Positions 1 to 64,000 of a stretch of 64,000 bases of DNA are shown here, piece by piece. The translations under genes and the position numbers were made by a program. The number at the start of each line of letters is the position of its first letter. Positions within the stretch are counted from its first letter, which is position 1. Source of the DNA: Obrimoposthia wandeli (taxonomy: Eukaryota); the NCBI GenBank assembly GCA_977020255.1, contig CDROCS010002027.1, forward strand, positions 62,001 to 126,000, in the 5' to 3' direction. Below the pieces are notes generated by a model, which was not told the origin of the DNA, searched no databases, and saw only the letters and a program-made list of their open reading frames with translations.

Positions 1-787
1 TCATATAAAAGCTATGATCTTGTTGCTCGTATACGAGCTCATCTGCCTGCTGCTGGGTACCTAGTTTATGGCGATAAACTTGAGTACCCAACAATGTTTG
101 CAAGTCTTTTTTAATATAGAAAACGTGCTGGTTATCATTCGCCCAAACCAAATCACCCTCTGTACCGATGAGTGAATCCGCTAACAAACTATCTGTTTCG
201 ATCTCTTTAAAAGAGATGGTGTAAATACGGCGACTATCAATATCTTCTGAGAAACTTAGTAACTTATCGTCGGGGCTGATAGAAAGTTCCCCTAGATCAT
301 AGTATTCATACTGTTCGGCGCGCTGGTTCGCATCGAGTAATAAGCAATGCTCGGTACTGTGCTGTGCTTGGGTGCGATAAAAACAGGCGAATTCTTGCTC
401 GCCATGTACTTGGGTGAAATACCAATACTTGCCATCTTTAGCAGGAATACTTTGATCATCTTTAACGATGCGTGATTTAAGCTCTTCAAAAATGGATGTT
501 TGCAGTGCTTGCTGAGGCTTTAAAACAGCATCAGCATAATCATTTTCGGCCTTTAGGTGCTCAAGCACTGCTTTGTCTTGGCGACTGTCATCACGCATCC
601 AATAATAATTATCAATGCGCTGCAGCTGATGGTTTTCTAACGTGTAAGGTATTTTTTTAGCGATTGGTGCACAAAGTATACTACGCGCGGCGATAGCTTC
701 ATCGCTTAACAATGAATGACTTACGTTTAATAAGCTTAAGTTATTAGAAGTATCGGTGTTAGCAGCATTGTAATTAGAATCAGGCAC
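1..787 (-). CDS. ptrB: Oligopeptidase B / protease II (S9 family), N-terminal part; runs off the left edge of the window
   Basis: Not in the ORF track. Manual minus-strand translation gives APIAKKIPYTLENHQLQRIDNYYWMRDDSRQDKAVLEHLKAENDY...LKSRIVKDDQSIP...LLDANQRA...YYDLGELSISPDDKLLSFSEDIDSRRIY, typical of the PtrB N-terminus and beta-propeller. The frame is open from a GTG at 787 (after an in-frame TAA) to the edge; the exact start is uncertain. Confidence 0.9.
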   Translation of the reverse strand, partial: MPDSNYNAANTDTSNNLSLLNVSHSLLSDEAIAARSILCAPIAKKIPYTLENHQLQRIDNYYWMRDDSRQDKAVLEHLKAENDYADAVLKPQQALQTSIFEELKSRIVKDDQSIPAKDGKYWYFTQVHGEQEFACFYRTQAQHSTEHCLLLDANQRAEQYEYYDLGELSISPDDKLLSFSEDIDSRRIYTISFKEIETDSLLADSLIGTEGDLVWANDNQHVFYIKKDLQTLLGTQVYRHKLGTQQQADELVYEQQDHSFYM

Positions 788-859
788 TTAATTATTTCTC
801 ATCAAAAAAACTAAGTGTAACCAAAATACGGCTGATTTTATACGCCTGCTTTCATGCGA

Positions 860-1654
860 CTACTTTACTAACTTCTGCAACGCTTGGTAATCAGCTAGCA
901 TTGCTAAATGCTGCTGGTAATGCGCACTTTGTTTGTTGTTGCTTCTTAATGATTTTTCGCAGTGTTGCATGGTTTGTTGTAAATAGTTTTTAGCTTGGGT
1001 ATCAAATGGCTGCCAAAGTAATGAGCCGCTAGGTATTAAAGGTGTTGGTTTACGCAAATCACCGTTACCTTCAAGACTTTGGGCATTAGCTAAGTGAATA
1101 ATTTCGTAATAGCGCTGGTTTTCTTGCACTAGCTCTTCATTTAGCACAGCAAGTTCAAAAGGCTTTAGCCCCAATCGCAATTTATATTGATGGCGCACTG
1201 GGCAAAGTAGGAACTCGAGTTTAAAGCCTGCAAATTTATGCAAAAGCTGCTGTACCATATGCAGAGTTTGTTCGCCGCCGACGCCTGCTATCACAATTAA
1301 ATGCGTTTGTTGCTTATCTATCGTGGCTAGTGGTAAATCTAACACGTCAATGGTATGAAGCTGCCAAGCAAGGCGAGAGTCAGCATCACTGATTGGAAAA
1401 TGATTGGTTAATGTTTGTTGCAGATCTTGCATTATGCTGGGGATTATATCGACAAAATGAACTTGCGCAGCGACCTTTTCTGCAAGCAATAGCATTCCTA
1501 AATGGCCGTGATCACAGCAGCAATCCCAAATATGTTGATAATATTTTGGCCTGTGTTCAGCCATACTGTCACTGGGTTTTTTAGGTACTGCTTCTTTAGA
1601 AGAGCTGTGCGTTATAATATCTGCTATACATTGCAGTCGCTGGCTAATTTTCAA
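860..1654 (-). CDS. trmK: TrmK-family SAM-dependent methyltransferase (tRNA m1A22 methyltransferase-like)
   Basis: SQRLQ...IWDCCCDHGHLG, HFVD, VIAGVGG, LLCPV and ELVQENQRYYEII motifs match the TrmK family. Confidence 0.75.
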   Translation of the reverse strand: MKISQRLQCIADIITHSSSKEAVPKKPSDSMAEHRPKYYQHIWDCCCDHGHLGMLLLAEKVAAQVHFVDIIPSIMQDLQQTLTNHFPISDADSRLAWQLHTIDVLDLPLATIDKQQTHLIVIAGVGGEQTLHMVQQLLHKFAGFKLEFLLCPVRHQYKLRLGLKPFELAVLNEELVQENQRYYEIIHLANAQSLEGNGDLRKPTPLIPSGSLLWQPFDTQAKNYLQQTMQHCEKSLRSNNKQSAHYQQHLAMLADYQALQKLVK

Positions 1655-1708
1655 TATTTGACCTTTGGGTACTAAAAATCAGCCATTGTAGTGATAAATT
1701 TCTGCGTT

Positions 1709-2749
1709 TTAAAGTGCCAATTGACGTTGCTCTGGCAACCCCATTGATATCACTAATGGATGGTTAGATTGCTGCCTTTCAATAAAGTCTTGTTTGCAGC
1801 TTAACCCTTGCCAATTTATATCAATCAAACTTTGTGCAACTGCCCCGCCTAAGGTCGTTCCCGGCCCCAGTATAATTAGCTGATCAGGCGAAAACTCGCG
1901 CACGGCCACTTGAATCGCTTTGGTGAAGTTATAGGTATCTGTTACTTGCTCGCCTAAGGTGTAATCCCATAACTGCTCAGGATCAGTAGAATAGGGGCTC
2001 CAGATGTGCCCTCTACCATCAATTAAAGGCAGACTCGCTTGTTTAAACATTTCACTGTCTAACGCTGTGCTACCTAGTTGTGAGACTTTTTGCTGTAGTG
2101 GCGTATGAAATGCACTGTGATTAAATAAGCGCATTGGGTAACGTTCAGCTTCTTGCGGGAGTATTGTTATCAGCGCATTTAAAGCGGCTTCATTCCCGGC
2201 AAATACCACAAAGCCCCCTAGATTGATTGATATAAATAACTCGCAACCAACTTGTGAATTCACTTGCTCTAAGGCACTTTGTAACATTGCGCGCCGACCA
2301 GCAATTTCAAGCCAATTTTCATCCAATAACGGATAAATTATCTGCCCACCTTGCAAGTGTTGATGCATCAAAGTGCCCATAGTATTAATCACTTTAAAGG
2401 CGTTAGGTTCTGATAATGCATCAGCGCAACCCAATGCAACGTACCAGCCCAGCGAATTTCCGGTAACAGCAACTAACTCAAAAGCATCGCGGTTGATGGA
2501 TAAAAAATCTGCATAGGCACAGGCATACACCAGAGCCGAGGCGTTATCGCCACGGGTATGCTTGCTCATACTGTAAGCGGACATGGCATCTAATTCACTA
2601 AGCATCACTTGCCCATTTTGCTCTCGATAAGCATCTAGCTGCGCTAATAAAGCGGGCTTATCGCTGTGCCAACGCTGTAAATAACCCAGTTCAGTCTTGT
2701 TATACGTACCTCTACCTGGGCAAATAACGATTGCCTTCTTTCTACTCAT
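1709..2749 (-). CDS. FabD-like acyltransferase (ACP S-malonyltransferase fold) with atypical specificity residues
   Basis: N-terminal CPGRGTY (FabD: FPGQGSQ), nucleophile GNSLG, HSAFHTPL, LGPGTTL. Confidence 0.8.
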   Translation of the reverse strand: MSRKKAIVICPGRGTYNKTELGYLQRWHSDKPALLAQLDAYREQNGQVMLSELDAMSAYSMSKHTRGDNASALVYACAYADFLSINRDAFELVAVTGNSLGWYVALGCADALSEPNAFKVINTMGTLMHQHLQGGQIIYPLLDENWLEIAGRRAMLQSALEQVNSQVGCELFISINLGGFVVFAGNEAALNALITILPQEAERYPMRLFNHSAFHTPLQQKVSQLGSTALDSEMFKQASLPLIDGRGHIWSPYSTDPEQLWDYTLGEQVTDTYNFTKAIQVAVREFSPDQLIILGPGTTLGGAVAQSLIDINWQGLSCKQDFIERQQSNHPLVISMGLPEQRQLAL

Positions 2750-2882
2750 GTCTAATTCCTAGTAATAGTGAACTCTACTGTGATAGCTTTGCCTTTGCTT
2801 ACAAAATGATGCTCGCTTACTTTGATCACTCACTTGCTTCATTAACTATGGGCAAAGGTTTTGCGGCATCTATTGCCCATTT

Positions 2883-5141
2883 TTATCTACTATTAGCGTT
2901 ATCAGTCAATTGTAATGCTGCCGTTACAATATCATCACAACTTGGCAGCGTTACTGTCGCGGCCTTGCCCAGTGGAATAAAGCTATCTTGCGCGGTTACT
3001 GCGCGTAATTTTGGATGATGACTCGCTTTTTCACTGAGCATACTGATGATAGCTTCTGCTTGTGAACCCGTTTTGCGACACTCATCAACCACTAGTACAT
3101 GGTCACAATTTTTAACTGCACTTAACAGCTGTGCTTCATTTAAGGGGGCAAGCCAGCGTAAGTCGATCACTCTAACCTTCATCTGGTATTTTTCAGTAAG
3201 GATAAGCTCTGCCTGCCTTGAGAGATAATAGCCGTTGGCATAACTAACAATAGCCAGCTCTGTACCATCACCAAACTGGCCTATGTCTCCCAACGCTATG
3301 CTTTGTGACGTATCAGGTTGTGGATAATGCGCTAGCCATTGCCCATCTTCTGGGGCATGTAGGTCACGTGTCATATACAAAGCAATCGGTTCTACAAACA
3401 CGATAATGCGTTGCTCTTCTACAGCTAAACGTACACATTCGCGCAGCATGAGCACTGCATCAACTCCGTTACTTGGGCAAGCAATAATTACACCGGGTAT
3501 ATCGCGTAGTACCGCTAGCGAATTATCATTGTGAAAGTGACCACCAAAACCTTTTTGATAACCAAGGCCTGCAATGCGAATAATCATCGGATTGGTATAC
3601 TGGCCATTTGAGAAAAAACTTAAGGTGGCCGCCTCTCCACGCAATTGGTCTTCTGCATTGTGCAAATAGGCGAGAAACTGTATTTCGGGTATAGGTAAAA
3701 AACCATTGTGGGCTAAACCGATAGCTAAGCCTAAAATGCTTTGTTCATCTAATAGCGTGTTGATGACTCTGTCACTACCAAAGCGTGAGTGTACTTTGCC
3801 CGTGACATTGTACACCCCACCTTTAGGGCCGATATCTTCTCCAGCAAGTACTATATTTTGATGCTCCATCATCAAATCACTAATTGCCCAACTCAATAAT
3901 CTGGCTGTGTGTTGCGGTTTTTGCATGGCGACTACATCACTGCCAAAGCATGCTTGTCGCTGCTCTTTGCTATAAGTAAGACTATAAGTAGTACCATCAT
4001 TTTCTTTTAAGTTAGATTGCAGCGCACGTTTTGGCGGAATAATTGCCGCCATGACTTGTTTCGCCGTTATCAACTTAGGCCTTAAAGCAGCTGCTACTGC
4101 TACTTTTTCAACTCTTTCACCTATTTGGTTATAGAGATCTAAAATCTGCTGAGCGGTTAACAAACCTTCATCAATAATTATTCTAGCACTGTGCAGCAAA
4201 GGATCATTCGCCTCGCTACTTTCTACCTCTTTTTTAGAAATATAGGCAGTTTGCACATCTGAACCCGCATGCCCATAAAGCCTTACACAGCTCATATGTA
4301 AGAAAGCGGGTTTACGGTGTTTACGTACTTGGTATTCCACTTGGCAAGCTGCTTTATAGGTATCTAAAATATCTAAGCCATTACAGCTTACGTAATTAAG
4401 TGCTGGGCGCTGTGAAAAGTTAGCCGCTATCCAGCCGCCTGGTGTTTTGGTGGAAATTCCAATGCCATTATCTTCACAGATAAATACGATTGGCATCGGA
4501 ACATTTTGATAAGCAGACCAACAAGCCGTATTGAAAGCGCCTTGTGAAGTAGAGTGATTAGCAGATGCATCGCCAAAACTAGCTAGAACAACACTGTCAG
4601 TTTGCATCTGCATATCTTTAGGTTGATGGCGTTTTGCTAATCCAACACTATAAGCTGCACCTACCGCTTTGGGTAAATGTGAGGCGATGGTGCTAGTTTG
4701 TGGTGGAATAAACAGTGCTTTAGAGCCAAGTACTTTATGACGCCCTCCTGATATGGGATCATCGGCTGAGGCACTAAAGCTCAACAACATATCCCAAGTC
4801 GGGGTTTGCCCGGGCAGTAATTTAGATCGCTGAATCAAAAAAGCGGCATCTCTATAGTGAAGAAAAGCCATATCATCTACTTTAAACGCCGCCGCTATTG
4901 CCGCATTGCCTTCATGACCTGAACTACCAATAGTATAAAAACCTTCACCCCTAGCCTGCATCTTTCTAGAGGTTCTATCCAATTGCCTACTCAGTATCTG
5001 GCTTTCAAATATCTCTATTAACCCAGTAGCACTTAAGCCTGATTCTGCTAATGTTATTTGAGACACTCGCTTGGGTAAATCAGCCGAAGCTAATCTAGAT
5101 AAAAAGTTGTTATGTACAACTTCTGCACGATCCATAAACAA
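2883..5141 (-). CDS. Fused ThDP-dependent 2-oxoacid dehydrogenase E1 alpha/beta (2-oxoisovalerate dehydrogenase-like)
   Basis: GHEG, HYRD, GDASAN...N ThDP motif and RLYGHAGSD in the alpha part; GEDIG...GGVY, DEQSILG, EIQFLAY, GGHFHN and VIDLRWLAPL in the beta part. Confidence 0.9.
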   Translation of the reverse strand: MFMDRAEVVHNNFLSRLASADLPKRVSQITLAESGLSATGLIEIFESQILSRQLDRTSRKMQARGEGFYTIGSSGHEGNAAIAAAFKVDDMAFLHYRDAAFLIQRSKLLPGQTPTWDMLLSFSASADDPISGGRHKVLGSKALFIPPQTSTIASHLPKAVGAAYSVGLAKRHQPKDMQMQTDSVVLASFGDASANHSTSQGAFNTACWSAYQNVPMPIVFICEDNGIGISTKTPGGWIAANFSQRPALNYVSCNGLDILDTYKAACQVEYQVRKHRKPAFLHMSCVRLYGHAGSDVQTAYISKKEVESSEANDPLLHSARIIIDEGLLTAQQILDLYNQIGERVEKVAVAAALRPKLITAKQVMAAIIPPKRALQSNLKENDGTTYSLTYSKEQRQACFGSDVVAMQKPQHTARLLSWAISDLMMEHQNIVLAGEDIGPKGGVYNVTGKVHSRFGSDRVINTLLDEQSILGLAIGLAHNGFLPIPEIQFLAYLHNAEDQLRGEAATLSFFSNGQYTNPMIIRIAGLGYQKGFGGHFHNDNSLAVLRDIPGVIIACPSNGVDAVLMLRECVRLAVEEQRIIVFVEPIALYMTRDLHAPEDGQWLAHYPQPDTSQSIALGDIGQFGDGTELAIVSYANGYYLSRQAELILTEKYQMKVRVIDLRWLAPLNEAQLLSAVKNCDHVLVVDECRKTGSQAEAIISMLSEKASHHPKLRAVTAQDSFIPLGKAATVTLPSCDDIVTAALQLTDNANSR

Positions 5142-5327
5142 ACTCCCTAGTGAAAAATTTGTAATACGCTAACTTCATCAGCTAGGCATCCAAGATTTAT
5201 TGCTATTTTTTCATGAGCTTAAATATTAATAGAGATAGGTTATAGCACTGTTTAACCTAAAAATGCCAAACCTATCCCCACCATAGTGCATTTTTAATCA
5301 TTACTATCCAGTAAGAAATTCTAATCC

Positions 5328-5354
5328 CTCTAACTCATTGATTTGTGGTTTTTC
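5328..5354 (-). repeat. Internal fragment of MITE family 1
   Basis: The reverse complement GAAAAACCACAAATCAATGAGTTAGAG nearly matches the internal arm of the copies at 12898, 28856 and 51829. Confidence 0.55.
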
Positions 5355-5642
5355 TGTGAGGGTTAAATCGATATTTTCAGAGGAATGATACTTGTCGTTA
5401 ATTTTAAATCAAAGAGTTAAAGAACAACAAAAATTAAACAGGATACCAATGATTTTTAATCATTATCATTTAATGAAAAGAAAAAATATATTACTGCCAC
5501 TAACCCACGTTTGTTTGTATAATTCATCCCCTTTAAAATTAGTTTGGAAATAATTTTTTACTTAATCTCTTATATTTTGTAAATATTTTTTTAGAAGCTA
5601 ATTGTTTTACCCTAAATTAAATTTATTGAAAGAAGTTATCCA

Positions 5643-6134
5643 ATGTCTGTTTTAGAAGTATTAGTTGCACCCCACCCTAAGCTAAAGATAAAAGCCATCC
5701 AAGTAACTGACGTCAGTAGTGTTCAACAATTGATCGATGATTTGTTGGAAACGATGTACGCCACTGATGATGGTATTGGCTTGGCCGCCACACAAGTTGG
5801 CAGCAGCGCGGCTGTTGTCGTTATTGATATTTCTGATGAGCGTAATGAGCCATTAGTTTTAATAAACCCAACTATTGAAAGTGGCGATAGTTTAGAAAAA
5901 GGCCAAGAAGGCTGCCTATCTATCCCAGGCTACTATGCTGATGTAGAGCGCTTTACCCATGTTATTGTCACTGCTTTAGACAGAGAAGGTAAAGACATTC
6001 GCATTGAAAGTGAGGATTTCCTGGCTATTGCCATGCAACACGAAATAGATCATTTAAAAGGAAAGTTATTTATCGACTACCTTTCCCCGTTAAAAAAGAA
6101 AATGGCTTTAAAGAAAGCTAAGAAGTATATTTAA
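5643..6134 (+). CDS. def: Peptide deformylase
   Basis: GIGLAATQ, EGCLS and QHEIDHLKG motifs. No fmt gene is adjacent, so this is probably a secondary copy. Confidence 0.95.
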   Translation: MSVLEVLVAPHPKLKIKAIQVTDVSSVQQLIDDLLETMYATDDGIGLAATQVGSSAAVVVIDISDERNEPLVLINPTIESGDSLEKGQEGCLSIPGYYADVERFTHVIVTALDREGKDIRIESEDFLAIAMQHEIDHLKGKLFIDYLSPLKKKMALKKAKKYI

Positions 6135-6159
6135 TTTTCGCAGCTGAAAATAAAGTAAC

Positions 6160-6630
6160 ATGAATCAAACACAGCTCGATGAACAGTTCATGCTGCAAGC
6201 TTTAGCTATATCAAAGCAAGCTTTGCCGAAATGTTTACCAAATCCACCTATCGGCTGTGTTTTAGTTAATGCTAACCAAGTAGTTGCCAGTGGCTATACC
6301 CATGCTCCTGGTTTTGCACATGCCGAAGCTGACGCATTGGCTAATTATCTGGCAACAACAGATATTGCAGCGCAAGATTTTTCTGAGCTATCCGCTTACG
6401 TCACTTTAGAGCCATGTTCGTTTTATGGACGCACACCCTCGTGTGCTCTCGCGCTAATAGAGCACAAAATAAAAAGAGTGGTTATTTCCCTAGTAGATTC
6501 AGATCCTAGAAATAATGGAGCTGGTATTAACTTGTTAACCAAAGCTGGAATTGAAGTTCAGGTCGGTATTTGTAACAGCCAGGTAATCCATTTTTTATCC
6601 CCGTTCATGCACGCGATTGAAGCAAAATAA
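6160..6630 (+). CDS. Stand-alone RibD-type Zn deaminase domain (no reductase domain)
   Basis: PNPPIGCVLV, HAE, TLEPC..GRTPSC and DSDPRNNGAG motifs; only 156 aa. Confidence 0.8.
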   Translation: MNQTQLDEQFMLQALAISKQALPKCLPNPPIGCVLVNANQVVASGYTHAPGFAHAEADALANYLATTDIAAQDFSELSAYVTLEPCSFYGRTPSCALALIEHKIKRVVISLVDSDPRNNGAGINLLTKAGIEVQVGICNSQVIHFLSPFMHAIEAK

Positions 6631-7276
6631 ACTATCTTCTAAGTAAACTAGCTGTTTCTTGACGAGCACCTATTAATTTTATTTTGCCGAAAACAGCCGA
6701 ATTTGTGCTCTTTCTCATTTATTTAAAAACAGTATTCTTAAATCACTACTCATTAAAAGCTCAAAACAAAACTTAAATAACGTTAAAATCATTAGAATTT
6801 AGTTCATAAAACAACCATTATTCTCTTATATGAAATATTTATCTTCAATAGTAGAAAAAGTTCTAGATACATTTACGGACTCTTAACAACAAAAAAAACT
6901 ATTTTCTTATATTTTATCCACAAATAAACCTATTCAACTCCCGTATTCTAGCTATAATTCCAAAAAAATTTGAAAACAGTATAAACGATTATTTTTTCTT
7001 AAATTTTACCGGTTCAATCTTGCATAAAAACTATGCTAAAGTTTGCTGGTTAATATTTAGCGAGGATTTATTTTGATTTTATTTTTAAGAATTAAATCGA
7101 TATTAGCCTATTGATATGTAATGCATTCTCTTTGGTTTAAAAAAGATTGTAATAGTGTGAATTTCCAATATTACTGCTGCACTTTTTGTACCTACGAGAT
7201 CTCTGTTCAAGCTAATTATTAGCGATGAATGCCCGCTATTGTTTCACACATTATCCAAACTATGAGGAAAGTACTA

Positions 7277-8917
7277 ATGATAGATAATAATAATAAATTC
7301 AGAAAACTTGCCATAATAACAGCCATTACAGCCGCGACTACTTTTGCATCTGTGTCCGCTTTTTCAGCGACACACCCAACGACAGGTGAAGAGCTAGCCA
7401 CTGATCAAAGTTTCACTTATCGCTTATTAGATGGTATCCCTTCAATCGATCCGCAACTGGTTGAAGCAGTAGATAGCTCAAACATAGTAAGAGATTTATT
7501 TGAAGGTCTATTAAATCAAGACGCTCTGGGTAAAAACATACCCGGCGTAGCAGAAAGCTATGATGTATCTGCTGATAAAAAAACTTATACCTTCAATTTA
7601 CGCAAATCTAACTGGTCAAATGGTGACGCTGTTACCGCACATGATTTTGTTTATGCATGGCGTCGCGCTGTTGATCCTAAAACAGCGTCTCCATATTCTT
7701 GGTATATGGAAATGATGAGCATTAAAAACGGTGCTGCTATCATTAAAGATGGTATGGACGTTAAAGAGTTAGGTGTGGAAGCCGTTGATGATTACACTTT
7801 TAAAGTCACACTAGATGCACCGCTACCTTACTTCCCAGGTATGGTGACTCACACTACAACTTTCCCATCACATCAAGCAACGGTTGAAAAATTTGGCCAA
7901 GATTGGACACGCCCAGAAAACATCGTATCTAACGGTGCTTACGTGCTGAAAGAATGGGTTCTTAAAGAACAGAACGTGCGTGAAAGAAACCCACAATACT
8001 GGAATAATGAAAATACGATTCTCGATAAAGTCACAGCGTTAGTTATTAACGATGAGAACCAAGCGCTAATTCGCTTTAAGGCTGGGGATGTCGATAAAAC
8101 AGAAATTCCTGCTGGCCAATATCCAGCTATGAAGAAATCGCACCCTACTGAAGCTTTTTCATTCCCACGTCTTTGTAACTATTATTATACTTTCAACTTA
8201 TCAGATAGTGGCCCTGAAGCGTTTAAAGATGTGCGCGTCAGAAAAGCACTTTCTTATGCACTTGATCGTGATGTGATTGTTAAAAACGTGCTTAAAGGTG
8301 GCCAGTACCCCGCTTATACTTTTACGCCAGCGGCAACCGCGAACTTTGAAGTTCCACAAGTGCCTTATGCTACTTGGACTCAAAAAGAGCGTGACGCAAA
8401 AGCGAAAGAGTTATTGGCAGAAGCAGGTTACAGCAAAGATAAGCCTTTGAAATTTGATATGGTTTACAACACTGATGAGGCACACAAAAAAGTAGCGACG
8501 GTTATTTCACAAATGTGGAAGCAAAAGCTAGGGGTTAATGCAGTACTTGCCAACCAAGAATGGAAAACTTTCTTAGCTATCCGTAAGAAACAAGAGTTTG
8601 AAATGGCACGTGGTGCATGGTGTGGTGATTATAACGAAGCTTCTACTTTCCTTGATTTAATGACCACACAAGCTGGCTATAACCACGGTAAGTGGCTTAA
8701 CAAAGAAGTAGATACTTTAATGGCGGGTGCTAAAACCAGTGATACGCCAAATGTAAACTACAAAAAAGTAGAGCAGATAATGGCCGACGAAATGCCGGTT
8801 ATCCCCGTATATCATTACACGGGTATTTATATGATTAAAGATACACTAAAAGGCTGGCCGCTTAAGAACGTTCAGCAAACTATTTATAGCCGTACTTTCT
8901 ATAGAACGGCAAAATAA
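7277..8917 (+). CDS. oppA: Oligopeptide ABC transporter substrate-binding protein
   Basis: SBP family 5 signatures (DLFEGL, YTFNLRKSNWSNGDAVTAHDFVYAW, WCGDYNEASTFL). Start placed at ATG 7277 behind a GAGG RBS; a signal peptide follows. Confidence 0.93.
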   Translation: MIDNNNKFRKLAIITAITAATTFASVSAFSATHPTTGEELATDQSFTYRLLDGIPSIDPQLVEAVDSSNIVRDLFEGLLNQDALGKNIPGVAESYDVSADKKTYTFNLRKSNWSNGDAVTAHDFVYAWRRAVDPKTASPYSWYMEMMSIKNGAAIIKDGMDVKELGVEAVDDYTFKVTLDAPLPYFPGMVTHTTTFPSHQATVEKFGQDWTRPENIVSNGAYVLKEWVLKEQNVRERNPQYWNNENTILDKVTALVINDENQALIRFKAGDVDKTEIPAGQYPAMKKSHPTEAFSFPRLCNYYYTFNLSDSGPEAFKDVRVRKALSYALDRDVIVKNVLKGGQYPAYTFTPAATANFEVPQVPYATWTQKERDAKAKELLAEAGYSKDKPLKFDMVYNTDEAHKKVATVISQMWKQKLGVNAVLANQEWKTFLAIRKKQEFEMARGAWCGDYNEASTFLDLMTTQAGYNHGKWLNKEVDTLMAGAKTSDTPNVNYKKVEQIMADEMPVIPVYHYTGIYMIKDTLKGWPLKNVQQTIYSRTFYRTAK

Positions 8918-8933
8918 TTAGGCGCATTTGATC

Positions 8934-9043
8934 AACATCTCAGTCGGTTGTCATATAAATCGCTGGGGTGTTTTCAATATACTGAGATTTTTTAATTATT
9001 TAATCCATTTAAAACAGTCTTACAAACTGTTTTTAGTGGGTTA
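8934..9043 (+). other. Two intercistronic stem-loops between oppA and oppB (probable mRNA stabiliser/attenuator)
   Basis: AACATCTCAG/CTGGGGTGTT pair (8934-8972, with G-U) and TAATCCATTTAAAACAGT/ACTGTTTTTAGTGGGTTA pair (9001-9043). Confidence 0.5.
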
Positions 9044-9171
9044 TTTAATTTAGATCTCATAGCACTTTGTACTTACTATCATCCGCATTACCGTTGCCTA
9101 TTTTTCAACTTAGTTACGCACAAAGTGTGCTAGTCATTGTGCTTCGGTAGTGGAATACAAGGTCATGTTAC

Positions 9172-10095
9172 ATGTTTAGTTTTATCTTAAGACGAACGCT
9201 TTCGTCAATTCCCACAATTTTAATTTTAATCCTTATCTCTTTTGCCTTAATGCGCTTAGCACCCGGTAGCCCTTTTTCAACAGATAGAGGCCTCCCCCCT
9301 GAAGTATTAGCCAATCTTGAAGCTAAATTTGGATTGAATCTTCCATGGTTTGAACAGTTATTTAATTATATTAGAGCTATTATTTTTGATTTCGATTTCG
9401 GTCCATCTTTTAAATACAAAGATCGCAGTGTCAACGATATTTTAGCGCAAGGCTTTCCAGTTACATTAACTTATGGTATTTGGTCTTTTATTGCAGCGGT
9501 GGCGGTGGGTATTCCACTGGGTATTGCCGCTGCGGTTAAACACAACACTAAGTTAGATTACGCAGCAGTAGGCTTTTCTATTGGCGCTCAAGTGTTACCC
9601 AACTTCGTTATGGCACCCATTTTGGTCATCATCTTCACCTTGTGGCTTAATTGGCTGCCAGGCGGCGGCTGGAATGGTGGCCAGTGGCAATACGTTGTTA
9701 TGCCCATCATTGCATTATCCACCAGCTATATGGCAAGTATCGCCCGTATTACCCGCTCCTCTATGTTAGAAGTGTTACATTCTAATTTCATTAGAACAGC
9801 TCGTGCAAAAGGCCTTCCGTATCGCAGCATTATTTTGCGCCATGCACTTAAGCCTGCCTTGTTACCCGTTGTGTCTTACTTAGGTCCCGCATTTGTATAT
9901 ATGATTACAGGTTCAGTCATTATTGATATTTATTTCAGTACTGGCGGTATGGGCCAGTTTTTTGTAGATGCTGCTCTAAATCGCGATTATTCATTGTTAA
10001 TGGGCGTCACTATCGTATTTGGTGTAATGACGATTTTGTTTAATACCATTGTCGATATCACATACGCTTGGCTTGATCCTAAGATTAGACTTTAA
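9172..10095 (+). CDS. oppB: Oligopeptide ABC permease OppB
   Basis: APGSPF, FDFGPSFKY and the EAA loop FIRTARAKGL. Confidence 0.93.
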   Translation: MFSFILRRTLSSIPTILILILISFALMRLAPGSPFSTDRGLPPEVLANLEAKFGLNLPWFEQLFNYIRAIIFDFDFGPSFKYKDRSVNDILAQGFPVTLTYGIWSFIAAVAVGIPLGIAAAVKHNTKLDYAAVGFSIGAQVLPNFVMAPILVIIFTLWLNWLPGGGWNGGQWQYVVMPIIALSTSYMASIARITRSSMLEVLHSNFIRTARAKGLPYRSIILRHALKPALLPVVSYLGPAFVYMITGSVIIDIYFSTGGMGQFFVDAALNRDYSLLMGVTIVFGVMTILFNTIVDITYAWLDPKIRL

Positions 10096-10107
10096 GAGGC
10101 TATTAAA

Positions 10108-11037
10108 ATGTTAGTAAGTAAGAAAAAAATAGCTTCTGTGGCTGACTCTTCAGCTAATCAGTCAGTTATTAAAGGCCGCTCACAGTGGCAAGATGCTATG
10201 GCACGCTTTAGACGTAATAAAGCCGCTCTAGCCAGTGTTTTTGTATTGTTTGCGATGGTTATCATCGCTTTTTTCGGCCCCGTGCTCAATGAATGGGATT
10301 ATGAAACTATTGATTGGGCATTGACTGGTAATGCTACTGAAATGGGTGCGCCTAGCATAAGCAACGGTCATTTTTTCGGTACTGATGATCTCGGTAGAGA
10401 TATGTATTCAAGAGTGATGCAAGGCACCCAAATATCATTGATGGTAGGTATGATCGGCACCATCGTGGCCGTGGTGGTCGGCGTTTTATATGGCGCGGTG
10501 GCAGGGTATTTTGGCGGGCGTATTGATAATTTAATGATGCGCTTTGTTGATATTTTAATGTCAATTCCATACATGTTTATTTTGATCATCTTATTTGTGA
10601 TGTTTGGTCGCTCTGTTTACATTCTTTTTATTGGTTTAGGCTTATTTTCTTGGATGGACATGGCGCGTATTGTGCGCGGACAAACCCTCACTTTAAAACA
10701 CAAAGAGTTCATTGAAGCGGCGGTAGCCGCTGGTGTGAGTGATTTCACCATTATTTATCGCCATATTGTGCCTAACCTAATTGGTATAGTCGTGGTTTAT
10801 ACTTCTTTAATGATTCCTAACCTTATCTTATTAGAAAGTTTTATCTCTTTCTTAGGCTTAGGCATACAAGAACCTCTAACCTCTTGGGGCGCACTGATTA
10901 GTGATGGTGCAAAAACCATCCAATACGGTACGCTATGGCAATTGGCATTCCCACTGGGCTTTTTTGTAACAGGCCTGTTTTGTTTCTTTTATATTGGCGA
11001 TGGTTTGCGTGATGCATTCGATCCTAAAGATCGCTAG
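10108..11037 (+). CDS. oppC: Oligopeptide ABC permease OppC
   Basis: FGTDDLGRD, EFIEAAVAAG and GDGLRDAFDP. Confidence 0.93.
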   Translation: MLVSKKKIASVADSSANQSVIKGRSQWQDAMARFRRNKAALASVFVLFAMVIIAFFGPVLNEWDYETIDWALTGNATEMGAPSISNGHFFGTDDLGRDMYSRVMQGTQISLMVGMIGTIVAVVVGVLYGAVAGYFGGRIDNLMMRFVDILMSIPYMFILIILFVMFGRSVYILFIGLGLFSWMDMARIVRGQTLTLKHKEFIEAAVAAGVSDFTIIYRHIVPNLIGIVVVYTSLMIPNLILLESFISFLGLGIQEPLTSWGALISDGAKTIQYGTLWQLAFPLGFFVTGLFCFFYIGDGLRDAFDPKDR

Positions 11038-11046
11038 GGGAATATC

Positions 11047-12885
11047 ATGACAAATATTATAAAACCTATTTTTGAAGTAGAAAACCTTAAAATTACTTTT
11101 GATACACCCGATGGCGATGTACAAGCAGTAAAAGGGGTTAGCTTTCATATTAATCCAGGTGAATGCGTGGGTATTGTGGGTGAAAGTGGCTCAGGGAAAA
11201 GCCAAACGTTTATGGCCGCTATGGGTTTACTGGCTAAAAATGGCCGAGCACAAGGCAACATTATTTTTAAAGATCACCGTTTATTAGATTTATCGGTAGA
11301 GAAGTTGAATCAGGTTCGCGGTAAAAACATGTCGATGATTTTTCAAGACCCATTGACATCTCTAACGCCCCACATGACTATCTTACAGCAAATGCGTGAG
11401 GTCATCGCTTTGCACATGAACTTAAGCCGGCACGACACTGATAAGTTATGCTGTGAATGGTTAGATAGAGTGAGAATTGCCGAAGCAGCTCGACGATTAA
11501 ACCAATACCCCCATGAGCTTTCAGGTGGCATGCGCCAGCGTGTCATGATTGCAATGTCAATGCTGTGTAGCCCCTCTCTATTAATTGCAGACGAGCCTAC
11601 CACCGCATTAGATGTAACTGTACAAGCTGAAATCCTGGATTTGATGGATGAGCTTAAACGTGAAAAAGGTACTGCTATTGCCTTAATCACCCATGATATG
11701 GGTGTAATGGCGCGTATGTGTGATCGCTTACATGTAATGCGCTACGGCGAATATGTAGAAGAAGGCAGTGCTGAGGATGTTTTTTATAATCCCCAACATG
11801 ATTACACCAAGATGCTACTCGACTCTATGCCGCGTATTGATGATGTTAATCGCTCTTCCCATCAAAAACTCAAAGCTATCGATAAATCGGCTAGCGGCGC
11901 TGATTTCTTAAAAGTTGATGATGTAAAAGTACATTTCAAAATTAAAGTCAGCGGTGGCTTATTTCCTAAAACACTGCCTTTAAAAGCGGTTGATGGTGTC
12001 AGTTTTGAACTGCGCCCAGGTGAAACCTTAGGTATCGTTGGCGAAAGTGGCTGCGGTAAATCAACCTTAGCGCGGGCAGTATTACAACTCATTGAACCCA
12101 CTCATGGATCAGTCACTTGGTTGGGCAAGCAGATTAACGGTCTAAGCCGCGATGAGTTAAAAGATCGGCGTAAAGATTTGCAAATAGTCTTCCAGGACCC
12201 TCTAGCCAGTTTAGACCCTCGCATGACGATTGCTAGCTCAATTATGGAGCCTCTTGTCACTTTCGCCTCGCATATGTCTAAAACTGAAATGAAAGAGAAC
12301 GTCATGCAAATGATGGATCGTGTTGGTTTAGATCGCAATATGATTAATCGCTACCCACATGAGTTGTCTGGCGGACAAAATCAGCGTGTGGGTATAGCCC
12401 GCGCCATGATAATGAAGCCTAAGTTAGTTATTTGTGATGAAGCAGTTTCTGCTTTAGATGTATCCGTGCAGGCGCAGATAATAGAGTTGTTGATGGACTT
12501 GCAAGAAGAGTTCAAACTCTCTATTTTGTTTATTTCACACGATTTAGCGGTAGTACGTGAAGTATCACACCGCATTATGGTGTTGTATTTAGGAAGAGTG
12601 GTAGAGCTTGCCGATAGCTTGGATATTTATGCTAATCCGATACACCCTTACACTAAACAGTTAATCTCTGCGGTGCCGATTCCGGATCCTAAAATTGAGC
12701 GCGAGCGGAAATCAATTAAGATTCCAGGAGAGCTACCATCCCCTATGGACCCAATGGCACAGTTTAAGTTTTTACCTTCCAAAGTGGCCGCTGCCAGTGC
12801 AGGTTATCTACCTAAGTTAATTGAACATAGTGCTGGTCATTTTGTGGCTGAGCACGATAAATTAGAAGTGTTGTTAGATCACTAA
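11047..12885 (+). CDS. Fused OppD/OppF double ATP-binding subunit
   Basis: Two Walker A motifs (GESGSGKS, GESGCGKS), two LSGG signatures and two Walker B motifs. Confidence 0.92.
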   Translation: MTNIIKPIFEVENLKITFDTPDGDVQAVKGVSFHINPGECVGIVGESGSGKSQTFMAAMGLLAKNGRAQGNIIFKDHRLLDLSVEKLNQVRGKNMSMIFQDPLTSLTPHMTILQQMREVIALHMNLSRHDTDKLCCEWLDRVRIAEAARRLNQYPHELSGGMRQRVMIAMSMLCSPSLLIADEPTTALDVTVQAEILDLMDELKREKGTAIALITHDMGVMARMCDRLHVMRYGEYVEEGSAEDVFYNPQHDYTKMLLDSMPRIDDVNRSSHQKLKAIDKSASGADFLKVDDVKVHFKIKVSGGLFPKTLPLKAVDGVSFELRPGETLGIVGESGCGKSTLARAVLQLIEPTHGSVTWLGKQINGLSRDELKDRRKDLQIVFQDPLASLDPRMTIASSIMEPLVTFASHMSKTEMKENVMQMMDRVGLDRNMINRYPHELSGGQNQRVGIARAMIMKPKLVICDEAVSALDVSVQAQIIELLMDLQEEFKLSILFISHDLAVVREVSHRIMVLYLGRVVELADSLDIYANPIHPYTKQLISAVPIPDPKIERERKSIKIPGELPSPMDPMAQFKFLPSKVAAASAGYLPKLIEHSAGHFVAEHDKLEVLLDH

Positions 12886-12897
12886 TATAGATGAAAT

Positions 12898-13023
12898 GAT
12901 TAGTGTCCGATAATCTTTAAACGAACTACAAGTGTTCTTTGGCTAAAAAAATCCTATTAACTATGCTTGAAAACCAAAAATCAATGAGTTAGAGAGCTTA
13001 CACTTTTTAACTGAACAGCAATG
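12898..13023 (+). mobile_element. MITE family 1, internally shortened copy (126 bp)
   Basis: Ends GATTAGTGTCCG...CTGAACAGCAATG; flanks AGATGAAAT / AGCTGAAAT (8/9 direct repeat). Confidence 0.8.
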
Positions 13024-13060
13024 AGCTGAAATAATCAAACGAAATATCTGCCTTCGTAGT

Positions 13061-13091
13061 AAAAAACCTATTCTTGATGAATAGGTTTTTT
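13061..13091. terminator. Bidirectional intrinsic terminator between the opp operon and the MCP gene
   Basis: AAAAAACCTATTC-TTGAT-GAATAGGTTTTTT. Confidence 0.8.
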
Positions 13092-13139
13092 TATGGCTAC
13101 TTTAAGTCTTTATCCCTTTATTAAACTTATCCCTTTAAC

Positions 13140-15095
13140 TTATACCTTAAACTTATTCAAAGTGCTGTTTAATTCAACAATTGAGTTAGCAGATAACATA
13201 CTCACCTCTGCGCTCTTTTCAGATATTTTTGCACTGTGCTGACTTAACGAATACACCGTGGCTACTTTTTCGCTGACTTGGCTCGTCACTTGTGATTGCT
13301 CGTTACACGCATTGGCAACAGATGAAATAATATCTTTTAATTCAACTATCGATTGCTCAATATGATTAAACGTATCTTGAGTGTCAATTACATGCTCTTT
13401 ATTAATATTGGCACTATCTAAGCTTTTATCGATCAGTTTTACCGCACTGCCTGTTTTATCTTGCAATTTATCAATAATGGCTTCAATTTCCATCACTGAT
13501 ACCTTAGTCCGAGTTGCCAGCGATCTAACTTCATCTGCTACAACGGCAAAACCACGCCCCGCTTCACCTGCTCTAGCGGCCTCTATCGCCGCATTTAGTG
13601 CCAAAAGGTTCGTTTGCTCACTCATGCTTTTTATCACTTCAACCACTGAACTTATTGAATCAGCCTCTTTTGCTAAGTCGGAGATAACACTGTGGGTATC
13701 GGTAATATCGCTATGTAAACTAGTTACAGAGGAGACACTTGATTGTGAAGATTTTTGGCCGTTAAAGACTGAATCATTTGCGGCACTAACCACACTATTA
13801 GAAGTTTGCGTATCTTGTGAGATATTATCAGCACTGGCTGATAATTCTTCAATGGAGACAGAAATTGAGTTCGTTTCTTCTAGCTGCTGTTCTAAAGATA
13901 ATTTTGATTCTGCAGCCATTTCCACGTTAGAGCTCGCATAACCATCGACCTCGATAGACGAGCGTTGCGAACTAGCCACTAGGTTTTGAATTTGCTCAAT
14001 AAACCGATTGAAACTGGCCGCTAACTGGCCGATTTCATCGCGAGATTTTAATTCAACACGTTTAGTAAGGTCGCCATCTCCGTCACTAATATCCGCTAAA
14101 CGTAATAATAACTGTTGGAGGCCTTTTGTAATGCTGTCACCAATAAACCAAATAATAAAAATATTGGCGATGATGATAGCCAAAATCACTATTAAACCAT
14201 TAGTACGTAACTCAGATGTTGCTTGCAGGGTTGCACCTGCAGTTTCATCTAACGTTTTCCACTGCCCTAAAATTTGATCAAGTAATTGCTCACTAATTTG
14301 CTTTGTTTGTGCAGCAATTTTCGTGTTCGTCGCTTTAATTTCAGCATTAATCGCCACGGTAGCTTGGTATTGCTGTTCTAATTTTATCGTCAACGCAAGT
14401 AGCGGTTTATACGGCACATTTTTTTGTCTTGATGCTATTTTTTTCATTTCAGCTAGCTGGTAGTAAATACCGGCAACTTCTAACTCCGAGCGCTCTAATA
14501 AAGTGCTTGAGCCAGTATTCATATACAGATTAAAGTAGGCTCTTGATGCCAATAATTTTTGCGTTAAGCGCGAAGAAATAGACACTAGGCCTGAATCATT
14601 ATCTTTGATTGCATACTCTGTTAAATCAGCAGACATTTTCTCTAACTTAGGCCCGAGCTCATTATTGACACTACTTGCAGCAGCGCTTTTTTTATCTACT
14701 AAAGGGAGTAATTTATTACTTATAACTTCGTTCAATTGATTACTTGCATTATTTAGCTCATCGATCAAAAGCCTTTGTTGCTCTGTAGCCTCTGCTTTTG
14801 CTGAATCTGATAAAGCAGAAAATTCCTTGCCTAAAGCTGCTAATTGTTGTTTGATCGTTTGGTCAGCATTAAGTTGATAATCTTTTTGTAACTGATCCCT
14901 AAAGGTAATAACATTCACCATTTTTAGCGTAGTACCATTGCTAGCTTGATCGTGAATATAATTTTTTAGTGTGGAGGTATTTTCTGTCGTTTTGGTTAGA
15001 TTCAGATAAAAATATCCACTAAAACCCAATAAAAAAATTAAAACTAAGGCATTACCTAGAGATAATTTTGCTTTAACCGTAAAATTATTTAACAT
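13140..15095 (-). CDS. Methyl-accepting chemotaxis protein with a large helical periplasmic sensor domain
   Basis: TM1, ~270-aa periplasmic region, TM2, HAMP (GDLTKRV...[11 protein letters not shown]), and the signalling core [31 protein letters not shown]. Confidence 0.95.
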
Positions 15096-15104
15096 TCCTA
15101 GCCT

Positions 15105-15995
15105 CTATTTATACAATAACTGCGCACTGCTATTCATTCTGACCACTTGCGCGTAAACACTATTTATACTCACATCTTGCGCAATACTACTTTCATCTGC
15201 TGTTTTGATTGGCGCGATTTTTAACTTATGCGCAATGCGCGTTAAATCAGCTAGCACACTACCGGCTGTATCATTAGCATCTTCTGGGTAGATAGTGCCT
15301 GTAGGAAAATTGGGCACAACCAAAGGTTTTATTTTAAGTTTGCGCTCTAAATGCGCTAATTTATACAGTAATTTGTACAAACCCAAAGTCACATCTTCAG
15401 CTTTCTTGTCGGTAAAGGTCTTTAATTGGTCACTGCTAACTTGCTTGTTTAAACGCTTCGCTATATCAGCTAACCCTCTTTCTATTTTATTATTATTACG
15501 CATAATTTGAGCTAAGCTAGTAGGCGCTAATAGAGAGTCCATCAAGTACGACGCTTTTAATATTTCACCGTATAAATCTGATGCGGTTTTACTAGCAGTA
15601 TCTGCTTTGAAAGGAGCGGCTGTTAATTTGGCTGCTGTGTTGATTTGTCGCATCTGGGTTGCTGCTACTTTTACTATTGCCAAAACATTTTTTGACTTTA
15701 CCCTCTTCAAAGGTAAATCGGGTACCACCAATGGCGGTAAATTATTTTGCTGCTGGTACCTGTTAATCTTCTCTAATAACTCGATCCCTTTTATATAAGC
15801 ATGTAACTTTGTTTTGCCTACTTGCACACCAAACGTTCTGGTTTGTACAGCGTCTGCCTTTTGTTTTTTTAAAACCATAACCTCAGAGGTCACGACGCGC
15901 ATCTGATGGTGCAATTCAGCTAAAGATAGCGCAAAACTGGGGGTAGCTATTGGCGTTATTACCAGTAGCAAGATTAAGCGTTTAAGGATAAACAT
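15105..15995 (-). CDS. Secreted/periplasmic hypothetical protein, co-operonic with the MCP
   Basis: Signal peptide ending ATPSFA; ends 9 bp before the MCP start; internal two-fold repeat (PLVVP twice). Confidence 0.75.
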   Translation of the reverse strand: MFILKRLILLLVITPIATPSFALSLAELHHQMRVVTSEVMVLKKQKADAVQTRTFGVQVGKTKLHAYIKGIELLEKINRYQQQNNLPPLVVPDLPLKRVKSKNVLAIVKVAATQMRQINTAAKLTAAPFKADTASKTASDLYGEILKASYLMDSLLAPTSLAQIMRNNNKIERGLADIAKRLNKQVSSDQLKTFTDKKAEDVTLGLYKLLYKLAHLERKLKIKPLVVPNFPTGTIYPEDANDTAGSVLADLTRIAHKLKIAPIKTADESSIAQDVSINSVYAQVVRMNSSAQLLYK

Positions 15996-16168
15996 ATGGA
16001 CCTCTAGATAGAATTACTTAGTAATTCACTAATATTTATTGATGCTAAAAGTTGCAGATAAAAAGCATTATTGTATTAAATTTAGTGGATTACGCTATTG
16101 TTTTTATATCAGTAGCTTTGATACTCACAAATAAAACTGGCACTGTCAACTAAGCTAACCGTTGATTC

Positions 16169-16203
16169 ATCAGTTTAATTATCAGTTTAATTATCAGTTT
16201 AAT
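16169..16203. repeat. 12-bp tandem repeat (ATCAGTTTAATT) x ~3
   Basis: Read directly in the intergenic region upstream of the MCP operon. Confidence 0.85.
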
Positions 16204-16416
16204 ATAATGTTCAGATTCATTCTAAATATGGTGCTAATTGTAAGTATTCTGAAATAGCTGAGACATATTTTTTTCATGTACTTAAATACGTCTTTTGTAT
16301 AGAACGTTGCAATAAACAAAGCAGAGAAACTCAGTATTTCAAACAGCTGCTGGTATATAGTGTTGATGAAGCGAGGAACGGCTATATTCCTGTTTACAGC
16401 TGCTAAAAAGATACTT

Positions 16417-16836
16417 TTATTTATGTAAACTAATAACGGTCACATCTTGCTCATTGGTTAAAAAAAGCTGCTGCCCTTTTACTAAAAAATGCTCAATTTT
16501 AGGTAAGCTCTGATTAAAAGCGCGCTCATTTTTACCCTCTTCTCCCTTACAGGCCATGCGAGTACTAGCAAGCTTAGATAAATTCAAATGATCATGTACT
16601 GGCTTGTAATTACCCATAATGGTATTACAGCCATTATTGCCCGTAACGTTGCCTGTATTTAAAAAATTTATGTGCGCCTTCTCACTATTTACAATATGTC
16701 CTTCAATATCCGTAATTTTCCAATTACCGACTAATGCATCATGCTGATTTTTTACTGGGCTAACACATGCTGCTAGAGTAATAACACCTGCCAATATAGT
16801 TACGATTTTCAATGTAGAATTTACTAACAACTGCAT
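16417..16836 (-). CDS. META-domain (HslJ-like) lipoprotein
   Basis: Lipobox LAAC; WKITDIEG, GNNGCN and STRMAC motifs. Confidence 0.88.
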   Translation of the reverse strand: MQLLVNSTLKIVTILAGVITLAACVSPVKNQHDALVGNWKITDIEGHIVNSEKAHINFLNTGNVTGNNGCNTIMGNYKPVHDHLNLSKLASTRMACKGEEGKNERAFNQSLPKIEHFLVKGQQLFLTNEQDVTVISLHK

Positions 16837-17037
16837 TATATTTTCCTAAAAAATTTAAAAGACGATGTGAGGTTTTGTACAGAAAACAGAGCGAGGATTT
16901 GTGGAAAAGGACAAACAGATCAAACATAGTTAGTTTTGCACACTCTTAGCCAATCATACAATCAATTGAAAGTAAAACAAGTTATGAATCACAACCCTAG
17001 TTCGCGATATCCAATTTTCTGTTTTATCACTTAAGGC

Positions 17038-17196
17038 CATTAGTGTCCGATTTAATTTTTGTTGTTCAATAATTATTGATTTTACGTTAACCACAAATGT
17101 TATTTAGCTAAAAAAAATCCAATTACCTGTGCTAGAAAACCACAAACCAGTGAGTAAAGAGCTGACAACTGCTTGCTTTAAAATTTAAAACAGCAA
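17038..17196 (+). mobile_element. MITE family 1, copy with a degenerate right end
   Basis: Left TIR CATTAGTGTCCGATTTAA and body match the other copies up to GAGCT at ~17163. The right boundary is uncertain. Confidence 0.75.
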
Positions 17197-17234
17197 CTCA
17201 AACATGAATTATGACTTTATGGTACTCAAGGCGC

Positions 17235-18644
17235 TTAAAGCTTTGCTAAGCACTGTTTTATAGATTCGTCTTCCATTTGCTGATAAAGCGTAAACTCATC
17301 GGCAACCGCCATACCAAGATCCTTTTCAAACTGTTCTTGATTCGGGTTTTGGCTGAAATCTTGCTCTCCTTGCTCACCTAAGTTAGATTGAAAAATACCC
17401 GCGGCACTTACCGGTAAGAAATCTTCATACGTAATAGGATCAAAACGCACTATACCCTCATCAACTAATTGCTGTAACTCTTTAGCCACTACAACATTAT
17501 CTGTTGTGACCGAACTTTCAACACTGTATTTGAAATAGGCTAACCCCTGTTGTTGCATTTGTGCATAATCATCAGGAAAAGCACTAAATACTTGCTGAAT
17601 TTCAGCTTTGTATTCAGCGAGATTAGAACCATCGTTTAATGGTCTTGCAAGGGATCGAGCTTGGGTCAAAAGTGTATCGTACAATGCACGCCCTTTTAAA
17701 GTTAATGCACACCCACGCTGCTCAATTTCACCAAATCTAGCAGCATGCGTTAAAGTGTGTTTTTCGTCATTACTATCAAGAAAACTAACAGCTTCTTTTA
17801 TCGCTAAAAAAGCTGTTTGGCGTAGCAAGATAGGGCATTTACGCTTGGGTGGCCCTTCAATAACAGCTTTAGCTGTAGCACCAGTAGTATGAATTTGTTC
17901 TTGTACCCAATCAATGTCCAACGTACGCGGTGTTAAATGATTGATATGCGGGCCTTTGAAAGAGACTACATCAGCAATTAGCGGATGCTCAGATAACAGT
18001 TCTTCATAAAGCTTATTGTCGATAGCCGCTTCACTGTGCCAGCGAAAAACTTGCACAATAGCGCTTACAAAACCCTTTGCTTGCACTTCGTTAAGCCCGC
18101 CATTTGTTTCCGCTGTTGTCACTATTTCGCGAACAGCATCTCCAAAAATATCTCTTGCTGCCAATACAGCTTGAGCTTTTTCTCGCAAGCTTATATTTTC
18201 AATCAAATCTAAACGTAATAAAGAGGTAAATACTCGAAATGGATTATTGCGAATAGATGCGCTTTCTACCGCTCTAAACGCAGTAGAGTGAACGGGCACA
18301 TTCGCAACACTTAAATCATAATAACCAACGGGTTGCATACCCATAATAGCAAAGATACGCCCCATCATAGCCAACTCACTTGCCTTGCCAAGGCGGATTG
18401 CACCATGGCGTTGATCCGAGAGAGTTTCAATATTTTCGACTTGCTTCAATCGATCCACTAGCTCGCTATGATTAGCTAGGTATTGATTGTTGTGTTCAAC
18501 AACCAAATCTAAGAGCGCACCATAGGCGGGAACTTCACTACGATACATATCAGACATGGCACTTGAAAAGCGGGTACGGATGACATCTGCGGCTACAAAT
18601 TCGGTGGTTAGAACGACGGCTTGGTTCATAATATAAAAACTCAT
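17235..18644 (-). CDS. hglS: 2-oxoadipate dioxygenase/decarboxylase (DUF1338, YdcJ/HglS)
   Basis: IRTRFSSAMSDMYRSEVPAYG, HGAIRLG, PVHSTAFR, HINHLTPR, HAARFGEIEQRG and YEDFLPVSAAGIFQSNL. The start may be ATG 18629. Confidence 0.9.
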   Translation of the reverse strand: MSFYIMNQAVVLTTEFVAADVIRTRFSSAMSDMYRSEVPAYGALLDLVVEHNNQYLANHSELVDRLKQVENIETLSDQRHGAIRLGKASELAMMGRIFAIMGMQPVGYYDLSVANVPVHSTAFRAVESASIRNNPFRVFTSLLRLDLIENISLREKAQAVLAARDIFGDAVREIVTTAETNGGLNEVQAKGFVSAIVQVFRWHSEAAIDNKLYEELLSEHPLIADVVSFKGPHINHLTPRTLDIDWVQEQIHTTGATAKAVIEGPPKRKCPILLRQTAFLAIKEAVSFLDSNDEKHTLTHAARFGEIEQRGCALTLKGRALYDTLLTQARSLARPLNDGSNLAEYKAEIQQVFSAFPDDYAQMQQQGLAYFKYSVESSVTTDNVVVAKELQQLVDEGIVRFDPITYEDFLPVSAAGIFQSNLGEQGEQDFSQNPNQEQFEKDLGMAVADEFTLYQQMEDESIKQCLAKL

Positions 18645-18847
18645 ATTGAAAATTAAATACGTTATTTTTGCACGTTAATGCATTTTAGTAATAATATATT
18701 AGTAAATAGCCGATATATATTGATAAATCACTATGAGTTGATGATAATTTGGCATGATCATCGTTTACTGATCTTTTTAATTTTATTCAGTAACTCTATT
18801 TTTATAATCATCCTATAGCTATAGGCACCTTTAAGACTTCAATTGAA

Positions 18848-19201
18848 TTAGTCTTTTTTCCAAACTGCAAACTCATTACCACTTGGGTCATTAAAATGAA
18901 AACGACGTCCCCCTGGAAATGTAAATACTTTACGTGAGATAAGCCCATCGTGTGCCACAATTGCAGCCATTGTTTGCTCTAAATCATCGCTATATAGCAC
19001 CACCAGCACACTGCCTCGTTCTGTGGTTGCCACTTTTTCACTCAAATAGAAACCACCGTCTAAACTTGCATTATCGATACTGCAATACTCAGGCCCGTAA
19101 TCGGTAAATTGCCAATCAAAAACACCGGTAAAGAAGTTTTTTGTCACACTAAGATCTTTAGCAGGTATTTCTACATAGTTTATTTTATGATGTTTTGACA
19201 T
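18848..19201 (-). CDS. VOC/glyoxalase family protein
   Basis: KINYVEIPA, FTDYGPEY and FPGGRRFHFNDPSGNEFAVW. Confidence 0.88.
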   Translation of the reverse strand: MSKHHKINYVEIPAKDLSVTKNFFTGVFDWQFTDYGPEYCSIDNASLDGGFYLSEKVATTERGSVLVVLYSDDLEQTMAAIVAHDGLISRKVFTFPGGRRFHFNDPSGNEFAVWKKD

Positions 19202-19389
19202 TTCTTAGTTCTCATATTAGGTTTTGATTAAACTGGGTCGAGTTAAGTTGAGGTGGCTATACTCAAATACGCAGTATTAGTTAGGCTTAAAATAACTGTT
19301 TTGAAGATACCTTCAAAGCCTCATTATCTGGCCTTTTATGCTATCCTAGCGCGCATATTATTTATTAACATTTAAAAATAGGCGCTATA

Positions 19390-20448
19390 ATGCAAAACAA
19401 CCTGACAATTGCGATGCCCGATGATTGGCACTTACATCTACGCAGTGGAGAAGTACTCAACAAAGTACTCCCCTTTACCAGCAGGCACTTCAAGCGTGCC
19501 ATTGTCATGCCTAACTTGCAACCGCCTGTTATTACTACCGCTGATGCAGCACTTTACCGTGCGCAAATTGATGCAGCTATTCCTGCTGAGCATTCCTTTA
19601 CCCCCTTGATGGTGCTTTATCTTACAGAACAAACAGATCCTGCGGATGTTAAAAAAGGTTTTTTATCAGGTGAAGTGGCTGCCGTTAAATTATATCCAGC
19701 AGGTGCTACCACTAACTCCGATGCGGGCGTTAAGGATTTAGAAAAAATTTACCCAGTACTTGAAGTGATGCAAGAAATTGGCATTCCTTTTCTAGTACAT
19801 GGCGAAGTAGTTGATGCGGATGTTGATATCTTTGACCGTGAAGCGGTTTTTATCGATCAAAAGTTGATTCCTATTCGCCAGCAATTCCCGCTGCTAAAAA
19901 TTGTTTTCGAACATATCACCACTAAAGAAGGGGTTGATTATGTGCAATCTTGCGCCCAGAACACGGCGGCAACGGTGACCACCCACCATTTAGTTATCAA
20001 CCGTAACGCGATGTTAGTTGGCGGTATGCAGCCTCATTATTATTGTTTACCGGTTGCGAAAAGAGAACTACATCGTTTAGCACTTCGCAAAGCGGTAACT
20101 AGTGGTGATTCAAGGTTTTTCTTAGGAACAGATTCAGCGCCGCATTTAGCACATCTAAAAGAAGCTGCTTGTGGTTGCGCGGGTGTGTTTAACGTTGCTA
20201 ATACTATGGCGATTCTCGCTCAAGTATTCGAGCAAGATAAGCAGCTGGGTAACTTAGAAAAATTCACTTCAATTAACGGCCCTGAGTTTTACAATTTAGC
20301 CGTTAACAACAGTACTATGACACTACAAAGAAGTGATGAAGCCCAACCTTTGCCTGCTGATGTCATCACAGAATCAGGCCCTATAAAAGTGTTTGATCCT
20401 AAAATGGCGATACACTGGCAAGTGACAGGTGTTGATTTGAAAGACTAA
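19390..20448 (+). CDS. pyrC: Dihydroorotase (homodimeric type)
   Basis: [25 protein letters not shown] and FLGTDSAPH. Confidence 0.96.
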
Positions 20449-20494
20449 GCGAGCATCGAACAACCCTGTTTATAAAGTGCTATATCTAAATACG

Positions 20495-20522
20495 AAAAAA
20501 GCAGCTTAAAAGCTGCTTTTTT
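20495..20522. terminator. Bidirectional terminator between pyrC and hppD
   Basis: AAAAAAGCAGCT-TAAA-AGCTGCTTTTTT. Confidence 0.85.
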
Positions 20523-20564
20523 ACGTACTATAAACTTAACTCATCACAGATCAGTTAAAACTGT

Positions 20565-21632
20565 TTAAAGAACACCGCGGCTAATTTGATCGCGCTCTAT
20601 TGACTCGAACAGCGCTTTAAAATTACCTTCTCCAAATCCATCATCCTTTTTACGTTGAATAAACTCAAAGAAAACCGGCCCTATCACTGTGTTACCAAAA
20701 ATTTGGAGTAACAATCGAGGATCATTATTTTCAGTCGATCCATCAAGCAATATGCCACGCTTTTTCAGCTCTTCTACCGGCTCACCGTGGCCAGGTAATC
20801 GTTCTTCGAGCATCTCGTAATAGCTATCGGGTGGTGACTTCATGAAATCTAAGCCATTGTCTCTTAGCTTATCTAAGCTGGCTAATAAGTCATCAGAAGA
20901 AAATGCGATATGCTGAATACCCTCACCATTGTACTCTCTTAAATACTCTTCAATTTGGCCTTTACCATTATCCCCTTCTTCATTTAAAGGAATACGGATT
21001 AAACCATCTGGTGCAGTTAGCGCTTTAGATTTCAGACCGGTGTATTCACCTTTAATGTCAAAGTAGCGAATTTCACGAAAGTTAAAAATACGCTCATAAA
21101 ATTCAGCCCAATAGTTCATGCGCCCGCCATAAACATTATGGGTCAAATGATCAATTGCCTTAAAACCGAATCCCACAGGGTGTAGGTCTACTCCTTCAAT
21201 GAAATCAAAATCGATATCATAAATTGATTCACCATCTTCGTAGCGATCAATTAAATACAACGGAGCTCCACCAATCCCTTTGATTGCAGGTAGTCTTAGC
21301 TCCATTGGCCCAGTTGGAATCTCAATAGGCTGCGCACCAAGCTCTATTGCTTTTTTGTAAGCTAGCTGGGAGTTTTTTACTCTAAAAGCCATACCACAAG
21401 CACAAGGACCGTGTTCTTTAGCAAAAAATGCCGCATGGCTATCTTTTTCATAGTTGATGATAAAATTTATATCACCCTGGCGATATAATTGTACATTTTT
21501 AGATCGATGGTTAGCCACATGGGAAAAACCCATACCCAAAAAGGTTTTTTCTAACAATCCAGGCTCTGGTGCAGAAAACTCTACAAACTCAAAACCAGCT
21601 AAACCCATAGGGTTTTCAAATAAATCTGCCAT
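20565..21632 (-). CDS. hppD: 4-hydroxyphenylpyruvate dioxygenase
   Basis: [35 protein letters not shown] and [21 protein letters not shown]. Confidence 0.97.
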
Positions 21633-21695
21633 TTGGCTCCTCCGAAGATGTACTCAATCTCTTTTCGTACTATCATGTTGTTAACGCGCAAAACA

Positions 21696-21735
21696 AGTTG
21701 CTGTAACAACTATTATTAGTTGCAATAGCAACTAA
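21696..21735. promoter_or_regulatory. Tandem palindromic operator (AGTTGC-N4-GCAACT), probable MarR sites
   Basis: AGTTGCTGTAACAACT (21696-21711) and TTAGTTGCAATAGCAACTAA (21716-21735) lie between the divergent hppD and MarR genes. Confidence 0.7.
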
Positions 21736-21767
21736 TGTCAAGAGAATAGTTCCTAGGGGTATCCAAA

Positions 21768-22232
21768 ATGTCCGAAATTAATAAGCAAATATTAACCTTA
21801 GATGGTTTTTTTCCTTATAAGTTATCTGTATCTTCTAATAAAATTAGCGGCTTGTTTGCCGATATTTATCAGGATAAATTTGCTCTATCTATTACTCAAT
21901 GGCGTATTATGGCTATCTTAGGCGAGTTTCCAGATAGTAGTGCTGATGATGTGTCGAATAAAACGCAGATTGAAAAGTCTATTTTGAGCCGCGCGATTAG
22001 TAAGCTTTTGCAACGAAAATTAATCCAAAGAGTGTTTAGTGAAACTGACAAGCGCCGCTCCATGCTTTCATTAACTAACACCGGTATTGATGTGTATAAC
22101 GAGATCGTTCCATTATCGTATGAATATGAGAAACAGCTACTAACGTGCTTTGATACCGCCGAAAAAGCGCAATTTAATGCCCTACTGGAAAAACTTTGCG
22201 CACACAGCGATTCCCTTAAAGGTAACAATTAA
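21768..22232 (+). CDS. MarR-family transcriptional regulator divergent from hppD
   Basis: wHTH with SITQWRIMA, SRAISKL and TDKRRSMLSLT. Confidence 0.9.
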   Translation: MSEINKQILTLDGFFPYKLSVSSNKISGLFADIYQDKFALSITQWRIMAILGEFPDSSADDVSNKTQIEKSILSRAISKLLQRKLIQRVFSETDKRRSMLSLTNTGIDVYNEIVPLSYEYEKQLLTCFDTAEKAQFNALLEKLCAHSDSLKGNN

Positions 22233-22344
22233 TCTACACGATACACTAAACCCATAGACTGCAGCATTGTTCATATATTTGTATGAAAGTGAACCTATTA
22301 AGATTAACCGACTCATAGTGCAGACTTGGTTTACTACTTTAGAT

Positions 22345-22383
22345 CGTTGTTGTCCGGTTAAAAAGTGTAAGCTCTTTACTCAT
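22345..22383 (-). mobile_element. Right-end fragment of MITE family 1 (inverted)
   Basis: The reverse complement ATGAGTAAAGAGCTTACACTTTTTAACCGGACAACAACG matches the right terminus of the full copies. Confidence 0.75.
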
Positions 22384-22418
22384 GGTCATTTCCGTTACCC
22401 GTACCCTTAAGGACATTC

Positions 22419-25232
22419 ATGCGATTGAAAGCCATTATTTTTATAGCACTTACTTTATTTAGCGCTAACCAAGCTGTTTTTGCTAATCAATCTTCAAATC
22501 AGGAAATCATTAAAAGTCCTAATGATGCTCGTCTTTATCAAACTTTTACTTTAGCCAATCAACTACAAGTACTGATAGTTTCTGACCCTGATACAGATAA
22601 AGCAGCAGCCTCGCTTAATGTGAGTATTGGTTCTGCTGACAACCCTACCAATCGTCCGGGTTTGGCACACTTTTTAGAGCATATGTTATTTTTAGGCACT
22701 GAGAAATTTCCACTGGCCAATGAATACTCGGCTTTTATTGATTCCCACGGTGGTTCTCAAAATGCTTTCACAGCGCAAGACAACACCAATTATTATTTCG
22801 ATATAAAGCCTGATTCTCTAAGTAACGCGTTAGAGCGATTCTCTCAGTTTTTCATTTCCCCACTTTTTTCTGAAAAGTATACTGATAGAGAGCGAAAAGC
22901 TGTTCACTCTGAATATCAATCAAGATTAAAAGATGATGCACAACGTAATTACGCTATTTTTAAGAAAATTATGAACCCTGAACACCCGGGTAGCCGCTTT
23001 TTTATTGGCTCCCTGTCGACGCTGTCTGATAATAAGCAAAGCAAAATTCGCGATGATCTTATTAGCTTTTACCAAAAAAATTACTCTGCTAACAACATGA
23101 ATTTGGTAATATTAGGAAAAGAGCCTCTCACTGAATTAAAAGCACTAGCAATAAAGTATTTCTCCAACATTAAAAATAAAAATGTCGTTAAGTCTAACAT
23201 CCAAATACCTAGATTGGCTGCTGGTACACTACCGCGTTTATTAACAGTTAAGACACTAAAAGATTTTCGTTTATTAACACTTACATTCCCAACTCCTCCT
23301 AGCAAAACGCTTTATCAGCACAAACCTTTATCATATTTAAGTGCATTAATTGGTTATGAAGGAGAAGGTAGTTTAATTGCCTATTTAAAAGAGCGCGGAT
23401 TAGCCAATAGCTTGCGTACATCTTCAAGTATCGAATCAGACGTAGAATCGACTTTTCAAATCAGCATTGGCTTAACGCCAAAAGGATTAGATAATAGTGA
23501 TTTTGTGATTGAAAGCTTCTTTAGTTTTATCGCTAAAATGCGCAAAAATGGCATTAATGAAGCGCTTTATAAGGAAGAGAAACGCCTTGCGGAGCAAGCT
23601 TTCAAGTTTGTTGCAAAACAAAGCCCTGCTAGCTACGTTGTCCATTTATCGCAAGTACTGGATGAATACCCACAGCGTAATTGGCTCAATGCAGGATATT
23701 TAATGGAGCAATTTTCAGCGACCAGTATAACCAGCTTCTTAGCCAAAATAACACCGGATAACATGCTAGTTAACTTGCAAGCAAAACAGCTAACAACTCA
23801 TAAAACAGAGCCTTTATTTGGTGGCCAATATAGTTCACAAAATATTAGTCCAAAGCAGTTGTCACTTTGGCGTAACCCTAATGAAAATCCTGAACTGTTT
23901 ATTCGCAGCAGCAATCCTTATATCGCTGAAGACTTAAGCCTTGTTACCAAACAAGGTAGTTCCGGCAAAGCAGTTAATGAAACGGTCAAGCCTTTAGCCC
24001 TATCAACCCCATCATTAAATAATATTAGTGAAGGCGTTACACTATGGCACTTACAAGATAATACGTTCTTAACTCCCAAGGCAAATTTATTTTTTAGCTT
24101 ATTCATGCCAGTGAACAAGCTGAGCATTAAAGATAAATTGGCACTAGATATATACGCCAGCTTGCTAAACGATAAATTGAACAAGCAGCTATACGATGCC
24201 GCTTCTGCGGGCTTATATATTAGTTTATACGCTCATCGAAGAGGATTGAGCATTAGAATTTCAGGATACAATGATAAACAAGCCCTTTTAATACGAGAGC
24301 TAACAGCGCTGTCCGAGTTTACATTTTCCCAACAGCGCTTTGATATCATTAAAGAGAACTTCCAAAGAGCCCTTATTAATCAACTAAAGGATAAACCATA
24401 CCAACAATTGATAAGCAAGCTGACCCAGCAACTGCTTGATTCTGCTGATAATGAACAAAGCCTTGCGGCTTTAGCGAACGTTGAACTAGAAGATATTTAT
24501 CGAATTTCACAAAAATTGTTTACGCAGGCAGAATTGAAAATTTTATCACACGGTAACGTCGACCTTAATGAGGCCAATAAACTAGCCAATTTAGTACAGA
24601 AACAACTTAATATACAACAATATACTAAGGTTAGTGACAACGAATTAGTTCAACAATTGCAGCCTGACAATCTATTAGAACTTGAGCAGGAATTTGATAA
24701 CACTGACTCAGCAGTCGTGTGGTATTTACAAGGCATTAATAATAGTTATCAACAACGCGCAGCGACCACTTTGCTCAGTGAAATGATCACGTCCGATTAT
24801 GCCAATCAGCTACGCACTGAACAACAGTTAGGGTATCTTGTGTTCGCATCAAACATGAGCTTACATAAAACTCCAGGCTTGACATTAGTAACACAATCCC
24901 CTGAAGCCAGTGTTGCTAAAATTAGCAATAGTAACCAAGCTTTCCTCGAGCGCTTTACAAAAAAATTAAAAAGTATCCCCTTTGCAGAATTTAAAACTTT
25001 TAAACAGAGTTTAATTGCGCGTTATAAAACTAAAGAACGCTCTATATACCAACGTAGTAGCCGATTTTGGAGTGAGTTAAATTACAATATACTTAACTTT
25101 GATGAACGACAGTCACTGATTAGTGCCGTGCAAAGCTTAACTTTACAAGATGTCCAAAAGAGTTGGCAAGCAATGTTACGAAAACAAATTCGTCTCAGTG
25201 GCTTTTCTAGTGACGAGCCAAGTAATAACTAA
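22419..25232 (+). CDS. M16 insulinase/pitrilysin-like Zn peptidase, exported
   Basis: Signal peptide; inverted zincin motif HFLEH; GGSQNAFT; LRTEQQLGY. Confidence 0.93.
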   Translation: MRLKAIIFIALTLFSANQAVFANQSSNQEIIKSPNDARLYQTFTLANQLQVLIVSDPDTDKAAASLNVSIGSADNPTNRPGLAHFLEHMLFLGTEKFPLANEYSAFIDSHGGSQNAFTAQDNTNYYFDIKPDSLSNALERFSQFFISPLFSEKYTDRERKAVHSEYQSRLKDDAQRNYAIFKKIMNPEHPGSRFFIGSLSTLSDNKQSKIRDDLISFYQKNYSANNMNLVILGKEPLTELKALAIKYFSNIKNKNVVKSNIQIPRLAAGTLPRLLTVKTLKDFRLLTLTFPTPPSKTLYQHKPLSYLSALIGYEGEGSLIAYLKERGLANSLRTSSSIESDVESTFQISIGLTPKGLDNSDFVIESFFSFIAKMRKNGINEALYKEEKRLAEQAFKFVAKQSPASYVVHLSQVLDEYPQRNWLNAGYLMEQFSATSITSFLAKITPDNMLVNLQAKQLTTHKTEPLFGGQYSSQNISPKQLSLWRNPNENPELFIRSSNPYIAEDLSLVTKQGSSGKAVNETVKPLALSTPSLNNISEGVTLWHLQDNTFLTPKANLFFSLFMPVNKLSIKDKLALDIYASLLNDKLNKQLYDAASAGLYISLYAHRRGLSIRISGYNDKQALLIRELTALSEFTFSQQRFDIIKENFQRALINQLKDKPYQQLISKLTQQLLDSADNEQSLAALANVELEDIYRISQKLFTQAELKILSHGNVDLNEANKLANLVQKQLNIQQYTKVSDNELVQQLQPDNLLELEQEFDNTDSAVVWYLQGINNSYQQRAATTLLSEMITSDYANQLRTEQQLGYLVFASNMSLHKTPGLTLVTQSPEASVAKISNSNQAFLERFTKKLKSIPFAEFKTFKQSLIARYKTKERSIYQRSSRFWSELNYNILNFDERQSLISAVQSLTLQDVQKSWQAMLRKQIRLSGFSSDEPSNN

Positions 25233-25302
25233 CCTGTAAAAAAACTTGTCGTAAACATTGGCTAACCACCTTTAATTAGGGAAGCTGTAAAAATTTCCAG
25301 AC

Positions 25303-25530
25303 GTCCCTAGCCAAGAGGGTTATTTGTGATTGAGGCAACGGTTACCGGCGCGCTCGTTGTTCGACGAAAGCGATTAACAAAGAGCGTTAATAATCCTTTA
25401 CGATCCGCAGGGTGGATATTTAAGCGCTAAACGCCTTTGCCAGAACGCTTGTAGAGAACTGGCCATTTATTGCGTATCTTCAGAGATTTATTCGCTACTG
25501 CCTTAGCTATTCAAGACTTAAATAGTCGCT
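25303..25530 (+). repeat. Structured interspersed element family 2, copy 1
   Basis: Shares conserved blocks in the same order with 53990-54204; internal long hairpin CGCTC/GAGCG and TTGTT/AACAA. Confidence 0.6.
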
Positions 25531-25577
25531 TTTATACTAGGTAATAAAGAGCGACTCGTGATAATGTTATTCCCGCT

Positions 25578-25757
25578 AAAAAGGTGCTGTTTTTTTCAGT
25601 ATAATTGGGAAGAAAGTCTGTTACTAGAACCACTTATTAAGTACTCATTTTTGGTGAATAATACTTAGTTGATCTGTTTTGTTAACCAACCTTCGCTGCC
25701 CCCGCAACGGTAAACTGCTGAACTTAGGTTTAACCGCAGGTAGCCCGGAACCAGCCT
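25578..25757 (+). ncRNA. Cobalamin riboswitch (short type with extended P4)
   Basis: AGGTGC...GGGAA...GCTGCCCCCGCAACGGTAA...AGCCCGGAACCAGCCT (B12 box), directly upstream of cbtB. Confidence 0.9.
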
Positions 25758-25808
25758 TATTAGTCACTTTCTAATTAAATTACACGGGTGAGTGTAAGGA
25801 GTTTTATA

Positions 25809-25988
25809 ATGCATAATTCACAAGTTTTAACAAACCACAACAGATTTACTGTTTCTTCGACTTTCCAAATATCCACTGCAATATTGCTTGGTATTGGATT
25901 ATTTATGTTAGTGGGCTTTGCGCCTATGGAAGTAGTGCACAATGCAGCTCATGATACACGCCATGCATTTGCATTCCCCTGTCACTAA
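25809..25988 (+). CDS. cbtB: Cobalt transporter subunit CbtB
   Basis: One TM helix followed by HNAAHDTRHAFAFPCH; AAGGAG RBS before ATG 25809. Confidence 0.93.
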   Translation: MHNSQVLTNHNRFTVSSTFQISTAILLGIGLFMLVGFAPMEVVHNAAHDTRHAFAFPCH

Positions 25989-26064
25989 AAAACCACACTA
26001 CAACTTACGCTGCCTTTAAACACAGTTAACATAAACTAAGATCTCAATATTGGGAGAAATTTGC

Positions 26065-26808
26065 ATGGCTTTAAGAAATATCCTATTAGCAGCAATCGCT
26101 GTTGGTATCATCACTGGCATCGTTTACGGGCTTTTTCAGCAAACTCAAATTAGCCCTATTATCTACGGCGCTGAACAGTTCGAAGTATTAGACGCCCCTG
26201 CTTCTCATAGCCATAGCACGCAAGAGCAAACTTCAGCTTCGTCTGCAGAAGCCTCCACCCCTGCTTGGTCACCTGAGGATGGCGCTGAGCGCATTTTTTC
26301 AACCATGACAGCTAACATTACTATTGCGATCGCTTATGCGCTAATGATGATTTCTTTGATGGCCTTACATAACGCAAAAGCTAACAAGCCTAAGATTACT
26401 GCAACCAGTGGTGCTCTATGGGGAATTGCTGCTCTGTTAGCTCTTTTCATAGCACCTGCACTGTTTGGCTTACATCCTGAAGTGCCCGGCACTGTTGCAG
26501 CTGAGCTAATTAATCGTCAACAGTGGTGGATGTTCTGTGCAGGTATCAGTCTTGCCGGTTTAGCAGCTTTGTATTACGCACCTGCCAAGTTTAAGTTTAT
26601 TGGTATTATTTTATTAGCCGCACCGCATATAGTGGGTGCTCCATTACCAGAAAGTCATGGCTTTGCAAATACCGACCCTGCTGCCGTGCAAACATTAACC
26701 GCTTTAACCAGCGAGTTCTTTATAATGACCACTATCGGTATGAGTATTTTCTTTGTTCTCTTAGGCAGCTTATCGGGTTTTGCGGTACAGCGATTTGTAA
26801 AGTTATAG
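26065..26808 (+). CDS. cbtA: Cobalt transporter subunit CbtA
   Basis: PIIYGAEQFE, His-containing linker, WSPEDGAER, PEVPG, RQQWW and PHIVGAP; GGAG RBS before ATG 26065. Confidence 0.92.
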   Translation: MALRNILLAAIAVGIITGIVYGLFQQTQISPIIYGAEQFEVLDAPASHSHSTQEQTSASSAEASTPAWSPEDGAERIFSTMTANITIAIAYALMMISLMALHNAKANKPKITATSGALWGIAALLALFIAPALFGLHPEVPGTVAAELINRQQWWMFCAGISLAGLAALYYAPAKFKFIGIILLAAPHIVGAPLPESHGFANTDPAAVQTLTALTSEFFIMTTIGMSIFFVLLGSLSGFAVQRFVKL

Positions 26809-26817
26809 CCTTACTTA

Positions 26818-26844
26818 TGTTCGATGTGTTCGATGTGTTCGATG
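26818..26844. repeat. 9-bp tandem repeat (TGTTCGATG) x3
   Basis: Read directly, 10 bp after the cbtA stop. Confidence 0.85.
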
Positions 26845-26929
26845 TAACAAAGTTAATATACAAAGTCACTTAAACAGAGTTTTGATTTTTTTAAGTGACT
26901 ATTGATCTAAATTTTTAAACAACTTTAAA

Positions 26930-27439
26930 ATGGTAACAGTTGATATGAATACTAATAAACTATGTAGCGTATTACTCGCCCTGCCAAGCTCTTTAAAACC
27001 GATATCTGTTATTGATCTCGTAAACAGGCATAATCGCTTTTTACTGGCAGTACTATGTACAGTACTAATCCCTTTTACAGTGCAAGCAGCGCCCGTAGAA
27101 TATAGTACTAAAACTAGCAATTTCACCTTAGTACTCACGGCACCTGAACCTGTACAACTCAATAAAATTTACAGCTGGAAAGGGCAACTTATCAGTCATG
27201 TTAAAGATTTAAACTTAGGTCAACTTACATTGGATGATTTTACAATTGGTGGAGGTATGCCAGCTCATGGACATGGGCTACCTACGCAGCCTGTGGCCAG
27301 TCATTTAGATAATTCCCATAAACAACAGTTACTATTTGATATCGATGGTTTAAAATTTCAAATGTGGGGGGACTGGCAAATTAAGCTTAATTTGCCCAAA
27401 CAGGATACGATAATAACTAACTTTAAGTTAACGCCTTAA
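26930..27439 (+). CDS. Exported YtkA/FixH-like Ig-fold protein with an HGH motif
   Basis: GGGMPAHGHGLPTQP and GLKFQMWGDWQI motifs; signal peptide ending TVQA. The true start is uncertain and may be downstream of 26930. Confidence 0.7.
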   Translation: MVTVDMNTNKLCSVLLALPSSLKPISVIDLVNRHNRFLLAVLCTVLIPFTVQAAPVEYSTKTSNFTLVLTAPEPVQLNKIYSWKGQLISHVKDLNLGQLTLDDFTIGGGMPAHGHGLPTQPVASHLDNSHKQQLLFDIDGLKFQMWGDWQIKLNLPKQDTIITNFKLTP

Positions 27440-27526
27440 TTTAGACTTTCTAATGATGCTACTTACTTGTAAACGCCAGTCACTGTATAAACAACAGAGT
27501 AATTTTTAAATGAAAAAGCCAGTTCC

Positions 27527-28825
27527 ATGCTAAGAATATTTTTGGCTGTAACCCTGCTAGCAGTACTCAGCTGGATCGGGCTATTTGATCGCCAGCATGC
27601 AGTAACTTGGTCAACAGATGAACTGGCACGCATCCAATCTTTAGTGCTCCCAGCACCTGCTATATTAACGCAAAGTGTTGTACACACAGGAAACCAATAT
27701 TGGGATAATTCTTTAGCTATAGCACTTGGAGAACAGTTATTTTTTGATAAAGCCTTAAGCGGTAATGGCCAAATTGCTTGTGCAACTTGTCATCTACCAC
27801 AGGAAGGCTTTGCTGACCCACAGCCTTTTTCACGTGGAATAGGCGTTACAAAGCGCCATTCCCCTGCTTTGTTAGGCGTGGCTAGCAGTGCCTGGTTTTT
27901 CTGGGACGGTCGTGCAGATAGCCTTTGGGCGCAAGCACTAGGACCACTTGAAGACCCTGCTGAACAAGGCGCTAACCGGTTACAATTAGCTAAATTAATT
28001 CGAACAAAATACTCCTTTCAATATCAAGAAATATTTGGTGAGTTAGCTGATTTTAGCGCATTACCTGATAATGCAACACCTGCAACAAACAATGTTAAAT
28101 GGCAGCAAACTTGGCAAAATTTACCACTGCTCGATCAAACAAATATCAATCGTGTATTTGCAAATATTGGAAAAAGCATCGCTGCATTTGAATCAACATT
28201 ACTACCAACGACCACTAAATTTGATCGATTTGCGAGAGAGTTGTTAGCGACAGGTGAATCAAATTTACTTAATCGACAAGAAAAGCAGGGGCTAAAAATA
28301 TTCATTGATGATCAAACTGGCCAATGTATGCGCTGCCATAATGGAGTTTATTTCACCAACAATGATTTCCAAGTAACGGGTATTAAGGATACTTTCACCC
28401 CTTTAGGCACGGGTAGAGCCGAAGGTGTTCAAAAGGCGCTAGATAATGAATTTAGCTGTGCGGGTTTATATGCCGACATTGAAGATAAAAATAGCCAATG
28501 CCAAGAATTAAAGTTTGCTAAGCGTTCGGGAGCTGAATTGGAATATGCTTTTAAAGTACCGAGCTTGCGCAATGTTGCCCAAACAGCACCTTATATGCAC
28601 AATGCTAGTTTAGAGACTTTAGAAGAGGTATTACATTTTTATACTCGCGCTGTCTCTCAATACACAAACGATAAAAACCTTGAAACTGATCAGCAGAAAA
28701 TACATTTAGATATCGAACCGCTCACTTTAGCTTCAAAACAGTTACAGCAACTTGCTGCCTTTTTGCATACTTTAAATTCTGCAACTAAATCAGCAGCTAA
28801 ACTTAAGCTTCTGCCTGAAATATAA
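27527..28825 (+). CDS. Di-heme cytochrome c peroxidase family protein, MauG/MbnH-like
   Basis: Two CxxCH motifs (CATCH, CMRCH), FFWDGRADSL, FKVPSLRNV and APYMHN...VLHFY. Confidence 0.88.
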   Translation: MLRIFLAVTLLAVLSWIGLFDRQHAVTWSTDELARIQSLVLPAPAILTQSVVHTGNQYWDNSLAIALGEQLFFDKALSGNGQIACATCHLPQEGFADPQPFSRGIGVTKRHSPALLGVASSAWFFWDGRADSLWAQALGPLEDPAEQGANRLQLAKLIRTKYSFQYQEIFGELADFSALPDNATPATNNVKWQQTWQNLPLLDQTNINRVFANIGKSIAAFESTLLPTTTKFDRFARELLATGESNLLNRQEKQGLKIFIDDQTGQCMRCHNGVYFTNNDFQVTGIKDTFTPLGTGRAEGVQKALDNEFSCAGLYADIEDKNSQCQELKFAKRSGAELEYAFKVPSLRNVAQTAPYMHNASLETLEEVLHFYTRAVSQYTNDKNLETDQQKIHLDIEPLTLASKQLQQLAAFLHTLNSATKSAAKLKLLPEI

Positions 28826-28855
28826 CAGTTAACATTGCCATAATTCAGGTGAGTA

Positions 28856-29006
28856 CATTAGTGTCCGGTTTAATTTTTGTTGTACTTTAACTCATTTATT
28901 ATAGGTTAAGCACAAGTATTATTTGGCTGAAAAATCCAATTACCTATGCTATAAAACCACAAATCAATGAGTTAGAGAGCTTACACTTTTTAACTGGACA
29001 GCAATG
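28856..29006 (+). mobile_element. MITE family 1, full-length copy (151 bp)
   Basis: TIRs CATTAGTGTCCGGTTTAA / TTAACTGGACAGCAATG; flanks AGGTGAGTA / AGCTGAGTA. Confidence 0.88.
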
Positions 29007-29056
29007 AGCTGAGTACCATCGATAGTACTAAAAAAATTATTTATGCCGGTGTTTAG

Positions 29057-29644
29057 TTACAATTTTTTCATATAGGCGCTAACAAGCACTACCCGAGTAC
29101 CATTAACACGCCCTTCGATATGCTCAGGATTTGAAGTTAAAGAAATCCCGCGTACGGTTGTGCCACGTTTAGCAGTAAAGCCTGCACCTTTAACGACTAA
29201 ATCTTTAATGATAGTAACATTATCACCTGCTTGTAACGCTGTACCATTACTATCTTTAGTTGGGGCTACCGCCACTGCATCCGCGATCATTAATCCTGCT
29301 TGTGCCCATTTCTGATTGTCATCATCTAGGTAGAGCATTTCTAATAAATCTTGCGCCCACAACTCGGTTGAGAGCTGCTTTAATTGACGCCAAGCCATCA
29401 CCTGTACTACTGCTTCTTGGCTCCACATACTGTCATTTAAACAGCGCCAGTGGTTAGCATCCATTGTGTCAGGTGCTTGAATTTGATTTAGACAAACTTC
29501 ACAGCATAAAATACTGCTATCTGAGCTAGCACCATCATTAGGCTCTACATTATAAGCTGCTAAATTAGCATCACCTGCACAAAGTTCACATTTACCATTG
29601 CTGCGTTTTTGTAAGGTATCTAAAATTGTCATGATTTTGGCCAT
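29057..29644 (-). CDS. phnA: PhnA/YjdM-domain protein with N-terminal Zn ribbon
   Basis: CELC and CCEVC Zn ribbon; KDSNGTALQAGDNVTIIKDLVVKGAG...KRGT. Confidence 0.88.
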   Translation of the reverse strand: MAKIMTILDTLQKRSNGKCELCAGDANLAAYNVEPNDGASSDSSILCCEVCLNQIQAPDTMDANHWRCLNDSMWSQEAVVQVMAWRQLKQLSTELWAQDLLEMLYLDDDNQKWAQAGLMIADAVAVAPTKDSNGTALQAGDNVTIIKDLVVKGAGFTAKRGTTVRGISLTSNPEHIEGRVNGTRVVLVSAYMKKL

Positions 29645-29828
29645 CTATTAGGAAATAGCCGCTATTATGCAGATATTGAGGAATTTTAGAAGTGTCTATT
29701 GAAAATAGTGTCTATTTAAAATGATAGTAACTCGCTTTGAAAACCCGATTTCAAGTACCTGATTAATATTTTTAATCTAAGAGTGACTAAAATAAAGTCC
29801 AAAAAGCACGATCAAGTTTGAATCAGTA

Positions 29829-30563
29829 TTAGGGGGTTAATTGCTGTCGCTGTGGTTTAACACTAGATGGTTTATCTGAGGAGGCTTCTTTTGTCGGTAA
29901 AGCCTGGCGCCCAGGGGCTATATCATTGCTATGTGTAGCCGTTCTTAAACAGTTAATATTTTGAGGTGCACAACCAATAAGTGGATTTTGTGCAATCTGT
30001 AGCTCTACATTTTGTAATTTCAATTTAGATTGGCGGTTAAACCCTGATGCTAGATTTCCAGAACTAACAATGAACGTATCAACATAATCGCGATTCAATG
30101 CTGAGGAGGTTAAGCGCACTCTACGATTAAAAAAGTTCTGTGCAGCAACGACTACAACATCATTAGGTTTAGGCACACTGACTGTTTTGTAAGACAAGCT
30201 AATAGTTGCAGCTAAAGGCTGCTTGTCGGCATAGTTTCTTGCTGACACAATTTGTGCATTTGGCGCTATATTGTCAAAATTAGAGTTATAAATTATCGTT
30301 TTAACCACAGGGTGCTTTCTAGCATCATTTCTAACCGCTACCACTTGCACATTTGCGGTTATATGACTAAAACTTTCCAATTGCGGCTTTATAACCGCCG
30401 TTGGTATTTTCTTACTAACACCAGCACCGTGACTTACAACGGCTGTGGTATACGCAGCCTTATGCTCGGGTTCAAAATTATACTTAATAGTTAAATCGGC
30501 AGCTTCTATTGCACCGAACCATAAAAATAGAACGCTAAAAACTATCCGCTGCACAATTATCAT
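29829..30563 (-). CDS. Exported hypothetical protein
   Basis: 244-aa ORF with a signal peptide ending AIEAA; no family recognised. Confidence 0.65.
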   Translation of the reverse strand: MIIVQRIVFSVLFLWFGAIEAADLTIKYNFEPEHKAAYTTAVVSHGAGVSKKIPTAVIKPQLESFSHITANVQVVAVRNDARKHPVVKTIIYNSNFDNIAPNAQIVSARNYADKQPLAATISLSYKTVSVPKPNDVVVVAAQNFFNRRVRLTSSALNRDYVDTFIVSSGNLASGFNRQSKLKLQNVELQIAQNPLIGCAPQNINCLRTATHSNDIAPGRQALPTKEASSDKPSSVKPQRQQLTP

Positions 30564-30617
30564 ATTTTATTATTGCTGCAAAAAATGATAATACGAGCGG
30601 AATTTAATCTTATATTT

Positions 30618-32066
30618 TTATTGCTCCATCGGGAAAATAGATTCTGCATAAATAGCTAACTCTTCTAGTATCTCTCTATGGCTGCTGGTTAATTGCGTAT
30701 CTTTATACATTTCATTTAATAAATGGTAAAAAGGCTGCATCGTTAATAGCTTGCGATTATCTTCTTTTAACAGCTTCTCTTGTCTATAAGCTTCCCAACG
30801 CTGCATTTCATCGCTGTCTAGGTAATCTGGGTAGTTGCGAGCACGATAACGGAAAAACATTTCTTCTAAGCGCGAATCTTGAAAAGCTAATTCTAACTGC
30901 GCTAGGTCCTCCACTGGTGTACCGCGAATTAACTCCATTGATTTTCTATCAATATCATTAAAAAAACCACCACTGTATAACATATGATCAGGATCGCCAT
31001 CGGATTCAAAATCATCATTAGCAAATATATCGGCAAGTTTCTGCTTTAATCCAGCATAATTTCGCAACATGTCTAAATGCTTACGGCATTCGCTGCCGAC
31101 AATATTCAAGCGCTGGGCTTCATCAGCTTTCAACATTGTAGCTGGGGCTAAAATAGGGCATTTATTAATATGCACTTGCTTTAACGCTATCTTTTCATCG
31201 CTATCTTTACGCTGTTGATGAGGCAGATACATTAATCTGCATATTTCAGCGCTATCCAAGCTTATTAAGGGTAGTGGATTTTCTCTTAAATCCCAGGTAA
31301 TTACCGCGTTTTTATTAACAGGATGTACCGCTAACGGCGCTATGATAGCCGCATTGCCAACACTACTAGGATAGCGGGAAGAAATATGAAGCACAGGCTT
31401 CATCGTTGTTACATCTAGCTGTTTTTGCGCAGCTTGTTTGGTTTTTGAAAGCAATACAAAATCATATAACTTACGCTGCTTATCACGAATAATTCTCGCC
31501 AGTTCAATTGTCGCATACACGTCAGCCATTGCATCGTGCGCGTTTGCATGTTCAATTCCATTCGCTTTAGATAAATCTTCTAAGCGAAAGCTAGCGCTGC
31601 CATCTTCATAATTTGGCCACGCGATACCCTCTGGTCGTAATGCGCGTGTTAAACGCACCATATCGATTAGATCCCAGCGAGAACATTGATTTTGCCATTC
31701 TCGAGCATAAGGGTCAAAAAAATTGCGGTATAAGGTATAGCGGGTAACTTCATCATCAAAACGTAAGTTGTTATAACCAACCGTACAAGTACCCGGCACA
31801 CTCATTAAATCGTTTATCTGTGATATAAACTGCGCTTCGCAAACACCTTCTCTAAGTGCTTTTTGCGGCGTAATTCCAGTGATTAAACATGCTTGAGGGT
31901 GCGGTAAAAAATCATCACTTGGCTTGCAGTATATTTCAATTGGATCGCCAATAATATTCAGGTTTTCATCGGTGCGAATACCCGCAAACTGCATAGGCCT
32001 ATCACGTTTGGGATCAACGCCAGAGGTTTCATAATCGTGCCACAAAAATGTACGTTCTATCGTCAT
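30618..32066 (-). CDS. sbcB: Exodeoxyribonuclease I
   Basis: WHDYETSG, QFAGIRTD, GYNNLRFDDE and HDAMADVYATI. Confidence 0.96.
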   Translation of the reverse strand: MTIERTFLWHDYETSGVDPKRDRPMQFAGIRTDENLNIIGDPIEIYCKPSDDFLPHPQACLITGITPQKALREGVCEAQFISQINDLMSVPGTCTVGYNNLRFDDEVTRYTLYRNFFDPYAREWQNQCSRWDLIDMVRLTRALRPEGIAWPNYEDGSASFRLEDLSKANGIEHANAHDAMADVYATIELARIIRDKQRKLYDFVLLSKTKQAAQKQLDVTTMKPVLHISSRYPSSVGNAAIIAPLAVHPVNKNAVITWDLRENPLPLISLDSAEICRLMYLPHQQRKDSDEKIALKQVHINKCPILAPATMLKADEAQRLNIVGSECRKHLDMLRNYAGLKQKLADIFANDDFESDGDPDHMLYSGGFFNDIDRKSMELIRGTPVEDLAQLELAFQDSRLEEMFFRYRARNYPDYLDSDEMQRWEAYRQEKLLKEDNRKLLTMQPFYHLLNEMYKDTQLTSSHREILEELAIYAESIFPMEQ

Positions 32067-32174
32067 GGAAATCCAATTAAAACAAGAAGTTACTTACGAG
32101 TTGCGGTGCATATGCACTACAGCTAACTAAAATCTAATTCAATTACTGCTTTAAGTAAGCAGTTATGAGTACAA

Positions 32175-32927
32175 TCAAGCTACCTTAAAAGCGCTGACAA
32201 TATCATTCTCGATGGCAGTCAGTGCCTGCATAGGTGAAGCGGCTTTAGTGATGGGCCTTCCGATGACTAAATGGCTACTACCTAATTGTAGGGCTTTACC
32301 TGGTGTCATGATGCGCTGTTGATCATCACTACTATCACCTTGAAGACGAATTCCAGGCGTCACTAAAGCAAATTCACTACCTAAGTTAGCTCTTAATAAT
32401 TCAACTTCTTGTGCTGAGCAAACGACACCATCTAAGCCACTTTGCTGAGTCAATTTAGCTAAATTTAGAACATGTTGCTGGGGATCTACATTAATCCCTA
32501 TTTCAGCTAAATCACTTTGCTGCATACTCGTTAATACCGTAACAGCAATTAGCGAAGTTTGATTATTTTGTACTTGTTGCAGTTCATTGTAAGCCTGCTC
32601 CATCATCTTCCTGCCACCACTGGCGTGAACATTTACCATCCACACACCCAGCTCAGCAGCTGCTCGAACGGCTTTTGCTACTGTGTTGGGAATATCATGA
32701 AACTTTAAATCTAAAAATATTTCAAAACCTTGTGCACTTAACGCTTCAATGATCTTAGGGCCACTACGCGTAAACAGCTCTTTACCCACTTTTACTCGAC
32801 AACGCTTACTATCTAATTGCGATGCCATTGCCATCGCTAAATCAAAATGTGGGTAATCTAAAGCCACTATTACAGGTTTATCTAACCCCGCTCGGGCCAT
32901 TCGTACAGGAAGTGTATCGCTTTGCAT
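32175..32927 (-). CDS. pyrF: Orotidine-5'-phosphate decarboxylase
   Basis: [25 protein letters not shown] and TPGIR. Confidence 0.97.
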
Positions 32928-33085
32928 AGTATCCTCTTAATCTTAACAAACAGGGCTTTTAACGAGTGTAATTCTACATTTTTGCTCACTAGAATAACAA
33001 TATTATATCTTTAGTGTTAATCATTAACGTGCTTGTAACTTTCTGTTCGGATAACCATTCATCCGTGGTATTTTCCCTAGCCCAT

Positions 33086-33114
33086 AAAAAAGGCGATTAA
33101 TAAATTAATCGCCT
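33086..33114 (-). terminator. Intrinsic terminator downstream of lapA
   Basis: AGGCGATTAA/TTAATCGCCT hairpin followed by a U-tract on the minus strand. Confidence 0.75.
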
Positions 33115-33205
33115 CATTTTAACACTATCTTTAAAACAAATAATCTTAGGTAAAAAGCTGACACCGAAGTCTTCGAGCTTAAAATCTAGAACCTAGAACT
33201 AAAAA

Positions 33206-33490
33206 TTAAGCACGATAAGCTTCCAATTCCTTGCTTACAGCTTGCTCTTTACGCTTGGAAATATTCAACTTGGTTTTCAGTCCTAGAATGGCAAAGGTAC
33301 TTAAAAATGTACCCAAAATGCCACCTGTCACAAAAAATGCGATTAACCATAGTGAAAGGCTTGCTTGTGGGAGTTGCACAAAAATAAGATCTATAGCCAC
33401 TTTATCCGTATTATGAATTGTAAATAACACTCCGACTAATAAAACAAAGATACAAATAATTAGTACGAGTAGCATTTTTAGCCAGCGCAT
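33206..33490 (-). CDS. lapA: LapA-family membrane protein
   Basis: Two TM segments with HN..V..DL..and a C-terminal coiled tail; canonical position after ihfB. Confidence 0.82.
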   Translation of the reverse strand: MRWLKMLLVLIICIFVLLVGVLFTIHNTDKVAIDLIFVQLPQASLSLWLIAFFVTGGILGTFLSTFAILGLKTKLNISKRKEQAVSKELEAYRA

Positions 33491-33532
33491 TGGTTTTCTC
33501 CAGATTATCTTTAATATTCTAATATCGTATTG

Positions 33533-33826
33533 CTAGTTTTTGCCAATGCTTGCATTTACTTGCTCGCGTAGTTCTTTTCCGGGTTTGAAATGTGGCACAT
33601 ACTTTTCAGAAAGAGCAACTGATTCACCCGATTTAGGGTTGCGGCCAATTCGTGGTGCTCGATAGTGCAGTGAAAAACTACCGAACCCGCGCACTTCAAT
33701 ACGCCCACCGTTCGATAATGATTCCGTCATATGATCAAGCATTGTTTTAGCTGCTGACTCAACATCTTTAACTGAAAGCTCTGGATGTTTATCTATTAGT
33801 AATTCTATTAATTCAGATTTTGTCAT
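33533..33826 (-). CDS. ihfB: Integration host factor beta
   Basis: MTKSELIE...[25 protein letters not shown]...[10 protein letters not shown]. Confidence 0.97.
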
Positions 33827-34165
33827 TTATTTTCTCCTAGAGGTCCAGTCTCTATTAAATATTGATTCTTAAACCTATTCTAAGATTAAAGTAATTTTAC
33901 TAAGCTATGTTAATAACATATTAAGCATATATTATTATACCACTGACTTCCATGTTTTAAGCCTAATACGCCTACAGATTAAGTAACTTGTAACCTTACT
34001 ACGATCTGATTGTAGTTATTCTATTCTCAAAACTACCGCTAAACGGTTGTTTTATTCAACCTTAGCTTAAAACATCTAACAAAATATTGAATTCTCCATG
34101 TATTCAGCACCTTGAAGAGCTTTATCGCTATTCTAACCTCGTTTAGCGCCTTTTGTCGCGGCCTC

Positions 34166-35854
34166 TCACTTATCTTTTTTATCTAATTGCGCTTTTATCA
34201 AGTCACCTATGGTTGTCGGTGCTAAATCTGCACTTGCTCGCTCCTTAACAGAGTTAAGTGCTTCTTTTTCTTGTTGCTGTTCCATTTGCTTAATCGAGAC
34301 TTGAATTTTGCGGTTTCTTGTATCTATTTGGGTAATCATTACCTCTATGCTTTGCCCTTTCTTCAATACAGAGTTTAAATCTTCAACTCTATCTTGCGAA
34401 GCATCCGCACGTCTTAGTGTAGCGGTAACACCTTCAGCTAAATTCAACACTGCTTGATTCGTTTCAATTTCTAACACTGTCGCAGTGACGATAGCACCTT
34501 TTTTATGTGCTGATGTATAGCCTGCAAAATCATCACCACTTAATTGCTTAATACTTAAGGCTATTCGCTCTTTTTCGATATCAACAGACAATAGAACGGT
34601 TTCCACTTCATCGCCTTTCTTATAAGCCTTGACCGCTTCATTACCCGCGATATCCCAAGATATATCTGATAAGTGCACTAAACCATCTACGCCTTGACCT
34701 ACTGATACAAATAGACCGAAATCAGTAATTGAACGAATTTTACCGCTAATTTTATCTCCCGCCTTAAACTTAGCTGAGAAAGCTTGCCATGGATTTTGGC
34801 CGCACTGTTTCATACCCAGAGAAATACGTCGATTATTGGTATCAATATCTAATACCATCACTTGTATTTCCTCACCTATTGTAACTACTTTGGAAGGGTG
34901 AATATTACGATTAGTCCAATCCATTTCTGATACATGTACTAAACCTTCCACTCCTTCAACAATCTGTGCAAAACAACCATAGTCAGTGAGATTAGTGACG
35001 GTTGCTGATGTTTGATCACCCACTTTAAGCTTTTCAATTTGGGTAGTCCAAGGGTCAGGGGCTAATTGCTTAAGACCCAGTGAAACTCTAGATTTTTCGC
35101 GATCAAACTTAAGTATCTTAACTTCGATTTCATCCCCTAAGCCGAGTATCACTGATGGATGCTTTACTCGCTTCCAAGCGATATCTGTAATATGTAACAA
35201 ACCATCTAACCCACCTAGATCAACAAAAGCACCGTAGTCAGTGATATTTTTAACAATGCCTTTAACTACTTGACCTTGATCCAATGTTTCTAATAATTTA
35301 TCTCTGACAGCGAAATTTCGCTCTTCAAGAACAGCCCGTCTTGAAACGACGACATTGTTCTTCTTGATATCTAATTTGACTAGTTTGAATTCTAAAGGAC
35401 AACCTTCTAGATGAGAAGAATCTCTCAAGGGATGCATATCGAGTAATGATCCGGGTAAAAATCCTTGCAAAGATCCGACGTTGACGGTAAAACCACCACG
35501 CACTTTACCAACGATAACCCCTTCAACAATATCACCTTTTTGGAAGGCAACATCCAGTACTTCCCAAGCTTCAGCACGCTTGGCTTTTTCTCTTGAGAGC
35601 TGGGTTGCACCAAAACCATCTTCTACAGATTCTAGAGCAACTCTTACTTGATCGCCAATTTTGACAGTAAGTTCATTATCACTATCGATAAATTGGCTAC
35701 GGGGAATAATCCCTTCAGATTTAAGATTGGCATTGACAATGATAAAATCATTTTCAATGGCTATCACAGTCGCACTTACAATCGCGCCTGGTTTCATATT
35801 CAGATCTTGTAAGCTTTCAGCAAAAAGATCGGCGAAGTTCTCACTCATGTTCAA
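34166..35854 (-). CDS. rpsA: 30S ribosomal protein S1
   Basis: Repeated S1 domains (TDYGAFVDLGG, TDYGCFA, TDFGLFV); located after cmk. Confidence 0.96.
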   Translation of the reverse strand: MNMSENFADLFAESLQDLNMKPGAIVSATVIAIENDFIIVNANLKSEGIIPRSQFIDSDNELTVKIGDQVRVALESVEDGFGATQLSREKAKRAEAWEVLDVAFQKGDIVEGVIVGKVRGGFTVNVGSLQGFLPGSLLDMHPLRDSSHLEGCPLEFKLVKLDIKKNNVVVSRRAVLEERNFAVRDKLLETLDQGQVVKGIVKNITDYGAFVDLGGLDGLLHITDIAWKRVKHPSVILGLGDEIEVKILKFDREKSRVSLGLKQLAPDPWTTQIEKLKVGDQTSATVTNLTDYGCFAQIVEGVEGLVHVSEMDWTNRNIHPSKVVTIGEEIQVMVLDIDTNNRRISLGMKQCGQNPWQAFSAKFKAGDKISGKIRSITDFGLFVSVGQGVDGLVHLSDISWDIAGNEAVKAYKKGDEVETVLLSVDIEKERIALSIKQLSGDDFAGYTSAHKKGAIVTATVLEIETNQAVLNLAEGVTATLRRADASQDRVEDLNSVLKKGQSIEVMITQIDTRNRKIQVSIKQMEQQQEKEALNSVKERASADLAPTTIGDLIKAQLDKKDK

Positions 35855-35984
35855 TCATCCTTGTTGACGCTGAGAATATCGGGAGCTTGTATCTCTCTAG
35901 GGTATGTTTCCTAAGATTTTCATAAAACCATATAAAAAACACACCTTACCTTGTTTATTTACCCTTAAGGTCAATACATTTTCC

Positions 35985-36686
35985 CTAGCGTAGTCCCTTG
36001 TGACGCGCTGCTTCCATCACTACATCCAAGACTTGATCTATCGTTAACTGCGTAGAATCTAGTATTAATGCATCTTCAGCGGGTTTTAAAGGCGCTATTG
36101 CACGCTGCGTATCTCGTTCGTCTCGTTTTTTTAGTTCAGCTAATATCATTTCAAGGCTAGCATCCAGCCCCTTATTTATCAACTGCTTATATCTACGACT
36201 TGCGCGCTCTTCGACACTTGCATCTAAATACACCTTTAATTGTGCCTGTGGAAACACCACAGTCCCCATATCACGACCATCAGCAATAAGCCCTGGCACA
36301 TGTGAAAACTCGCGTTGCCTATCTAGTAATGCACTGCGTACTCCAGGAATTGCCGCTATAACTGAAGCCATATTCCCTGTTTCTTCTAGACGTAATTCTT
36401 GAGTAACAGATTCCCCTTCCAGAATAACTTGCAGATCATCTTCTCCTTCTTGTACAACAAACTGCACATCTAAATGTGCCGCTAGTATTTGCAACGCATC
36501 TTCGTCTTCAACTGAAACACCATGGTGTTTAGCGGCTAGAGCAGTGAGACGATATAAAGCACCACTATCGAGTAAATTCCAGTTAAACCTTCCTGCTAAA
36601 AGCTTGCATATTGTCCCCTTACCAGAACCACTAGGACCATCAACCGTAATCACTGGACTGATTGATTCGCTTTTATTTTGAGACAT
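35985..36686 (-). CDS. cmk: Cytidylate kinase
   Basis: [30 protein letters not shown] and RDERD. Confidence 0.97.
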
Positions 36687-37346
36687 TAGTCTCCTCCTTT
36701 CTTATTATAATTCCAGCTCGTACTGAAATGTCTACAAATTCTGGAAATGATGTCGCCACTTGTGAGCAATTAAGCACCTTGACATCGACACTTGATCTTA
36801 AACCTGCCATCGCAAATGCCATTGCATTACGATGATCTCCTGCACTATCAACTGTCCTAGCTTTCAGTTGACCACCTTCAATAATCACGCTTTGTGCTTT
36901 TTCCTCTACTGATATACCTAATATGCGTAACCCTGTAACCCTGCAACCAAGACTGCAATTGGAGCGCTCTCTTTATGTCTGAATTCAGCTAATCCACTAA
37001 TTTCAGTAACACCTTTAGCGCAGCTTGCTGCTATAAAAATAATTGGAAACTCATCTATTGCAGCACAGACAAACTCCTGTGGGATTATAGCGCCCGTTAA
37101 TTCGCTATATTGTACTTTAATATCAGCAATAGGCTCATCATTAACCTCTCGATGATTGATTAATTCGATGTTTGCACCCATTAAATCTAAGATTTTTAAC
37201 AAACCTAAACGCTTAGGGTTAACGACAATTGCTTTTAATAAAACGTTTGCACTAGGACAAATAAGTGCTGCTACTATAAAAAATGCTGCGGATGAAAAAT
37301 CACCCGGCACAATTATCTCGCCCTTAAGCCTTGATCCAGGCTTAAT
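36673..37346 (-). pseudogene. aroA: aroA (EPSP synthase) remnant, formerly fused to TyrA
   Basis: In frame with tyrA across a TGA at 37347-37349. An internal deletion joins the N-terminal VPGD to the mid-protein (F)SSAAFF. An 8-bp duplication TAACCCTG x2 (36928-36943) shifts the frame. DEFP, KES and DHR..M motifs are still recognisable. Confidence 0.93.
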
Positions 37347-38318
37347 TCAAAAAATGGTATCTATTGTTTCTGAATCTGCGATAGATGCAGTGCCGGTGAG
37401 CATTGTCCCAAAGTGTTCACGAGCATTACGCGCCCTAATAAAAACGCCTTTTATCTGTTGCTCATTTTCAGTAGCTATCGCTTGTCGCAAGTACTCTAGA
37501 CCGGTGCTAAAAGTATCTATTTGTTGCAAAATAGCATCTTTATTGGCATAGCATACATCACTCCACATCGTAGGATCTGCTGCAGCGATTCGCGTAAAAT
37601 CACGAAAACCTCCCGCTGCGTATCGAAATATATCTAAACTCGCCGATTCTTTAGCGAGCGTATCCACCAGAGAAAATGCTAACAGATGCGGTAAATGGCT
37701 AGTAGCGGCTAACACTTCATCGTGCTTTTTCGCTTCCATTTGCAATACTTGTGCACCTGTACTTTGCCACATACGCGCGACAACCAAGATCGCTGATTCA
37801 TTCGCATTTGTATGCGGTGTTAAGATCACTTTATGTTTTACAAATAATTGGCTATTTGCAGCTTCAACACCACTTAATTCGGAACCTGCGATAGGATGAG
37901 CCGGTATAAAATTTGCGGGAACAATACCGAAAACATCAATAGCAGCCTTAATCACGCTTCCTTTAGTACTGCCTACATCACTGATGATCGTATCAGCTTG
38001 TATGTCGTCTTTAATAAGCTCTAAAACAGCGGCTGTCGCTTTTACAGGGACCGCTAAAATAATTACATCCGCCTCTCGCACTGCACTTTCAAGGCAGTTA
38101 CTACCTTGATCGATAATACCGAGCTTAACACCTAACTCAAGTACTGGTTGGCTGTTATCATAGCCAACAATTTTTCTTGAAAAGCCATTTTCTTTTATCG
38201 CTTTAGCCAACGATCCACCAATCATGCCCAAGCCAATTATTAAGGTACTTTGCACTTTGTAGAATTCTTCTTGGTCACTGTTTTTAGCAATGCTTTGGCT
38301 AATTCCTATATTCGACAT
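37347..38318 (-). CDS. tyrA: Prephenate/cyclohexadienyl dehydrogenase
   Basis: GLGMIGGS, DVGSTK, HPIAGSE, SHLPH and GGFRDFTRIA are intact. Confidence 0.93.
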   Translation of the reverse strand: MSNIGISQSIAKNSDQEEFYKVQSTLIIGLGMIGGSLAKAIKENGFSRKIVGYDNSQPVLELGVKLGIIDQGSNCLESAVREADVIILAVPVKATAAVLELIKDDIQADTIISDVGSTKGSVIKAAIDVFGIVPANFIPAHPIAGSELSGVEAANSQLFVKHKVILTPHTNANESAILVVARMWQSTGAQVLQMEAKKHDEVLAATSHLPHLLAFSLVDTLAKESASLDIFRYAAGGFRDFTRIAAADPTMWSDVCYANKDAILQQIDTFSTGLEYLRQAIATENEQQIKGVFIRARNAREHFGTMLTGTASIADSETIDTIF

Positions 38319-38353
38319 ACACTCTTTATCTCAAAGACGAATTGTTCAGTATT

Positions 38354-39490
38354 TTAAAGAACTGCTCGCGGGTAGGATCCCAGTATTTTAATTTCGCCGC
38401 AATTGGCGGCTAATTGCTGCAAAATGCGTTGAATGGTTGGTTCGCTTTGATGTCCTTCAAAATCAATATAAAAAACGGAACAGTCAGCGCCTAACACACT
38501 TTCTCCAGTGTAAGTATCGATACGAGTCAAACTGACTTCGTTTTCCCTAAAGGGAGCTAATAGAGAATACAAGGCGCCAGGTTGGTCTTTCGTTGCAATA
38601 AGAATTGAAGTTTTATCCACCCCAGAAGGGGTAATATGCTGGCGACCCACGATCAAAAATCGTGCCTTATGCTCATTACTACTACTAATGTTTTGCGCTA
38701 ATATTCGTAACTTCAAAGAAACTGCGCCATCTGAGGCAATAACAGCACTACTTTCTTCTGAAACAGCCATCTGCTGAGCCTGCTCTAAAGAAGATAGAGC
38801 GATGCGTGTTGCACCAGGGCAATGTTTATCTAACCACTTGCTGCATTGATTTAAAGTCTCACTCAGCGCATAAACTTTTTTTACGTCAGGTAATGCTAAA
38901 TTATGTTGCTGATCATTAGCGCTAGCATACAAATGTAACTGAACATCTAGGTCAACTTCACCACAGATATTTAAAGAGTAGCGTTTAAATAGGTCTAAGG
39001 TTTGATTTGCCACCCCTTGAGTACTGTTATCTATAGGCACTACTCCGTAATTCACATCACCACTTTCAACTTCTTTAAATACCTGGTCTAAAGAGTTAAC
39101 CGCTATCGTCATTGCACTATTGCCAAAATGCTTGTGTGAAGCAAGTTGAGCAAAGGCACCAGCTGGGCCCAAATAAGCAATTTGTAAAGGTTTTTCATGC
39201 GCTAGGCATACTGACATCACTTCGCGAAAAAGCCTTGCAACCGCTTTATCTTCAAGTGGGCCTTCGTTACGCTCCATTACTTTGCGCAGTACTTGAGCTT
39301 CACGTTCCGGACGGTAAAAGACAGCATCATCAGTGCCTTGGAATTTTTCTTTTACCACTGCAACTTGCTGAGCACAGCTCGCTCTTTGATTAATCAGCTG
39401 ATGTATTTGTTGATCAATAGCATCAATTTGAATGCGTAATTTCAGTAACTCTTGTTCTTGTTGTTCTTGTTGTTTTGGCTGAGCAGTCAT
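38354..39490 (-). CDS. pheA: P-protein: chorismate mutase + degenerate prephenate dehydratase + ACT
   Basis: The CM domain is intact (LR..ID..D...R...K..YRPERE). PDT/ACT architecture is present, but its catalytic motifs are substituted. Confidence 0.9.
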   Translation of the reverse strand: MTAQPKQQEQQEQELLKLRIQIDAIDQQIHQLINQRASCAQQVAVVKEKFQGTDDAVFYRPEREAQVLRKVMERNEGPLEDKAVARLFREVMSVCLAHEKPLQIAYLGPAGAFAQLASHKHFGNSAMTIAVNSLDQVFKEVESGDVNYGVVPIDNSTQGVANQTLDLFKRYSLNICGEVDLDVQLHLYASANDQQHNLALPDVKKVYALSETLNQCSKWLDKHCPGATRIALSSLEQAQQMAVSEESSAVIASDGAVSLKLRILAQNISSSNEHKARFLIVGRQHITPSGVDKTSILIATKDQPGALYSLLAPFRENEVSLTRIDTYTGESVLGADCSVFYIDFEGHQSEPTIQRILQQLAANCGEIKILGSYPRAVL

Positions 39491-39604
39491 AACATTCCTA
39501 AACCTTTCACAAACAAATTAATTCGGACGAACTTTAAAACAAATAATAAATATTCACTGCTACGTCAATCAGTAGCAAAATCGTTTCAATGCGTTAGTAA
39601 TCGT

Positions 39605-40687
39605 TTAACCGTAACTTTTTTCAAAATCTTGCATAAATTCAACTAGAGCATCTACTGATTCTTCTGATACCGCATTGTAGATACTCGCTCGCATTCCACC
39701 TGCCGCTTTGTGCCCTTTTAAGTTCAATAAATCAGCTTGTGTCGATAGCTCTAAAAATTTATCATCTAAGCCAGGAACAGCAATATTAAAAGGCACATTC
39801 ATTAACGAGCGATTAGCATGCTTAATAGCATTAGTATAAAAATCACTATTATCAATAGCAGCATATAACTTAGCTGCTTTGCGACGATTTACTTGTTCAA
39901 TTGCCGCCACGCCACCACGAGATAATAACCATTCAAATACTAAACCAGATAAATACCAAGCAAAGGTAGGAGGCGTGTTAGACATTGACTCTGCTTGTGA
40001 ATGCACTTGATAGTTGTACATTTTTGGAATGTTTGTTTGCGCTTTTCCCAACAGATCATCGCGAATGATAACCACTGTTAATCCAGCTGGGCCAATATTT
40101 TTCTGTGCGCCGGCATAAATCATTCCGAAGTTTGAAACATCAATTTCTTTAGATAATATATCTGATGACATATCGGCAACTAAAGGAACATCACCCGTTT
40201 GCGGAACATAGTCAAAACTCAAACCACCGACTGTTTCATTACTAGCATAATGAAGGTAAGCCACATCTGAATTTAAAGTTAGCTCAGATTGCTCTGGCAC
40301 AGATAGGTAATTACGCTCAGCGGCTGTTGCTATAACTTGTACATTAGAAAAACGCTGTGCTTCTACAATAGATTTACTAGACCACATGCCTGTTTCAATA
40401 TAAGCAGTGTTTTGATCAGCTCTGGCTAAGTTGAGCGGTATCATGGCAAACTGACTGGTCGCTCCGCCTTGTAGAAACAACACTTTGTAATTATTAGGTA
40501 TTTTTAGCAAATCTCTAAAATCTGCTTCTGCCTTTTGCGCCACTGCAACAAACTCTTTGCTGCGATGACTCATTTCCATGATAGAGAGGCCTTTTTGGTT
40601 CCAATCTAACAATTCACTTTGCGCACGCTCAAGCACTTCGCTTGGTATTGCAGCAGGCCCAGCACTAAAATTATGCTTACGAAACAT
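39605..40687 (-). CDS. serC: Phosphoserine aminotransferase
   Basis: NFSAGPA, FLQGGA, SNETVGG, GAQKNIGPAG, NTPPTF and GGMRASIYNA. Confidence 0.97.
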   Translation of the reverse strand: MFRKHNFSAGPAAIPSEVLERAQSELLDWNQKGLSIMEMSHRSKEFVAVAQKAEADFRDLLKIPNNYKVLFLQGGATSQFAMIPLNLARADQNTAYIETGMWSSKSIVEAQRFSNVQVIATAAERNYLSVPEQSELTLNSDVAYLHYASNETVGGLSFDYVPQTGDVPLVADMSSDILSKEIDVSNFGMIYAGAQKNIGPAGLTVVIIRDDLLGKAQTNIPKMYNYQVHSQAESMSNTPPTFAWYLSGLVFEWLLSRGGVAAIEQVNRRKAAKLYAAIDNSDFYTNAIKHANRSLMNVPFNIAVPGLDDKFLELSTQADLLNLKGHKAAGGMRASIYNAVSEESVDALVEFMQDFEKSYG

Positions 40688-40740
40688 TTAACAAATCCTT
40701 AGCTAAAAATACAACATAATAAAACAGCTCGCTTAAAATT

Positions 40741-40762
40741 AAAAATGCGGCCTAAGCCGCAC
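40741..40762 (-). terminator. Terminator-like hairpin after gyrA
   Basis: On the minus strand, GTGCGGC-TTAG-GCCGCAT-TTTT. Confidence 0.7.
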
Positions 40763-40785
40763 TATTTAAGAAGCAATTGACAACA

Positions 40786-43407
40786 TTACTGACGCTCATC
40801 GCTATCAGATTCAACCTCGTCAGAAACAACTGGTTGCTCAGTTTGAGCCTCTAGTAATTCCTCTAGTTCGTCATCTTCACTTGGCTCTTCGATGCGCGCA
40901 ATACCAACTAAGCTTTCACCGTCAACGACACGTATCAAACGAACACCTTGAGTATTTCGCCCTAACACACCAATTTCACTAGTACGTGTACGAACCATAG
41001 TACCTTGATCACTAATTAGCATGACATCATCACCAGAGAATACTTGTACAGCACCCGCTAATTCACCATTTCGATCAGTACACTGTTGTCCGATAACCCC
41101 TTGGTTTCCTCTACCCTTACAAGGGAAATCAGAAACTTCAGTTTGCTTACCGAAACCGCGTTCTGAAGCCGTCAAAATTTTCCCGTCTTCTTTAGGGATA
41201 ATTAATGAGATAACTTTAGCGCCATCTTTCATCTTAACGCCACGCACACCACGAGCTGTTCTACCCATTGCGCGTACGTCTGTTTCATGGAATCTAGCGG
41301 CCTTACCTGCCGTTGTTACCAGTAAAATATCGTCATCACCTTCTGTGATAGCTGCGCCAATTAATGCATCATCATCTAGTAAATCAACTGCGATCAAACC
41401 TGAACTACGAGGTCTGGCAAAATTTACTAGCGATGTTTTCTTAACAGTGCCGCTGGCGGTTGCCATAAACACAAAACGATCTTCAGAATACTCATTCACC
41501 GGCAATATAGTAGAGATACGTTCACCCTCTGCTAACGGTAAAATATTAACAATAGGCCTTCCTCTCGCTGCACGTGATGCAACCGGAATTTCAAACACCT
41601 TCAACCAATACACTTTACCTAAATTACTGAAACATAAAATAGTATCATGGGTGCTAGCTATCAATAGATGCTCAACAAAATCTTCATCTTTAACCGCAGT
41701 GACTGATTTACCTTTACCACCACGACGCTGTGCTTGGTAGTCAGTTAAAGGTTGAGTTTTAGCGTAACCACCATGAGAAATAGTAACCACCATATCTTCT
41801 TCAGTAATTAAATCCGCAACCGTTAAATCTAGGCGAGATGAAATAATTTCCGTTTTGCGCTCATCTCCGTATTCTTCAATAATGGCCCTTAACTCTTCAC
41901 GAATAACATCCATTAGCACTTCAAACGAGCCTAAAATCTTCAAGAAACCGGCAATTTGTTCTAGTAACTCAGTATATTCAGCAATTAATTTCTCATGCTC
42001 TAAGCCTGTCAAACGGTGCAGTCGTAAATCTAAAATGGCCTGTGCTTGGACCGGAGATAAGTGGTACTTACCATCGATCATTCCGTACTGTTCTTCTAAA
42101 TCATCCGGACGACAAGCATGCTCACCCGCAACCGCTAACATATCGCTAACAGAACCTGGAGCCCAAGAGTTATTCAATAATCGCTCTTTTGCATCAGCAG
42201 GAGAATCAGATGTTTTGATCATCTGTATAACAGGATCAATATTCGCAAGTGCTATCGCCAAACCTTCTAATACATGCCCACGCTCACGCGCTTTGCGCAA
42301 TAAATAAACAGTACGACGAGTAACCACTTCACGGCGATGGCGAATAAAGTTCACCATGATCTCTTTCAGGTTAAGCACTTTAGGCTGACCATCAACCAAT
42401 GCCACCATGTTTATGCCAAAAACGCCTTCCATTTGCGTTTGTGCAAACAGGTTGTTAGCAATAACTTCTGGCACTTCGCCACGGCGTAATTCAATAACGA
42501 TACGCATACCATCTTTATCAGACTCGTCACGTAGCTCAGTGATACCTTCCAGCTTTTTATCTTTTACAAGCTCAGCTATTTTTTCTATTAAGCGCGCTTT
42601 ATTTAACTGGTACGGAATTTCAGTAACAATAATTGCTTGCTTTCCAGCAGCATTAACATCTTCAATATGAAATTTAGAGCGCAAATAAATGCGACCGCGA
42701 CCCGTACGGTAAGCAAGTAAAATACCTGCTCTACCATTGATAATAGCTCCTGTTGGGAAGTCAGGTCCTGGGATATATTCCATCAACCCATCAACATCTA
42801 ACTCTGGGTTGTCAATCAACGCTAAACAACCGTTCACTACTTCTGTTAGGTTGTGAGGCGGGATATTAGTCGCCATACCAACTGCAATACCGGATGATCC
42901 GTTAAGCAACAAGTTGGGTAAGCGTGTCGGTAAAACTTCTGGAATCTGAATAGTGCCATCATAGTTAGGCACATAATCGACTGTTTCTTTGTCTAGATCT
43001 GCGAGTAAATCGTGAGAGATTTTGCGCATTCTAATTTCGGTATAACGCATAGCAGCGGCAGAGTCGCCATCAACAGATCCAAAATTTCCCTGACCGTCTA
43101 CTAGCATATAGCGCAGAGAAAAACTTTGCGCCATACGTACAATTGTATCGTAAACAGCACTATCACCATGTGGGTGGTACTTACCTATTACGTCCCCTAC
43201 TACACGTGCTGATTTTAAATAGGGCTTGTTCCAATCGTTTTTCAATTCGTTCATCGCGAACAATACGCGTCGATGCACAGGCTTTAAGCCATCTCGAACA
43301 TCTGGTAGGGCTCGGCCTACGATAACTGACATTGCATAATCGAGATAAGATTGTTTCATCTCATCTTCAATGTTAACCGGTACAACCTGTTTTACTAAAT
43401 CACCCAT
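40786..43407 (-). CDS. gyrA: DNA gyrase subunit A
   Basis: [17 protein letters not shown] and GyrA box QRRGGKG; C-terminal pinwheel and acidic tail. Confidence 0.99.
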
Positions 43408-43801
43408 AAATCACAGCATTCCTTGATCGGTCTGTCACTGGTAAATTTCATCTGACGATACTATTTAGCGCCAATTTTAACCGCGAGATTGTACCACAAA
43501 AAATAACTGACAAACACTGTGAGAATTAATGTTCCCAAAAAAAGAAAATCGTATTTAAAATCATAATGTTATTTTTGATAAGGGGCGCACTAAAGAAGAA
43601 CATGAACACTAGCCTAATCTTTATTTGACTAGAGCTTCAATTCAAATATACAAACCAGCAATTTATAATCGGCAACTACTACTGTCATCTAGATTGGTAA
43701 TAATTTATCTTTTTTTGAATGTTAATTTTTGCCATGAAATAGCTGTTACAAGAAAGGGATATAGATTAGTAATGTGAGAACATAAGAAAATAGATATTGG
43801 A

Positions 43802-43911
43802 AGCAGTCCTGCCAGCCACATCTCGGCACATGAAGCTATCGCTGTGGCTGCTCCCTTCCAGGCCTGACCAGGTTCACGATGTATCATTGCGAGAGGACCG
43901 ACAGAACTACC
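43802..43911 (-). ncRNA. ffs: Signal recognition particle RNA (4.5S)
   Basis: The minus strand contains GGTCAGGCCTGGAAGGGAGCAGCC and TGTGCCGAGATGTGGCTGGCAGG, matching the small bacterial SRP RNA; the 5' and 3' ends pair. Confidence 0.95.
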
Positions 43912-44078
43912 ATAGTTCAGCGGGATCCGCTTGTTCTCTGTTAAGAGAGCGCGCAGTATACCAGCCTAATTTAAAAATGCAAAAACAATTCTCTAGAATA
44001 AATATTTATTTTACAACAACAAATTTAGTGCTTAATAATCAATCACTTTTATCAAATAACCAGGGATTAAGCTGTTAT

Positions 44079-45008
44079 TCAAACCTTTCTAGCGGCCAAT
44101 ATTTTTTGCTTTATCCATTTATGTAACGGGTCATTATGAAACCGTGCATGCCAAAACAAACGAAACTCAACATTTGGTTTATACAACTCTTGAGGAAGCT
44201 TTTTAGTCACCACCTGCCTTCCAATCAAACTTTGTTCAATAAGCTGTAAAGGCAACATAAATATTATGTTAGTTTTTTCACAGTACTCAACAACCGATTT
44301 AAAATCTGACACTTTTAAAACCACTTCCCGCTTTAAGCCCATTGTTTGTAAATAACTATCTAAAAAAGTAGAACCCTTTCCTGTAATAGCAACATAACCA
44401 TGCTTAGCGTTTAGATAACTGTTCATCGTCAACAGCTGATGACTTAGCGGGTTCTGCTTGCCCATCACAGCCACAAGCTCAGACTCCCCTAAACGACATG
44501 AATGAATATTTTCTTGATCAAATTCTAAATCAAAACCAGAAACAACAAAGTCTGCCCGACCTTTTGAAAGATGCTCAAAATAATCGGCTTGCATACAAGA
44601 CACTTCAATTTTCAATTCAGGCGCCTCTAACATAACTTCTTGTACTAGCTGTGGCATATCAATCCAAGCCTCTAAATCAACACCTGCAAAACACAATCCT
44701 CCCTTGCTATTAGCAGGATTGAACTCAGGCTCTTGAATGAGTGTTGTCAAAGTTTGTAGCACATGGGAAAGTTCGGTTGATAGCTTTGCTGCTCTATTAG
44801 ACAAGCTGTAACCTTCAACGCTCTTAACTAATAACTGGTCATTAAACAACACTCGCAGTCTTTGCAACGCCCTACTGACCGCAGATTGACTCATATGGAG
44901 CTTTTCAGCAGCTCTAGTTACATGCTTTTCTTGTAACAAAGCCTCCAAAATAGTCAACAAATTTAAATCAATCGATCGTAAATTCACCTTACGCATGATG
45001 CGCATCAC
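44079..45008 (-). CDS. LysR-family regulator divergent from yceJ-yceI
   Basis: DLNLL...HVTRAAEKLHMSQSAVSRALQRLR HTH; WHARFHNDPLHKW. Confidence 0.94.
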   Translation of the reverse strand: MMRIMRKVNLRSIDLNLLTILEALLQEKHVTRAAEKLHMSQSAVSRALQRLRVLFNDQLLVKSVEGYSLSNRAAKLSTELSHVLQTLTTLIQEPEFNPANSKGGLCFAGVDLEAWIDMPQLVQEVMLEAPELKIEVSCMQADYFEHLSKGRADFVVSGFDLEFDQENIHSCRLGESELVAVMGKQNPLSHQLLTMNSYLNAKHGYVAITGKGSTFLDSYLQTMGLKREVVLKVSDFKSVVEYCEKTNIIFMLPLQLIEQSLIGRQVVTKKLPQELYKPNVEFRLFWHARFHNDPLHKWIKQKILAARKV

Positions 45009-45332
45009 CTTTATGCATTTGACGCCTTAATAATATCGATTTACAGTGTACTTATCTAGTAATGCTAGTAGTTTGCAATTAAATCTAGAGCTATTAAATA
45101 ACGCTCAGGCACTAGATCACTAAACATGACCTTAATTACATTTAATTTATTAACATTTAAATGAATTTATTAAGGAACCTAAGGTCAATCTAATTCAATG
45201 ATTGTTATTTGTATTTATGTCACTTAAGCCCATAAAGCAATCAGCAGAACAGAATGGATATAAAGCCGACTTTTTTTAAAAGTGACTACACGCTTTTTAG
45301 CAATTGATTATGTAATTTAAAAATGGACATTT

Positions 45333-45902
45333 ATGAGTTTAGTTAGCAATACAAGAAACACTCAACATCAATACGGATGGGTATCAATTATCATCCACTG
45401 GATACTCGTACTGCCTATTATTGGTTTATTTGCACTGGGTCTGTATATGATGGACTTAAGTTATTATGACAACTTATACACTTTTGCCCCAAAAGTTCAT
45501 GAAGCCATTGGTATTGTTATTCTTATTATAATGCTGTTTCGAGTATTCTGGAAACTTACCAATATCACACCTGATGCACCAAAAACCAATTCTAAATTAA
45601 TCAATACTGCCAGTAATCTAGCCCATCTCGGCTTATATTTACTGACCTTTTTGATTTTAATAACAGGGCTATGCATTTCTTTTGCAGGTGGCCAAGGAAT
45701 TGAAATTTTCGACTGGTTTACCATTCCAGGTCCCGCTGAGCTATTTGAAAACCAAGCTTCACTTACCGGCGAAATTCATCTTATCGCGGCATACATACTC
45801 ATAGCTTTAGTGGTTTTACATACTTTAGCTGCTTTCAAACATCACTTTTTTGATAAAGACACAACTCTTAGCAATATGCTGGGAATCAAGGAGAAACAAT
45901 GA
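45333..45902 (+). CDS. yceJ: Cytochrome b561 family protein
   Basis: YG..SII.HW, VHEAIG, AHLGLY, IH.I.AY and H...A.KHHF heme-ligand histidines. Confidence 0.88.
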   Translation: MSLVSNTRNTQHQYGWVSIIIHWILVLPIIGLFALGLYMMDLSYYDNLYTFAPKVHEAIGIVILIIMLFRVFWKLTNITPDAPKTNSKLINTASNLAHLGLYLLTFLILITGLCISFAGGQGIEIFDWFTIPGPAELFENQASLTGEIHLIAAYILIALVVLHTLAAFKHHFFDKDTTLSNMLGIKEKQ

Positions 45903-46483
45903 AAAATTTAATTAAAAATACGATACTAGCAACCAGTATTACTCTTTTAAGCACCGCTGCCTTTGCTGCAGACTTCACTATTGACAGCACTTCGGGGGGC
46001 GCACACGCCCAGATCGATGTTGCTGTTAGCCATTTAGGCATCAGCTATTCTAAAGGCCGCTTCAATAGCTTTGAAGGAACATTTAGTTACGATAAAGATC
46101 AACCAAACGCTTCAAAAGTCAGCGTTACAATAGATACATCAAGTTACGACTCAAACCATGCTAAGCGTGACAAGCACGTTCAAAGTGGTGACTTCTTAGA
46201 CGTAGCTAAGTACCCAAAAGCGACCTTTGAGAGCACCAATATTGCCGATAAAGGCGATAATATGCTTTCAGTGACAGGTGATTTCACTTTGCACGGAAAA
46301 ACTAAATCGATCACTTTCGCAGCTAAAAAACTAGGCGAAGGTACTGACCCATGGGGTGGATACCGTGCTGGATTTGAAGGTAGTAGCGAAATGAAGTTCT
46401 CTGATTTTGGAATTGATGCTATGAAAAAAATTGGTACAGACCAATTCAACGTAAGCTTCTTTATTGAAGGTGTGCGCAAGTAA
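45899..46483 (+). CDS. yceI: YceI family polyisoprenoid-binding protein
   Basis: SHLGIS...GRFN, RDKH...DFLDVAKYP.ATF, GDFTLHG and DPWGGYRAGF. Confidence 0.94.
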   Translation: MKNLIKNTILATSITLLSTAAFAADFTIDSTSGGAHAQIDVAVSHLGISYSKGRFNSFEGTFSYDKDQPNASKVSVTIDTSSYDSNHAKRDKHVQSGDFLDVAKYPKATFESTNIADKGDNMLSVTGDFTLHGKTKSITFAAKKLGEGTDPWGGYRAGFEGSSEMKFSDFGIDAMKKIGTDQFNVSFFIEGVRK

Positions 46484-46499
46484 TATCGCCTCTTCAGCA

Positions 46500-46524
46500 A
46501 GCACCTGTATCAGCTACAGGTGCT
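46500..46524 (+). terminator. Hairpin after yceI
   Basis: AGCACCTGTA-TCAGC-TACAGGTGCT. Confidence 0.65.
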
Positions 46525-46765
46525 GTATTACTATTTCTTTAAGCATTTATATCACCTTTTTTTTGCTAGATATGTAACATGCTCTCTTTAATAAACTTCT
46601 TCCGCACTCTTTTCGTCTTCTTGATATCCTATTACCCGCATTGCTACTTAATCAACAATCGACTTAGACATTAAGTTTTCAATGACATATACAGTCGTAT
46701 AACTTTAAAATGAGCACTACAATTAATAAAGCTCAACAAAAGCACTTCAATAAAGGTTCAATAAA

Positions 46766-47131
46766 ATGCTATATGTTCTACCCGATTCTGCCGGCGATAT
46801 ATTAGTCGTCCAAGCAACTGGACAATTAACACAAGAAGATTTTCAAGACGTACTCCAAGCGCAGATAAAAAAGCAACTTAAACCTAATCATAGATTGCGC
46901 GTGTTACTCTATTTAGACCATAACCTAGAACAAATAGCCGATACTTCTAACTGGAGCCAAGAAAAGTTCATACAAGCTTGTAACGTTGATGTAATAAGAG
47001 TCGCCATTGTTGCAGATAGCAACTGGCAGAATTGGAGTCAAAACTTTCAACAGCACACTCCAATTGCAAAGCACTTCCGTGTCAGTGATTTTTTAAAAGC
47101 GCTACACTGGCTCGATGAGCCTAATATTTAA
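46766..47131 (+). CDS. SpoIIAA-like (STAS/SEC14) domain protein
   Basis: ATGQLTQEDF, RVAIVAD..W and A..WL pattern. Confidence 0.78.
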   Translation: MLYVLPDSAGDILVVQATGQLTQEDFQDVLQAQIKKQLKPNHRLRVLLYLDHNLEQIADTSNWSQEKFIQACNVDVIRVAIVADSNWQNWSQNFQQHTPIAKHFRVSDFLKALHWLDEPNI

Positions 47132-47132
47132 G

Positions 47133-48869
47133 TTACGACACGCTTTCATGATCGTATTTAGAGCACTCTTTAAATACGTGTTGTGAGCACACTTCACAAA
47201 TACTCGGATTAAGTCTCGGGAATATTGCATCTATAGCCGCTTTCTTACTTTCAAAGAATTGATTTTCTCGAAGAGCCGGCGTTAAACCTAATTTAAATGC
47301 GCGCTGCTTGACACTTGGTTTCATGGCAAAAAAGTACAGTCCTCCACCTTTTGCTTTTAGCTTGCGATCTAAATCAATCAATAAATCGGTACCACTTAGA
47401 TCGATAAAGTTTATACCGCCGCAAATAATGAGTATTTGACTAATTCCAGGATCAACTAACACACTATCAATTCTATTTTGTATATGGTTTACCGAGCCAA
47501 AGTAGATCGACATATCAACACGCAGCACCTTTAATTGTGGACACTGCAAGCCTTCTTCTAACTTTGCCTCAACAAACCGATGCTGCTCTATATTTAATGA
47601 CATCTCTGTAATTTCTGGAGTTGAAGTTTTGGCTAAAAATAAAATCAGGGACATCGTTACCCCTAAATAGATAGCGAACTCTAATTCAAGAAAGAGGGTA
47701 GAAAAAAAAGTAATCAGTAATACTGATGATTCCGCTTTACTGGTTTTTAATATTTTCTTGATGTGCTCAAAATCAACCAAATTATAAGCAACCAATAAAA
47801 TAACTCCGCCCATCGCCGCTACAGGCAAATAAGCAGTTAATGGTGCGATTAACAAAACAATTATTACTAAAAACAGTGCTGCAAATATTGCTGACAACCC
47901 AGATTTCGCACCCGCCGAGTAATTAACTCCCGAACGGGTGAATGATCCAGAACCCGCATAACAAGAGAAAAAGCTACCCACTATATTTGATAGCCCCTGC
48001 CCCAAGAACTCTTGGTTTGGATAGATACGCTGGTGCGACTTAATAGCAATAGCGCGACTAATGGAAACAGCTTCAATAAGCCCTAAAAGCGCGATAGCAA
48101 ATGCTTCTGGAGCCAAAAGCTGCAGTGTTCCTAGCGAAAGATCCGGCATAGACAATGGCGGCAAACCTGCTGGTATCTCTCCAACTAAAACAATGCCTGA
48201 GCCATTTCCAAAATACAAAGCCAACAAACTGCCTGCAACCATCGCTACCAATAAATTGGGGATCTTTGGGAGCGACAATTTCACCATAATAGCAACTAGT
48301 AAAGTAATTAAACCGACTGCAAAAACAGACCAATTAATCAAACCTATATCTACAATAGTGTGAAACCAACTTTGCACAAACGACAAACCTTGTTTAGTCG
48401 GTATACCGGTAATATGCTTAATTTGGCTAGTGGCAATTAAGATTGCAGCACCCGCTGTGAAGCCAATAACAACAGTATGCGAAACAAAGTCTACTAGTTT
48501 GCCCAAACGCGCCAAACCGAAACCAAGTTGATAAACACCTGCCATTAAAGTCAATGTCAGTGCCATTGACACGAACTCTGGAGTACCAGGTTCGGCGTAA
48601 CCACTTATCGCTGAAAAAACTACTATAGAGATAGCGGTTGTTGGCCCTGATATCAAATGCCTAGAAGAGCCAAATAATGCAGCGATAACTGGCGTTACCA
48701 TTGCCGTATATAAACCATATTCAGGAGGTAGCCCTGCAATAGTCGCAAAAGCAACACCTTGGGGCAAAACGATTACAGCACCTGTTAGACCTGCAAAAAA
48801 ATCTGCTTTAACATCTTGAAACGTCAGACACTTAAACCAAACCAAGAAAGGAAGAAATCGATTATGCAT
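47133..48869 (-). CDS. SulP-family anion permease with C-terminal STAS domain
   Basis: DFFAGLT...LPQGVAFA..AG, GSSRHL..GPT, NQEFLGQG and FIDLSG. Confidence 0.95.
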   Translation of the reverse strand: MHNRFLPFLVWFKCLTFQDVKADFFAGLTGAVIVLPQGVAFATIAGLPPEYGLYTAMVTPVIAALFGSSRHLISGPTTAISIVVFSAISGYAEPGTPEFVSMALTLTLMAGVYQLGFGLARLGKLVDFVSHTVVIGFTAGAAILIATSQIKHITGIPTKQGLSFVQSWFHTIVDIGLINWSVFAVGLITLLVAIMVKLSLPKIPNLLVAMVAGSLLALYFGNGSGIVLVGEIPAGLPPLSMPDLSLGTLQLLAPEAFAIALLGLIEAVSISRAIAIKSHQRIYPNQEFLGQGLSNIVGSFFSCYAGSGSFTRSGVNYSAGAKSGLSAIFAALFLVIIVLLIAPLTAYLPVAAMGGVILLVAYNLVDFEHIKKILKTSKAESSVLLITFFSTLFLELEFAIYLGVTMSLILFLAKTSTPEITEMSLNIEQHRFVEAKLEEGLQCPQLKVLRVDMSIYFGSVNHIQNRIDSVLVDPGISQILIICGGINFIDLSGTDLLIDLDRKLKAKGGGLYFFAMKPSVKQRAFKLGLTPALRENQFFESKKAAIDAIFPRLNPSICEVCSQHVFKECSKYDHESVS

Positions 48870-49345
48870 TTATATACCAAAATTAACTCAAGCAGATGGG
48901 GAGATTAAGATAGGCTAGCTTTCAACATTTATTCATATTCAACCTATTACTATCTTATTAACTGCCAAGTAGTTAGCTAATAATAGGGAATATCAAAAAA
49001 ACTCACAATAATAATCAACTGTTATTAAAGACTAAACAAACAGCAAAAAAAAGAACCAGTTATTATTTTGTAACGGTCCAGAAGCTTTCCTATTTAATAT
49101 TAAACGATATCAATCAACTTCAAAAATAAACCCGGTTCACTTTACATAGCCTATCGAATGATAATAAGACCCGTCAGTAAAAATAACTAACTATCAAATA
49201 TTTAATTGAGCTGGCGAAATAGCACAGTGAGTATTCACCTGTTTATGAGTATTGCTATGCTCGTTAGCTAATAAGTCTATTTTTAACGCCAGATTATAAA
49301 AGAGCATTGATAGGTATTGATTGTCAATGCATGACTAAAAAAAGC

Positions 49346-49825
49346 TCAAACGCTGCCTTTAATACCGAGTTTGAACTGCCCATCTTCAAAAAATTGCACT
49401 GTTTCTTTTCTACGCTTACCTATAAAAATTGGCCCATTATCTAAAAAAAGGAAATTCTTCCAATGGGCCTGCAAAACCTCCCAGGTCGTTTCTATTATAT
49501 TCTCCGCGTGATAACAAAAATACACGACTGTATTCCCTTCCCAATCAATACTTTGATTAATAAGTTTCGGAAAAGCGGTATTATCAGACTCCCAATTATC
49601 TTGCCATGTACCTGCATTCAGCCAGCTACTTTCTTTCAATGGCCAATCTTCTTTTTGAAATAAGTCCGGGTGATTAGCATTTTTGCTGATTAATTGGTGC
49701 CAAATCTGGGTAGAATAACTTTCAGTGAGTGGTTTAATTTGATCTAATAAATTTTCTGGTATTGGCAAATCTTTGTGTTTGAAAAACCATGCGTAACGAT
49801 AATCTTGAAGCGGAATATATTCCAT
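49346..49825 (-). CDS. DUF2947-like conserved protein
   Basis: Y.WFF, IKPL and WKNFLFLDNGP pattern. Confidence 0.7.
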   Translation of the reverse strand: MEYIPLQDYRYAWFFKHKDLPIPENLLDQIKPLTESYSTQIWHQLISKNANHPDLFQKEDWPLKESSWLNAGTWQDNWESDNTAFPKLINQSIDWEGNTVVYFCYHAENIIETTWEVLQAHWKNFLFLDNGPIFIGKRRKETVQFFEDGQFKLGIKGSV

Positions 49826-49952
49826 ACATCTAAAACCCTAATTTTTTTCCATTATAACTAAAATGAGTAGCAACTGAATTCACAACCTTATCCAAAATTG
49901 ATCTACAAGCTTATGTTTATTTTTCATAGCAATGTAAGGCATAATAGCAGTT

Positions 49953-50273
49953 ATGATTAAAAAACTCAGTAAATCAGAAATTAGAACCTCTCTTGATGAT
50001 CAAGTAAATGAATTCCTCAAACAAGGAGGTCATATTCAAAATTACGATCAAGGAGACAGCTCTCTAATCGATGGTCGATATGATAGAAACCAGTTTGTTT
50101 ATGGGCTACCAAAACAGCAACGTACTCCTTTGCCTGATACATTACAAAACATAGACCAACGTAAACCGCACTGCAGTAATACTTCTGCTCCCATTCGTAA
50201 ATTACGCCGAGTTAAAAAAACCATTTACGATGATTTTGGAGAAGCTTTACGCGAGGTATGGGTTGAAGAATAA
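49953..50273 (+). CDS. Conserved-looking small hypothetical protein
   Basis: FLKQGG.I and IYDDFGE.LR.VW motifs; plausible codon usage. Confidence 0.65.
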   Translation: MIKKLSKSEIRTSLDDQVNEFLKQGGHIQNYDQGDSSLIDGRYDRNQFVYGLPKQQRTPLPDTLQNIDQRKPHCSNTSAPIRKLRRVKKTIYDDFGEALREVWVEE

Positions 50274-50611
50274 TCTATTTTTTACTGCAGGCGCGTATAG
50301 CTTATGCTTATTTAAAATCTGATACTAAATTACAACTTTTTAATTTATTTCATTTAAATCAATCTATTACTTATACATCTATACTCAAAAAACTGTTCTA
50401 AAACAATTTTTTTATAAAAAATAACAACTACACTCCCCTTTCATGATAAATAGCGCTATAGTGAATTTGTCAGGAAAATCTGACCTTTAAGTTTTAAACC
50501 TTTTAAACAAAGGAAATATGTGACCTTACAGGCGGCCAATATTAGTCGCTAACTGCAATAGAAACTGTACTTTTAATTTTTAGAAAAGACAGAACAGTTA
50601 AGGAATAACAA

Positions 50612-50971
50612 ATGATCATAAACATTACACATCGTACCGAAAAAGTATCTCCAGCAGTAAAAGAAAAAATCGAAAACTGGCTACATCACAGCCAAGAGCG
50701 ATACGACATTATAAATAGCGCGCAAGTCACCATAGATTCAAATGATAGAGGTGATGAAATAGAAGCGACCTTGCATACTAACGGAAAAGAAGTGTATGCA
50801 AAAACCAGTGCCGCCAACCTCTTTGCCGCCATAGATTCACTTACCGACAAGATAGACCGCCAACTGAGTAAAGTAAAAGATAAAATGAATAGCAAAAAAG
50901 GAGGCCCCAGACACTTAGAGCCAATCCCTGATTCAATAGACGAAGATGAATTAGAATCTCTCCCAGAGTAG
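50612..50971 (+). CDS. hpf: Ribosome hibernation promoting factor (HPF/RaiA family)
   Basis: INIT.R..VS.A.K, EATLH..G..V.A and NLFAAIDSL.DK.DRQL.K.K.K. Confidence 0.88.
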   Translation: MIINITHRTEKVSPAVKEKIENWLHHSQERYDIINSAQVTIDSNDRGDEIEATLHTNGKEVYAKTSAANLFAAIDSLTDKIDRQLSKVKDKMNSKKGGPRHLEPIPDSIDEDELESLPE

Positions 50972-50982
50972 CTTAATGTCAA

Positions 50983-51010
50983 TCCCGAAACTTAACTTTT
51001 AGTTTCGGGA
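50983..51010 (+). terminator. Hairpin after hpf
   Basis: TCCCGAAACT/AGTTTCGGGA. Confidence 0.65.
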
Positions 51011-51181
51011 ATACAGCTTCAAACAACTATCCCTCTTAAAGTACCCCCTATATCATCTTAGTTATTTCTAAAAAGAGTTAAATACCTAACAAACTTATGC
51101 ACAATAAATGCTACATTACGCGTATTTAAATACTCGTTTGTACATTGACAAAATTAACTAATTCACTTAATGTGCATAAAT

Positions 51182-51200
51182 GATAATGATTATTATTATT
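51182..51200 (+). promoter_or_regulatory. Fur box upstream of flavodoxin
   Basis: GATAATGATTATTATTATT matches 16/19 of the consensus GATAATGATAATCATTATC, 26 bp before the start. Confidence 0.75.
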
Positions 51201-51226
51201 CAAACAATTAATTTTTAGGAATACCC

Positions 51227-51730
51227 GTGAGCATAGCACTTTTCTACGGTACAACCACCGGAAACACAGGAGATATTGCTGAGAAGGTTCAGCAGCATCT
51301 AGATAATGTAGAATTATTTGACGTCGCCGATTCACCTTTGGAAATCATCGAAAACTACCAGCAATTAATCTTTGCTGTTCCGACTTGGGACTATGGTGAA
51401 ATTCAGGAAGACTGGCAAGAAGTTTGGGATGATGTCGATCAGATTGACTTCAGCAACAAAACTGTCGCTTTCATAGGATTGGGAGATCAATACGGGTACG
51501 CTGAATGGTTCGTTGATGCTATAGGCATGCTGCATGACAAAATGGTTGCTAAAGGCGCTAAAGTTGTCGGGCATTGGTCTACTAATGGCTATGAGTTTGA
51601 TGAGTCTAAAGCGTTGACTGCCGATAAAAAGTTTTTTATTGGCCTTGCGATAGATGAAGATTGCCAAAATGAGCTCACTGACGAGCGAGTAGAACAATGG
51701 TGCCAGCAAGTTAGTTTAGAGTTTTTATAA
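51227..51730 (+). CDS. fldB: Long-chain flavodoxin, FldB-like
   Basis: YGTTTGNT, PTWDYGEIQEDW, GLGDQ.GY.EWF.DA.GMLHD and GLAIDED.Q. Confidence 0.85.
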   Translation: MSIALFYGTTTGNTGDIAEKVQQHLDNVELFDVADSPLEIIENYQQLIFAVPTWDYGEIQEDWQEVWDDVDQIDFSNKTVAFIGLGDQYGYAEWFVDAIGMLHDKMVAKGAKVVGHWSTNGYEFDESKALTADKKFFIGLAIDEDCQNELTDERVEQWCQQVSLEFL

Positions 51731-51828
51731 TAAACTCGCTTATCTCGTATCAAACTAATACTTAAACGGCTAACGCTAGAATACAGCTTTGATCGATAAT
51801 ACTACTTAATAACTTAGGTAGTTTATCG

Positions 51829-51980
51829 CATTAGTGTCCGGTTTAATTTTTGTTGTTCTTTAACTCATTGATTTCACGTTAACCACAAGGGTTATTTGGC
51901 TAAGAAAATCTAATGACCTATGCTAGAAAACCACAAATTAATGAGTTAAAGAGCTTACACTTTTTAACCGGACAGCAATG
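51829..51980 (+). mobile_element. MITE family 1, full-length copy (152 bp) with a perfect 9-bp target-site duplication
   Basis: TIRs CATTAGTGTCCGGTTTAA / TTAACCGGACAGCAATG; AGTTTATCG at both 51820-51828 and 51981-51989. Confidence 0.9.
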
Positions 51981-52263
51981 AGTTTATCGAGAACACTCTG
52001 CGCTATATGATGTAAGTTAAATTTCCACACCCGTTAATTTTTCAATAAATTGCAACTTGAATTAGCGTCCATTTCTGGCTAACACCACTGTTCAATTAAC
52101 ACGCCGTTATAAAGGAAAATTACGCGATAGAGCTTGCGATTAACCCCCTATCAATTAATCGCTAGTTAATCAGTAGCGCTAGTTTGATAATCCCTTTAAA
52201 AGCGCTTCCAAATTTATAAAAACTATCTTACAGTCCTAGCATAATATAATTTTAGGAGTAAGC

Positions 52264-53940
52264 ATGTTTAGGTTTGTTAGTATATTTCTAGTAACAGCAA
52301 TTGCAGCGGCAAGTTATTTCTTCTTCTATGCTGAGACACCACTTCCTTTTTTTAACCAAGACTTCAACAGCGAGAAAAACAACCCAAAAGTTTCGACTCT
52401 AGCTAACCCTCCCCCTTTAGAGCAGGCTCCGCCAAAAATAGCCGAGCAAATTGACTCGCCAGATATACAGCCGGCATTAAAACTACCTATTCTGACCGAG
52501 CAAGAACAACTGCAAGCAAAAGCGCATGTCAACAGCATCACCACTGCCCCAGAAGAGCCTATTGCCATTAAATCAGCCGATCACTTTGTTACCGCTGAAC
52601 AGATACTACAATTACCTGAACTGCAAAAACCTGAAATTATTAAGATTCAGAGTGCCGATCCGGCTGTCGCTGTTATTGTTAGTGCAGCAAAGCCAGACAA
52701 CACTGTTTTAAGCGTCGCACAAACCAATCAAAATAACGCCAATGCGGCTCAGAGTTTTGCCGTTAAAATCCCCTCTTTTAAAAAAATAGTCGTCGATCCT
52801 AAAAAAACCACTGTTATTTCAAAAACTGATCAAGCAATAACCACTAAACCGGCGATTTTAAAAAATACCATTTCAGCAGAAGCTTTACCTGCAAAAGATG
52901 TAAAGGTGTTAGCTAGTTTAAAAAATATACCTAACAAAACATCAAGTAAGACACCTAAAGAAACGAATACCATCAAGGCACTTGCTACAGTAACCAGCAA
53001 AACGACAGCAGCAATAACCCCTGTTAAAACAGACATAAGCCCACCTAAAGAAGCTAATACCGTCAAGGTACTTGCTACGGTAACCGGCAAACCGACAACA
53101 GCAAAAGCTCCTATTAAAATAGACATCAGCTCACCTAAAGTGACTACCGTCGAATTAGAAACCGTTCCGATATTTAAAAAACTGAAAGAAAATTCAGCGC
53201 AAATTTCGGATATGGATGTATCAGAACTCGCCAAGCTCGTCACTGCACCATCAACATCAACAACTAATGAGCCTGAACCAACAAATGAGACTAATTCAAC
53301 TTCTGTCAAAGAACTAACAAAACAAACAGCACAATCTTCAATTATTACTGTTAAAGACAAGGCTAAAAATAGCCCTCCCATAACAACAGCAATCTCTACT
53401 ATTGATACGAATGACGTTAAGCAAATAAATACCGTACCTATTTTAAAAGAAAAAAAACCAGCCGTTATAAAACCAATAGCTATTATTCAAAAACAAGATG
53501 ATAAAATTGCAGTTACTCAATCAGAGAAGAATAGAGTAAAGCTCAAAGAGTTATTAAGTGAGATAGATTCAGATAAAAAGCGGATTTTTTATCTGCATGC
53601 GGTGGATAATGCCGATGAGCAAGGTATATGGGGAATTATTCAAAAAGGCCTAATGGGTACTTTTTCTAAAGGTATTAGCTTAGAACAAGCCAATGGAACT
53701 ATTCGAGCCTTAATTCCTGAAGATGCTGATGAACTACTTACAAGTAAACAAAGCTCTTTTTTAGGCAAGTTATTAAGCTACAAAGTACTTACCACTTATG
53801 TATACAACTATGAGCAAGGTAATATCGGTAAAAACCCTGATTTTATCAAACCCGGTCAACAACTCATTATCGTCACATTTACCGAACAAGAATTAATGGC
53901 CGTTTATCAACACTTTAAGAATTTCCAAGAAGGAAACTGA
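52264..53940 (+). CDS. Membrane-anchored protein with a long T/K/P-rich linker and a LysM-like C-terminal domain
   Basis: N-terminal TM; low-complexity stalk with a 30-aa tandem repeat; C-terminal DEQGIWGI...NPDFIKPGQQLII. Confidence 0.7.
   Translation: MFRFVSIFLVTAIAAASYFFFYAETPLPFFNQDFNSEKNNPKVSTLANPPPLEQAPPKIAEQIDSPDIQPALKLPILTEQEQLQAKAHVNSITTAPEEPIAIKSADHFVTAEQILQLPELQKPEIIKIQSADPAVAVIVSAAKPDNTVLSVAQTNQNNANAAQSFAVKIPSFKKIVVDPKKTTVISKTDQAITTKPAILKNTISAEALPAKDVKVLASLKNIPNKTSSKTPKETNTIKALATVTSKTTAAITPVKTDISPPKEANTVKVLATVTGKPTTAKAPIKIDISSPKVTTVELETVPIFKKLKENSAQISDMDVSELAKLVTAPSTSTTNEPEPTNETNSTSVKELTKQTAQSSIITVKDKAKNSPPITTAISTIDTNDVKQINTVPILKEKKPAVIKPIAIIQKQDDKIAVTQSEKNRVKLKELLSEIDSDKKRIFYLHAVDNADEQGIWGIIQKGLMGTFSKGISLEQANGTIRALIPEDADELLTSKQSSFLGKLLSYKVLTTYVYNYEQGNIGKNPDFIKPGQQLIIVTFTEQELMAVYQHFKNFQEGN
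52954..53139 (+). repeat. 90-bp (30-aa) intragenic tandem duplication
   Basis: PKETNTIKALATVTSKTTAAITPVKTDISP / PKEANTVKVLATVTGKPTTAKAPIKIDISS / PK. Confidence 0.8.
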
Positions 53941-53989
53941 TTGAATTATCGACTCAGGGATCACCTAAGGAAATTGCGAACAATGCCCT

Positions 53990-54204
53990 ACGCCCTGTTA
54001 TACAAAGTAGTTGGTAATTGAGGCAATGGTTGCAGGCGGGCTGGTTTCGAACAAAGAGTACGAATAGCCCTGTACGTCCCATAGAATGAAGCTCTAAGCG
54101 GTCAGTTCCTTTGTCTAAAGCTTGTACACTGGCCATGCACTTTTCAATCTTGCGCAGGTTTAACCGCTTAGTTATCCACATAAAACTTCTAGGGACTTAG
54201 TCGC
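53990..54204 (+). repeat. Structured interspersed element family 2, copy 2
   Basis: Shares ATTGAGGCAAyGGTT, AACAAAGAG, TAAGCG, CCTTTG, GCTTGTA, ACTGGCCAT and GACTTA..GTCGC with 25303-25530. Confidence 0.6.
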
Positions 54205-54695
54205 GGCTTGCCAAATGATAGAAAGCTGCCGATAGTACTATAGCCTATAGATCACAAGACACGAGACACGAAAAAAAGTTAGAAGAACTCATTATTAAAA
54301 AATCTGATTTAGCGAAAAGAGTATCGCAACAAGCACCTACAAAGCTTGATAAGATCGAAAATGCTGAGATTTCAGTTACAAGAGCGGATAGAGAAAAACC
54401 TTTTGCTATTTATAAACACATTATGGATTAGCGTGTACTCGATTTATGAGGCTTGCTAAAAATGAGACATTTTACGGATTGGCTGTAATGGCTAGCAATA
54501 TTTCAAAAGAGGCTAAAGCGTTAATGCTATACGGGCTATCTGAGACAAAAATCGTAGGGTAAATACAGCTTCGACAAATGTATCTAAGGCTCCCAATACA
54601 GCAAGGTACGGTACCAAAACAAAGCCCTAGTAAATTTATTCCTATTTTTGTGGAATTGATGCTCACTGAGAAAATCAGAATTTATGCTGAAATCT

Positions 54696-54743
54696 CCCAT
54701 TAATAATAAGAAACAATAATTTAACTTTCTTGTTATTAATGGG
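54696..54743. terminator. Long hairpin downstream of the SBP gene
   Basis: CCCATTAATAATAAGAAA / TTTCTTGTTATTAATGGG. Confidence 0.6.
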
Positions 54744-54797
54744 ATGCTGAGAAAGCCTGAACCTAGTTTTCCCCGGTTATGGTTATAATGAACAATA

Positions 54798-55520
54798 TTA
54801 CTTGATATAAGAGTCTATAATTTGTTGGTGCCTACCACTCTTTTTAAGATCAGCTAAACCTAAATTAAAATCGTCTCTCAAACTTTCATCTTGAAACGCT
54901 ACTTTAAAAGGGGTAGGGGTAAAAACTTCGTAAGTATTAATTTTTTGACTAGTATCAGCTTTCTTCTCTAAACTCTTATAATATTTGAAAATATTGTTGT
55001 CAAGAACAATCACTTCAACTCTGTCTGAGTACAACATTCTTACTTGTAAATCTTGTTGAGCCTTCTCTTTATACTTTTTATTGCCCTTAACCATGCTGGC
55101 AAATTCATCGCCTAAATATTCTTTCGCATTTTGAAAGGCCATTACCGAGTGATTTCCCAATGCAGGCACATCAGTAATTGCTAGATTATTTTTTTGCAAT
55201 GCTATAGCTACATTTTGATAAGTGATATGTGAGTCTGAATAATGTACATTTTTCATGCCTGATGATTCATTGATTGTTAGTACAGCATCAGACTCTTTAA
55301 TAGCGCCTAAAATACGTTTGAATGGAAAATATTTTATTTGGACAGTATGTCCTTTGAAAGCTAGAGATTCTCTTACGATATCTAACTCCATGCCTGTGCT
55401 ATCACCAGATATCACATAAGGTGGTAATGCTAAACCAACTGCTATTTTTAACTCAGCGGCAAATGCAGCAGGCATTATAGTGAACATTAACATTGTGGTC
55501 GTCAAAAGTTTTTTAAGCAT
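54798..55520 (-). CDS. Orphan periplasmic substrate-binding protein (SBP family 3)
   Basis: Signal peptide; LPPY...STGMELDI, PFKRI and LRDDFN.GL..LK.SG. Confidence 0.85.
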   Translation of the reverse strand: MLKKLLTTTMLMFTIMPAAFAAELKIAVGLALPPYVISGDSTGMELDIVRESLAFKGHTVQIKYFPFKRILGAIKESDAVLTINESSGMKNVHYSDSHITYQNVAIALQKNNLAITDVPALGNHSVMAFQNAKEYLGDEFASMVKGNKKYKEKAQQDLQVRMLYSDRVEVIVLDNNIFKYYKSLEKKADTSQKINTYEVFTPTPFKVAFQDESLRDDFNLGLADLKKSGRHQQIIDSYIK

Positions 55521-55984
55521 GAATACACCTTCAATTTAATTATTATATAAATTTATAACATTACTTAAAGGATTACACTTGGAGCTAAGTTACCATAATT
55601 TAGTATCAAGCTTATTCAGTAATTCCTATAAATAATGATTAATTTGGAAACTTTAATCCACCTATCTAAGAATTATACCTAGACAGTATGTATATTTTAT
55701 AGCCATTTTTTGAAACTAAGTCAATGCTTGAACAATAAAGTTTTACCGTTTGGTAAATAATTAAAACAAAGTACGCTTGCAGAGCAATAGATAAGCAGTA
55801 AGAACACCAAGAGTAAGCAGTGGGTGTGCTGAGCAGTGCCGATTTACTATTTACCTTCGGTGAATACGCGTTGCTTGGCAAGGTATTGAATCACAATAAC
55901 ACCATGTAGATAGTTGGATAAACTAGAGCCTGTCAATCAAGATTTTTTTGATAGGCTGAATTCACCGGACAGGTCCTTAAGCGC

Positions 55985-57196
55985 TCACTTTGAAAATATT
56001 TCATCAAAGCCGTTTATCACAGTAGAAAAATCTGGATTATAAGTCGTCCTAGCAACCGGAACCCCGTCAGGCGATAGCGTATGCTGAGCTGCATACCAAT
56101 GATTTACGGAGTTCATGCAAGCCATGTATATTGGATATTTATTACCATTGCAAATTAATTGCGATCCCATCTTTCCCAACAACAAATTAGCGCTGTTATT
56201 AATCAAGCTTAAGTGTGATTGATTAAGAATCCGCAAGTTTAAATAATCACTATCTCTTCTCTGTTCGTTAAACTTTAATGACATAGGTGCGCCAGCTTTT
56301 GCGTATAACAGTAATTTCTTTTTAGAACTGTTGAATTTGTCTTGAAATAGCTTTCTTGAATATTCTACATCTACTACAGAATCATCTATAGAATGAAGCA
56401 TTAACACAGGTATATTAAGTTTACGGCTACCCCACTTCGCTTTAACCCTTTGAGTAAGTGCGTAATACGCAGCAGCCGCATTAATGGAGATTGAGTTATA
56501 CTTTGTAGGATTATCTTCAGTAATCATTCCCCCAAACAACCAAGGTTGGAAGCGACTATACAACCACGAAAAGCTTAATATATTATTTAGTTTGCTGTGA
56601 TACGCAGGAGAAACTAACAGTAACCCTTTTACCTCTTTTTGCTCAAGCGCCAACAAACTTGCCAGCAACGCACCCATTGAAAAACCCCCTAAATAGATAG
56701 GTTTATTACTCGTCCCTGCTTCCTTCGTCCAGGTGCTGTAATGCTCCCTTGCTGATTTTAGCCAATCACCAGCGGACACATCCAGCATGTTACGTGGATG
56801 TGAACCGTGCCCTTTTAATAAAATAGCGCGAACATCAAATCCTTGTTCAGCAATATGCTTTGCAAAATCTCGCCAAACAAAAGGAGAATCATTCAAACCA
56901 TGAAAAAGTAAAAAACGTCCTCGATACGCAACATCAGCATTTGCTTTTATTTGAAAGGGCATATTTAGCGCGATATCTTTAGTGCTACGCTGCTTTAGGC
57001 TGTTATCAGTTAAATATTTCAGTGTATTCTTTTGGTATGTATTAAAGCTCTGTTGTGGGTTTGGAAAGCGATCAACAGCATTAACATTGCTTTTATTATT
57101 TGCTGGTGTTTTTACAGTGATAGATGAACATGAAGCAGCTACGCCACATAAAACAATGATAGCTATGTAAATTGAGGCTTTAAGCTTTAACGACAA
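55985..57196 (-). CDS. Alpha/beta-hydrolase lipoprotein (esterase/lipase-like)
   Basis: Lipobox VAASC; HGLNDSP, GFSMG nucleophile, HSIDD and SH. Confidence 0.82.
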   Translation of the reverse strand: MSLKLKASIYIAIIVLCGVAASCSSITVKTPANNKSNVNAVDRFPNPQQSFNTYQKNTLKYLTDNSLKQRSTKDIALNMPFQIKANADVAYRGRFLLFHGLNDSPFVWRDFAKHIAEQGFDVRAILLKGHGSHPRNMLDVSAGDWLKSAREHYSTWTKEAGTSNKPIYLGGFSMGALLASLLALEQKEVKGLLLVSPAYHSKLNNILSFSWLYSRFQPWLFGGMITEDNPTKYNSISINAAAAYYALTQRVKAKWGSRKLNIPVLMLHSIDDSVVDVEYSRKLFQDKFNSSKKKLLLYAKAGAPMSLKFNEQRRDSDYLNLRILNQSHLSLINNSANLLLGKMGSQLICNGNKYPIYMACMNSVNHWYAAQHTLSPDGVPVARTTYNPDFSTVINGFDEIFSK

Positions 57197-57199
57197 AAC

Positions 57200-57748
57200 T
57201 TAAACATCTCCAATATAGAAACGCTTTCCAGCACTGCATACAAATGCTTTTTGTTGAGCATCATCAATTTCAGCCATCGCTGCCAATTCATAATATACAT
57301 TGCGGCTAAGCTTTCCTTCCATCTGTGAGCGCACCATCAAGTAAGGGCTTGGCTCTGCTGTTTCTTTATCTATCTCAACTCTAAGGGGGTGCTCTTCATC
57401 TAATATAATCACATCTTGCGTACTACTTACAAAGGTAAGTTGAACCCCTTTTGGGGTCATCGTTTTTTGTAAGTGTATGAAATAAAAGGGAGTATCAAGC
57501 ACCTTTATACGCCACTTTTCGACAGGCGTTTTTAAAAAGTATTCATCGCCTTCACGGCACAAAATGCGGGCAAACAGTTTTGGTATCTGCAAGCGCTTGA
57601 ATTCATCCCCACAATGGCGCCAAACGCCTTGAGAATCGATACTGATATCTATGTCCCCAGATAATTCTGGTCGCCATAAATGTAAGGGAGGTAAACTATC
57701 ACTTGATAATAAATTGATGATATTTTCGAAATCAAAACTAGCAGACAT
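57200..57748 (-). CDS. DUF1285 family protein
   Basis: LPPLHLW.P...GDIDI.I...G.W.H, YFLKTPVEK..I.V.D.PF and EPSPYL.VR. Confidence 0.85.
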   Translation of the reverse strand: MSASFDFENIINLLSSDSLPPLHLWRPELSGDIDISIDSQGVWRHCGDEFKRLQIPKLFARILCREGDEYFLKTPVEKWRIKVLDTPFYFIHLQKTMTPKGVQLTFVSSTQDVIILDEEHPLRVEIDKETAEPSPYLMVRSQMEGKLSRNVYYELAAMAEIDDAQQKAFVCSAGKRFYIGDV

Positions 57749-58080
57749 TAATTAAAACCTTCTAATAATATTAACTAAATAAGCTAACTAAATAAGTCAA
57801 CTAAATGTAGTCACTCTATAACTTTTCTAAATCACAATTAACTATATTTCTGGGACCGTATTTTTTATTAGCGCTAGCTTTGTATCTAAATTGATTTCAA
57901 AACCCTTCAAACAAGAGCTATTAAATTGAGCTCTCAAGTAAAACCACCAAGCTAATAATTTGGCTATATTAGAAAAATTCATTATAACTTTAAAATATAT
58001 CATATTCAAAACTATTAACTTGAAAATTATTCACTGTTAAACTAAGTCCATCATTTACTAAATCATAATGGAATTTCAGC

Positions 58081-59031
58081 ATGCGCGCCAACTTAGCTAC
58101 CCGCCTTAGAGACCCTAACAGAGGAGTATATTTTGTGGGTACAACCCCACCTAGAGCAGAAGTGGCTGAAAACGAAATGCACATGATAGCAGAAAAGCTG
58201 CTCAATCGTTTAACCTCAATAGATTACGATGGTTTAGTCGTATATGACATACAAGATGAGAGTAGCCGAACAAATATCGCAAGGCCTTTTCCTTTTAAAG
58301 CCACGTATGATAGTCGAGTTTACGCTCAAGTGCTTAGTGATAAATCTCAACATCCAACCATCACTTATAAAAGCGTCTCTGCTCGTTCTGAAAGCGAATT
58401 CAATCAATGGTTAAGCCAAGCCTGGACTGAATATGGCATTCGTAATATTGTGCTAGTAGGCAGCCCATCTTCAAACGGCGTTATAAAGCTACCTTTGAAG
58501 GAGGCTTACAGCACATTAGCACAACATCAGCATAACTTTAATTTGGGAGGCGTTGCGATTGCAGAGCGTCATCATAATAAAGGTGATGAGCATATACGTA
58601 TGCATGAAAAGAGTGTGCAAGGCTGTAACTTTTTCATTACTCAAGCGGTTTATAACGCAGATGCCACTATCGATCTTTTGCAGCAATATAGTGCTCTTTG
58701 CAAAGAACAGAAAGTAACTCCTAATCGCGTCATCCTAACTTTTAGCCCTTGTGGCAGTGAAAAAACCCTAGATTTTATGCAATGGCTTGGAATATCTACA
58801 CCCAGTGCTGTAAAAACGCGCATTTTAAACGCTGATAATGCACTCACTGAGTCAATTAACATTTGTGAAGAAAACTTACAGAAAATTCTCACTTATTGCT
58901 TAGCTTTAGATATTCCATTAGGTCTCAACATCGAAAGCTTAACCAATAGAAAGGGAGAAATTGACGGCGCTATAAAACTTTTCAAATTACTCAAAGCCAC
59001 TTTGGATTTAAACTTAGCGAAGAAGTCCTAA
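58081..59031 (+). CDS. Methylenetetrahydrofolate reductase-like FAD TIM-barrel protein
   Basis: GTTPPR, DG..VYDIQDESSR....RPFPF, LGGVAIAERH, K...GCNFFITQAVY and FLQWLG-like motifs. Confidence 0.72.
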   Translation: MRANLATRLRDPNRGVYFVGTTPPRAEVAENEMHMIAEKLLNRLTSIDYDGLVVYDIQDESSRTNIARPFPFKATYDSRVYAQVLSDKSQHPTITYKSVSARSESEFNQWLSQAWTEYGIRNIVLVGSPSSNGVIKLPLKEAYSTLAQHQHNFNLGGVAIAERHHNKGDEHIRMHEKSVQGCNFFITQAVYNADATIDLLQQYSALCKEQKVTPNRVILTFSPCGSEKTLDFMQWLGISTPSAVKTRILNADNALTESINICEENLQKILTYCLALDIPLGLNIESLTNRKGEIDGAIKLFKLLKATLDLNLAKKS

Positions 59032-59049
59032 ATAACCGCAACAACGCAG

Positions 59050-59084
59050 ATCCACCAGTAAATTGTAAATTACTGGTGGATTTC
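59050..59084. terminator. Terminator between convergent MTHFR-like gene and yciH
   Basis: ATCCACCAGTAA/TTACTGGTGGAT. Confidence 0.75.
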
Positions 59085-59195
59085 AGGAATTGCTAGCCAT
59101 CAATAACAATAGAATGGCTGATAAACTGACAAAAATCATTATGATGCGCATTTGCTGACAACGCTTGCACACCTTTTTCTTTTTTGTTCCCATTG

Positions 59196-59570
59196 TTACC
59201 CTCCTGCTAGTTTTACCACAAAATTACGCTTTTGTAGAAACTCTTGTAAAACTTTACGCTGATCTCCTTGGATTTCAATCACCCCGTCTTTCACAGCGCC
59301 TCCAGTTCCACATTGCTGTTTCATTGTTTTAGCCAGAGTTTTTAATGCTTGGTTGTCTAAAGGTAAGCCTTTTATCAAGGTGACCCCTTTACCCTTGCGC
59401 CCTTTTGTCTCACGGTGGATACGCACAATGCCGTCCAGCCCTTGTAAACGCTGCTGGTCCGCAAGAATACTACATTTGCACTGATCAATAGCCTCTTTAC
59501 AATCAGAGCACATTGCTCCTTGCTCTGTTGAATAAACCAGGCCACCTAATTGTTCTTTCAATGATTTCAA
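59196..59570 (-). CDS. yciH: Translation initiation factor SUI1 homolog
   Basis: LVYSTE.G, ETKGRKGKGVT, CGTGGAVKDG.IEIQGD.R. Confidence 0.93.
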   Translation of the reverse strand: MKSLKEQLGGLVYSTEQGAMCSDCKEAIDQCKCSILADQQRLQGLDGIVRIHRETKGRKGKGVTLIKGLPLDNQALKTLAKTMKQQCGTGGAVKDGVIEIQGDQRKVLQEFLQKRNFVVKLAGG

Positions 59571-59585
59571 AACATGCTTCTCAAT

Positions 59586-60911
59586 TTAAATTGAACCCGA
59601 AATCCCACCTATCTGACGCGCTAGATAAGCGGCGTAATTATCGGTCATTCCGCTGATAAAATCTAATACTCGCATATAAGAATGATATAAATCCCAGTCC
59701 GCCTTTGGTGCGTGAATCCCCATCAAGCTTAATATTTTTTCACTGCGATAACTAATTTTATCACCTTTTTGCGCATGCTGTTCATACACCGCTTGGCAAA
59801 ACGACTCTAGAATTACCCCTAAACTACTATATGCACCGACTTCCAATTCCGTTTTACGCGTATCGGGGAAAATTTCATCATGTGCAATAGACTTAGCTTG
59901 CGCTAAACCCTGAGCAACATTTTCATCACCATCGAGTAATAGCTCTCCACGATATTGCCCTGCCATAATCAACGCGTAGTTTTCAATAAAAACGGTGATT
60001 GCCGACTCAACCATGTTTTCCATCGCTTTACCGCGCAAAGCTGAAAGTTTACGCCTTGAAGAAGCTTGAGAATGAAAAACCGAATCATCAAAATCCAAAT
60101 CTCCGCAAAGCTTTTGCATAATTGGCTTAATACGGGCGAAAGAGAGAATATTTAACTCCATTGCATCTTCTAAATCTAAAATGGCGTAACAAATATCATC
60201 AGCTGCTTCCATCAGATACGTTAATGGATGCCGACACCAGCTATTTTCACCCAGGCTAATAAGTCCAAGCTCATCCGCCAGTTTTTGCATAAAGCTCAGC
60301 TCTGTCATATAACAACTAAATTTTCCTTTAGCAGTCGCTTGCGTCGACAGCCAAGGGTATTTAATCAATGTTCCTAAGGTAGGATAGGTTAAGCGTAAAC
60401 CACCATCATACAAGTGGTTTTCAATGGTAGTTACCACTCTAAAGCCTTGAGCATTTCCTTCAAAGGTTTGGATATCACACTTTTGAGCGTCAGTTAATGA
60501 CGCTAATAATCGCTCTCCTGAAGGCTGTTTAAACCAATCTCGGATTGCGTATTCACCAGCATGCCCAAAAGGTGGATTACCAATATCGTGCGCCAAACAA
60601 GCTGATTGCACTATCATGCCTAAATCATGAGGGCTAACCCAAGTAGGGAGTTTATCTTTAATTAACTCCCCAACTCTTATACCTAAAGTGCGCCCAATAC
60701 TACCCACTTCGATCGAGTGTGTTAACCGTGTATGGATGTGATCATTTAGCGCCAGAGGGTGTACTTGGGTTTTGCGTCCCAAGCGGCGAAAGGCGCTAGA
60801 GAATATAATTCTATCGTGATCTTTATGAAAATGGCTACGCCCAAGTTCTTCTGGTAGATCTTCATGACCATATCTTTTGGGCGTTAATAAGCTTTGCCAC
60901 TGCATTAACAT
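59586..60911 (-). CDS. dgt: dGTP triphosphohydrolase
   Basis: FRRLGRKTQV, RLTHSIEV, HDIGNPPFGHAGE, FEGNAQ, EAADDICY and DFISGMTD.YA. Confidence 0.94.
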   Translation of the reverse strand: MLMQWQSLLTPKRYGHEDLPEELGRSHFHKDHDRIIFSSAFRRLGRKTQVHPLALNDHIHTRLTHSIEVGSIGRTLGIRVGELIKDKLPTWVSPHDLGMIVQSACLAHDIGNPPFGHAGEYAIRDWFKQPSGERLLASLTDAQKCDIQTFEGNAQGFRVVTTIENHLYDGGLRLTYPTLGTLIKYPWLSTQATAKGKFSCYMTELSFMQKLADELGLISLGENSWCRHPLTYLMEAADDICYAILDLEDAMELNILSFARIKPIMQKLCGDLDFDDSVFHSQASSRRKLSALRGKAMENMVESAITVFIENYALIMAGQYRGELLLDGDENVAQGLAQAKSIAHDEIFPDTRKTELEVGAYSSLGVILESFCQAVYEQHAQKGDKISYRSEKILSLMGIHAPKADWDLYHSYMRVLDFISGMTDNYAAYLARQIGGISGSI

Positions 60912-61460
60912 CGAATCGCCTCGTTATCTAAGAAAATGTTGATTTTATTAACTAAAAGCTAACTTTTGAAGGCTAAGCATAGTCTTAAACTATTACACGC
61001 ACAACTGCCTGTTATTAAGGCGGCTTCCATGTTATTTTTTCTGACCTGCTAGCTATTTTGTACAAGTTAGTCCGCAACAAATGCCCGAAACAACTGGCTG
61101 TATTCCGTGAATATTTTATACGAACATAATTTTCTACTGTATTAGAAACACCAACAATAACTCCCCCAGTATATTTTACTGGTAAACCTAAAAGAGTCGG
61201 GGATATTTATATTTAGTAAAATGATGTCCGTAATCAATGCAGTGACAAGCACTGTCATGCTGTAAAAGATTCAAAGTGATTTACCTTTGAAACCCGTTGT
61301 AGGGTCAATAATTTACCCAAGCTAACTCTTATATTACTAACTAAGCGCGACATATTCATAAACAAGCATATTATGGGCAAAAGCTGTAAGCAGCCTTTTA
61401 TTAAACTACCTCTTATTAATGTGATGTTTACACTAATAATAGCGGTGCGGTGCGATACTC

Positions 61461-61485
61461 GCACACTGTTTACAAAACAGTGTGC
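61461..61485. terminator. Hairpin downstream of the nitroreductase gene
   Basis: GCACACTGTTT-ACA-AAACAGTGTGC. Confidence 0.6.
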
Positions 61486-61526
61486 TTATTTAGATAATTC
61501 AATGACAACCAATGCAACACTTCAGA

Positions 61527-62090
61527 TCAAACGATAACATTCGCCTTCGATACAAAATCATTACTATTTACAGCAGATACAGGGCGAAATTTCTTAGCGG
61601 TACCTAGGTAAAGAAAACCTACTATTTTTTCATGCACATCTAAGCCTAAGCTTTTTTCTACACTTTTATCAAACATCATACCGCCAGAGCGCCACATTGC
61701 GCCCAACCCTTGTGCAAAAGCGGCTAATTGCAAAGCATGTGCAACGCAACCAGCAGTAATTATCTGCTCTATTTCTGGTACTTTTGCGTGCTCTGTAATA
61801 CTTGCTACTACTGTTATTATCATAGGTGCTCGCTGCGGTTTACCCGCAATTTTTAACTGCTGTACCTCAGTCAATGCAGGATTTTTTGCTAAGTTTGCTT
61901 GTAAAAACACCTCACCGAGCTTCACCAACTGCTCTCCTTCTAAGACCACTAACCGCCAAGGTTGTAAATTAGCGTGATCTGGAGCACGAGCAGCAGCTTG
62001 GTACATTACATTTAATTGCTCAGCAGTGGGAGCTGGAGCACTAAGCACAGGACATGAGACTCTATTGTGTAATAGTTCTATTGCTTGCAT
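61527..62090 (-). CDS. Nitroreductase family protein (YdjA-like)
   Basis: R.S...L, RAPDHANLQPWR, LGAMWRSG and GFLYLGT. Confidence 0.9.
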   Translation of the reverse strand: MQAIELLHNRVSCPVLSAPAPTAEQLNVMYQAAARAPDHANLQPWRLVVLEGEQLVKLGEVFLQANLAKNPALTEVQQLKIAGKPQRAPMIITVVASITEHAKVPEIEQIITAGCVAHALQLAAFAQGLGAMWRSGGMMFDKSVEKSLGLDVHEKIVGFLYLGTAKKFRPVSAVNSNDFVSKANVIV

Positions 62091-62113
62091 AACAATCCTT
62101 AATGAAATTTTAG

Positions 62114-62971
62114 TTACTGGCGGGCTAAACGTAAATTACTTACTTGGCTATCAACGCTGCTTCTAAAGGGATTAATATCTAATCCACCGCGGCGAATATA
62201 ACGTGCATACACTGTTAATTCTTGTGGCTTGCAGTGTTGCCAAATATCCATAAATATATTTTCAACACACTGCTCATGAAAGTCACCATGCTCACGATAT
62301 GAAATCAAATACGCTAATAAAGAAGCTTGATCAATAACAGCACCACGATAGCTAATACTAATACTCGCCCAATCAGGCTGCCCTGTTACTGGGCAATTAG
62401 ATTTTAGGATATGACTATATAAAGATTCACTTACTTGTTTGTTTTCAGTAGTTTTTAATAAGCTACTTTCAGGGCTGTAGTGGTGCACATCAATATCACA
62501 TTCATCAATACAAGTTCCTGAAAAATGCTCTATAGCTGGAAGTTGATCTAAATGGAAAAACTGAACGCTAACATCACCGCCAGCTACTTTGCTTAAATCT
62601 AGCTGCATTTGCGCTACCACTGCTTGTTCAGTGTCGAATTTGCTCAAGTTATAAGAATTCAAATACAGCTTAAAAGATTTTGATTCTATGATGCTTTTTG
62701 AATCTGCTTGAAAGCGAAATTCAGCGACCCGTACGATAGGTTTTCCTTTGATATTAAGCCAAGAAATTTCGTAGCCATTCCAAATATCAACAGCACTGGT
62801 TGATTTCATAAACGGGAGCGAGTCGCGATTAATTGATCTTTTACTCCAGTTAATATCCCTTTCTATAGGAAACAGTAAGCCAGCATCATATTTATTAATG
62901 TAAGCCGTATGATTACCCAGTGGTGACGCTGATAATTTTTGTTGTTCTCGCTGTTCGTCATTATTCATCAT
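62114..62971 (-). CDS. queF: NADPH-dependent 7-cyano-7-deazaguanine reductase (long form)
   Basis: DIWNGYEISWLN, IESKSFKLYLNS, SNCPVTGQPDW, FHEQCVE and RRGGLDINP. Confidence 0.97.
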   Translation of the reverse strand: MMNNDEQREQQKLSASPLGNHTAYINKYDAGLLFPIERDINWSKRSINRDSLPFMKSTSAVDIWNGYEISWLNIKGKPIVRVAEFRFQADSKSIIESKSFKLYLNSYNLSKFDTEQAVVAQMQLDLSKVAGGDVSVQFFHLDQLPAIEHFSGTCIDECDIDVHHYSPESSLLKTTENKQVSESLYSHILKSNCPVTGQPDWASISISYRGAVIDQASLLAYLISYREHGDFHEQCVENIFMDIWQHCKPQELTVYARYIRRGGLDINPFRSSVDSQVSNLRLARQ

Positions 62972-63741
62972 GTTCTTATACCTTTGCCTTTATTCAACAT
63001 ACTTAAAGCAATGCAAAACAATGAAACTACAAAGACAATAATGACCCCTAAAGACAAATAAATATTAATGTCACTAGCACCTAAAATTCCGTATCTGAAG
63101 GTACTTACCATATATAAAATAGGGTTAAGCTGTGAAACCCCCTGCCAAAACTCAGGTAATAATGAGATGGAATAAAAAACGCCACCTAAATAGGTTAAAG
63201 GTGTCAGTATAAAAGTAGGAACAATCGATACATCATCAAATGAATTGGCTAACATTGCGTTTATAAAACCGCCTGTGGCAAATAAAATTGACGTCAACAA
63301 AGTCACTATCATAATAATGGCTAAGCTGTGAACCTGTAAATCCGTAAAGAATAGGGAAAGTACCGTTACAATGAACCCTACCATTAAGCCTCGCGCCATT
63401 CCTCCGAGGATATAACCGACAAGTATGATCCAGTTTGGCATCGGTGACACTAGCATTTCTTCAACGCTACCTTGAAACTTTGCACTATAAAAAGATGAAA
63501 CTACATTACTATAAGAATTGGTAATAACCGACATCATAATCAAACCGGGTACGATAAATTCCATATAGCTAAAGCCACCCATTTCACCAATACGGCTGCC
63601 AATCAGCGTACCAAAAATCACAAAGTATAAACTCATCGTAATAGCAGGCGGAAGTAAGGTTTGCGCCCAAATACGGGTAAAGCGTCGTATTTCTCGACGA
63701 ACAATAGTCAATAACGCTATTAGTAATTCTTGATTACTCAC
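62968..63741 (-). CDS. yadH: ABC-2 type permease
   Basis: REIRRF.RIW.QTLLPP, PGLIMMSVITNSYSNV and PLTYLGGVFYS. Confidence 0.92.
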   Translation of the reverse strand: MSNQELLIALLTIVRREIRRFTRIWAQTLLPPAITMSLYFVIFGTLIGSRIGEMGGFSYMEFIVPGLIMMSVITNSYSNVVSSFYSAKFQGSVEEMLVSPMPNWIILVGYILGGMARGLMVGFIVTVLSLFFTDLQVHSLAIIMIVTLLTSILFATGGFINAMLANSFDDVSIVPTFILTPLTYLGGVFYSISLLPEFWQGVSQLNPILYMVSTFRYGILGASDINIYLSLGVIIVFVVSLFCIALSMLNKGKGIRT

Positions 63742-64000
63742 TTGCTTGCTCCAAATTATTATCGACCATAGAAATAAACATTTCCTCCAATCGGTTGGTT
63801 TTATTACGCATGCTGCTTACTTTAATATTGAGCTCATCTAGCTTAGAGAACAGCTGATTAATGGTTTGGCCTTTCTTTATTTCTACCACTAAAGAGTGCT
63901 CATCTTGCAAGCTGATTTTATAGCCTGCTATAACTGGAAGCTGTTGTAAGTTTGGCGAAACATCTAAGATAAAACTTTCAGAATCAAGCTGCTGTAACAA
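63734..64000 (-). CDS. yadG: ABC transporter ATP-binding protein, C-terminal part (starts beyond the right edge)
   Basis: SMRNKTNRLEEMF C-terminus; overlaps the yadH start. Confidence 0.85.
   Translation of the reverse strand: MLQQLDSESFILDVSPNLQQLPVIAGYKISLQDEHSLVVEIKKGQTINQLFSKLDELNIKVSSMRNKTNRLEEMFISMVDNNLEQASE

Follow-up and report, generated by a model that had tools for sequence, protein, structure and literature searches.

Seawater contains extremely little cobalt, and what there is occurs in strong complexes. Among the predicted cobalt importers of B12-producing marine bacteria, CbtAB ranks as one of the main ones, its cobalt-transport function being itself a comparative-genomic prediction. 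To our knowledge, nothing has been reported on the periplasmic route by which cobalt reaches CbtAB. CbtA has been listed among the Co transporters (PMC2667541). Outside the cytoplasm, YtkA domains traffic copper, and one of them is fused to the importer YcnJ (PMC13344008). In MbnP, copper is bound at a site of His, Met, water and a kynurenine that MbnH produces (PMC11951088). A search of the full-text literature, with subscription-only papers outside its scope, gave no description of cbtAB together with a di-heme enzyme, or of a YtkA-like/di-heme pair. In a small group of marine bacteria, as in the locus presented here, cbtBA is followed by genes for a pair of predicted exported proteins, an arrangement that points to a possible accessory step in cobalt uptake that has so far gone undescribed.

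Examination of the 64,000-nt window, i.e. the whole stretch of DNA that was analysed, located a riboswitch, cbtB, cbtA, a gene for a predicted exported protein and a di-heme enzyme gene on one strand, as the first-pass annotation had described; the gaps between the genes were likewise as claimed, being 76, 121 and 87 nt, the second becoming 136 nt when counted to the conserved ATG at 26945. At 25565..25773 (+ strand), the Cobalamin riboswitch model (RF00174) matched over its full length (model positions 1-189) and scored 44.3 bits, the gathering score being 31.5; this score, together with the position of the region in the 5′ leader on the strand of the gene, identifies it as a member of that family. 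The 3′ end of the aptamer was located 35 nt before the cbtB ATG and 22 nt before a ribosome-binding site, TAAGGAG (25795-25801). Because the riboswitch abuts the cbtB ribosome-binding site, its control of the distal genes is only something we infer. CbtB (25809..25988, + strand), the small membrane subunit, has 59 aa counted from the ATG at 25809, with an in-frame GTG at 25788, and a His-rich C-terminus; it matched PF09489 (E 2e-19, 69.9 bits) and TIGR02459 (71.8 bits, above the cut-off of 64.4). CbtA (26065..26808, + strand), the multi-pass membrane subunit, has 247 aa from the ATG at 26065, as does its counterpart in the related locus L003, with an alternative TTG start at 26050; it matched PF09490 (E 1.1e-30, 107.7 bits), and its 152.6 bits with TIGR02458 fell below the equivalog cut-off of 182.9. 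Both proteins passed the Pfam cut-offs, and their genes are adjacent behind a B12 element, as expected of CbtB and CbtA.

Conservation of the four-gene unit had been named beforehand as a check on the proposal, and several lineages were indeed found to have the unit preceded by a B12 riboswitch. About 9 distinct lineages of gamma- and alphaproteobacteria share the order cbtB-cbtA-small gene-di-heme gene, among them 1) the syntenic relatives L001, L003, L088 and L106, 2) L002/L107, whose flanks differ and whose genes are separated by 13 nt or overlap by 1 nt, 3) L007, a JGI contig and L010 (Sneathiella), and 4) L011 and L089, which are of alphaproteobacterial type and again have different flanks; spacings of 13-30 nt, or overlaps, between the genes occur in several of these loci. 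Since the arrangement is conserved in independent lineages, it is not due to chance. All seven of the four-gene loci that cover the region 5′ of cbtB had a cobalamin riboswitch match there, above threshold in the window, L001 (42.3), L003 (46.8) and L088 (42.7) and sub-threshold in L089 (30.2), L010 (24.0) and L002 (23.4), and four pair loci lacking cbt (L004, L005, L090 and L091) showed none at the gathering threshold. The cbt-linked di-heme enzymes formed one nested clade (SH-aLRT 98), with a sister group of pairs that have another membrane protein next downstream; for this protein and for an extra alphaproteobacterial ORF, Pfam gave only a weak DoxX match. The best reading of these sequence relationships is that the pair may have been recruited to cbtBA once.

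Of the four carrier genomes searched, three (G001, the closest relative found, G003 and G004) encode both CobN and CbiB and therefore appear to make B12 and to need cobalt; the remaining one, G002, had a partial CobN match only and no CbiB. No cob locus was found on the contig of the window, and the assembly to which that contig belongs (G000; 1.35 Gb, 6912 contigs) holds cob loci from many different bacteria, so that the pathway was assessed in the genomes of related carriers. Only 3 of the 18 cbtA-carrying relatives of G001 have cbtBA extended by the pair, so CbtAB has no general need for it.

Between cbtA and the small gene, the spacer contains a tandem repeat of TGTTCGATG (26818..26844), read from the sequence, with three copies in the window, about 1.5 in L003 and none in L001. 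Minimum-free-energy folding predicted a hairpin at 26864..26900 (+ strand), with a stem of about 12-14 bp and without a U-tract directly after it; its arms are retained in L003, and L001 has different complementary arms (AGCCGTAT/ATGCGGCT) instead. An intrinsic terminator after cbtA was considered and rejected, as the scanner flagged none and the hairpin lacks a U-tract; the spacer as a whole folded no better than shuffled sequence (z -0.54). Partial termination, RNA processing and transcript stabilisation are possible roles of the hairpin. A weak promoter-like hexamer pair was noticed at 26902-26931, 5′ of the small gene, whose start, ATG 26945, is conserved in L001 and L003. Because the 136-nt gap holds a conserved hairpin, co-transcription of cbtBA with the pair, which we infer, is uncertain in the lineage of the window. 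A search for sequencing runs containing the contig turned up DNA-type runs and none from RNA.

The di-heme c-type enzyme (27527..28825, + strand; 432 aa) carries the heme motifs CATCH (residues 85-89) and CMRCH (residues 267-271), and its match to PF03150 (E 5.8e-39, 134.5 bits against a cut-off of 25.6), together with alignments to PDB structures, places it in the bCCP/MauG superfamily. The first-pass annotation had proposed a Tyr where canonical peroxidases have the Met ligand. Alignment bore this out, in that Tyr372 (28640-28642), within ..EEVLHFY, aligned with Tyr294 of MauG 3l4m (..AILFY) and the Tyr of MbnH 6e1c (..VIDIY), and with the Met of Paracoccus CCP 2c1u (..AVKIM). This Tyr was invariant in 43 homologues, as were Trp126 and the pair Cys311 and Cys325 in the di-heme homologue alignment. 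By this alignment, Tyr372 is predicted to replace the Met ligand of the six-coordinate heme, which is the mark of the MauG-type subgroup. The further claim that the enzyme stands on the His/Tyr side with MauG and MbnH also held, since the best NCBIfam model was that of the MbnH family (TIGR04039) and the MbnH structure was the best PDB match for the C-terminal part. The scores, 155.6 bits for TIGR04039 (cut-off 362.85) and 117.2 bits for TIGR03791 (MauG; cut-off 443.85), were nevertheless below those required for membership in either family, and no methylamine dehydrogenase genes were found near the di-heme gene of the window. The AlphaFold2 (AF2) model (pLDDT 84) was about as close to MauG as to bCCP structures (E about 1e-14), and, as Foldseek ranked the two almost equal, the fold does not discriminate a MauG-like from a peroxidase-like enzyme.

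The small gene (26945..27439, + strand) encodes a 164-aa beta-sandwich protein, as judged from alignments, an AF2 model and a fold match; this protein and the di-heme enzyme are both predicted to be exported. In the ORF starting at 26930 or 26945 and ending at 27439, the motifs GGMPAHGHGLPTQP and KFQMWGDW were present as first reported. Using the numbering of the 169-aa ORF (start 26930), a candidate metal site is formed by Met110 (27257), His113 (27266), His115 (27272), Met145 (27362) and Trp149 (27374). These five residues were invariant in the small-protein alignments, including L088, L090 and L091, which had been found independently of the motif, and the deep paralogue L115-L118, and the family has its own invariant motif, GGMPxHGHG...MxGxW. 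Beside the site, the cbt clade and its sister pair are alone in having Trp146 (11 of 11 members of the cbt clade), and position 148 in the cbt clade is always D/E/N/H/Q; the putative ligands themselves are identical between the cbt clade and the copper-enzyme-linked clades. A Met2His2 ligand set is typical of Cu(I) and not of Co(II).

The protein had been called YtkA-like, a name that is acceptable as a distant relationship and not as family membership. Its match to PF13115 was below threshold (12.5 bits against a gathering score of 25.9; E 0.24), whereas more distant relatives found by word search (P0006-P0015; 32-56% identical over the aligned part) carry this domain and the nearest ESM Atlas clusters bear the name YtkA-like; therefore, the relation is one of distant homology. 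The AF2 model (pLDDT 87.4) was structurally most similar to the periplasmic copper/silver-binding protein CrdA 9ll2 (Foldseek E 7e-5; VIA Z 10.5, rmsd 2.7 over 100 aa), with weaker matches to P19/FtrA and FetP (Z 6.7; Foldseek E 4e-3). No NCBIfam model, that of MbnP included, matched the small protein at E up to 10, and MbnP, MopE and CorA were absent among the top 50 VIA fold matches. The WxW motif of the MbnP type is replaced by W-G-D-W in the window, the deep paralogue having WQW. According to the strand pattern, Trp149 is probably directed into the upper end of the hydrophobic core, and a purely structural role is therefore possible.

The small protein and the di-heme enzyme are an obligate pair well beyond the cbt operon. 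A di-heme homologue lies directly 3′ of the small gene in about 70 of 80 genome loci, and at least 5 loci are fused: translation verified in-frame natural fusions in L040 and L087, and the two genes share a frame also in L036, L045 and L064. Where the two genes are unlinked, as in Granulosicoccaceae, a di-heme enzyme of the family was still present elsewhere in 4 of 5 genomes. The pair occurs in several phyla and is best explained as an ancient module; it is open to testing, since cultured carriers exist (Marinobacter salarius, Thiothrix, Nitratireductor and Mesorhizobium). Linkage of the pair to copper genes elsewhere had been put forward as an argument against a role in cobalt uptake, and such linkage was found in part, in that about 28 of about 77 non-redundant pair loci adjoin genes for copper amine oxidases (PF01179) or for giant galactose/glyoxal-oxidase-like proteins, all of these being non-cbt pairs; near the cbt-linked loci, no copper enzyme genes were encountered.

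Our preferred explanation, which we put forward tentatively as possible and somewhat short of probable, is a B12-controlled cobalt-acquisition operon in which CbtB/CbtA have been joined by a recruited periplasmic metal-handling pair with MbnPH-like maturation. At low B12, the operon would be expressed, and the di-heme enzyme would act on the small protein using H2O2 or O2-derived oxidising equivalents; the most likely act would be oxidation of Trp149 beside His113/His115/Met110/Met145, as MbnH acts on MbnP. The matured protein would capture scarce metal in the periplasm and hand it to CbtAB. The MbnPH-like Trp modification and the specificity for cobalt are plausible, and cobalt as the metal, the modification and the hand-over are all predicted steps. 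The comparison with MbnPH, which the first-pass annotation had drawn, can be kept as far as the invariant Met/His/His/Met/Trp set, which resembles the MbnP site, and the obligate partner enzyme are concerned, and has to be given up at the level of families, as the partner is not an MbnP homologue and the enzyme scores below the MbnH cut-off. Several points stand against this explanation. Besides the hairpin-bearing spacer with its promoter-like site, the position of the riboswitch at the cbtB ribosome-binding site, the Cu(I)-type ligand set, a possibly structural Trp149 and the small share of cbtA carriers that have the pair, fusion of an enzyme to its substrate is unusual where the substrate is modified only once, and the enzyme falls under both the MbnH and MauG cut-offs, its predicted model resembling ordinary peroxidases as well as MauG. 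In addition, copper could still be the metal that is bound, because non-cbt pairs adjoin copper enzymes and the cbt clade has kept the same ligands. A more specific proposal, that the small protein is a cobalt chaperone whose site is made by a bis-Fe(IV) di-heme through oxidation of Trp149, and that the pair is a widespread, so far unrecognised maturase-and-chaperone system, loading metal into exported copper oxidases and, in a single clade, supplying a cobalt importer, seems to us rather doubtful.

The natural fusions argue for a permanent partnership and hence for a different possibility, namely redox-coupled uptake of the kind represented by EfeUOB, FetMP and FtrABCD-P19, in which the pair would be a standing two-subunit enzyme instead of a maturase and its substrate. 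Here, the small protein would hold a metal, either its own copper cofactor or the cargo, and the di-heme enzyme would repeatedly change the oxidation state of the cargo or of an organic ligand, for example freeing cobalt from strong Co(III) complexes or coupling oxidation to transport. A permease, a periplasmic beta-sandwich metal protein and a periplasmic heme peroxidase are combined in EfeUOB, and the retention of a copper-type ligand set in the cbt clade, the presence of P19/FtrA and FetP among the weaker fold matches and the membrane protein that follows the sister-clade pairs all fit this arrangement. However, the predicted His/Tyr ligation and the affinity to MbnH/MauG point to protein-radical chemistry on a partner and not to metal redox, the likeness to P19/FetP goes no further than a generic Ig-like fold, and we know of no requirement for cobalt redox chemistry before transport by CbtAB; we consider redox-coupled uptake unlikely.

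Copper handling was also weighed, that is, the module would serve copper here too and be co-expressed with cbtBA without ever binding cobalt, its role being either to trap or escort Cu(I) in the periplasm, so that copper stays off the cobalt route, or to supply a cuproenzyme with the metal. This agrees with the copper-enzyme neighbours of the non-cbt pairs, with the copper-binding CrdA as the best fold match, with the copper-trafficking function of YtkA/CtaK domains and with the constancy of the ligand residues across clades. It offers no rationale for copper handling that depends on B12, and the cbt-linked clade is monophyletic, has its own substitutions beside the site (Trp146 and position 148) and is not accompanied by copper enzymes, which makes this option quite improbable. 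Finally, a pair that merely sits beside cbtBA by inheritance, with its own promoter and a peroxidase or unrelated periplasmic oxidation function, could be read from the 136-nt spacer with its hairpin and hexamer pair, but is very unlikely, given that the adjacency is kept across Alpha- and Gammaproteobacteria despite different flanks, that the genes are closely spaced or overlapping in several loci and that the cbt-linked clade is monophyletic.

If the cobalt-acquisition explanation is true, a dedicated B12-switched step of periplasmic capture or processing would add a new component to the economy of cobalt and B12 in the sea, and a Trp149-matured cobalt chaperone would be the first protein-derived-cofactor metallochaperone for cobalt. 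Whatever the metal, the analysis reveals that a small Met/His/Trp beta-sandwich protein is closely associated with a MauG/MbnH-like enzyme, in some cases by fusion, and thereby provides a second candidate class of natural substrates, after MbnP, for the largely orphan His/Tyr di-heme enzymes.

Comparison with known systems shows partial similarities in each case. With EfeUOB, FetMP and FtrABCD (P19), the locus shares only the architecture of an inner-membrane permease, a periplasmic beta-sandwich metal-binding protein and a periplasmic redox/heme enzyme; the protein families are unrelated (a DyP peroxidase there, a bCCP/MauG enzyme here), and the metal of those systems is iron. Like MauG/preMADH and BthA, the enzyme has two c-hemes, a Tyr at the position of MauG Tyr294 and a conserved Trp between the hemes, and its invariant Cys311/Cys325 pair is reminiscent of a disulfide in BthA, Cys415-Cys430, that lies close to the six-coordinate heme; it differs from them in being about 26-28% identical, has no mau genes nearby and is paired with a small metal-binding protein instead of a dehydrogenase precursor. 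The small protein resembles YtkA/CtaK, the YtkA domain of YcnJ (the copper importer of Bacillus subtilis) and Helicobacter pylori CrdA as an extracytoplasmic beta-sandwich metal-trafficking domain working with or fused to an importer, whereas it has its own motif and a sub-threshold PF13115 score, and those proteins lack a dedicated di-heme partner. As in MbnP/MbnH and the related copper proteins MopE and CorA/CorB, the gene of a MauG-like His/Tyr di-heme enzyme stands beside that of a small exported Trp-containing partner, here a candidate metal-binding protein with predicted export, in a metal-uptake locus, and the His/Met/kynurenine site of MbnP has its parallel in the invariant Met, His, His, Met and Trp; the partner nevertheless belongs to a different fold and family, the enzyme is under the MbnH-family cut-off, TonB-dependent transporter and methanobactin genes are missing from the locus, and the context is B12/cobalt and not copper. 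The locus is similar to B12-riboswitch cbtAB operons in the order riboswitch-cbtB-cbtA and in carriers having CobN and CbiB, and differs from them in that two periplasmic proteins have been added to the operon.

A full-length Cobalamin riboswitch was located at 25565-25773 on the plus strand (Rfam, 44.3 bits relative to a gathering score of 31.5), followed on the same strand by cbtB (25809-25988; PF09489, E 2e-19; TIGR02459, above cut-off), cbtA (26065, or 26050, to 26808; PF09490, E 1e-30), a small ORF (26930 or 26945 to 27439) and a 432-aa di-heme ORF (27527-28825; PF03150 CCP_MauG, E 6e-39). The intergenic gaps were 76, 121-136 and 87 nt, which bore out the gene order and spacing of the first-pass annotation, and the unit was closed by a convergent yjdM/phnA-like gene of 195 aa (29057-29644, minus strand). 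The product of the latter has a long N-terminal extension and a weak zinc ribbon match, and is 97% identical in the related loci L001 and L003. It was also noticed that a 244-aa ORF at 29829-30563 (minus strand) has a hydrophobic N-terminal segment and no match in Pfam and NCBIfam searches; L001 has a 213-aa gene in the equivalent place. Database labels for the two distal proteins (NCBI, JGI) were only "cytochrome c peroxidase" and "hypothetical protein". Many bacteria are represented in the assembly (1.35 Gb, 6912 contigs), in which at least twelve distinct CobN and CbiB loci of bacterial origin occur. It resembles a metagenome or a host sequenced together with its microbiome, and therefore searches of the "own genome" describe no single organism.

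The di-heme protein has the heme motifs CATCH (residues 85-89) and CMRCH (267-271). HMMER alignments to solved structures placed Tyr372 (..TLEEVLHFY) opposite the Met ligand region of Paracoccus CCP 2c1u (..AVKIM), MauG Tyr294 (..TAILFY; position counted in aligned 3l4m-type chains) and the Tyr of MbnH 6e1c (..VIDIY). Tyr372, both heme motifs, Trp126 and the Cys311/Cys325 pair were invariant across 43 homologues, in agreement with the His/Tyr assignment made earlier. On this evidence the observation was confirmed.

The four-gene order recurred in the close relatives L001/L008 and L003 (same flanks), in the more distant L088 and L106 (M16 peptidase upstream), in L002/L009/L107 (Pseudomonadales MAG; different flanks, 13-nt gaps and a 1-nt overlap), in L007 and a JGI contig (where the small gene overlaps the di-heme gene), and in L010 (Sneathiella), L011 and L089 (with differing flanks and one extra ORF of ~110 aa after cbtA). 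This extra conserved ORF of the alphaproteobacterial-type loci (L010:6661-6990, L011:251-571, L089:4161-4517; 108-118 aa) lacks both a signal peptide and a Pfam match, and the window does not have it. Upstream of cbtB, every locus covering that region gave a full-length match to the Cobalamin model, four above the gathering score and three below it (30.2, 24.0 and 23.4 bits) with E values of 1e-5 to 8e-4, significant in local search; conservation of the unit and riboswitch, which had been proposed as a check, was thus seen across lineages. No riboswitch was detected at the gathering threshold in four cbt-less pair loci (L004, L005, L090 and L091).

In a quick IQ-TREE analysis of 66 di-heme sequences, in which the midpoint root is a drawing device only, the cbt-linked enzymes formed one group (SH-aLRT 98), with the L090 and L091 pairs, which precede another kind of multi-pass membrane protein, as its sister (support 100). 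Pairs linked to amine oxidases formed a separate clade (support 100), and galactose-oxidase-linked di-hemes were deepest under the midpoint root. The membrane protein of L090 (6392-7423) and L091 (6413-7027) begins AHVRWFV, has a weak DoxX match (E 0.002) and may be an alternative membrane partner of the pair; a cytochrome P460 gene comes next in L090. We firmly conclude that a cobalt importer under B12 control gained a periplasmic module of two proteins in a single recruitment, and that the module has stayed with it in Alpha- and Gammaproteobacteria. Among 61 relatives of G001, itself the closest relative found for the window, cbtA scored above the Pfam cut-off in 18, and the pair occurred in only three of these; it thus accompanies cbtBA as an accessory in a minority of operons. 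Of four carrier genomes searched, G001, G003 and G004 contained both CobN and CbiB, which fits with aerobic synthesis of B12 and a cobalt requirement; the search of G002 gave a partial CobN match only and no CbiB.

The 3' end of the aptamer is 22 nt upstream of the cbtB ribosome-binding site, an arrangement typical of translational control, and an effect of the riboswitch on the distal genes would depend on polarity or mRNA decay. The spacer between cbtA and the small gene contains three tandem copies of a 9-mer (TGTTCGATG, 26818-26844) and a 12-14-bp hairpin. The array is a young microsatellite-like expansion, because L003 has ~1.5 copies and L001 none. The hairpin structure is conserved, because in L001 another complementary pair takes the place of its arms. 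The hairpin has no U-tract, and the whole spacer is not unusually stable. A search of sequencing runs turned up none of RNA type carrying this sequence. For the window's lineage, we therefore infer co-transcription from the tightly packed relatives.

A genome scan with the pattern MP[AS]HGHGLP, using one genome for each of 185,579 species, yielded 94 confirmed loci, of which 80 were analysed. A di-heme homologue (35-58% identity to the window enzyme) directly followed the small gene in ~70 of the 80, and the two genes were in one frame in at least five loci. Translation revealed true fusions in L040 (Polyangiales, 540 aa) and L087 (gammaproteobacterial MAG, 517 aa), both laid out as signal peptide, small domain, linker and di-heme domain, with the Tyr retained. 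In Granulosicoccaceae the small gene is unlinked, and four of five such genomes encode a di-heme of the family elsewhere (~435 bits). Given this adjacency, the fusions and the retention of the unlinked enzyme, the partnership is an obligate one, old and strongly maintained. The genomes with the lone small gene also hold a second, more divergent pair, whose motif is MPxHGHGMNY...HMPGxWQW; these Granulosicoccaceae arrangements were seen in L013, L029, L035, L042, L048, L058 and L111-L118, and the order around the lone gene is cold-shock gene, small gene and FAD oxidoreductase.

Neighbours of the pair were clustered over 84 loci and representatives annotated. In ~16 loci (Gammaproteobacteria, Myxococcota) the pair adjoins a giant protein (1400-2200 aa) that combines PA14 and galactose/glyoxal-oxidase-like domains with a CCP_MauG domain of its own, and in ~12 (Thiothrix, Thiolinea, Marinobacter) two copper amine oxidase genes lie immediately upstream; these neighbours argue that the wider family accompanies exported copper-dependent oxidases. 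In giant secreted proteins such as L014:1530-6752 (minus strand), the galactose/glyoxal-oxidase-like domains are of the Kelch and E-set types, and lectin-type domains accompany them besides PA14 and the CCP_MauG di-heme. Rhizobiales loci have putA, asnC and pfkB as neighbours, with no metal link. The first-pass annotation had held that ties of the pair to copper genes elsewhere would speak against its cobalt reading, and such ties were found in part, as copper oxidase neighbours outside the cbt operon.

The small protein had no match to Pfam and NCBIfam at ordinary thresholds (PF13115 YtkA, just E 0.24); PF13115 is present in its more distant relatives, and ESM Atlas names its nearest clusters "YtkA-like". 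The start conserved with L001 and L003 is ATG 26945 (MNTNK...), and the N-terminus, a hydrophobic stretch ending VQA/AP, was read from sequence as a putative signal peptide. The AF2 model (57 homologues; pLDDT 87.4, >93 over residues 56-167) is an eight-stranded beta-sandwich, for which Foldseek (E 7e-5) and VIA (Z 10.5, rmsd 2.7 over 100 of 108 residues) both gave as top match H. pylori CrdA, a periplasmic copper/silver-binding protein. The second VIA match was at Z 9.1 and the remainder in the generic Ig-like range (PmoD 6.9, FtrA-P19 6.7); none of the top 50 structural matches was MbnP, MopE or CorA.

In alignments, G-G-M-P-x-H-G-H-G-L-P...G-x-K-F-x-M-x-G-x-W was invariant, the stretch matching the scan pattern being so by ascertainment. 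Five residues, Met110, His113, His115, Met145 and Trp149 (169-aa ORF numbering), are free of this bias, since they are kept in L088 (MLAHGHG), L090 (MPAHAHG) and L091 (MPGHEHG), found via the di-heme gene and varying at other motif positions, and in a deep Granulosicoccaceae paralogue (MPxHGHGMNY...HMPGxWQW). Because side chains alternate along strand 147-154, with Ile151 and Leu153 hydrophobic, Trp149 is probably in the top core layer, under the loops carrying His113, His115 and Met145, and its role may be structural. Trp146 was found in 11 of 11 sequences of the cbt clade and its sister pair versus 0 of 16 others; these 11 also have two insertions and always D, E, N, H or Q at position 148. 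It may be speculated that such changes beside the candidate site could retune specificity.

A full-text literature search, with most subscription papers outside its scope, returned no account of a di-heme enzyme linked to cbtAB and none of a YtkA-like/di-heme pair. The first-pass annotation had proposed an MbnPH-like Trp modification creating a cobalt chaperone for CbtAB, and we favour a weakened form, in which the enzyme would oxidise a Trp of its partner. Three points weaken this analogy or count against it: the candidate ligand set resembles a Cu(I) site and does not differ in the clades linked to copper enzymes, Trp149 may be structural, and the fusions suggest a standing complex rather than one-time maturation. 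Chief among the rival readings is redox-coupled uptake by a system built like the EfeUOB or P19 systems. A copper-only role is less likely; the copper oxidase neighbours lie outside the cbt operon, and the cbt-linked pairs form one group. Mere neighbourhood of the pair and cbtBA is also less likely, the unit recurring between different flanks.

Oxidation of the partner by the di-heme enzyme is favoured because the His/Tyr signature is shared with MauG, BthA and MbnH, enzymes that generate bis-Fe(IV) species and act on partner proteins by oxidising Trp (PMC6405878; PMC11951088), and because both the closest curated model and the closest C-terminal structure match of the enzyme are MbnH. The partner also fits: the small protein keeps a Met/His/His/Met/Trp set similar to the His/Met/kynurenine site of MbnP.

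Follow-up and report, generated by a model that had tools for sequence, protein, structure and literature searches.

A Probable Young Pseudogene of the AroA Moiety, Lacking One EPSP Synthase Domain, between tyrA and cmk of an Oceanospirillaceae Bacterium

The sequence between tyrA and cmk in a 64-kb stretch of bacterial DNA (the whole stretch that was analyzed, hereafter the window) is very probably a young pseudogene: the AroA (EPSP synthase, EPSPS) moiety of an ancestral bifunctional tyrA–aroA gene of the Oceanospirillaceae, undergoing ordinary decay. Three lesions, which could have arisen in any order, would account for its present state, namely an in-frame deletion of 639 bp, a TGA stop codon in the linker and an 8-bp duplication; the change of the motif KESDR to KESAP would add to these. 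The deletion may have arisen by slippage or illegitimate recombination at a short PGD-coding repeat, and the TGA would leave a free-standing TyrA that is apparently still under selection. An EPSP synthase encoded elsewhere in the genome would have permitted the loss of AroA; such an enzyme is suggested because pheA and tyrA still look functional, with a general loss of the pathway as the alternative. PheA scores like the PheA of relatives with an intact AroA, and no second aroA was found within the 64-kb window. Disabling lesions, intact orthologues and neutral variation, the marks of a pseudogene, are all present, and the lesions appear young relative to the split from the closest relative (L009, GCA_036960485.1), as judged from conserved columns, the ratio of dN values, strain variants and the states of the locus in relatives.

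Structure of the tyrA–cmk Locus

On its minus strand the window encodes, in this order, gyrA, serC, pheA, tyrA, the AroA remnant, cmk, rpsA and ihfB. The features of the locus are the following, with L012, L013 and L014 denoting relatives with an intact fusion gene.

37347..38318 (-): tyrA (prephenate/cyclohexadienyl dehydrogenase), 323 codons, intact; PDH_N 1e-40, PDH_C 1e-26
37347..37349 (-): TGA between TyrA and the AroA remnant; a sense codon (E, V or F) in relatives
37299..37346 (-): AroA N-terminal strand, 16 codons (IKPGSRLKGEIIVPGD), collinear with LQPGGCLSGEITVPGD of L012
37296..37307 (-): deletion junction PGD/F; 213 codons (639 bp, EPSPS domain 2) gone between the PGD motifs
36948..37298 (-): AroA C-half, first frame (FSSAAFF...VAGL); PF00275 positions 219-347, E 2e-22; PRK14806 519-656
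36960..36974 (-): KESAP replacing catalytic KESDR, a two-codon change; KESDR in L012, L013 and L014
36928..36943: 8-bp tandem duplication (TAACCCTG twice, copies 36928-36935 and 36936-36943), causing a frameshift
36673..36927 (-): AroA C-terminal part, shifted frame (RILGISVEE...EETNVSK); PF00275 347-415; PRK14806 654-732
36691..36699 (-): cmk Shine-Dalgarno AAGGAGGAG, read from the sequence, within the last aroA codons; stretch kept in all relatives
35985..36686 (-): cmk (cytidylate kinase), intact; ATG 36684-36686; PF02224 1e-75

The first-pass annotation had described a tyrA that ends in DTIF-TGA and a frame that continues beyond the stop to FSSAAFF, which translation of the minus strand bears out: tyrA ends in ...SETIDTIF followed by a derived TGA in the old TyrA–AroA linker, and the same frame runs on through IKPGSRLKGEIIVPGD-FSSAAFF... 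to ...KESAPIAVLVAGLQGYAY-stop, with VPGD at 37299-37310 and the F after the junction at 37296-37298 (-). The spacing from REHF to the N-terminal strand is identical in the window and in full fusions. The second frame reads GLRILGISVEE...EETNVSK-stop, and on rereading the sequence with only one copy of TAACCCTG we recover, as that annotation had it, a 221-codon frame overlapping the start of cmk, with its TAA at 36673-36675, lying 14 nt within cmk. The same 14-nt overlap is found in intact relatives (in L012 the fusion ends at 6177 and cmk starts at 6164). The replacement of KESDR by KESAP was likewise read correctly, KESDR being the state of all three of L012, L013 and L014.

Descent from a TyrA–AroA fusion (NF011381 / PRK14806) is evident from the shared gene string and from collinearity with L012, L013 and L014. 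The bifunctional profile now matches in three pieces of 418.5, 149.2 and 68.1 bits, against a curated cut-off of 902, and not as a single ORF; TyrA covers its positions 3-299. The remnant does not have the two complete domains of an active EPSP synthase (with the PGDKSxSHR region and the S3P/PEP-binding residues of domain 2), as TIGR01356 matches the window at positions 215-340 and 339-408 only, and it does not have the KESDR of an active enzyme, in which the D and R altered in KESAP are 93-98% conserved among 84 functional sequences.

The Domain Deletion and Its Junction

In the alignment with L012, L013 and L014 the gap is exactly 213 codons, from PGD(KSISHR) to PGD(xSSAAFF), which substantiates the earlier reading that the first VPGD is joined to the residues following the second motif. 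Positions 300-518 of PRK14806 are absent, since the matches cover 3-299, 519-656 and 654-732. The valine of the window's VPGD comes from the first site, for relatives have IPGD at the second. In the DNA of these relatives the two sites have only CC.GG.GA in common, an exact match of about 5 nt.

The cut follows the domain exactly, since the two positions that it brings together are equivalent within the internal repeat of the enzyme: the N-terminal strand and the C-half that are left over correspond to the composition of one EPSPS domain, and the other whole domain is gone in frame. The hinges of EPSPS are placed here according to the fold match and the E. coli structure.

Distribution of the Fusion and Its Remnants among Relatives

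RpsA of the window is 94% identical to that of one Oceanospirillaceae metagenome-assembled genome, 89% and 87% to two more, 86% to that of the Osedax symbiont Rs2 and 83% to that of the Osedax symbiont Rs1, and in the TyrA tree the window groups with L012, L013 and L014 (100/99). On these sequence comparisons the bacterium is a marine member of the Oceanospirillaceae related to the Osedax symbionts. The relatives were reached through RpsA and Cmk only, and their contigs allow the locus to be compared from one relative to the next; neither a look-up of the exact TyrA product nor a genome scan with TyrA 8-mers found any. A word search with TyrA, in a length window that excluded full-length fusions, gave Nitrincola-type stand-alone TyrA as a first lead, which was rejected as not the nearest kin.

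L012, L013 (Rs2) and L014 (Rs1) each encode one intact TyrA–AroA gene of 738-758 aa overlapping cmk, as do the species representatives L015 and L030. The L012–L014 fusions share with the window the orthologous locus, the last eight residues (RKEETNVSK) and the 14-nt overlap with cmk, at 74-76% identity in TyrA (76% for L012) and 59-62% in the remaining AroA part; the window differs from them in the lack of the 213 codons, the stop in the linker, the frameshift and the altered KESDR. The closest relative, L009 (dS about 0.5 for both cmk and rpsA), has kept only scraps interrupted by stops and frameshifts: the start of tyrA, TyrA residues 73-108, and AroA residues 580-613 and 640-737. The 8-bp duplication is missing from this remnant. 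In L010 and L011 the 283 bp from pheA to cmk hold only the last 24 aroA codons. The clade is thus shedding aroA, in a graded series of decay from the full fusion to scraps to the last 24 codons. An intact TyrA–half-AroA ORF in relatives had been suggested as a check on whether the half domain persisted; the close relatives are instead either full-length or irregularly eroded. A scrap of L009 (104-205) that was considered as the start of the AroA C-half was rejected, its match in tblastn being to TyrA residues 73-108.

Elsewhere the AroA moiety has often been lost completely, as in Nitrincola iocasae and relatives, Pseudomonas gingeri and Endozoicomonas sp. ALC020. In these a TyrA of about 316 aa ends in the old linker and is followed by cmk, with no AroA sequence left, whereas the window still has 221 recognizable AroA codons; the arrangement seems to be the end state towards which the window is heading.

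An Independent Excision at the Same Junction in Pseudomonas

Among the matches of the TyrA word search are many intact proteins of 523-545 aa that consist of TyrA, the AroA N-terminal strand and the AroA C-half. The named carriers are Pseudomonas syringae, P. viridiflava, P. tremae, P. coronafaciens, P. floridensis and P. huanghezhanensis, with others from metagenomes. The deletion itself is therefore already known: Song, Bonner, Jensen et al. 2005 (BMC Biol 3:13; PMC1173090) described the loss of about 200 residues from the AroF (EPSP synthase) domain of the P. syringae fusion, linked it to an acquired stand-alone gene that is Agrobacterium-like, and suggested that a regulatory domain might develop from the AroF remnant.

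The Pseudomonas half-fusion and the window have the string gyrA-serC-pheA-[tyrA-aroA]-cmk-rpsA-ihfB in common, without hisC, and in both the last stop overlaps cmk. The tail after REHF is 239-243 aa in Pseudomonas and 242 in the window, with the gap in the same alignment columns. The Pseudomonas form is, however, one intact ORF of 526-545 aa in hundreds of genomes; in the window a stop and a frameshift interrupt the frame. The half domain of Pseudomonas has changed 12-16 of 41 conserved AroA columns, including catalytic ones, compared with 3 of 41 in the window, where catalytic residues are mostly kept. Across ten species pairs of Pseudomonas, dN/dS is 0.11-0.30 for the half and 0.03-0.06 for TyrA; the half domain is kept there under purifying selection, as a long-lived state. 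The window thus has the PGD junction of the P. syringae type, and has neither its single ORF nor its purifying selection and degenerate catalytic residues.

The first-pass annotation had also proposed a structure model, and AlphaFold2 applied to the equivalent P. syringae tail gave one EPSPS domain (pLDDT 83, pTM 0.81). The model superimposes on the Coxiella EPSP synthase 3roi_B with a Z of 28 and an rmsd of 2.3 A, with about 206 residues aligned across positions 12..433 of the EPSPS chain, so that the Pseudomonas tail is predicted to fold as a single domain built of the N-terminal strand and the C-half.

The two excisions are independent, since in the TyrA tree the window lies with L012–L014, apart from the clade of Pseudomonas half-forms (98/94). 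Random deletion is unlikely to have produced the same junction twice where relatives have microhomology of only about 5 nt, and a filter may have acted. Selection may, for instance, have favored a TyrA tail that stays in frame and can fold, which would hint at a translated intermediate. One may accordingly ask whether the deletion came first, in a fusion that was still translated, the TGA freeing TyrA later and the tail then decaying; the deletion would have been tolerated as it left a compact folded tail and preserved translation running into cmk. We regard such a short-lived stage as a real possibility, if at somewhat under even chances. In its favor are the independent origin of the same junction in Pseudomonas, the weak microhomology in relatives, which favors a selective filter over a mutational hot spot, and a frame that is open up to the cmk overlap. 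The sequence, however, carries no sign of the order of the lesions, cmk has a strong Shine-Dalgarno of its own and relatives manage with spacers of 75-283 bp, and complete loss of AroA, as in Nitrincola, P. gingeri and Endozoicomonas ALC020, is common too.

Age of the Decay

How long the half domain might have persisted was assessed against 84 functional AroA sequences, in whose alignment 41 columns show at least 90% conservation. Three of these columns are changed in the window (one L to F, plus the D and R of KESDR); among the functional sequences themselves the number of changed columns has a median of 1 and a 90th percentile of 3. The window remnant still has the residues that only a complete active site would require. 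No dN/dS is given for the half domain of the window, because dS to the intact relatives is saturated. The ratio of dN in the half to dN in TyrA is 1.37-1.81 (mean 1.57) for the five pairs that include the window and 1.29-3.09 (mean 1.76) for ten pairs of intact fusions, and hence no excess of nonsynonymous divergence of the half relative to TyrA is measurable over these pairs. The identities of 58% for the C-half and 76% for TyrA, considered as a sign of excess divergence, were rejected as such, the C-half normally being the faster part in this clade. The "many substitutions" that the first-pass annotation saw in the half are consequently ordinary divergence of the lineage, given the three of 41 columns and a dN ratio like that of intact pairs.

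Strain variants give the current state. In the Logan contigs the remnant has 17 nonsynonymous and 6 synonymous variants, tyrA has 4 and 8, and cmk has 0 and 3; the 17:6 of the remnant compares with 4:11 for tyrA and cmk together (Fisher p = 0.007). Thirteen of the 17 strain differences are packed into 49 nt (36944-36992), a clustering for which uniform drift alone does not account. A strain variant reads KDRDP at the KESDR site. The remnant looks to be drifting as under neutrality while its neighbors tyrA and cmk are constrained; within the remnant only the last aroA codons, with the ribosome-binding site of cmk and the start overlap, are still constrained.

These data bear on the proposal that the half-AroA was kept by selection for long as a noncatalytic domain of TyrA and was broken only lately, as the first-pass annotation had suggested; its anatomy, the excision of a whole domain that leaves a foldable half, stands, and the noncatalytic persistence as a TyrA tail finds no support in this lineage. 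Long retention would fit a deletion that is domain-precise and in frame, a remnant of 221 codons with only two further ORF-breaking lesions, and the same architecture in the P. syringae group, under purifying selection and with a tail predicted to fold as one EPSPS domain; L009, too, lacks domain 2, and an old shared deletion is possible. Nevertheless, nearly all catalytic residues of the complete enzyme are present here, where the long-kept Pseudomonas halves have lost theirs, nonsynonymous divergence shows no excess over TyrA, none of the relatives examined has an intact half ORF, and the current variation of the remnant is neutral. We therefore consider long retention improbable.

Read Support for the Lesions

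The lesions were checked in Logan contigs from two runs of one sample, which is probably the source of the assembly, so that their support is not independent. The TGA and the junction are spanned by exact contigs (X1 record 5, 37227-37456, and X2 record 13, 37289-37602). Over the duplication the only contig is a variant of about 95% identity (X1 record 4, 36797-37169), which has no indel at the duplication and therefore carries both copies of TAACCCTG. The confirmation in reads that had been called for is thus exact for two of the lesions, and for the third comes from the variant alone.

An assembly artefact at the junction or the frameshift, with the real gene being intact, could be suspected from the window letters at about 36827-37226, for which there is no identical Logan contig. 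It is nonetheless very improbable: the TGA and the junction are reproduced exactly, the duplication is present in the variant contig, an in-frame loss of 639 bp at homologous motifs would be an atypical assembly error, and the same locus is more heavily eroded in L009. Expression of the remnant with TyrA, by read-through of the stop and programmed frameshifting at the duplicated octamer, has in its favor the open frames on both sides of each lesion and nothing more, and is scarcely credible given a further 1-nt deletion at 37092 in the variant contig and the 17 nonsynonymous against 6 synonymous variants of the remnant.

Implications

The new elements are small ones: the PGD junction has arisen a second time, independently, and one clade shows successive grades of decay. 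Two unrelated lineages have each lost one domain of an enzyme that has two domains and an internal repeat, and in both the cut lies at the same residue. Pseudomonas has kept the leftover for long, the lineage of the window has discarded it fast, and sister lineages have erased the gene in other ways, which provides a natural comparison for the retention of a dead half-enzyme. It would be going considerably further, and we think it unlikely, to see in the excision of domain 2 at the PGD motifs a repeated route, filtered by selection, to the inactivation of AroA within the fusion, with the window as the step after the translated stage. If this were so, the half domain would have a real role, either for TyrA (in stability, oligomerization or regulation) or in the expression of cmk, and would be a natural case of a catalytic domain turned structural appendage.

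With the AroA remnant taken as a pseudogene, it should be annotated as such, next to a tyrA of 323 codons, and models of aromatic amino-acid metabolism in this symbiont-like bacterium should assign no AroA activity to the locus. Matches of 209-250 aa in the search of representatives, which might be taken for free-standing half-AroA proteins, were rejected: they are fragments that start at an internal Met of enzymes bearing KESDR.

Loss of the AroA Moiety in Other Gammaproteobacteria

The AroA moiety of the TyrA–AroA fusion has been completely lost several times in the Gammaproteobacteria, given that TyrA sits immediately upstream of cmk, with no AroA sequence whatsoever, in the loci L045, L062 (Pseudomonas gingeri), and L029 (Endozoicomonas sp. 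ALC020). In Nitrincola iocasae (CP044222; L001:6001–7026) TyrA is a stand-alone protein of 316 aa, which terminates in ...LGVDKPGE-stop 75 bp upstream of cmk. Its final residues resemble the start of the AroA N-terminal strand, suggesting that this tyrA is a former fusion gene that has lost nearly its whole AroA moiety.

An excision that retains the C-terminal half may have occurred a third time independently, in the metagenomic protein P0050 (535 aa). This Pseudomonas-like half fusion (TyrA joined to the AroA N-strand and C-half) has a slightly different junction, LYRPGP-ELSAFF, and a tail of 243 aa, and in the TyrA tree it falls outside the group formed by the other 18 half forms, pairing instead with one stand-alone TyrA (85/77).

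Erosion of the Locus in Close Relatives

The closest relative (GCA_036960485.1, L009:1–560; 94% RpsA identity to the window) carries a patchwork at the tyrA–aroA locus, consisting, in order, of the end of pheA, approximately ten tyrA codons, TyrA residues 73–108, and AroA residues 580–613 and 640–737, the AroA pieces containing stops and frameshifts; tyrA is lost in this relative but intact in the window. A relative with 89% RpsA identity lacks both tyrA and aroA, and its pheA–cmk spacer is just 283 bp (L010:5901–6183 and L011:1030–1312). This spacer retains the final 24 aroA codons (FPAFVEK...RKEETNVSK), immediately preceded in frame by CLSGSI, which is similar to the AroA N-strand (CLSGEI in L012, a relative with an intact fusion). 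On the basis of this weak match (E about 8), the locus may represent another deletion from the N-strand to the C-terminus.

PheA and Gene Order

The window encodes a PheA (38354–39490) with chorismate mutase, prephenate dehydratase, and ACT domains. Its prephenate dehydratase profile scores 150 bits, versus 144 and 134 in relatives with an intact pathway, and CM_2 scores 79 bits; ACT is weak in the window and in both compared relatives. At the profile level this PheA does not look like a pseudo-enzyme, scoring as well as those of the intact-pathway relatives. Between pheA and tyrA, hisC is absent in the clade of the window (37350–38354) and in the P. syringae group, whereas Nitrincola-type genomes (L001, L007) have kept it there.

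Strain Variation around the Former KESDR Motif

When the window was compared with a variant Logan contig (X1 record 4; ...GIAQLILKDRDPIAVMVTG... in the former KESDR region), 13 of the 17 differences were found inside 49 nt around this motif (window 36944–36992), corresponding to a divergence of approximately 27% locally versus approximately 1% over the remainder of the contig. Uniform drift does not explain this cluster, which may reflect a tract of recombination or a chimeric contig.

Follow-up and report, generated by a model that had tools for sequence, protein, structure and literature searches.

A chorismate mutase–prephenate dehydratase (PheA) with replaced dehydratase motifs in a clade of marine gammaproteobacteria

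The window analysed here, a 64-kb stretch of DNA, carries on its minus strand a pheA gene (38354..39490) consisting of an intact open reading frame of 378 amino acids with an ATG start, in which Pfam and NCBIfam models identify three domains: a canonical chorismate mutase (CM; AroQ/CM_2) domain (residues 18–100, 39191..39439, Pfam 78.9 bits); a prephenate dehydratase (PDT)-like domain (residues 104–284, 38639..39181, Pfam PF00800, 150.5 bits vs a cut-off of 25.2); and an ACT domain (residues 295–361, 38408..38608) matched weakly at 18.6 bits, under the 27-bit Pfam cut-off. The upstream operon neighbour is serC (39605..40687, minus strand; open reading frame and Pfam match), and on the other side of pheA lies tyrA (37347..38318, minus strand; Pfam and NCBIfam), encoding a prephenate/cyclohexadienyl dehydrogenase of 323 amino acids that has been separated from its former aroA fusion partner, of which only a frameshifted remnant covering model positions ~531–733 is left (36673..37310, minus strand; Pfam and NCBIfam). 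The locus order gyrA-serC-pheA-tyrA(-aroA)-cmk-rpsA is conserved between the window and relatives, and the gene is a pheA orthologue by its position in the serC-pheA-tyrA operon and its domain architecture; three domains, operon position, an AroQ mutase, and PDT and ACT folds are all held in common with the P-protein PheA of E. coli and Pseudomonas. The mutase part passes the NCBIfam equivalog-domain model TIGR01807 (103.2 vs 69.55 bits), while the PDT part misses the equivalog cut-off of NF008865 (188 vs 219 bits), which the canonical relative from Amphritea balenae (P0029) passes with 267 bits; on NF007910 the protein scores 140.7 bits with the cut-off at 577. Three features that define a working P-protein are missing from the variant PheA: the PDT equivalog score, the TRF motif and the ESRP/ETRP motif.

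Motifs were compared in pairwise alignments to the solved PDTs 3mwb, 4lub, 2qmw and 2qmx, and in a 30-sequence alignment; the closest canonical relatives (Amphritea, Neptunomonas, Neptuniibacter and others, 50–58% identical to the variant PheA) have GPEGTFTQQA, NS.EG, DN(T/S)TRF and ETR(P/S). In the variant, all on the minus strand, GPAGAFA (residues 108–114, 39149..39169) stands for GPEGTFT, where the solved PDTs have G(T/S/A)(F/Y)(T/S); DNSTQG (residues 154–159, 39014..39031) for ENS.EG, with E158Q fixed in the clade described below; ALSE (residues 208–211, 38858..38869) for (A/S)HQQ, with Q215-C216 downstream kept; EHKARF (residues 273–278, 38657..38674) for DN(T/S)TRF, so that the catalytic Thr has become Ala276 and the (S/T) before TRF has become Lys; and DTYT (residues 325–328, 38507..38518) for the ETRP/ESRP phenylalanine-site motif of the ACT domain. 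Unlike the P-proteins of E. coli and Pseudomonas, the variant thus has altered TRF, GTF, NS.EG and ESRP/ETRP motifs, and a two-residue insertion in the loop that follows the ESRP site. The heavy changes are T276A of TRF, T112A of GTF, E158Q, DN to EH, and R327/P328 of ETRP, the Arg position of which is F, H or Y within the clade. Arg277 and Phe278 remain in place, as do, in most cases, Asn155/Ser156 and Gln215, and the ACT domain retains its GAL motif (PGALYSLL). A mutagenesis study of E. coli T278 is reportedly part of the background to the role of the TRF motif.

Each of these five motif changes, and the intact frame, had been claimed in an earlier sequence-only reading of the gene, and each is present where claimed according to the alignments and checked coordinates. 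Two of them carry less weight than that reading gave them: the change of SHxQ to ALSE is real, but weak as evidence, as its first two letters differ among canonical relatives (A/S/L, H/P/T) and the solved PDTs have SHPQ (4lub, 2qmx), STHG (3mwb) or SIAP (2qmw) in this loop before the conserved Gln; and the change of ENS to DNS, although present in the variant, is a conservative E to D exchange in a position where most clade members keep E. The central observation, that the catalytic Thr and the phenylalanine-site motif are lost from a retained scaffold, stands, with frame, fold and mutase domain all kept. Assembly error as the source of the motif changes is ruled out, because proteins from other, independently assembled samples (P0001 and P0002, 93–94% identity) show identical motifs.

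The gene had been treated as a single oddity, a description that does not hold: the variant is instead an old, stable, clade-wide state. A word search recovered 22 proteins at 63–94% identity, the next being canonical Amphritea and Neptunomonas proteins at ≤57%, and the substitutions are common to all 22; EHKARF is invariant in the 22 aligned proteins and in 10 of 10 DNA-backed sequences. Among species-representative genomes, clade members include the Osedax symbiont Rs2, two ‘DT-Nitrincolaceae’ MAGs, the isolate AS21 and two complete chromosomes of 4.8–5.1 Mb, and the variant was found in 12 of 190 species genomes of the Rs2 family, with 66–93% identity within the clade and ≤58% outside it. 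In a maximum-likelihood tree (from a quick rather than a full search) the variant is monophyletic with an SH-aLRT support of 100 and sits on the longest internal branch, of 0.62 changes per site; its sister (P0023, SH-aLRT 99) is partly changed, with EHRARF and GAF, yet retains an NS.EG-like motif and ETR. A horizontal origin of the odd PDT domain was considered and rejected, given that synteny is conserved and that the mutase domain of the clade shares 75% identity with family relatives but 66% with distant Pseudomonadales. The variant PheA is a P-protein that diverged without leaving its locus; the bacteria concerned form one clade of marine gammaproteobacteria resembling Nitrincolaceae/Oceanospirillaceae.

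Change has been concentrated in the dehydratase domain. Mean PDT identity between the clade and its near canonical relatives is 45%, lower than the 61% found between those near relatives and distant Pseudomonadales, whereas for the mutase domain the corresponding values are 75% and 67%, which indicates a burst of change specific to the dehydratase domain. Of 60 PDT sites invariant among canonical proteins, 35 are kept, seven have been replaced and fixed, and 18 are now variable, most of the latter being polar (R139, E228, N235, R240, D221, Q271 and others); for the ACT domain the figures are 28 kept, none replaced and fixed, and four now variable (n = 32), and for the mutase 47 kept, one replaced and fixed, and one now variable (n = 49). 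The earlier claim that the mutase residues are kept is borne out by these 47 sites as well as by the TIGR01807 score. Newly constrained sites in the clade comprise K275, C224, G255 and T212, and G334/S338/V339 in the ACT loop (GES.LG..CSVFY). Within-group PDT identity is 68% both in the clade and among canonical relatives, at mutase identities of 85% and 83%, respectively.

Estimates of dN/dS by the simple pairwise Nei–Gojobori method, limited to unsaturated pairs because deeper pairs are saturated, agree with this picture of renewed constraint. The pheA of the window compared with that of one relative (L123) gives 0.033 for CM, 0.046 for PDT and 0.050 for ACT, and a second clade pair (L013 vs L019) gives 0.030, 0.087 and 0.105; over the unsaturated clade pairs the ranges are about 0.01–0.03 for CM, 0.046–0.087 for PDT and 0.037–0.105 for ACT, compared with 0.015–0.052 for the PDT domain in canonical pairs. 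The site-wise comparison among relatives, proposed earlier as a check, finds the replaced residues fixed and the PDT and ACT domains at a dN/dS of 0.05–0.09. Very strong purifying selection acts on the mutase domain, which is canonical; the burst in the PDT domain falls on the stem branch of the clade, after which PDT and ACT were refrozen under purifying selection. Since PDT and ACT evolve as slowly as in canonical enzymes and the new residues are fixed, the module is selected for something, which may be an altered effector, an altered reaction or a structural coupling; measured against the mutase, the PDT domain shows about the constraint seen in canonical enzymes, whereas a mere spacer might drift more, which leaves some likelihood to a remodelled catalytic or ligand-binding site.

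The predicted fold of the dehydratase part is that of a PDT. An AlphaFold2 model of the protein has a mean pLDDT of 76, with all ten-residue blocks of PDT and ACT at ≥70, mostly 80–94, except for one, which holds the DNSTQG loop; the top Foldseek matches of the model are the PDT structures 3mwb, 6vh5, 2qmx and 2qmw, plus GqqA, with TM-scores of 0.70–0.78 normalised by target.

The state of the neighbouring genes raises the question of whether the substitutions are neutral wear in a lineage that has lost the shikimate pathway, as directly downstream little is left of the aroA that was fused to tyrA: tyrA ends in a stop codon, followed by the frameshifted final ~200 residues of its former fusion partner. 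Relatives with the same pheA motifs, however, including one at 94% identity, have an intact tyrA-aroA fusion of 757–763 amino acids, and dN/dS against this 94%-identical, fusion-bearing relative is 0.03–0.05 in all three domains. Clade genomes also carry a second, stand-alone aroA (464–476 bits on TIGR01356), and the source assembly (G000) holds three intact stand-alone aroA orthologues at 85–87% identity, one of them on a contig (C2469) with the composition of the window. The aromatic pathway is thus probably intact and the fused aroA a lost redundant copy, and with intact fusions, low dN/dS and stand-alone aroA genes against it, pathway decay as the cause of the pheA changes is practically excluded.

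A search for other dehydratases, also proposed in the sequence-only reading, found separate canonical PDTs in the clade genomes. Three PDT-domain genes per genome are present in 10 of 10 sampled clade genomes: the variant pheA, the PDT domain of which scores 136–148 bits; a stand-alone PDT of ~283 amino acids, at 185–192 bits; and a third PDT of about 275–290 amino acids, marked by NNQTRF and by SRP within its ACT domain and present in all ten sampled clade genomes but in none of ten sampled others. The stand-alone PDT, of the PRK11899/NF008866 type (an alphaproteobacterial-like PDT, solved as 6vh5), is homologous to the variant PheA in its PDT and ACT parts and resides in the same genomes, but has kept all catalytic motifs in canonical form (IAYQGYAGAYS, IENSTAG, SHPQALAQC and GNTTRF) and passes the equivalog cut-off, neither of which is true of the variant. 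All 12 genomes of the variant clade carry it, and 185 of the 190 family genomes do so overall; canonical relatives share it but have no third PDT, and the three family genomes that lack it but have a PheA match all carry a canonical full-length PheA.

For the organism of the window itself, contigs of the source assembly, a 1.35-Gb mixture with 25 PDT matches, can be assigned to the host of pheA by composition and similarity only. On this basis, one contig (C2866; G+C 0.37, tetranucleotide correlation with the window 0.97) carries a stand-alone PDT that passes NF008866 (393 vs 359 bits) and shares 83% identity with that of Rs2 and 96% with that of the nearest relative (G188), whose PheA is 93% identical to the PheA of the window, and another (C2814) carries the third PDT. 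The stand-alone PDT, not the variant PheA, is likely to be the working dehydratase of these bacteria. An extra stand-alone CM_2 protein of 97 amino acids was found in four of five clade genomes, and given its presence the mutase activity of the variant PheA is not obviously indispensable, yet the mutase is the most conserved part of the protein. The neighbours of the stand-alone PDT, the third PDT and the 97-aa mutase in one complete clade genome (MCP, globin, DUF924, GntR, a Cys/Met PLP enzyme, GST and HDOD) gave no functional hint.

A second route to loss of the PheA dehydratase has been identified elsewhere in the same family. Of the 190 family genomes, 41 have no full-length, high-scoring PheA match, only partial ones (best E-values of 1e-24 to 1e-65), and all 41 have kept the stand-alone PDT. 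Seven of these 41 deletion-type candidates were inspected, two by direct reading and five by their PDT matches. In the two read directly (G048 and G140), the gene flanked by serC and hisC codes for a protein of ~296 amino acids from which the second PDT subdomain has been deleted, leaving, in order, CM, Pfam PDT positions 1–78 only, the TRF-bearing strand (as PRY or TRY) and ACT; the five further genomes have a truncated PheA-type PDT match, or in one case (G053) a split one, each with an intact stand-alone PDT. The internally deleted PheA resembles the variant in its locus, in its retained mutase and ACT domains, in its co-resident stand-alone PDT and in having a non-canonical dehydratase; it differs in that the loss came by deletion of the second subdomain, with E(T/S)R of the ACT domain kept, whereas in the variant it came by substitution, with E(T/S)R lost. 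Together, the substitution clade and the deletion lineage indicate at least two losses of the P-protein dehydratase within the family, with mutase and ACT retained, and the half-domain deletion in an independent lineage shows that the PDT domain of PheA is dispensable in the family of Rs2.

The explanation favoured here, with moderate confidence and from the loss of motifs, is that the variant PheA would be an active mutase whose dehydratase domain has lost its activity but been retained in a structural or regulatory role. The protein would then act as a chorismate mutase supplying TyrA, encoded next to it, as well as the stand-alone dehydratases; the PDT domain, having presumably ceased to decarboxylate and dehydrate prephenate, would be retained as a folded spacer and oligomerisation module coupling ACT to the mutase; its effector may have been changed or lost; and redundancy provided by the family-wide stand-alone PDT would have allowed the loss of dehydratase activity. 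A fold kept without its key catalytic residue, and purifying selection across the 12 species of the clade, are features of a pseudoenzyme domain, which the PDT part would then be. The sequence-only reading of a feedback-free mutase carrying a dead PDT domain is thus supported in part: ‘dead’ is probable, and ‘feedback-free’ no more than possible, the ACT domain being conserved although an aromatic residue now occupies its Arg position.

The alternative of continued prephenate (or arogenate) dehydratase activity from a remodelled site, in which His274/Lys275 replace the lost Thr, draws on the invariance of EHKARF and the new constraint on K275, on the retention of Arg277 and Phe278 and, for the most part, of Asn155/Ser156 and Gln215, and on a PDT dN/dS as low as 0.046; canonical-looking Marinobacterium proteins with Ser in place of the TRF Thr also suggest some tolerance at this position. 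Ala, however, removes the hydroxyl entirely from a motif reported to be critical for PDT catalysis (PMC13217925), and the 18 formerly invariant, mostly polar PDT sites that now vary point to a loss of the old constraint. With the PDT part also falling under the NF008865 cut-off that a canonical relative exceeds, two other canonical PDTs in the same genomes, and a sister lineage in the family that has deleted half of the domain, a remodelled dehydratase is considered unlikely. A PDT-like domain with a new function, either another reaction on prephenate-like substrates or a mutase-controlling sensor with a new effector, would account for the new residues, fixed and conserved, that occupy the cleft motifs and the ACT loop, and has precedents in BacA, a PDT-like, non-aromatising prephenate decarboxylase (PMC2797259), and GqqA, a PDT-like protein that does not complement pheA (PMC4879726; PDB 7alz/7am0), the structure of which is among the top fold matches. 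This reading is distinctly improbable, as the NCBIfam matches are to PDT, CM and phenylalanine hydroxylase (its ACT part) only, the gene has remained part of the core serC-pheA-tyrA operon, outside secondary-metabolite clusters, no partner genes co-occur at the locus, and nothing positive points to any particular substrate or ligand.

A bolder form of the same idea, put forward tentatively and itself rather unlikely, is that PDT and ACT have been repurposed as a unit, with the E-H-K-A-R-F cleft and the ACT loop (GES.LG..CSVFY) binding a new ligand or catalysing a different reaction on a prephenate-like substrate. If so, the protein would amount either to a chorismate mutase equipped with an allosteric sensor of a novel kind or to a new bifunctional enzyme, and the arrival in the clade of the third PDT and the extra stand-alone mutase would have enabled the change.

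Among known systems, the closest described phenomenon found is in Nostoc/Anabaena, where a degraded, catalytically inactive AroQ domain is fused to TyrA (PMC1173090). As in the variant PheA, an altered catalytic domain is retained in a fusion of the aromatic pathway; in the cyanobacterial protein, however, the dead part is a mutase on a dehydrogenase, whereas in the variant the mutase is intact, the dehydratase is altered and purifying selection is strong. BacA and GqqA likewise have the PDT fold with dehydratase function absent or changed but, unlike the variant PheA, are stand-alone proteins in other contexts; no specific affinity to either was evident among the NCBIfam matches of the variant. 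In the limited collection of literature searched, no description of a P-protein with a non-canonical or pseudo-dehydratase domain was found.

The family offers a natural example of one half of a fusion enzyme degenerating after redundancy by two separate routes, the canonical PheA dehydratase having been lost by substitution in 12 species and apparently by internal deletion in about 41, with the stand-alone PDT probably doing its job. A full-length PDT domain under strong selection also provides a system in which to study a role of PDT and ACT beyond catalysis, such as allosteric coupling, oligomerisation or the binding of a new ligand. The findings are of moderate interest, for the annotation of phenylalanine biosynthesis in the family and for the contribution of PDT and ACT to the mutase. 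Annotation and pathway tools read any CM-PDT-ACT gene as an enzyme of the phenylalanine branch, which is probably wrong in roughly 53 of the 190 species of this marine family, bone-worm symbionts included. Where NCBI names are given among the 22 proteins of the clade, they are mostly ‘chorismate mutase’ only, a naming explained by the non-canonical dehydratase domain.

The pheA protein P0023, encoded on a 1954-bp contig, represents the sister lineage of the variant clade and displays an intermediate motif state. Its GPVGAFT and EHRARF motifs are changed, yet ES.SEG and ETRA are retained, suggesting from motif comparison that both Thr-to-Ala changes and the DN-to-EH change preceded the E-to-Q and ETRP changes.

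Further PDT, CM_2 and aroA genes were identified within the variant clade. A third PDT+ACT gene (NNQTRF, about 275–290 aa) was present in all 10 sampled variant-clade genomes versus none of 10 other family genomes, as exemplified by G002 (L100:1489-2316), G001 (L125:8866-9693) and contig C2814 of the window's own mixed assembly, G000 (L119:1495-2325). A stand-alone CM_2 protein of 97 aa was found in 4/5 variant-clade genomes versus 0/5 canonical genomes (G001, L126:8175-8447); inspection of the genes flanking the third PDT and this CM_2 gave no clue to pathway. Variant-clade genomes also carry a second, stand-alone aroA (426 aa) with a higher TIGR01356 score than the fused copy, which likely accounts for the aroA remnant behind tyrA in the window (36673-37349). 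Three intact orthologues of the stand-alone gene, sharing 85–87% identity, occur in G000. Loci bearing on this explanation are L131, L132 and L133 (G000:C2469:96237-97511).

Elsewhere in the family, a CM + half-PDT + ACT protein of ~296 aa occupies the pheA locus in about 41/190 genomes, a count of genomes with only a partial PheA match, seven of which were inspected. The deletion takes out about 85 aa, namely the second subdomain of the PDT with its SHxQ region; the TRF position reads PRY in G048 (L128:2805-3695, minus strand) and TRY in G140 (L129:2493-3386, plus strand), and the form is also listed for G053, where the PDT match is divided between two frames, G074, G079, G137 and G181.

G000 itself is a 1.35-Gb mixed assembly in which at least 25 PDT loci occur. 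A second Oceanospirillales-like organism is represented by C5674:13921-21212 (L001, L113), where a fully canonical PheA (DNTTRF, IETRP; Pfam PDT 219 bits) adjoins an intact 763-aa tyrA-aroA fusion. Two PDT-like matches (G000:C1539:158434-159240 and G000:C425:252260-253066) contain 10–14 in-frame TGA codons, which suggests either organisms in which TGA codes for an amino acid or pseudogenes. An ORF of ~383 aa whose PDT domain scores low (122 bits; G000:C5543:21845-22648) may be another diverged PheA.
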